Shown: positions 1-8,534 of the stretch, one piece after another
How the letters are laid out: every line of letters starts with the position of its first letter
Position numbering within the stretch: position 1 is the first letter of the stretch
Notes under the pieces: model-generated
What the model was told of the DNA's origin: nothing
The model's input: the letters and a program-made list of their open reading frames with translations, nothing else
The model's database searches: none
Source of the DNA: a virus
Taxonomy: Duplodnaviria > Heunggongvirae > Uroviricota > Caudoviricetes
Length of the DNA: 8,534 nucleotides
IMG/VR virus record: IMGVR_UViG_2695420403_000017
Reading direction: 5' to 3' (one strand)
Program-made: the position numbers and the translations under genes

Positions 1-219
1 TCACATCCACATAATTTGCTGCCCTGACGGCAACGGGTGCGGCCTCACGGCGTGGACTTCTCCCGGCTTCACGATGTATCGCTGTACCGACTCATAAGTG
101 ATGAACGTGGCGCTGCAATTCACGTTCTGACACTGGTGATAACGCTCTTTTGTCGTGTCAGTGATATAGCGACTTGTACGCGCATGTGCGGCATGCTGGC
201 ATAAAGGACAATGAAACAT
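1..219 (-). CDS. ogr: Late transcription activator Ogr (Cys4 zinc-finger), 72 aa
   Basis: Minus-strand ORF with stop at 1-3. Translation from the ATG at 217-219 (MFHCPLCQHAAHARTSRYITDTTKERYHQCQNVNC...) matches my recollection of P2 Ogr, including the C-x2-C-x22-C-x4-C motif. A GGAAGAGGTG Shine-Dalgarno sits 7 nt upstream of this ATG. The ORF track extends to 282 (93 aa), but that N-terminal extension has no comparable RBS and is absent from Ogr as I recall it. Confidence 0.85.
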   Translation of the reverse strand: MFHCPLCQHAAHARTSRYITDTTKERYHQCQNVNCSATFITYESVQRYIVKPGEVHAVRPHPLPSGQQIMWM

Positions 220-253
220 CGCGAGCACCTCTTCCGGTTTTGTTGATGGTGCC

Positions 254-282
254 ATTTTAGTTAATTTATCCTTATAAAACAA
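254..282 (-). promoter_or_regulatory. Candidate sigma70 promoter for ogr in the AT-rich D-ogr spacer
   Basis: On the minus strand, TTGTTT (plus 277-282) and TAAAAT (plus 254-259) are separated by 17 bp, about 35 nt upstream of the ogr ATG. Hexamer match by eye only. Confidence 0.3.
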
Positions 283-300
283 ACAGATAAAATAAAAACA

Positions 301-1464
301 TCACTCATCATCTTCTGTTTCGTACTCCACATCAGAAAGCCTGACCTCAAGCTCCAGGGACGTCGTGAAGCCGCTATTATTCAGAAAATGTGTCACCTTA
401 GTGATTGTCCAGTCCTGCTCGTTTATGACGCGCTTAAAACCTGACACTTTGACCGGCGTTTCCGTATAAATATCTGCACGACCGGTAGCCAGGCTGATGG
501 AGAACTCCGCAACGCCCCGTTGCAGTTTATCCCACTTCGCCTGAGCGGCGCGCATGGCCTGCGCTTTTGTGGCATATACCGTGGTCAGGGCAAAAACGTT
601 GTCAGCCTCACCGGCCATGTATTCACCTTCGCGCGCTTCCGGTACTTTGGGCGCTTTCTTCTGCGTGACCGGTTTCGCTTTCGGGTGTTCCAGTGCGCGC
701 AGGTGTTTTTCTTTCTTTTTGCGCTTCAGTTTTACCTTCTGCTTTTGCGGCTTCGGGTCTTTAGTGTGTAACCACTTTGCCGTTACGCCGCTGTAGGCTC
801 CACGGTCAGCAATCGCAAAATGATGGCGGTCGCCGTCGCTGCGGGTGATGGTAATCTGCGGGATTTTTTTACCACTGGCCGTCACCCCCTGCCCCGCTTT
901 GAGAAACAGCAGTTTTCCCATTTTTACCGACACCTCACCGCCGTTGCGTTCAGCAAGACGGGTCAGGAATTTCGCATCAGACTCCTGCGACTGGTCGATG
1001 TGCGGGATTTTAATTCCTGTCAGTGACGGCGCGACACTGGCTTCCAGCCTGTTACGGGAGGCAATCGCTTCAACAATCGCACCGAGCGTGGTGTCATGCC
1101 AGGAGCCTTCCCGGCGGGAATTGAGCGTCCCGCGAAAATCCGCACTCCGGGCGCGGATGGTGACCACATCCGGCGCTCCCCGGTGTTCAACCTCATCAAC
1201 GGTAAATTTCCCTTTGCATACCAGGGCAAAACCTTTCCAGCCAATATACACCGTCAGGACAGCGCCACGAATCGGCAGCCCGACCTGCCCGTCAGCATCG
1301 TCCAGTTCAATATCAAGCTGGTCAGCCTCAAAGCCCCGGTTATCCGTCAGGGTCATGCTCATCAGACGGTCACTGATATTGCCGGTAATATCCCTGCTGT
1401 CGAGCATCAGCATGTAATCCGGCGTCAGCGTACTGCCTGCATCAAATGTCAGCGCATCCAGCAT
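301..1464 (-). CDS. D: Tail/baseplate hub protein gpD (phage late control gene D family), 387 aa
   Basis: Full ORF of 387 aa, the length I recall for P2 gpD, with recognisable sequence (MLDALTFDAGSTLTPDYMLMLDSRDITGNISDRLMSMTLTDNRGFEADQLDIELDDADGQ...). It sits immediately downstream of U and upstream of ogr as in P2. Its start codon overlaps the U stop (TAATG). Confidence 0.9.
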   Translation of the reverse strand: MLDALTFDAGSTLTPDYMLMLDSRDITGNISDRLMSMTLTDNRGFEADQLDIELDDADGQVGLPIRGAVLTVYIGWKGFALVCKGKFTVDEVEHRGAPDVVTIRARSADFRGTLNSRREGSWHDTTLGAIVEAIASRNRLEASVAPSLTGIKIPHIDQSQESDAKFLTRLAERNGGEVSVKMGKLLFLKAGQGVTASGKKIPQITITRSDGDRHHFAIADRGAYSGVTAKWLHTKDPKPQKQKVKLKRKKKEKHLRALEHPKAKPVTQKKAPKVPEAREGEYMAGEADNVFALTTVYATKAQAMRAAQAKWDKLQRGVAEFSISLATGRADIYTETPVKVSGFKRVINEQDWTITKVTHFLNNSGFTTSLELEVRLSDVEYETEDDE

Positions 1465-1943
1465 TATCCCGCCCCCGTCATACCCGTGAATCTGGTCGCC
1501 ATACTGCCAGCCTTACCGATGAGCGATTCCGCCTGTTTACCGATATCGCCATAAAGCGCGGCCAGTGATTCATCAACGCGGGTGAGTGACAGCGTAAAAT
1601 CAATTTTCCGGGGTGTGCCGTCTGCAAAGAAAATACTCCCTGTTTCACTCACCTTGCTGACGACATACATGCCGTAAATCATGCCAGTGCCATCCAGCAA
1701 CGGCCACGCCCGGCCTTCCTCTGCCATCAGCCTGAGCGTGGTCATCGTCAGCTTGCCGCCGGTCAGTTCTGGATAAAGCACACCGGCAAGCGTGATGTTT
1801 TCCTCACCCACACCGAGAAACTGGTAGGCGTCCCGTTTACCGATACGGGAATTTGACGGCCAGCGATAATCTGATTCACGCTGCATGGTCTGGTGTGGCA
1901 GCGTCTGGCGCATAAAAACAAACATACCTAACGCGAGCATCAT
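1464..1943 (-). CDS. U: Tail protein gpU, 159 aa
   Basis: 159-aa ORF between T and D, matching P2 gpU in size and position. A strong AAGGAGGTG Shine-Dalgarno lies 7 nt upstream of the ATG and overlaps the T stop codon. Confidence 0.88.
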   Translation of the reverse strand: MMLALGMFVFMRQTLPHQTMQRESDYRWPSNSRIGKRDAYQFLGVGEENITLAGVLYPELTGGKLTMTTLRLMAEEGRAWPLLDGTGMIYGMYVVSKVSETGSIFFADGTPRKIDFTLSLTRVDESLAALYGDIGKQAESLIGKAGSMATRFTGMTGAG

Positions 1944-1957
1944 TTTTCGTCACCTCC

Positions 1958-4405
1958 TTAACCGTCATGCATCATGCTGGCACGGGCGCGCGCACGTTTA
2001 TCCCGCTCGTATTTTTCGAGCGCATCCTGTAACTGGCGGTCAAGCTGTGTCCCCGGCGCAGTACCCCCCGTCAGGCTGATGTGATATTCGTTTTTACTCT
2101 GGTCCACATAAGAGCGGCCAGCCGGTGCCGTGACCGGCTGATAAGCCTGATAACCTGCATAAGAGCTGGTCGCCGGAATATAACCACCGCTGCCATACGT
2201 GGCGGCTTGAGTTCTGGCGGCGGTCTGGTCAAGTGTGTCTGACTCTTTGTTGATGACACCGAGTTTTTCCAGTACCCAGTCAATACCACTGCGCAGTTTG
2301 TTGAACGCATTAAGCGGCAGCATCAGCGCGTCAGCCAGTGCCTGCCCGAACATGACGCCCGTGTCACGGCAACGGTTCAGGGTGTCCTGGGTAGCTTTGA
2401 CCGGGGCAATCAGGTTTTTAAACCACTGCCACGCGGCCTGTAACTTTTCGCCCAGCCAGTCAAACACCGGCTTAAGTGGCGTGAACAGTTCCCCCACCGG
2501 CGCAAATGCCGCTTTCAGCCCTTCCATCACACCGCCAAAGAATGCGCTGACAGGCTCCCAGTATTTACGGATAAGCAACGCCCCGGCGACAATGGTGGCC
2601 ACCACGGCCACAACCGGCCAGCTAATCGCCCCGATGGCCGTCATAACAGCACTGCCAACCGTCGTGAAGACTGCCCCCATTGCGCCTGCTGCCGCGATGA
2701 TGGCATTGATGCCGGTGATAACCGGCCAGGCTACAAGACCAATTGCACCGATGATGCCAGTCAGCGCCAGTGCGCCACCGGCAATGAGACCAATGGTTGA
2801 CGCCAGTGATTTGTTTTTCTGTATCCAGCCGTCGAGTTTTAACACATACTTTGTGGCCGTCTGCGTGAGCTTACGCAGTGCGCCTTCCTGCTGGTCAAAC
2901 AGGTCTGTCCCCACCGCCTCATAAGCGGACTGAAACTCCTTAAAGTCACCGCCGAGGTTGTCCTGCATGATATTTACCAGCTCTTCCGTTTTACCGTCCG
3001 AGGCTTTCAGCGTGGCAGTCAGCTTATCCAGTTTTCCGCTTGCTGCCGCTGCCAGTAAAACGTTCGCTGATTTCAGTGCTTCCTCACCAAAAATGGTTTT
3101 AAGGTATTCCCCCTTCTGAGACGTTCCCAGCTTGTGTTTATCAAAGCTGGCCTGAATCTCTTTCAGAATGGTGAACAACGGACGCATATTTCCCTTTTTG
3201 TCCGAGGTTTTAACGCCAAGCTCTTTTAGTGCTTCCCATGCTTTCCCTGTCGGAGCCTGTAATCGGGTGACAACGGCACTACTACCCGTACCCGCCATTG
3301 ACCCCCTGATGTTATTGTCATGCAGCACACCTGTCATGGCCGCTGCCTGCTCAAGACTTACACCTGCCGTCCTCGCAACCGGACCGAGGTAAGTCAGTGC
3401 ATCACTGAGCCCCTGAAAATCAGCCGCCGACTTATTCATCGTTGCCGACAACACATCGCCCACATGGCTGACATCATCATTTGACAGTTGAAAGGATGCC
3501 TTGGTCCCCAGCAACAGTTGCGCGTTTTCTTCCATCGACCGCTGATTCGCCAGTGCCATATTCAGCGTGACCGGCGTTGCCGCCTGAATAGCCGCAGCAT
3601 CTCCACCCGCTTTCGCAATGATAATCTGCGCACCGGCTGCATCATCCGCCGAGGCGGCTGTGTTGTCGCCGAGCTGGCGCGCCTGTTTGCGTAGCGCGGC
3701 CATTTCGGCGGAATCTTTTGCCACACCGAGCACGGCCTGCAATTCTGAGTTTTTCTGCGCAAACTCATAACCGGGCATCAGCAGCTTAACTCCGGCCATC
3801 GTTCCCGCCGCCGCAATCCCCACACCGGCAGCGCCCACCGAGGCCATATTTCCGGCCAGTTCCTTGCCTGCCTGATAACGCTGTTTGACTGCGTTAAGTT
3901 TTGCCTGTTGCGCACTGACACGCGCCAGCGCGTCACGCTGCCGGTTAAGCTGTGCGGTGGTTTCACTGATACGGTTTTTCAGCCCTCGTTCATCATGCGC
4001 CAGATTACGGGTATTAATACCCGCCTGACTCAATTCCTGACGCTGGCGCTGTACCGACAATCTCAGGCTGTTATATTTCGCCTGTAACTCAGACGCATTT
4101 TTACGCGCGGCTTCCATTGCCTTTGCCTGTGCATTTGTCGGTCGTTCAGTATTTTTAAACTGGACAGCCAGAGCTGCGGCTTCCTGTCTGGCTTTTTTCA
4201 GTTCCTGACCAGTCACGGCGAGCTGTGCACTGGTCTTGCGAAATCCCTCAATACGGGATGCCTGACCGTTCAGCTCGCGCAGTGATTTTTGTGTGTCCCG
4301 GATATCCCCCGACAGCGACTTACTCGCTGTACGGATGGATTTAAACGGGCGGGATGCCTGGTCAACAGCCCTGAGCAATACCTGTAATTTTACATTGTTA
4401 CTCAT
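1958..4405 (-). CDS. T: Tail tape measure protein gpT, 815 aa
   Basis: 815-aa ORF, the length I recall for P2 gpT. It has an N-terminal coiled-coil-like Q/R/A/L-rich region and a central Gly/Ala-rich hydrophobic block (IGLIAGGALALTGIIGAIGLVAWPVITGINAIIAAAGAMGAV...) typical of tape measure proteins. It lies directly downstream of the E/E' chaperone pair. Confidence 0.9.
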   Translation of the reverse strand: MSNNVKLQVLLRAVDQASRPFKSIRTASKSLSGDIRDTQKSLRELNGQASRIEGFRKTSAQLAVTGQELKKARQEAAALAVQFKNTERPTNAQAKAMEAARKNASELQAKYNSLRLSVQRQRQELSQAGINTRNLAHDERGLKNRISETTAQLNRQRDALARVSAQQAKLNAVKQRYQAGKELAGNMASVGAAGVGIAAAGTMAGVKLLMPGYEFAQKNSELQAVLGVAKDSAEMAALRKQARQLGDNTAASADDAAGAQIIIAKAGGDAAAIQAATPVTLNMALANQRSMEENAQLLLGTKASFQLSNDDVSHVGDVLSATMNKSAADFQGLSDALTYLGPVARTAGVSLEQAAAMTGVLHDNNIRGSMAGTGSSAVVTRLQAPTGKAWEALKELGVKTSDKKGNMRPLFTILKEIQASFDKHKLGTSQKGEYLKTIFGEEALKSANVLLAAAASGKLDKLTATLKASDGKTEELVNIMQDNLGGDFKEFQSAYEAVGTDLFDQQEGALRKLTQTATKYVLKLDGWIQKNKSLASTIGLIAGGALALTGIIGAIGLVAWPVITGINAIIAAAGAMGAVFTTVGSAVMTAIGAISWPVVAVVATIVAGALLIRKYWEPVSAFFGGVMEGLKAAFAPVGELFTPLKPVFDWLGEKLQAAWQWFKNLIAPVKATQDTLNRCRDTGVMFGQALADALMLPLNAFNKLRSGIDWVLEKLGVINKESDTLDQTAARTQAATYGSGGYIPATSSYAGYQAYQPVTAPAGRSYVDQSKNEYHISLTGGTAPGTQLDRQLQDALEKYERDKRARARASMMHDG

Positions 4406-4825
4406 TCGTGTTTCCGCTTCGCCGGAGCGCCTTTTCGCGCCATGTGATGAGTTCGGTCAGGCTCATGGGATACAGTTCTGATGGCGGCCAGTGAAATATC
4501 ACTGCCACATCCGCCATCAGGTCATCGACCGAGAGATTTTTCGGAAACGTCACTGCACCGAGTTCGGCGACAAAAAACCGACCACCTTACCGGCCAGCGC
4601 CACAAGGTCAGGCAGTTCCAGCGCGGCGACCTCCTGCTCGGTCAGCATCGGTGCCGTCATGCGCGGCAGCACTTTAATCAGTGCATCGACTTCGGAGTTT
4701 GCGACCGCAGCCAGACTGACACCGCGCAGCGTCCCCGCACTGGGTTTCATCAGCGTGACCTGTTCGATAACCTGCTCACCACGCTTGACCGGATTGTCCA
4801 GGGTAATCACATTTTCTTTGTTCAT
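4398..4825 (-). CDS. E': Tail assembly chaperone E+E', 142-aa product of a programmed -1 frameshift
   Basis: Hand translation from the slippery site in the -1 frame gives VAELGAVTFPKNLSVDDLMADVAVIFHWPPSELYPMSLTELITWREKALRRSGNTNE, stopping at TAA (complement of 4398-4400), which overlaps the T start as ATGAGTAA. 85 aa from E plus 57 aa from E' gives 142 aa, the length I recall for P2 E+E'. Confidence 0.7.
4550..4825 (-). CDS. E: Tail assembly chaperone gpE, 91 aa
   Basis: 91-aa ORF between FII and T, ending ...KVVGFLSPNSVQ, with the slippery heptamer in its last codons. Size and position match P2 gpE. Confidence 0.85.
   Translation of the reverse strand: MNKENVITLDNPVKRGEQVIEQVTLMKPSAGTLRGVSLAAVANSEVDALIKVLPRMTAPMLTEQEVAALELPDLVALAGKVVGFLSPNSVQ
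4571..4577 (-). promoter_or_regulatory. Slippery heptamer T-TTT-TTG for the E to E' -1 ribosomal frameshift
   Basis: Minus-strand sequence GGT TTT TTG TCG reads as G-F-L-S in gpE. The run of six T followed by G is the classic -1 slip site for the tail chaperone pair, analogous to lambda G/GT. Confidence 0.7.
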
Positions 4826-4853
4826 GGTTTTCTCACTTCTTAATCAGGGTTAA

Positions 4854-4874
4854 CCGGTCAGCCTGGCTGACCGG
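4854..4874 (-). repeat. Perfect 10-bp inverted repeat (hairpin) in the FII-E intergenic spacer
   Basis: Plus strand reads CCGGTCAGCC-T-GGCTGACCGG. On the mRNA strand it sits 12 nt after the FII stop and 29 nt before the E start. No U-tract follows, so it is not a canonical intrinsic terminator. Confidence 0.6.
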
Positions 4875-4881
4875 ATGAAAA

Positions 4882-5400
4882 TCACAGGCCGATATTGCGG
4901 CGGTGTTGCTCCAGCCGGTCGACGCCGTTCACCTTCTCAATCATGTTGATGGTGTCGATTTCGACCAGCTCCTTACCGTCCATCGTCAGCCGGAAATAGG
5001 TGCAGACCACGGAGATTTTCGACTCGGTGTCTTCTCCCTGTTTACCCTCGCCGGTGTCGATTTCTTTCTGACGTCCACGCATGACCACCTCGACGGCCAC
5101 CGTTTCGCCGGTATCGTCGCGCTGGTAAGAGCCTGCAAAACGAATCGGCACGGCATCCACACCGGTTGCGGCGTAAAGCTCCCAGATAACCGAATCCGGG
5201 AAGCCACCGAGCGACCACTCCATTGACAGCGCATCGTCATCAAGGCCGAGGTCTACCGGTGCGCTGCCGTTCATCCCCGCACCGCGATAGTTTTCGAGCT
5301 TACGGGTCAGTTTTGGCAGCGTGACGGACTTTGCAACGCCCTGATAGCTGTAGCCGTTCAGAAAGACGTTCATTAACTTGAGTTTGCGCGGCATTGCCAT
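4882..5400 (-). CDS. FII: Tail tube protein gpFII, 172 aa
   Basis: 172-aa ORF directly downstream of the sheath gene, matching P2 FII in size, position and sequence as I recall it (MAMPRKLKLMNVFLNGYSYQGVAKS...). AAGGAG Shine-Dalgarno 8 nt upstream, overlapping the FI stop. Confidence 0.9.
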   Translation of the reverse strand: MAMPRKLKLMNVFLNGYSYQGVAKSVTLPKLTRKLENYRGAGMNGSAPVDLGLDDDALSMEWSLGGFPDSVIWELYAATGVDAVPIRFAGSYQRDDTGETVAVEVVMRGRQKEIDTGEGKQGEDTESKISVVCTYFRLTMDGKELVEIDTINMIEKVNGVDRLEQHRRNIGL

Positions 5401-5412
5401 CGGTCAGGCTCC

Positions 5413-6603
5413 TTAATTGCTGTTAACCGAAGTGACCAGATTTGCCAGGTATTTATCGGTAATACGCTGGCGCAGGGTCAGGTTTTCAAGAGGAGGCACC
5501 GGGGTATAGTCGTAGTCGATATACAGTTTTCCGGCCTTGAGGGTTTCCGCATCGTTGGATTCTTCGCTGAACCAGCAGGTCGCATCCACGATATAGCCGT
5601 TTGTTTTCAGTTCACGGAATTTGGCATTAATGCCGTCAACGATGTCGCGAATCAGCGTTGCGGTGATGGGCTTGTCCACCGCCCACATGTGCGCCTCAGC
5701 CATCGTGTCGGCCAGCACCTGCGCGGTGCGGGTGTAGTTTTCAAAGAGGAACAGCGGGTCATCAGAGCAGGTACGGTTACCCCAGAATCGGAAACCGTCG
5801 CGGCGAATCAGCGTAGTGACGCCTGACTCGTTAAGCAGGTCAGCATCGGTGCCGGACTCCTGCAAATCCCAGAATACAGATGCGCTGATGCCGGTAACAC
5901 CGTTCACCCCGACATTGGACAGCGTTTTATGCCAGCCCTGCTCCTGGTCGATTTTAGCGCGCAGCCCCAGCGCACGGGCGGTGGCATACGCGGTGGCGGT
6001 GGTACTGGTGACCGTATCCCATGCGAGGAAATCCGGCCAGATGACCATCAGCTCACGCTGGCTGAAATTCTGGCGGTAGGCTTTCACCTCAGAAATGGTT
6101 TTACAGCCCCATGCGCTGATATACCCGAAAGCGCGCAGCTTCTGACAGACTGATGCCAGTGCAACAGCAACCTCTTTGGTGTCCAGTCCCGGCACACCGA
6201 GAATGCGCGGTTTAACGCCGGTAACCGACTCCGCGCCCATCAGGGCTTTCAGTCCGGTGTACTGACCGTTTTCGTCGGTGGTGCCGATAATATTGGAAAC
6301 GGTCTGCGCGAGTTTCGTTTCCTCGTCGTCGCCGGTGCCGTCTTCCACACGCACGACAACGGTGACCGGTTTTGACTGGTCGGCGATGGCCTGCAACGAT
6401 GCCGCCAGCGTGCCTTTTTTACCGGCCTTTGCAATTGCGCTCTGCACATTGGTAATCAGCACCGGTTTATTGAGGGGGAAGGTTTCCGCATCCGCATCGC
6501 TGGCCGTGCAGACCATGCCGACAATGGCAGTGGATACGGTGGAAATGACGCGGGTGCCGTCGTTAATCTCCAGCACCTGCACGCCGTGATGATAGTCACT
6601 CAT
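5413..6603 (-). CDS. FI: Contractile tail sheath protein gpFI, 396 aa
   Basis: 396-aa ORF, the size I recall for P2 FI, as first gene of the FI-FII-E-T-U-D block, with recognisable sequence (MSDYHHGVQVLEINDGTRVISTVSTAIVGMV...). GGAG Shine-Dalgarno 8 nt upstream. Confidence 0.9.
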   Translation of the reverse strand: MSDYHHGVQVLEINDGTRVISTVSTAIVGMVCTASDADAETFPLNKPVLITNVQSAIAKAGKKGTLAASLQAIADQSKPVTVVVRVEDGTGDDEETKLAQTVSNIIGTTDENGQYTGLKALMGAESVTGVKPRILGVPGLDTKEVAVALASVCQKLRAFGYISAWGCKTISEVKAYRQNFSQRELMVIWPDFLAWDTVTSTTATAYATARALGLRAKIDQEQGWHKTLSNVGVNGVTGISASVFWDLQESGTDADLLNESGVTTLIRRDGFRFWGNRTCSDDPLFLFENYTRTAQVLADTMAEAHMWAVDKPITATLIRDIVDGINAKFRELKTNGYIVDATCWFSEESNDAETLKAGKLYIDYDYTPVPPLENLTLRQRITDKYLANLVTSVNSN

Positions 6604-6634
6604 CCGTTTAACTCCGTGGTTAATGGGTGAGTGG

Positions 6635-6692
6635 TATTTTCAGTTGTGCCGGAGATGTCAGGCTATTTGTCCCGGTTGGCTAAGGGATGACA
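6635..6692 (-). promoter_or_regulatory. Candidate Ogr-dependent late promoter for the FI operon
   Basis: Minus strand TGTCATCCCTTAGCCAAC (plus 6675-6692) is a 5/6 match to the TGT-N12-ACA dyad of P2/P4 late promoters. Its centre lies about 45 bp upstream of a -10-like GAAAAT/AAAATA (plus 6635-6641), placing it near -55. The element overlaps the last codons of the invertase gene. Match by eye only. Confidence 0.3.
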
Positions 6693-7256
6693 CAATTTAT
6701 TCTTTGTCGCTGATGAGGGGAATTTTTTATAGAGCGTGGACAGGCCAATATCAAAAATCAGCGCCACACGTTGACGAGATTCCCCCGCAGCCAGCAACCG
6801 TCCGACCTGCTCCCACTCACTCGCGGTGAGTTTCGGTCGTCTGCCACCAATACGACCTTTGGCTCTGGCCGCTTCCAGCCCGGCCCGAGTCCGCTCGACA
6901 ATGAGTTCTCGCTCCATTTCAGCCAGGGCACCCATCACATGAAAGAAAAAACGCCCCATCGGCGTGCTGGTATCAATAGCATCTGTCAGGCTGCGAAAAT
7001 TAACGCCGCGTTCGCGCAGCTCCTCAACCAGAATGACCAGATGCCGCATACTACGCCCCAGCCGGTCCAGCTTCCAGACTACCAGAGTGTCACCTGCTGA
7101 TAATGTTCTGAGCAGTTTTTTCAGTCCCGGTCGGTCGGACTTCGTGCCGCTGATTTTATCCTCAAAAATCCGCTCGCATCCTGCGCACTCCAGCGCGTTA
7201 CGCTGCAATTCCGTGTTCTGGTCATTTGTCGACACGCGTACATAGCCAATAAGCAT
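6663..7256 (-). CDS. Serine DNA invertase (Pin/Gin/Hin/Cin family), about 197 aa
   Basis: N-terminus MLIGYVRVSTNDQNTELQRNAL carries the catalytic serine motif, and the C-terminus has a helix-turn-helix (GLSTLYKKF), both characteristic of Gin/Pin/Hin. Start chosen at the second ATG (7254-7256), which has an AGGGGG Shine-Dalgarno 6 nt upstream and reproduces the Gin/Pin N-terminus; the track ORF starts 2 codons earlier at 7262. The gene is adjacent to, and divergent from, a tail-fibre variable cassette. Confidence 0.85.
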   Translation of the reverse strand: MLIGYVRVSTNDQNTELQRNALECAGCERIFEDKISGTKSDRPGLKKLLRTLSAGDTLVVWKLDRLGRSMRHLVILVEELRERGVNFRSLTDAIDTSTPMGRFFFHVMGALAEMERELIVERTRAGLEAARAKGRIGGRRPKLTASEWEQVGRLLAAGESRQRVALIFDIGLSTLYKKFPSSATKNKLCHPLANRDK

Positions 7257-7283
7257 GAGCATCCCCCTGAATAAAAACCGGAG

Positions 7284-7781
7284 ATGATGCCACTTGCCCG
7301 TTATCTCTGCATTTTCATAAACGTTGGTTTGGGAGAAGGTGCTCCAGCTATTGGCGTTCCGTTCTTCTGGCCGTCCGCTGCAATGCCAAATACCGTAATC
7401 GACAGCTGGTCCAGTATGGTGTTTTTGAAGTTCAACGGGGTGAAATTTTCTGCCTCTGATTACCCTGTGCTGGCAAAAGTGTTTCCTTCGCTGGTATTAC
7501 CTGAAGCCCGCGGTGATTTCATTCGTATCTGGGATGATGGGCGAGGGGCGGACAGTGGGCGAGCATTATTAAGCTGGCAGGCAGCAACATCTTTATCGCA
7601 ATTTGGCGGTAATTATCCAGAAGGGTCCGGCCATGCGATTGCTGATTACGATGGAATATCAGCACACCAGCCAGGTTTCTCTCGATTTCAGTACACCAGT
7701 AACTCAGTAGGAGATGGTGTTAATTTTATTGCCGTCAGACCACGTAACATTGCATTTAACTTTCTGGTGAGGGCTAAATAA
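7284..7781 (+). CDS. Tail-fibre C-terminal variable cassette (Sv'-like), promoterless and probably in the silent orientation; functional frame likely begins at the crossover site near 7312
   Basis: The ORF has no credible start: GGAG abuts the first ATG with 0-3 nt spacing. Its frame runs through the candidate crossover site, and its stop overlaps the start of a downstream assembly gene (TAATG). It is divergent from and adjacent to the invertase, as in e14 stfE-pinE and the Mu G segment. The fibre-tip assignment rests on this architecture, not on recognised sequence. Confidence 0.6.
   Translation: MMPLARYLCIFINVGLGEGAPAIGVPFFWPSAAMPNTVIDSWSSMVFLKFNGVKFSASDYPVLAKVFPSLVLPEARGDFIRIWDDGRGADSGRALLSWQAATSLSQFGGNYPEGSGHAIADYDGISAHQPGFSRFQYTSNSVGDGVNFIAVRPRNIAFNFLVRAK
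7312..7337 (+). promoter_or_regulatory. Candidate 26-bp recombination crossover site (gix/hix/pix-like)
   Basis: TTTTCATAAACG-TT-GGTTTGGGAGAA has two imperfect inverted half-sites around a central dinucleotide, with the AAAC..GGTTT core and terminal TT/AA of hix/gix sites (about 16-18 of 26 against the sites as I recall them). It lies about 55 bp upstream of the invertase start and inside the fibre cassette reading frame, where constant and variable fibre parts join in Mu, P1 and e14. Confidence 0.45.
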
Positions 7782-8374
7782 TGAAACCTGTTTTTGATGA
7801 AAATGGACTGGCTACAGTGCCGGGTGATATGCGTTGTTTTTATTATGATGCAGTAACGTATGAATATACGGGCTGGTCTGATGAATATATTAATACTGGT
7901 GTAAGTATGCCCGCCTGTTCCACTGGTATTGACCCGGGCGAAAACATTCCGGGAAAAGTGGCAGTATTTACAGGTAAGGGATGGAGCCATGAAGAAGACC
8001 ATCGCAATGAGACTGTTTACTCAATCGAAAATGGTGCTGCTGTTACAGTGGATTATATCGGTGCCATCAAAAACGGTTATGTCACGCTTTCACCGTTAAC
8101 GCCATATGATAAATGGGATGGTGAGAAATGGGTGACAGATACTGAGGCACAACACGGTGCCGCAGTAGAAGCGGCAGAAGCACAGCGCCAGTCACTGATT
8201 GATGCAGCAATGGCTTCCATTAGTCCGATTCAGCTGAAATTACAGGCCGGGCGGAAACTGACGCAGGCAGAAACAACCCGGCTTAACGCTGTGCTGGATT
8301 ACATTGACGCGGTGACGGCAACAGATACCAGCACCGCGCCGGATGTCATCTGGCCTGAACTGCCGGAGGCGTAG
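7781..8374 (+). CDS. Tail fibre assembly protein (Tfa/gpG/Mu U family), 197 aa
   Basis: 197-aa ORF coupled to the fibre cassette, with the Tfa-like C-terminal motif ...[16 protein letters not shown]. It converges on a second Tfa-like gene on the opposite strand. Confidence 0.75.
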
Positions 8375-8534
8375 GCCATTCAATATCGGGTGCTGTTGAC
8401 GTATCAACACGCATCAGCAGCACACGGTATTTCTTCCATTGGGTGAGAGTTGTAGCTTCTTCATCAGTTGCGATATCAGCATCAACAGCATCCTGACGCC
8501 AGGATATTTCACTGTCAGCTTTTTCCCGTAATTG
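8346..8534 (-). CDS. Tail fibre assembly protein, second copy (3' portion only; 5' end beyond the window)
   Basis: Hand translation of the minus strand from the window edge gives ...[53 protein letters not shown], with stop TGA at the complement of 8346-8348. It shares the DTSTAPD(I/V)xWP motif with the plus-strand copy. The ORF is open to the window edge and absent from the ORF track because it is truncated. Confidence 0.6.

Follow-up and report, generated by a model that had tools for sequence, protein, structure and literature searches.

What controls the F operon of a P2-type prophage when a serine DNA invertase gene ends only 59 bp upstream of its first gene, FI? The question is raised by a stretch of 8,534 nucleotides (hereafter the window; IMG/VR record IMGVR_UViG_2695420403_000017) which, according to its open reading frames and their database matches, is the late region of such a prophage (Table 1). 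A first-pass annotation of this DNA had proposed that an Ogr-type late promoter precedes FI and overlaps the 3′ end of the invertase gene. From sequence comparison, we consider it very probable that the pF late promoter of the prophage occupies the region 6604-6700 (minus strand), where binding of Ogr would lead to transcription of the genes from FI to D. The anatomy of this promoter and its homology to P2 are seen directly in the sequence; its Ogr dependence and transcript start would carry over from P2.

Results

A P2-type late region with an invertase gene upstream of FI

The Ogr protein encoded in the window is identical to that of P2 at all positions (72/72 residues, 100%). The promoter region lies 24-100 nt upstream of FI, which is followed by FII, E/E′, T, U and D to form the late morphogenetic operon. 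Two overlapping reading frames (4550-4825 and 4398-4553, minus strand) are arranged as P2 E and E+E′, where a -1 frameshift links the two frames, the usual arrangement of tail-chaperone genes.

On the other side of the junction, the invertase contains a Resolvase domain (residues 3-135) and an HTH_7 domain (residues 138-181) according to Pfam, and its residues 1-182 align with Mu Gin (E = 4e-94). Its longest reading frame starts at the ATG at 7262 (MLMLIGY), which is directly abutted by an AGGGGG Shine-Dalgarno sequence, and the coding sequence in the phage S164 record has the corresponding length of 199 codons. However, when the protein is aligned with Gin, Pin and Cin, the ATG at 7256 (MLIGY) comes out as the likelier start. 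To the right of the invertase, the oppositely oriented tail-fibre genes (7284-8374) probably make up one flank of a segment that can invert like the G segment of Mu or the C segment of P1. A short distance before the invertase start, at 7312-7337 (minus strand), TTCTCCCAAACCAACGTTTATGAAAA resembles a 26-bp crossover site of the gix/cix/hix type, in which a central AA is flanked by two imperfect half-sites. This sequence overlaps the 5′ end of the reading frame 7284-7781 on the plus strand. The partner of this candidate site would lie beyond the right end of the window. Inverted repeats in 6600-8534 were limited to short, chance-like pairs.

Table 1. Coordinates of the features of the window (position 1 is its first nucleotide).
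Feature	Position	Strand	Remarks
ogr	1-219	minus	Zinc-finger late activator, cognate; Pfam Ogr_Delta, E = 1e-21
D	301-1464	minus	ORF list, database matches
U	1464-1943	minus	ORF list, database matches
T	1958-4405	minus	ORF list, database matches
E/E′	4398-4825	minus	ORF list, database matches
FII	4882-5400	minus	ORF list, database matches
FI	5413-6603	minus	Tail-sheath gene, first gene of the F operon; ORF list, database matches
Shine-Dalgarno sequence of FI	6612-6615	minus	GGAG; read from sequence
Predicted F-operon transcript start	6627-6629	minus	CAC; by homology to P2 17626-17628, flanks identical
-10 element	6635-6640	minus	AAAATA; -12 to -7 from the P2-mapped start
Invertase stop codon	6663-6665	minus	TAG; within the conserved promoter block ACAAATAGC, about -42 to -34
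Serine DNA invertase	6663-7256	minus	Longer ORF from 7262; Pfam Resolvase and HTH_7
Putative activator (Ogr) binding region	6672-6700	minus	ATAAATTGTGTCATCCCTTAGCCAACCGG; aligned to P2 17555-17583
Core partial dyad TTGT-N12-CCAAC	6675-6695	minus	TGT 6694-6692, CCA 6679-6677
TGT-N12-AAC of the first-pass annotation	6675-6692	minus	2 nt off the conserved register
Alternative tail-fibre C-terminus	7284-7781	plus	Right of the invertase
Tail-fibre assembly gene	7781-8374	plus	Right of the tail-fibre C-terminus ORF

The junction is near-identical to P2 pF

On the coding (minus) strand the junction reads ...AAA TTG TGT CAT CCC TTA GCC AAC CGG GAC AAA TAG CCTGACATCTCCGGCACAACTGAAAATACCACTCACCCATTAACCACGGAGTTAAACGG ATG. 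The 59 bp between the two genes (6604-6662) are found as first described, between the invertase TAG (6665-6663) and the FI ATG (6603-6601). From 6683 to 6601 the window is identical to phage P2 at 82 of 83 bases, a stretch that spans the right half-site, the ACAAATAGC block, the -10 element, the start context, the leader and the Shine-Dalgarno sequence. This alignment with the P2 region upstream of FI was the test that the first-pass annotation had itself suggested; the near-identity, which begins at about -55 and extends as far as the FI ATG, and the identical Ogr bear out its proposal of an Ogr-type late promoter overlapping the invertase 3′ end. The P2 record (NC_001895) annotates an 'activator binding site; activation of pF promoter' at 17555-17583 and a 'transcription start site for F operon' at 17626-17628, with FI at 17652. 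The start predicted from the latter lies 24-26 nt upstream of the FI ATG in the window. The GGAG that precedes FI is invariant among the four sequences aligned (the window, P2, P37 and S164), and falls in the most conserved block of a 130-sequence alignment.

The four P2 late promoters have the motif TGT-N12-ACA in common, and each of them requires the zinc-finger activator Ogr (PMC3931495). An exact TGT-N12-ACA is absent from the window. The TGT-N12-CCA present in its pF region is a variant of this consensus, and CCA is also found in P2 pF and pO. All three sites can be read in this common register: GGTTGTG...CCAACC in P2 pF, TGTTGTGTCA...CCATCC in P2 pO and AATTGTGTCA...CCAACC in the window. 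The centre of the TGT-N12-CCA dyad is placed about 57.5 bp upstream of the predicted start (-57.5), and TTGT-N12-CCAAC has a single exact match in the whole window. The left half TTGTGTCA also matches many other pF promoters. Further upstream than TTGTG the two phages differ, P2 having a hairpin with a T-run and the window invertase codons.

The first-pass annotation had based its promoter on a TGT-N12-AAC dyad at 6692-6675, within the last invertase codons (K-L-C-H-P-L-A-N) and 45 bp from a -10-like GAAAAT (6641-6636). All these elements are where it placed them, and the dyad is the only match of this pattern in the window. However, chance alone would yield 4.2 matches per window, and at least one occurs in 196 of 200 shuffled sequences, so that the pattern alone is not evidence for a promoter. 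The bare motif, with TGT-N12-AAC at chance level and TGT-N12-ACA absent, was therefore discarded as an argument and homology was used instead. A site of the TGT-N12 type does exist here, but its register is most likely TGT-N12-CCA (6694-6677) rather than TGT-N12-AAC.

A sigma-70 scan of 6300-7500 found no two-hexamer promoter, and there is no -35 consensus; this is expected of an activator-dependent promoter devoid of a -35 element. No Rfam family was matched, and folding of the RNA across the junction gave nothing stable (z-score -0.36). The ACAAATAGC block is common to P2 and most relatives. At 6662-6670 in the window, and recurring in the fetched loci L005-L164, it is among the best-conserved parts of pF across genera; it corresponds to neither the dyad nor a -35 consensus, provides the invertase stop codon, and is perhaps a candidate contact for the polymerase or the activator.

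Conservation of the activator site among related loci

We fetched 160 loci that encode FI relatives, taken from viral contigs and from genomes (one for each species), and compared the DNA upstream of FI. Of 130 non-redundant pF regions, drawn from many Enterobacterales, 105 combined TGT-N12-NCA with a -10 of the form xAxAAT, a count which, as the loci are phylogenetically linked, overstates the independent support, as do the others drawn from this set. In 103 of these 105 regions, 56-58 nt separated the T of the TGT from that of the -10 AAT (58 in both the window and P2), and the right half CCAAC of the window was also the commonest one (60/105). With a weight matrix derived solely from the 114 pF regions free of an invertase, the score was 30.1 bits for the window site and 32.3 for that of P2, the median being 32.0. 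The intact geometry of the motif and its normal score indicate a complete and typical site, and not a half-site cut by an insertion. A truncation of the half-site by insertion at 6683 was accordingly rejected, the left half being canonical.

One base departs from the usual pattern. The position before TTGT is an A in the window (6696) and a G in about 86% of the non-redundant relatives, and P2 pF, pO and pV all carry the G. The resulting AATTGT is confined to this invertase-linked E. coli class and was seen in every such copy examined. The A is not forced by coding, since AAA and AAG are synonymous for the invertase. As judged from the base preferences of the site, it could weaken the activation of pF by Ogr.

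Several of the fetched loci call for separate mention. In L085 (1-140, at the contig start, Escherichia sp. MOD1-EC7003), similarity to P2 and to the window sets in at AGCCAACC and not before: at this contig end, unrelated sequence takes the place of the left half-site TTGT. This could mark another recombination breakpoint, within the activator site, or simply the edge of the assembly. Four enterobacterial P2-type FI loci (L089, L091, L095 and L158; protein identity 81-91%) come from assemblies labelled Chryseobacterium sp., Vagococcus sp. and Sporobacter termitidis (MAG), labels most likely due to contamination or mis-binning rather than to real hosts.

The invertase reading frame crosses the activator site

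The invertase has no stop codon of its own before pF: its reading frame crosses the complete activator site, which the last ~11 codons overlap, and ends at the TAG. The last six codons, L-A-N-R-D-K, and the stop are DNA shared with the P2 promoter. Counted from MLIGY, the protein has 197 residues, against 193 for Gin, 186 for Cin and 184 for Pin. The first-pass impression that it was 10-15 residues longer than Pin and Gin thus suits Pin (13 more residues), and also Cin (11), but not Gin (4).

An invertase gene or a remnant of one was found directly upstream of FI in 26 of the fetched loci, the window included. Among them are copies in Siccibacter, Scandinavium, Kluyvera and Pseudocitrobacter, and in all of these the reading frame crosses the activator site. 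The way in which it does so varies. The reading phase is TTG TGT CAT in the window and GTT GTG xCA in other loci; the spacer between the FP codons and the TGT is 14, 22, 23 or 41 nt; the stop is TAG, TGA or TAA, inside TGACAAATAG or its variant GCATAAATAG; and the tail peptides are unrelated between loci, for example KNKLCHPLANRDK, ATNPVVSDTAEP and AGVSAAPVVPSLSQP. By comparison, the DNA motif keeps a near-constant distance of 89-91 nt to the FI ATG across the invertase-linked loci. Phase and peptide vary while this distance holds, as expected if the constraint comes from the promoter and not from the protein. The overlap is probably an incidental, if widespread, by-product of tight packing.

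A natural deletion is found in L008 (IMGVR_UViG_2565956620_000001, 2786-3000), where only the last 50 invertase codons are left and the activator site, the -10 element and FI are intact. The tail-fibre genes H and G of this locus are in one fixed orientation. The deletion froze the tail-fibre switch and kept the promoter-bearing end of the invertase gene.

The arrangement is common. At a coverage of at least 80%, the 201-nt junction comprising the invertase 3′ end, pF and the FI start was found in 603 of 5426 complete E. coli genomes, where its flanking genes are annotated as 'recombinase family protein' and 'phage tail sheath protein'. Strain S56 (NZ_CP010242), for example, carries a 100% match. 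The junction also occurs in deposited phage records, among them S164, pro483 and a P2-like phage from O157:H43. As to whether pro483 or its relatives form virions, no relevant paper was among the titles listed. As to its origin, the first-pass annotation had suggested that the invertase was inserted against the promoter. The overlap is real, but the arrangement is old and common to several genera, and a direction of insertion is not assignable.

Terminators upstream of FI

The loci were screened for a terminator-like hairpin with a T-run behind it whose end falls 85-150 nt ahead of the FI ATG. Such a structure was present in 102 of 122 non-redundant invertase-free loci and in 0 of 20 invertase-linked ones. 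In P2 and its close relatives it has the form GGCGGGC...GCCCGCC TTTTCTTT. In the window, scanned both as a whole and over 6300-7500, there is no terminator-like site in the 59-bp gap, and from the invertase start to FI the scan gave three weak intragenic matches only; window-wide, such sites are at chance level (10 found, 8.9 expected). The lack of a terminator between the invertase and FI makes read-through plausible, and invertase transcripts may plausibly continue into FI, as the first-pass annotation had also considered.

The P2 record annotates a 'terminator for ogr transcript and F operon', F-operon transcripts continuing through ogr. The low constitutive transcription of the invertase in a lysogen might therefore leak through FI-D into ogr and provide basal Ogr for pF, in a weak positive feedback. 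We regard this loop as unlikely. If it were true, tail-fibre switching would be coupled to the priming of late genes or to spontaneous tail production, and about a tenth of E. coli genomes would differ from P2 in this regulation.

Discussion

Our results support the view that the invertase gene of this prophage ends on top of a complete pF promoter. By analogy with P2, Ogr would bind the partial dyad TTGT-N12-CCAAC, centred near -57, and would recruit the sigma-70 RNA polymerase, through its alpha subunit, to a promoter that has a -10 element (AAAATA) and no -35. The contact between Ogr and the polymerase alpha subunit is known from the P2 literature. Transcription would then proceed from about 6628 through FI, FII, E/E′, T, U and D.

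Could pF instead have been crippled when the invertase module replaced its upstream part, the F operon now being served mainly by read-through from an invertase promoter or from the late V-W-J-I-H-G operon? The lack of a terminator-like hairpin before the site in all 20 invertase-linked loci, against its presence in 102 of 122 invertase-free ones, the absence of any between the invertase and FI in the window, the replacement of a usually conserved G by A before TTGT in the invertase-linked class alone, and the break of P2 homology inside the site, at 6683, are all in keeping with this. However, neither half-site is damaged, and the spacing between them, the -10 element and its distance from the site are all preserved; the site scores within about 2 bits of that of P2, and its left half equals that of P2 pO. 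Moreover, the motif has been kept in diverged invertase-linked lineages and even in the deletion remnant L008. We therefore hold a crippled promoter to be quite improbable. As for the register of the site, the dyad of P2 late promoters is classically centred at about -55, and the TGT (6692-6690)-N12-AAC (6677-6675) dyad, which is present and whose centre is at -55.5, comes slightly nearer to this value than the P2-aligned register. But P2 pF itself reads TGC-N12-AAC at these positions, the base matching 6690 is not conserved in the relatives, and the invariant TGT of P2 pF, pO and pV and of 105 relatives lies 2 nt upstream; added to the chance frequency of the bare pattern, this makes recognition of that dyad by Ogr very unlikely.

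The sequence under the site might also have been kept for the sake of the protein, the C-terminal extension of the invertase serving for instance in DNA binding or regulation, and KNKLCHPLANRDK is indeed nearly invariant among the E. coli copies. Yet these copies are close relatives, the other genera have another phase, another length and an unrelated peptide over an unchanged DNA motif, Pin and Cin end 4-6 residues past the conserved FP, and Pfam HTH_7 stops at residue 181. A functional tail is thus, to our mind, extremely improbable, and the reading that we retain is that of an intact, presumably Ogr-dependent pF promoter lying under the end of the invertase gene.

The locus is an ortholog of the well-characterised P2 pF promoter and as such belongs to ordinary biology; that pF underlies the end of the invertase gene and lacks an upstream terminator is a minor, widespread architectural twist, and nothing here would surprise a P2 specialist. 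The practical gain is for annotation, as pF, its start and its activator site can now be placed in a prophage type found in ~11% of complete E. coli genomes, and the overlap explains why the invertase reading frame is longer than those of Pin or Cin. The junction is also a clean and small example of a coding sequence laid over a promoter, in which the promoter sets the constraint while the phase and the peptide drift. Finally, the consistent loss of the upstream terminator raises the modest question of a transcriptional coupling between the invertase and the tail operon.

DNA invertases are often reported at the Z/fun hotspot of P2-like phages (bioRxiv 10.1101/2024.10.15.618418), and invertible tail-fibre loci have been reported in P2-like prophages of EPEC (PMC4272514); the passages of these two sources that we retrieved make no mention of an overlap with pF or of a missing terminator. 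The invertase of the window occupies the same position as this variable hotspot, between the tail-fibre assembly gene G and FI.

The closest known counterpart of the site is P2 pF, with which it shares the left half TTGTG, at the same spacing upstream of 6683, the -10, the start context, the leader, the Shine-Dalgarno sequence and the downstream operon, under an identical Ogr. The differences lie in the 7-nt spacer after TTGTG, unlike that of P2 at 5 of 7 positions, in the A (6696) that replaces the G of P2 before TTGT, and in the surroundings: P2 has a terminator-like hairpin with its T-run directly upstream of the site and the opposite-strand Z/fun gene beyond, whereas the site of the window lies inside the invertase coding sequence, without a terminator. 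The activator site shared by P2 pO and pP (3057-3087) has a left half identical to that of the window and, in the same TGT-N12-CCA register, a right half made of CCA followed by C-rich sequence; however, it drives the head and lysis operons divergently, and the promoter sequence downstream of it is unrelated. The invertase itself compares with Gin, Pin and Cin of Mu, e14 and P1, to which it is 76-86% identical and whose genes likewise adjoin oppositely oriented tail-fibre and assembly genes. The records of Mu, e14 and P1 annotate no late promoter under the end of the invertase gene, whereas the invertase of the window runs 4-13 residues further than Gin, Pin and Cin, into pF.

Follow-up and report, generated by a model that had tools for sequence, protein, structure and literature searches.

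A Din-family DNA invertase beside a tail-fibre cassette in the Z/fun slot of a P2-like Escherichia coli prophage

Introduction

What is a serine DNA invertase doing in the tail gene cluster of a P2-like prophage, and is it part of a working switch of the tail fibre? The question is raised by a stretch of 8,534 nucleotides of viral DNA (IMG/VR record IMGVR_UViG_2695420403_000017), here called the window, in which a recombinase gene on the minus strand lies next to a fibre cassette on the plus strand. A sequence-only reading of the window had assigned the gene to the Pin/Gin family, had placed it at the position that P2 uses for Z/fun, and had proposed that the prophage switches its host range by DNA inversion. 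Here we report how these proposals fare when the window is compared with phages, prophages and complete genomes that carry related loci. The module as such is already known: it is annotated in P2-like phages, is widespread in E. coli genomes and has been documented in the literature. The arrangement with the invertase is annotated in phage pro483, in the prophage of O157:H43 T22 and in MET_P1_103_31 (as 'hin'), while a literature search found no paper that mentions pro483 together with an invertase. According to a 2024 preprint the Z/fun hotspot of P2-like phages often encodes a DNA invertase, with inversion of the adjacent genes (bioRxiv 10.1101/2024.10.15.618418), and inversions in two P2-like prophages of EPEC E2348/69 have been confirmed both by sequencing and by PCR (Goldberg et al. 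2014; PMC4272514). Our preferred reading, which we hold with high confidence, is that a functional Fis/enhancer-dependent Din invertase in the Z/fun slot of a P2-like prophage flips a tail-fibre segment and thereby exchanges the C-terminus of the fibre together with its chaperone.

A P2-type late region with a second fibre cassette in the Z/fun slot

The window covers the late/tail end of a P2-like (Peduovirus) E. coli prophage, and the phage records closest to it are Peduovirus. Open reading frames and Pfam matches delineate on the minus strand ogr (1-282, the true start being internal to this frame; Ogr_Delta), D (301-1464), U (1464-1943), T (1958-4405), E/E' (4398-4825), FII (4882-5400; Phage_tube FII) and the tail sheath gene FI (5413-6603; Phage_sheath_1, Phage_sheath_1C and Gp18_domIII_N). 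The P2 gene order FI, FII, E/E', T, U, D and ogr and the pF promoter are present, and the whole late region is intact. Phage P2 DNA is 99% identical from FI upstream to position 6683, a stretch that covers pF and the start of FI. The activator (Ogr) site of the late promoter pF, mapped from the annotated P2 site to 6672-6700 on the minus strand, retains its TGT-N12-CCA dyad and overlaps the final codons of the invertase gene, which the open reading frame map places directly upstream of FI and on the same strand, as had been proposed.

In P2 the interval from G to the pF promoter holds a terminator and, on the opposite strand, fun(Z), whereas the same interval in the window is filled by a second fibre cassette (TFA' and Hv') and the invertase gene. 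Because the invertase and the fibre cassette occupy the fun(Z) interval of P2, the placing of the gene in the Z/fun position was right. Canonical P2 shares the order of the late genes with the window, and the backbone from pF/FI is 99% identical at the junction, but in P2 an invertase is missing and the slot is taken by fun(Z), which is encoded on the opposite strand. No relic crossover site was detected between I and FI of canonical P2 at thresholds that recover gix, cix and pix. In P2-like phages the Z/fun slot is known to be a defence hotspot (bioRxiv 10.1101/2024.10.15.618418).

The invertase gene and its product

The minus-strand open reading frame called on the window runs from 7262 or 7256 down to 6663. 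The start at 7256 (MLIGYVRVS...) is preceded by a GGGGGA Shine-Dalgarno sequence about 6 nt upstream, and the protein that begins there with MLIGYVRVSTNDQ... has the N-terminus of Gin, Cin and Pin; for these two reasons the coordinates 6663-7256 of the sequence-only reading, corresponding to a protein of 197 aa, are correct. Pfam searches return Resolvase (E=8e-53) and HTH_7 (E=5.5e-13), the signature of a small serine recombinase with an N-terminal catalytic domain that holds the active-site serine and a C-terminal helix-turn-helix. The Gin structures 3uj3 and 4m6f align to the protein with E=4e-94, and it matches PHROG 125 ('DNA invertase') at 7e-101. Its identity amounts to 86% with PinE of e14, 78% with Cin of P1 and 76% with Gin of Mu, a homology comparison that bears out the assignment to the Pin/Gin family. 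Judged by its sequence, the protein belongs to the Din family (Hin/Gin/Cin/Pin) of Fis/enhancer-dependent serine DNA invertases.

The residues needed for catalysis and for regulation are in place. S9, D64, R65 and R68, the catalytic residues, are invariant between the protein and Gin, Cin and Pin; the sequence-only reading had held that inactivating changes at the catalytic serine would speak against a switch, and Ser9 is intact. H106, M114, Q150, R153 and L154 are likewise conserved. Mutation of H106 or M114 yields Fis-independent enzymes; both residues are wild type here, and the structure 3uj3 is that of the Fis-independent Gin M114V. In Hin, the residues that are specific to activation by Fis and the enhancer include Q151, R154 and L155 and the basic positions 47/48/51 of helix B (PMC3798978), and they are present in the window's invertase as Q150, R153 and L154 and as K46, K47 and R50, respectively.

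Two features of the gene concern its boundaries. The last 13 codons have no counterpart in Pin, Cin or Gin and read into the pF promoter. A simple scan of positions 6550-7500 returned no sigma-70-like promoter for the invertase, and the three terminator-like matches that it did return all fall inside the coding region and are near the number expected by chance. The protein is common: its exact 197-aa sequence is recorded in 2419 index blocks of an assembly collection, which amounts to thousands of assemblies.

The invertase-proximal crossover site

A 26-bp invertase-proximal crossover site, TTCTCCCAAACC AA CGTTTATGAAAA, lies at 7312-7337 on the minus strand and adjoins the invertase gene. It is an imperfect palindrome of the form 12-2-12 with the core dinucleotide at 7324-7325, has a single exact match in the window and was matched in 0 of 200 shuffles. 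As positive controls for the half-site finder, the annotated boundaries of the Mu G segment (gix) and of the P1 C segment (cix) were recovered. The site at 7312-7337 is identical to the pinE-proximal site of e14, and its inner 16 bp, TTGGTTTGGGAGAAGG, are the repeat of the experimentally demonstrated e14 inversion (PMC12529663; PMC4272514 Table S1). Homology of the window to other phages and genomes stops at 7314-7339, that is, within or at the edge of the crossover site.

Fibre cassettes on either side of the convergence point

On the far side of the site from the invertase gene, an alternative tail-fibre C-terminal cassette (Hv') occupies 7338-7781 on the plus strand, in the silent position. 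It matches the C-terminal ends of the PHROG fibre families 3100 (7e-48) and 523 (3e-42) and has no match in Pfam; its open reading frame reaches back to an ATG at 7284, outside the segment, and comprises 165 aa. The tail-fibre assembly gene of the silent cassette (TFA') follows at 7781-8374 on the plus strand (Caudo_TAP at 6e-28; PHROG 105 at 7e-84). Converging on it from the minus strand is the 3' end of a second tail-fibre assembly gene, that of the expressed cassette, as an open frame (8346-8534) that ends at 8346 and leaves the window at the other end; this frame is collinear with the TFA gene at 7847-8275 of the locus of E. coli fEC.1 (L001). The window therewith holds the proximal crossover site only and about 70% of the segment, namely one cassette in full (7338-8374) and the last part of its counterpart.

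The cassette at 7338-8374 is silent in the window as sequenced, and it is promoterless. Its G+C content of 44-47% contrasts with about 55-59% in the backbone, and at 84% identity its DNA resembles side-tail-fibre genes of two lambdoid phages, mEp213 and mEp043. The break of homology at the crossover site, the lower G+C content and the resemblance to lambdoid fibre DNA together mean that the cassette behaves as an exchangeable module. The same cassette as at 7338-7781 occupies the expressed position in strain E2 and in a further locus (L014).

A predicted recombinational enhancer within the invertase gene

The sequence-only reading expected a recombinational enhancer in the 5' part of the invertase coding region, and a candidate is indeed located there on three grounds, namely homology to P1, Fis-like sites and synonymous constraint. 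The P1 record annotates the Cin enhancer at nt 19-90 of cin, and the six invertase genes compared are free of gaps over this interval; the gapless alignment places the homologous enhancer (sis) of the window, as predicted, at 7167-7238 on the minus strand (nt 19-90 of the coding sequence). A scan with the degenerate Fis core consensus GNNYRNNWNNYRNNC picks out two conserved Fis-like 15-mers on the same strand, the crossover-proximal site I at 7220-7234 (coding nt 23-37, centre 7227) and site II, GYGCAGGATGYGARC, at 7172-7186 (coding nt 71-85, centre 7179). The two are co-located in 6/6 genes (those of the window, fEC.1 and pro483 as well as gin, cin and pinE). Their centres at nt 30 and nt 78 are 48 bp apart, which is reportedly also the spacing of the Fis sites that Johnson and colleagues described for Hin in 1987. 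About 97 bp separate the centre of site I from that of the crossover site; at the native hin locus the enhancer Fis site is about 100 bp from hixL (PMC3798978).

The constraint test drew on 28 invertase genes that are pairwise less than 90% identical and come from Escherichia, Citrobacter, Kluyvera, Salmonella, Pantoea, Photorhabdus, Xenorhabdus and other genera, and scored the identity of codons wherever the amino acid is the same. Mean synonymous-codon identity across the 28 genes is 0.57 in the enhancer and 0.37 downstream of it, with a gene-wide mean of 0.41. All ten of the best 4-codon windows fall within two clusters, nt 22-42 and nt 67-93. The strongest peak of constraint in the gene coincides with site I (nt 25-36; 0.92 against the mean of 0.41, z=3.9) and the second with site II (nt 70-84, at 0.75-0.78). 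The presence of such peaks at both Fis-like sites implies that the sites are selected at the level of the DNA, and Fis probably binds at the predicted sites I and II. The Ser9 codon, which lies inside site I, is TCG in the window and a near-universal TCA elsewhere, a synonymous difference that keeps the purine of the consensus.

The distal site and the complete switch in relatives

The distal site and the constant part of H lie outside the window; a complete switch is probable in the window's own prophage, and its remaining parts are read here from close relatives. The fEC.1 locus is collinear with the window over 8 kb to the window's end at 94.7% identity, and the best complete E. coli genome is 97% identical across 6500-8534 and 94.7% identical over 8 kb. 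Both fEC.1 and phage pro483 (L002), whose invertase is 96% identical to that of the window and annotated as 'DNA invertase', display the full gene order I, H, TFA, TFA', Hv', invertase and FI. The strongest inverted repeat in either locus consists of the proximal site and a site inside H, 1.7-1.9 kb apart and alike in their core dinucleotide. All relatives with the full segment pair their proximal site with an inverted partner in H whose AA/TT core matches, and such a partner is present in L001, L002, L007, L008-L015 and L017, loci that include carriers of the identical invertase protein. In the window's prophage, homology predicts the distal site inside H near base 9060, beyond 8534; it would be inverted, would resemble TTCTCSMAAACC-AA-GGTATGCGAGAA and would be about 1.75 kb from 7324.

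When the fEC.1 segment is flipped in silico at both core dinucleotides, the constant part of H (Hc) comes to lie in frame with the cassette homologous to 7338-7781, which produces an H fibre of 427 aa with the chaperone gene directly after it. The number of sites, one in the window and two in the relatives with a full segment, is not that of a shufflon-like multiple inversion with at least three sites. An extra weak match to the site in L008 and L009 falls within an ISEc12 insertion.

Inversion in nature

If only one orientation were ever observed, the sequence-only reading had stated, inversion would have to be given up; relatives of the window occur in both orientations, across E. coli genomes as well as within the assembly of a single strain, TO73, and their breakpoints lie at the predicted core dinucleotide, so that the claim of DNA inversion holds in these relatives. 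The 3.4-kb segment of L001, once flipped, is matched in a single piece, with 100% coverage and at 96-97% identity, by no fewer than five complete E. coli genomes, and the unflipped query has five single-piece, 100%-coverage matches. At a coverage of at least 80% the flipped query retrieves 30 E. coli genomes and the unflipped one 27. A direct comparison of fEC.1 with strain E2 (L007) reveals collinear flanks around an inverted middle of 1.75 kb, and the alignments of the two overlap within the two crossover sites only. The inner half-sites, TTCTCCCAAACC and TTCTCCAAAACC, are swapped between L001 and L007 and the outer halves have not moved; this is the exact footprint of an exchange at the core.

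The E. coli TO73 assembly contains two copies of the locus that encode the identical invertase protein of the window and hold the segment in opposite orientations. They belong to a late region that is partially duplicated in tandem, and the segment also carries ISEc12. After one copy is flipped at the core dinucleotides the two have 0 mismatches over 8000 compared bases. Frameshifts at the join of the duplication suggest that the duplication is an assembler artefact from a culture that held both orientations; artefact or not, the TO73 inversion is recent and precise. Other Pin-type invertases of the host could, acting in trans, account for part of the differences in orientation between genomes, since PinE, PinQ and PinR all act on such crossover sites (PMC12529663).

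Relation to known inversion systems

The nearest named relative of the window's system is PinE with the P segment of e14 in E. coli K-12, with its 86% identical protein and identical proximal 26-bp site. In e14, as in the window, the invertase is divergent from a silent stf C-terminal cassette and tfa, the tfa genes are convergent, and a short open reading frame starts just outside the crossover site. The two differ in that the window has a complete P2-type late region and e14 is a lambdoid remnant, in the cassettes themselves, and in the final 13 codons of the window's gene, which PinE lacks and which extend into the pF promoter of P2.

Among P2-like phages, pro483 comes with a 96% identical invertase and the same order H, TFA, TFA', Hv', invertase, FI. 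Taken together, pro483, the O157:H43 T22 'P2' prophage, EPEC E2348/69 and Fels-2, which we take to be a P2-like prophage, differ from the window only in cassette content and a few substitutions. The invertase Fin of the Fels-2 prophage is cited as active (PMC12529663). In an EPEC remnant at 2.98 Mb, for which inversion has been shown by experiment (PMC4272514), an invertase gene whose product is 78% identical lies immediately upstream of FI, and the proximal site is nearly the same as in the window; the second EPEC prophage, at 1.89 Mb, has three sites and four variants, whereas the relatives of the window have two sites.

The sequence-only reading had likened the arrangement to those of Mu, P1 and e14, and the comparison stands for two of the three. 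Gin and the G segment of Mu (76% identity) exhibit the same divergent layout of invertase and silent cassette, an enhancer at the same codons and, as in the window, a distance of about 96-98 bp from site to Fis site; the order of site, gene and enhancer in the window is collinear with gixR-gin of Mu and pix-pinE of e14. Mu differs in its gix half-site (TTCCTGTAAACC against TTCTCCCAAACC), in its segment of 3 kb and in its phage backbone. Cin and the C segment of P1 (78% identity) share the enhancer at cin nt 19-90, which aligns with the window without gaps, but cin is not divergent from its segment: it points towards it, and its 3' end is overlapped by cixL, which leaves the P1 enhancer about 500 bp from the nearest site, compared with about 97 bp in the window.

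Proposed mechanism and alternative readings

The switch would operate in the manner of other Din systems. Dimers of the invertase would occupy two crossover sites, the one at 7312-7337 and, about 1.75 kb from it inside H, an inverted partner, and the host protein Fis would bind at two positions 48 bp apart, both within the opening 90 nt of the invertase coding sequence. The two crossover sites and the enhancer would then assemble into an invertasome, both sites would be cleaved at the central AA/TT, and rotation of subunits would flip the segment between them. This segment would consist of two convergent cassettes, each made up of a fibre C-terminus and an assembly chaperone, and with each flip the constant N-terminal part of H would acquire the alternative C-terminus, in frame, such that the phage progeny would carry one of two receptor specificities. 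It is from this exchange that we infer a consequence for host range.

Three other readings of the locus deserve consideration. In addition to phage host range, or in place of it, the switch could benefit the lysogen: the parked cassette could be translated from the ATG at 7284 or 7287 into a free 165-aa receptor-binding fragment that blocks the adsorption of other phages, as has been proposed for StfE2 of e14. An in-frame ATG is present 28 nt outside the crossover site, at a position shared by the annotated starts of stfE in e14 and Mup52 in Mu; inversion of the e14 P segment is reported to create StfE2 from that start, with adsorption of T2 being blocked (PMC12529663), and a product of this kind would suit a slot that is a defence hotspot of P2-like phages (bioRxiv 10.1101/2024.10.15.618418). 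The spacing of the Shine-Dalgarno sequence is poor, however (GGAG precedes the two ATGs by 0 and 3 nt), the scan turned up nothing that resembles a promoter, and the conserved bases may instead serve a divergent promoter of the invertase. With a complete P2-type late region at hand the fibre switch is a sufficient explanation, and we regard the translation of a free fragment as unlikely.

A decayed relic, in which the window's prophage has an inactive invertase or inactive sites and its fibre genes no longer change orientation, strikes us as highly improbable. Many cryptic prophages are in such a state, the distal site lies beyond the window, and damage is evident among the relatives: ISEc12 sits inside the TO73 segment, H of strain E2 is annotated as two pseudogene pieces, L016 is without H and the distal site, and the EPEC copy resides in a truncated prophage. 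Yet that truncated EPEC prophage still inverts (PMC4272514), and in the window the open reading frame of the invertase is intact with all catalytic and regulatory residues conserved, in the midst of an entire and intact late region; the identical protein is found in thousands of assemblies and beside both orientations at 0 mismatches. A role of the protein as a resolvase or transposon-associated recombinase, with which its Pfam domains would be compatible as they are common to the Tn3 and gamma-delta resolvases, is ruled out by a score at the level of Gin (317 bits against 119 bits for gamma-delta resolvase; E=4e-94 against 2e-33), by window open reading frames that contain no transposase and surroundings that contain no res site, and by the invertase-specific combination of Fis-contact residues, a hix/gix-type crossover site and an internal predicted enhancer.

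Implications for P2-like prophages

The preferred reading, a Fis-dependent switch of the tail fibre in the Z/fun slot, amounts to a finding that is correct and ordinary, and it advances no open question. Its consequences are practical ones. In annotation, the prophage is to be described as carrying a two-state tail-fibre switch, and the 'partial' fibre gene that adjoins the invertase is an alternative C-terminus and not a pseudogene. Assemblies may be mis-joined where both orientations coexist, as exemplified by TO73. If the free fragment were nonetheless made, the switch would toggle the specificity of superinfection exclusion as well as the host range of the virion, which would fit the role of Z/fun as a defence hotspot. 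Finally, cross-reaction is possible between this invertase with its sites and other Pin-type systems of the same cell.

Junction of the invertase module with the P2 backbone

The open reading frame of the serine invertase lacks a stop codon of its own at the point where Pin and Cin end (window 6663-6701). Its final 13 codons extend into P2 backbone DNA and overlap the Ogr-binding site of the late promoter pF, which was mapped to 6672-6700 with a transcription start site at about 6627-6629. Homology to P2, at 99% identity, starts at 6683, and this position denotes the insertion junction of the invertase module.

Enhancer placement and the predicted Fis site I

The enhancer, a predicted one in the window, is located about 97 bp from the nearest crossover site in Mu, e14 and the window, in contrast to about 500 bp in phage P1. 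The greater distance in P1 arises because cin points at the C segment and cixL overlaps the cin stop codon (locus L005, 5661-6242). Within the invertase gene the Ser9 codon (window 7230, CDS nt 27) reads TCG, whereas fEC.1, pro483, gin, cin and pinE all carry TCA. The substitution is synonymous and resides in the most constrained part of the predicted Fis site I; across the 28 diverged invertase genes, same-codon identity at Ser9 is 0.93.

A possible start for the silent cassette

An ATG ATG in frame with the silent cassette stands 28 nt away from the crossover site, outside the invertible segment (window 7284-7337), and reading from it gives the 'silent' cassette a 165-aa ORF. The annotated starts of e14 stfE and Mu Mup52 occupy the same position. 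Translation may truly begin at the ATG ATG, or these bases may merely be the opposite strand of the invertase promoter region.

Both orientations in the E. coli TO73 assembly

In the assembly of E. coli TO73 the P2-like late region is partly duplicated in tandem (NZ_LS992171.1 2955000-2994000, locus L018; also L008/L009). The invertible segment, with an ISEc12 insertion inside it, is reversed in one copy relative to the other, and after an in-silico flip the copies differ at 0 of 8000 positions. Genes at the join are frameshifted, and the tandem duplicate was probably created by the assembler from a culture in which both orientations were present.

Other homologues

A homologue of roughly 64% identity recurs at dozens of loci in unrelated taxa, comprising many Beta- and Gammaproteobacteria and MAGs (L049-L099). 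Scores of these homologues are near-identical, which suggests a widely transferred member of the same recombinase group, probably carried by a transposon or plasmid; they were left out of the enhancer analysis. The second P2-like prophage of EPEC E2348/69 (L101, 1888500-1897000) encodes an invertase, 74% identical to that of the window, between the fibre cassettes and tail genes on the opposite strand. Its three crossover-like sites agree with the published four-variant switch.

Overlap of the assembly genes and composition of the tail-fibre cassette

The two tail-fibre assembly genes converge, and their 3' ends share 29 nt (window 8346-8374); the genes of fEC.1 (L001), pro483 and e14 overlap likewise. 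There is no room between the two genes for a separating terminator. The G+C content of the cassette (window 7400-8200) is 44-47%, compared to about 55-59% in the backbone. In the lambdoid phages mEp213 and mEp043, the side-tail-fibre and assembly genes are 84% identical to the cassette in DNA sequence, which implies that unrelated types of phage exchange receptor-binding modules.

Follow-up and report, generated by a model that had tools for sequence, protein, structure and literature searches.

Tail-fibre genes are recognised as one of the classes of genes on which programmed inversion acts (PMC9881135), and the locus considered here raises the question of whether a fibre cassette that lies beside a DNA invertase gene and has neither start nor promoter belongs to such a switch. 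The window, that is, the whole stretch of 8,534 nucleotides that was analysed, comes from a Caudoviricetes record (IMGVR_UViG_2695420403_000017). An initial annotation had proposed that a 26-bp sequence at 7312-7337 resembles the hix, gix and pix crossover sites and marks the place where the cassette would be joined to a constant fibre part. The evidence gathered below makes it very probable that 7312-7337 serves a Pin-type inversion switch in a P2-like prophage as the recombination site next to the invertase gene. The inversion system itself is already known, and the window holds another allele of it with its own pair of cassettes. Work on Mu, P1 and e14 in the 1980s had already made the site, the enzyme family and the logic of host-range switching familiar.

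Most of the window is occupied by P2-type late genes, all read from the minus strand: D (301-1464), U (1464-1943), the tape measure gene T (1958-4405), E/E' (4398-4825), the tube gene FII (4882-5400) and the sheath gene FI (5413-6603). An Ogr/Delta zinc-finger ORF (1-282, minus strand; Pfam 2e-21) occupies the place expected of it downstream of D in P2-like phages, and the entire P2-like tail module within the window is intact. Near the end of the gpE-like chaperone ORF (4550-4825), the minus strand carries a TTTTTTG run at 4571-4577, within GGTTTTTTG, and a GpE-family ORF (4398-4553) comes next in another frame. The run looks like the programmed -1 frameshift signal of P2 E/E+E'.

The 26-mer TTTTCATAAACGTTGGTTTGGGAGAA stands on the plus strand at 7312-7337 and occurs only once in the window, even with three mismatches permitted. 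It has the layout of a Din-type site, in which imperfectly symmetric 12-bp half-sites surround a 2-bp core: an outer half TTTTCATAAACG at 7312-7323, the core TT at 7324-7325 and an inner half GGTTTGGGAGAA at 7326-7337 (12+2+12 nt). The six bases that follow, GGTGCT at 7338-7343 on the plus strand, encode Gly-Ala and extend the inverted repeat inwards; they are common to both segment ends, directly after the inner half of both sites in four related genomes (L001, L002, L016 and L017). A half-site weight matrix was derived solely from the annotated sites of Mu (gixL and gixR, at the annotated boundaries of the G segment) and P1 (cixL and cixR, at the annotated crossover points), independently of the window sequence. 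With this matrix the site scores 20.9 bits and the runner-up 26-mer in the window 5.4, while the best scores of 200 simulated windows (first-order Markov) averaged 7.2 and reached a maximum of 14.3. All 26 positions of the site also agree with the pinE-proximal site of e14 in E. coli K-12 MG1655 (L006 5606-5631), which reads as the reverse complement TTCTCCCAAACCAACGTTTATGAAAA. Given this identity and the matrix score, the resemblance to gix, cix and pix is far beyond chance. The sequence belongs to the hix/gix/cix/pix class, as the initial annotation had recognised, and it is the e14 pinE-proximal site itself. Inversion of the 1,797-bp P segment of e14 has been mapped to the inverted repeats TTGGTTTGGGAGAAGG and CCTTCTCCCAAACCAA; it depends on the invertase and is locked by invertase deletion (PMC12529663, 2025). 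The 16-mer TTGGTTTGGGAGAAGG corresponds exactly to window positions 7324-7339.

The site is adjoined by a gene for a cognate small serine recombinase with a Resolvase domain and a C-terminal HTH, as is the rule for Din invertases. This gene (6663-7256, minus strand) encodes a serine DNA invertase of the Pin/Gin/Cin/Hin group of 197 amino acids, assigned by Pfam (Resolvase 8e-53, HTH_7 5.5e-13), by PHROG ('DNA invertase', 6.7e-101) and by homology. The protein shares 86% identity with PinE, 76% with Gin and 78% with Cin. Its ORF is full length, the N-terminal MLIGYVRVST motif is intact, and every residue invariant among Pin, Gin and Cin is present; relative to PinE it carries a C-terminal extension of 13 amino acids. 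The start codon lies 55 bp to the left of the site, with a spacing of 54 bp in e14 and Mu, and the alignment to e14 is almost gap-free over the stretch that runs from the site up to and including the start codon. The ORF offers two in-frame ATGs, at 7262 and 7256, separated by six bases; to judge from the homologues PinE, Gin and Cin, 7256 is probably the start and the ATG at 7262 is unused. A simple promoter scan found no sigma-70-like invertase promoter between the start codon and the site.

The recombinational enhancer may also lie in this gene, near its 5' end. Positions 7167-7238 (minus strand) correspond to nucleotides 19-90 of the gene and show a gap-free match to the annotated enhancer of P1, at nucleotides 19-90 of cin, making them a putative Fis-binding 'sis' element about 122 bp from the site core. 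Identity over this stretch is 76% to P1, 83% to pinE and 72% to gin, compared with 67%, 77% and 70%, respectively, over the remainder of the gene. The conserved 15-mer GTGTCGACAAATGAC (gene nucleotides 22-36) is shared with pinE and gin; the scan for Fis-like motifs that picked it up was too loose for this to carry weight.

A crossover site requires an inverted partner, which the initial annotation expected beyond the right edge of the window, inside the expressed fibre gene. The source contig (CYDW01000020.1, GCA_001283865.2) stops 2 bases past the window and inside the invertible segment, and the partner was sought in relatives. Apart from those 2 bases the window coincides with the end of this contig, an identity confirmed directly over 6,754 of the 8,534 bases. 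The closest complete genome, that of E. coli fEC.1 (L001), is 97% identical over window positions 6600-8534; its gene order matches that of the window and then continues into the tail-fibre gene H, followed by I, J, W and V. No second, inverted copy of the 26-mer turned up in fEC.1 when as many as 3 mismatches were tolerated. An inverted-repeat search of the same genome did recover a 32-nt pair, at 6713-6744 and 8453-8484, which places the partner at 8459-8484, in inverted orientation and inside H (8177-9298, minus strand). On the plus strand this partner reads TTCTCCAAAACC-AA-GGTATGCGAGAA, and on the minus strand TTCTCGCATACC-TT-GGTTTTGGAGAA. The two fEC.1 sites have identical cores, and their inner halves differ at a single base (G/T, site position 20). 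Conservation between partners extends over the core, the inner half (11-12 of 12 positions) and the following 6 bp, and falls to 7 of 12 in the outer halves. Because the outer halves differ, a search for a full copy of the 26-mer, the check put forward in the initial annotation, gives a false negative that would wrongly have counted against the site: the inverted partner with an identical core exists, but it is not a copy of the whole 26-mer. Both fEC.1 sites start at codon position 2 of their frames, and this shared codon phase means that inversion keeps the reading frame.

An inverted partner with an identical core is also present in seven further related loci (L002 and L012-L017) and in e14; the site pair of L010 is the same as that of e14, and the distal site of L009 is similar. 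Two metagenome contigs (L004 and L005) come closer still to the window, being 100% identical to it over 7324-8534 (1,211 bp). Both carry the inner half and core of the partner, and give a segment of 1,748 bp from TT to AA, or 1,746 bp from core to core. Projected from these contigs, the partner would lie at window-equivalent positions 9058-9083, about 0.5 kb beyond the right edge, and the expectation of a partner in the expressed fibre gene is borne out by the fEC.1 site in H with the same core and phase. Among species-representative genomes the exact 26-mer was found at only three loci, two in E. coli and one in Shigella flexneri. Two of these have an inverted partner within 2 kb, and that of the third would fall outside the stretch examined.

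The same comparisons bear on the reading that the site is a genuine pix-type site but a frozen relic, in which the partner, the constant fibre part or the invertase activity has been lost and the cassette is permanently silent. The source contig does end inside the segment and holds no partner, prophage tail modules often decay, and the simple scan detected no promoter for the invertase. Against this, the invertase ORF is complete and keeps every residue that never varies among Pin, Gin and Cin, the P2-like tail module is intact, the metagenome contigs identical to the window over 1,211 bp hold the complete segment with the inner half and core of the partner, and close relatives occur in both orientations. 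A decayed relic is thus very unlikely, and was rejected in favour of a switch of the Pin type. The end of the source contig itself falls within the second assembly gene and not at the crossover site; the 3' ends of assembly genes recur from prophage to prophage, with matches at a median of 2 places per genome, and this is the likely cause of the break.

Evidence for inversion at the site comes from natural isomers. The fEC.1 sequence was inverted at the cores in silico, and each of the predicted junctions was searched in complete E. coli genomes. The junction of the constant part of H with the window-type cassette was found with at least 80% coverage in 36 genomes, and that of the invertase side with the other cassette, at the same coverage, in 72; the top matches to both are full length and in a single piece. 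The cleanest pair of isomers consists of NMBU-W12E19 (L017), in the state of the window, and E2 (L002), which is flipped. Their flanks are 98.8% (left) and 99.8% (right) identical, and the 1,751-bp alignment of the segment between them is 99.94% identical and inverted. In the two genomes the invertase-side outer half, TTTTCATAAACG, and the H-side outer half, TTCTCGCATA(C/T)C, are both unmoved, and the inner halves, the G/T marker and the downstream cassette are swapped. Comparison of fEC.1 with E2 agrees with this pair: the outer halves are fixed, including position 12, and the G/T marker (window position 7331) moves with the segment. The window itself is colinear with E2 up to 7343 and inverted from 7324. 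Since the outer base adjacent to the core differs between the sites (G versus C), as does site position 20, strand exchange is confined to the interval TTGGTTT at 7324-7330. This interval would fit cleavage at the TT core, 7324-7325, as known for the family. Mapping of the inversion junctions, also suggested in the initial annotation, therefore places the natural junctions at the site, although the resolution is 7 bp and not that of the 2-bp stagger.

The metagenome contigs offer a further indication. L005 begins exactly at the TT core and ends exactly at the AA core, and L004 likewise ends exactly at AA. Contig breaks at the cores are the outcome expected of a de Bruijn assembly when both orientations are present in the sample, which is supportive of active inversion but not conclusive, as such ends could instead reflect mixed strains fixed in opposite orientations.

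The isomers might alternatively have arisen by RecA-dependent homologous recombination between short inverted repeats and not by a site-specific reaction. The segment ends do share an inverted repeat of 20-32 bp, and the comparative data place the crossover to 7 bp only; yet RecA-dependent exchange would have very little shared sequence to act on, a dedicated invertase gene stands next to the site, and assembly breaks occur exactly at the core dinucleotide. Moreover, inversion at the identical e14 site is invertase-dependent and is locked when the invertases are deleted (PMC12529663), leaving RecA-mediated inversion scarcely credible, and it was rejected. Chance resemblance of a mere coding or spacer sequence to hix, gix or pix, which has in its favour nothing beyond the general capacity of short motifs to recur, is equally hard to credit and was likewise rejected, given a score well above the simulated maximum, full identity to the e14 site, an adjacent invertase and natural isomers that break at the site.

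With the site assigned to a Pin-type switch, the sequence to its right can be understood as the silent alternative of a fibre gene. The variable part of H in the window is a promoterless tail-fibre C-terminal cassette at 7324-7781 (plus strand), in the frame of ORF 7284-7781. Its product matches PHROG tail fibre families at C-terminal profile positions only (7e-48 and 3e-42), and RefSeq labels its equivalent in fEC.1 'phage tail protein, missing N-terminus'. A scan of 7150-7450 detected no promoter-like or terminator signal, a result that fits a promoterless cassette and is uninformative on the promoter of the invertase. Followed leftwards from the site, the frame meets a stop 18 codons away and covers only the spacer that separates the site from the invertase gene; the ATG at 7284 is therefore fortuitous. 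The initial annotation was correct in placing the site within the tail-fibre frame and at the join of the promoterless cassette, as the site stands in frame at the 5' end of the cassette and is preceded by constant H codons after the flip, but the ORF has no real start at 7284.

A tail-fibre assembly (chaperone) gene travels with the silent cassette (7781-8374, plus strand; Caudo_TAP 6e-28, PHROG 7e-84). The 3' end of a second assembly gene, belonging to the expressed fibre variant, follows at 8346-8534 on the minus strand (Caudo_TAP 2e-19, PHROG 2.5e-24); window and contig both break off within this gene, and a complete 142-aa version is found in fEC.1 and in both metagenome contigs. The two assembly genes converge in the middle of the segment, with 3' ends that overlap by 29 bp (8346-8374).

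In the flipped genomes L002, L012 and L013, H is an uninterrupted gene of 427 codons that ends in the silent cassette of the window, reading ...GKDVAGLLAYLG/LGEGAPAIGVPFFWPSAAMPNTVI...FLVRAK and a stop. The constant part of H comprises the N-terminal 271 codons, and the fusion point is ...LLAYLG/LGEGAPAIGVPFFWP... (slashes mark the junction). The locus thus shows the make-up of a fibre switch: two sites in the same codon phase, a constant N-terminus and alternative C-termini, each with a chaperone. RefSeq/PGAP splits flipped-state H into two 'incomplete' pseudogene pieces (L002 4690-5973; L012, L013 and L014 2075-3358). The split is an annotation artefact of chimeric invertible genes, as the 1,284-nt frame is intact in L002, L012 and L013.

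Unrelated fibre C-termini start right after the same inner half-site in other E. coli prophages (for example, GCGGCTAAAAGG... and GGCTCAGCATTACC...), and sites precede unrelated cassettes at L012 4724-4749, L013 4728-4753 and L015 4623-4648. As different cassettes have been joined at the same position in these three loci, the site is also an evolutionary module boundary. The window cassette is about 84% identical to the side-tail-fibre ends of the lambdoid phages mEp213 and mEp043. A phage collection shows modular sharing of the window cassettes with lambdoid as well as P2-like phages. The locus is rearranged in strain Z1322HEC0009 (L014 4635-5303), where the invertase-side outer half is TTCCATAAAACG and about 0.6 kb, including a 'hypothetical protein' gene, separates the site from the invertase gene.

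The reaction at this locus can be envisaged from the family. In the Hin, Gin, Cin and Pin systems, the invertase dimers on the two sites form a complex with an enhancer that carries Fis, and the DNA is supercoiled. Each 2-bp core is cleaved on both strands, with 2-nt 3' overhangs and a phosphoserine linkage to the enzyme as the result; rotation of subunits then swaps the half-sites, and religation needs identical cores. By analogy, one invertase dimer would bind 7312-7337 and a second the inverted partner in H, with the cores 1,746 bp apart, and Fis would occupy the putative enhancer at 7167-7238, a dependence suggested by the family. The invertase would cut both sites at the central TT/AA, rotate one pair of half-sites by 180 degrees and religate them. 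The result would be a flip of the 1,748-bp segment, with its two alternative fibre C-termini and the assembly chaperone that belongs to each. In the orientation of the window, the cassette at 7324-7781 and its chaperone at 7781-8374 would be silent; after inversion the cassette would be fused in frame to the 271 constant codons of H, presumably changing receptor specificity. The chemistry of cleavage at the core, the dependence on Fis and the enhancer, and the effect on host range are thus predictions drawn from homologous systems.

One of the closest known systems is that of e14, where the invertases are 86% identical and the invertase gene, like the one here, stands outside the segment and points its 5' end at the site, at a spacing of 54-55 bp. 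In both elements a segment of about 1.75-1.8 kb contains two fibre C-termini and two chaperones (stfP-tfaP and tfaE-stfE in e14). However, e14 is a defective lambdoid element, whereas the window comes from a P2-like myovirus prophage with an intact tail module; the distal outer half is CTCTCGAAAACC in e14 and TTCTCGCATACC here, and the cassettes differ as well. The possibility that the element is e14 itself, which lies at icd and carries stfP, tfaP, tfaE, stfE, pinE and mcrA, was rejected, since the tail module is of P2 type and only the site and the invertase are shared.

Like the G segment of Mu and the C segment of P1, the locus combines a constant fibre N-terminus with alternative C-termini and linked chaperones, and all three would have an enhancer near the 5' end of the gene for the invertase. 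The sites of Mu (gix) and P1 (cix) are also 26 bp long, with imperfect 12-bp halves (..AAACC / GGTTT..) around a 2-bp core. The core here is TT/AA, as in cix, and differs from the GA/TC core of gix. The segment, at 1.75 kb, is smaller than those of Mu (3 kb) and P1 (4.2 kb), and the invertase is 76-78% identical to Gin and Cin. The invertase gene faces the site with its 5' end, as in Mu; P1 differs in that cixL is bordered by the 3' end of cin.

Also close are the invertible fibre loci of other P2-like prophages of E. coli, for example in EPEC E2348/69, which have the same order of sheath gene, invertase gene, inverted cassette with chaperones, and H, and show no substantive difference from the locus in the window. 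Tail-fibre inversion and phase variation at such loci were found by whole-genome sequencing in EPEC (PMC4272514). One EPEC locus has three repeats and forms a shufflon, whereas two sites are seen here. The phage collection contains examples of P2-like elements with an invertase gene between FI and the fibre gene, such as phage pro483 and, in a strain of serotype O157:H43, a P2-type prophage, and no record in it covers at least 80% of the region. Besides pro483, further Peduovirus records bear a DNA invertase annotation.

The value of the assignment lies in annotation rather than discovery, and no new biological question is opened by it. The locus is a clean case in which base-level inversion junctions were recovered from public genomes alone. 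Inversion may explain the fragmentation of short-read assemblies near the locus, although the source contig itself breaks inside the segment and not at a crossover site, and it does explain why RefSeq splits an H gene that is intact in the flipped state.

Wider consequences are a matter of speculation. The e14 segment is reportedly flipped by several chromosomal invertases (PinE, PinQ and PinR), with an anti-phage effect. Together with the e14-identical site, this makes it conceivable that the fibre switch is driven in trans by invertases of the host or of other prophages, and vice versa. Chimeric fibres might also have a part in superinfection exclusion, beyond the host range of the virion, and identical sites in two prophages of the same chromosome could support large inversions or deletions between them; this extended reading is at present an unlikely one. 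For the prophage itself, inversion accounts for a cassette at 7324-7781 that has neither start nor promoter, and a pseudogene label for it is unwarranted.

Follow-up and report, generated by a model that had tools for sequence, protein, structure and literature searches.

A fibre-tip and assembly-gene cassette next to a serine invertase in a P2-like prophage of Escherichia coli is very probably the parked half of an invertible tail-fibre segment

To begin with, the stretch of viral DNA analysed here (8,534 nucleotides, IMG/VR record IMGVR_UViG_2695420403_000017, referred to as the window) belongs to a P2-like (Peduoviridae) prophage of E. coli, and its cassette at 7284-8374 is very probably the parked half of a Pin/Gin-type invertible tail-fibre segment, being unexpressed at present and becoming the C-terminus of the tail-fibre protein H after inversion. 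A previous reading made from the letters alone (the sequence-only reading) had placed this cassette in the opposite orientation to the tail operon, which was confirmed, as the Sv'-like ORF and tfa' were found on the plus strand, and the tail genes and the invertase on the minus strand. The biology involved is already known, having been established for Mu, P1, e14 and P2-like prophages, and near-identical loci have been annotated and partly studied. The locus is thus an ordinary one, since the flip-flop fibre switch is a well-known phage route to an alternate host range. The features of the window were as follows:

1-282, minus strand: ogr (matching Pfam family)
301-1464, minus strand: D (matching Pfam family)
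1464-1943, minus strand: U (matching Pfam family)
1958-4405, minus strand: tape measure T (matching Pfam family)
4398-4825, minus strand: E/E' (matching Pfam family)
4882-5400, minus strand: tube FII (matching Pfam family)
5413-6603, minus strand: sheath FI (matching Pfam family)
6663-7256, minus strand: serine DNA invertase of the Pin/Gin/Cin/Hin family (Pfam, PHROG, identity to PinE/Gin)
7284-7325, plus strand: leader in fixed DNA beyond the invertible segment (ATGs in frame at 7284 and 7287)
7284-7781, plus strand: Sv'-like ORF as called (165 aa), starting at the leader ATG
7312-7337: 26-bp crossover site of the pix/gix type (central TT at 7324-7325)
7326-7781, plus strand: Sv', parked variable C-terminal part of tail fibre H (151 aa and stop)
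7781-8374, plus strand: whole tfa', tail-fibre assembly gene
7781-8092, plus strand: N-terminal domain of tfa', variable fibre-binding half (precomputed Pfam Caudo_TAP_N)
8093-8374, plus strand: C-terminal domain of tfa', conserved oligomerisation/assembly half (Pfam Caudo_TAP)
8346-8534, minus strand: 3' part of a second assembly gene, the tfa belonging to the cassette at present attached to H (translation)

Only one crossover site was in view, as the contig ends before the second one and before the constant part of H. The second tfa, read from 8534 down to 8346, was convergent with tfa', overlapped it by 29 nt and continued past the window end, and its 3' part corresponded to the 142-aa Caudo_TAP genes of a complete-genome relative (L002) and of two independent metagenome contigs (L004 and L005). 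The source contig (CYDW01000020.1, assembly GCA_001283865.2) stopped at 8536, 2 nt past the window, inside the conserved C-terminal region of the second tfa and with no crossover site there; this end is probably an assembly break at a repeat common to other prophage tfa genes. At the other side of the invertase, only 59 nt (6604-6662) separated its stop from the sheath start, so the FI late promoter must overlap the invertase 3' end. A search for the P2 late-promoter dyad TGT-N12-ACA gave 0 matches in the whole window and, having also missed the necessary FI promoter, was uninformative.

The crossover site at 7312-7337 (composed of TTTTCATAAACG, the central TT and GGTTTGGGAGAA) was identical in all 26 positions to the e14 site located beside pinE, and fibre homology began only at this site and not at the leader. 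In two relatives carrying both sites (L002 and L001, 94-97% identical to the window), an imperfect inverted repeat of 30-32 nt paired it with a site inside gene H. The closest relative among complete genomes, E. coli fEC.1 (L002), was 97% identical over 6600-8534 and showed the layout H (373 aa), tfa, tfa', parked tip, invertase and sheath. Moreover, L004 and L005 shared 100% identity with the window along 1345 nt and 1211 nt, respectively, and located the second site some 537 nt outside the window, giving a segment of 1748 nt. In particular, the ends of L005 fell precisely on the central dinucleotides of the two sites (TT in the first, AA in the second), as expected for a unitig from a mixture of orientations, which argues for both orientations coexisting in the sample.

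The window's own configuration was present in 135 complete E. coli genomes. The flipped junction was then built in silico by joining the H constant part of L002 to the window tip (955-nt query), and it was found colinear in 34 complete E. coli genomes, the best of which showed 97.1% identity over 100% of the query. The homology breakpoints of the flipped genomes fell within 7321-7338. Exchange at the central dinucleotide kept the frame (...LLAYLG followed across the junction by LGEGAPAIGVPFFWPS...), and the fusion ORFs of the relatives ran through ...LLAYLGLGEGAPAIG... uninterrupted. Thus, the fusion formed one continuous ORF of 427 aa in strain EC1, while in phage 500465-2 (Gemsvirus, Peduoviridae) it formed a 501-aa H protein followed by this same tfa'. 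That the cassette can only be expressed after inversion, as claimed from the letters alone, was therefore supported by a frame starting at the crossover site and by the flipped junction in these 34 genomes.

According to the proposed mechanism, the segment would span about 1.75 kb, bounded by the central TT of 7312-7337 on one side and by a second site, inverted and located inside H, on the other, and would hold two convergent cassettes, each composed of a variable fibre tip and its matched Tfa chaperone. In the present orientation, it would be the other cassette that continues the constant N-terminal part of H and is expressed from the late tail-fibre operon, with Sv' and tfa' facing the wrong way and lacking a promoter. 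The adjacent serine invertase would cut both sites at the central dinucleotide and flip the segment, fusing Sv' in frame to H and placing the translationally coupled tfa' behind it, and the progeny would then bear a different receptor-binding tip. For this strain, both inversion activity and its dependence on Fis and an enhancer are presumed.

The invertase was assigned by Pfam (Resolvase, E = 8e-53, and HTH_7, E = 5.5e-13) and by PHROG ('DNA invertase', E = 1e-101), and showed 86% identity to PinE of e14 and 80% to Gin of Mu, with MLIGYVRVSTNDQ conserved. The ORF was full length and had the N-terminal motif YVRVSTNDQ. The mechanical ORF call placed its start at ATG 7262, while the true start is most likely ATG 7256 (197 aa, MLIGYVRVSTNDQ...), given the homology to Gin/Pin and the position of a GGGGG Shine-Dalgarno sequence (7263-7267). 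A pattern scan of the invertase 5' region detected Fis-like 15-mers at 7163-7149 and 7126-7112, with centres 37 bp apart compared to the canonical 48, and no convincing pair at the canonical distance emerged from this region.

Regarding the parked tip, several searches identified it as a fibre tip and not as some other protein, in agreement with the sequence-only reading. The tip ORF matched tail-fibre families in PHROG (E = 2.7e-51), and its homologues (1663 cluster representatives at E ≤ 1e-3) were nearly always located at the C-terminus of proteins of 176-1490 aa. A search of the PDB with the single sequence gave only marginal matches (E of about 2e-3) and Pfam assigned no family to the ORF at E ≤ 0.01, while a profile of 36 diverse homologues matched the T4 gp37 tip 2XGF with E = 3.5e-23 over the collar domain and the terminal NIAFN.IVR strand. 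The motifs shared by the tip and gp37 were PIG.P..WP, YP.LA..YPS..LPD.RG and the terminal NIAFN(F/Y)(L/I)VR strand. An AF2 model built from the 36 diverse tips reached a pLDDT of 70, with values above 90 in the conserved N-terminal part and the last strand and of about 50 in the middle third; an AlphaFold prediction from 25 near-identical sequences (mean pLDDT of 32) was not used. Foldseek with the tip model returned 2XGF as the sole significant match in the PDB (probability 1.00, E = 2.9e-4, TM 0.41). By sequence and fold, the tip is thus a homologue of the gp37 collar domain. On the other hand, the short-fibre structure of phiTE (9CUY) also matched and was dropped as structural reference, since only residues 3-92 are modelled (PMC11972413).

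The poorly modelled part coincided with an insert of about 50 residues (approximately 7581-7736) that was hypervariable in the family. T4 gp37 differs from the window tip in having a long needle and a head domain in place of this insert, and because the insert is positioned where gp37 has its needle and receptor-binding head, it is the likely determinant of specificity. The receptor itself cannot be read from the sequence, as already stated in the sequence-only reading, and nothing in the analysis identified it. Furthermore, gp37 relies on gp38/gp57A and not on a Caudo_TAP chaperone (PMC9608196).

In the case of Tfa', PF02413 (Caudo_TAP) was found at residues 77-196 (E = 6e-28), and the N-terminal half carried the precomputed PF28596 (Caudo_TAP_N), while a sequence search of the PDB with Tfa' returned nothing at E ≤ 1. 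The identity between Tfa' and TfaE was about 35% over residues 1-105 and about 96% over residues 106-197, a pattern which agrees with the two-domain Tfa (variable N-terminal and conserved C-terminal domains) described for Mu and Pam3 (PMC9608196). The start of tfa' overlapped the stop of Sv' (TAATG), an overlap which suggests that translation of the two genes is probably coupled.

The cassette had been described as visibly more AT-rich than the sheath, tube and tape-measure genes, which was judged by eye, and GC content and codon usage were therefore computed per gene. The G+C content of 7284-8374 was 0.483, compared to 0.556 in the tail core (D to FI), in which no window of 1091 nt fell below 0.537. 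Likewise, GC3 was 0.422 in the cassette and 0.629 in the core (Fisher P-value of 8.7e-13), and the synonymous usage of the cassette differed from that of the core (0 of 2000 within-amino-acid permutations), while five of the six core genes showed no difference in codon usage, and the invertase also matched the core in both GC content and codon usage (581 of 2000 permutations). The cassette was thus distinguishable from the core, although the claim stood only for 7338-8092 (GC of 0.464 and GC3 of 0.387), since the C-terminal domain of tfa' (8093-8374) had a GC content of 0.553 and core-like codon usage (953 of 2000). In the relative L002, the whole invertible segment had a GC content of 0.464 compared to 0.56 in the flanks, the lowest values (0.43-0.45) being those of the active cassette. 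Low GC as a sign of the silent state was accordingly rejected; with the active cassette of L002 being the most AT-rich, low GC marks receptor-binding modules instead.

The horizontal exchange of this receptor-binding module, which the sequence-only reading had put forward, was supported by the comparisons. Up to 7340, a stretch which takes in the core and the invertase, the near-isogenic pro483 and the window shared 95.9% identity; they showed almost no similarity over 7341-8092, and were again 94.9% identical from 8093; the same pattern was observed for e14, where nucleotide similarity was absent in the N-terminal domain of tfa' and reached 92.1% from 8093. Moreover, the module at 7341-8092 was found with 83-99% identity in other contexts (a Gemsvirus, e14-like phages, a Mu-like prophage context, unclassified invertase-bearing myoviruses and lambdoids), including the lambdoid siphoviruses mEp213 and mEp043, which carry the module without an invertase. 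The variable module was present in 460 of 5426 complete E. coli genomes. The inner half-site (GGTTTGGGAGAA) was the same in eight loci, as was the central TT, while the outer half-site varied with the scaffold, and the tip occurred on at least five scaffolds (P2-like, Mu-like and lambdoid among them), with the joint at the central dinucleotide in every case. The junction LGLGEGAP recurred in proteins with five different N-terminal parts. Since the inner half-site was constant while the scaffolds changed, the mobile unit was concluded to be the tip and the Tfa N-terminal domain; as delimited by the alignments, the exchanged unit 7338-8092 is exactly the AT-rich part, its recombination borders being the crossover site and the conserved Tfa C-terminal domain.

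The low GC could also be explained by constraints of the fibre-tip protein on its amino-acid composition and not by a foreign origin. Both cassettes of the segment were AT-rich, as were tips in other scaffolds, which fits such an explanation. However, the difference was found in GC3 (0.39-0.42 vs. 0.63), while GC1 and GC2 of the cassette were close to the core, synonymous usage differed under a permutation made within amino acids, and the compositional border coincided with the homology breakpoints (7340 and 8093), which makes this explanation very unlikely. Similarly, it is very improbable that the cassette is a fossil, with the switch dead in this strain (the second site lost or the invertase inactive) and the ORFs decaying and never expressed. 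A dead switch would agree with the defective state of many P2-like prophages, with the position of the second site and the H constant part beyond the window, where the source contig ends, and with the PGAP tag 'incomplete; missing N-terminus' on the corresponding ORF of relatives. Against it, the invertase was full length, with 86% identity to PinE and the YVRVSTNDQ motif, the crossover site was identical to the functional site of e14, and both ORFs of the cassette were intact. Moreover, dN/dS was about 0.1 against both parked and expressed copies (from small counts), which indicates a maintained coding sequence, and the window-identical contigs broke at both site centres, implying mixed orientation in those samples.

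Finally, the 165-aa ORF might be a stand-alone gene translated at present from ATG 7284/7287, producing a free tip (with Tfa') without a fibre shaft. The sequence-only reading had denied it a usable start, which was right only in part: in-frame ATGs do exist at 7284 and 7287, but they are located outside the segment, in the fixed DNA that separates the invertase from the crossover site, with poor Shine-Dalgarno spacing and no promoter-like site. The motif AT.ATGCCA (7284-7292), which abuts the crossover site and supplies an in-frame ATG to any parked cassette, was invariant in eight elements, from Mu to e14 to P2-like (alignment A2, comprising the window and L001, L002, L006, L008, L009, L013 and L014), and the leader peptide MMP(L/V)ARYLCIFINVGLGE was identical whichever cassette was parked. 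In addition to this invariant ATG, a GGAG lies directly upstream (7280-7283), gene callers routinely report products of 164-165 aa, and parked gp53-like tips appear as ordinary CDSs in PGAP, all in favour of a stand-alone gene. However, the GGAG was the only Shine-Dalgarno-like sequence and was spaced 0 or 3 nt from the ATG, while the Mu leader in the same alignment had none before its ATG; neighbouring transcription runs entirely on the other strand; and the product would be devoid of the H portion by which the fibre attaches to the baseplate. The scan for sigma-70-like promoters gave 0 sites in 6500-8534 compared to 2.4 expected, which is weak negative evidence. Moreover, the invariant motif is accounted for on the invertase strand, where it takes the form TGnCAT(C/G)AT: positions 7292-7284 of the minus strand (TGGCATCAT) resemble an extended -10 element located 28-36 nt upstream of the invertase start, and as TGnCATCAT sits at a sensible distance from that start, the motif is probably the extended -10 element of the invertase promoter, which was favoured as the simpler reading. 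A stand-alone gene is thus extremely unlikely. The parked cassette might also be leaky, with the leader ATG giving low-level translation of the shaft-less tip (and Tfa'), which is extremely improbable as well; if true, lysogens could, for example, mask a receptor or exclude related phages.

The preferred reading, an invertible segment with its parked half in the window, was also in line with known systems. The P segment of e14, a defective prophage of E. coli K-12 (pinE, stfE, tfaE / tfaP, stfP), in which inversion has been demonstrated by experiment (PMC4272514), has the same arrangement of invertase, site, parked tip, tfa', convergent tfa and active tip, together with the same fixed leader (MPFACYFFIFINVGLGEG), while e14 is a lambdoid remnant and not P2-like, its constant part is the short StfP, and its parked tip StfE is only 41% identical to the window tip. 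The G segment of Mu (gin, S/U, S'/U') presents identical logic and gene order, and its spacer between invertase and site also has the invariant ATGCCA, GeneMark calling the parked S' from an ATG outside G. In contrast, the tips of Mu are longer (with a variable part of about 320 aa) and showed no sequence similarity to the window tip (BLASTP E of 1.6 against S'), and no similarity between Tfa' and the Tfa of Mu was detected by phmmer. Homology to Mu S' was consequently dropped, and the name Sv', as used in the sequence-only reading, holds for position and role but not for sequence.

Among P2-like elements with an invertase located between G and FI, pro483, Gemsvirus 500465-2 and the prophages of EPEC E2348/69 have the same insertion between the fibre genes and the sheath. 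In phage 500465-2, this very tip (about 91% nucleotide identity) occupies the expressed position, pro483 differs in having another parked module at 7341-8092, and of the two P2-like loci in EPEC, one is a shufflon with three sites and three alternative termini, compared to only two cassettes here. Inversion-driven phase variation has been demonstrated by sequencing for e14 and for Mu-like and P2-like EPEC prophages, with PCR confirmation for e14 (PMC4272514), and DNA invertases and fibre swapping have been noted in this P2 hotspot (bioRxiv 10.1101/2024.10.15.618418).

Overall, the locus shows a temperate phage hedging its host range, and tip-plus-chaperone modules travelling between unrelated phages via the borders at the crossover site and the Tfa C-terminal domain. 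The practical value is small; for fibre engineering, 7338-8092 delimits a portable unit with exact borders. For annotation, such ORFs are to be taken neither as pseudogenes nor as free-standing proteins. PGAP splits the intact 427-aa H of the flipped state into two 'incomplete' pseudogene or partial pieces (L007 3153-4436 and L008 2153-3436), and in the other state labels the parked tip as a pseudogene or a free-standing CDS, while several database copies of the fusion protein carry the name 'integrase'. These labels are annotation artefacts of invertible fibre genes. The partner tip, which is the one attached to H in the orientation of the window, had in L004 (approximately 1846-1848) and L005, at a position equivalent to about 537 nt beyond the end of the window, a TAG codon compared to TGG in relatives, seven codons after the site (GFGEGAN, then stop), while the closest complete genomes (99.1%) kept an intact TGG codon at this position. 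If the genome of the window shares this TAG, the parked cassette would be its sole intact tip, and the switch may be of the on/off kind and not a choice between two hosts.
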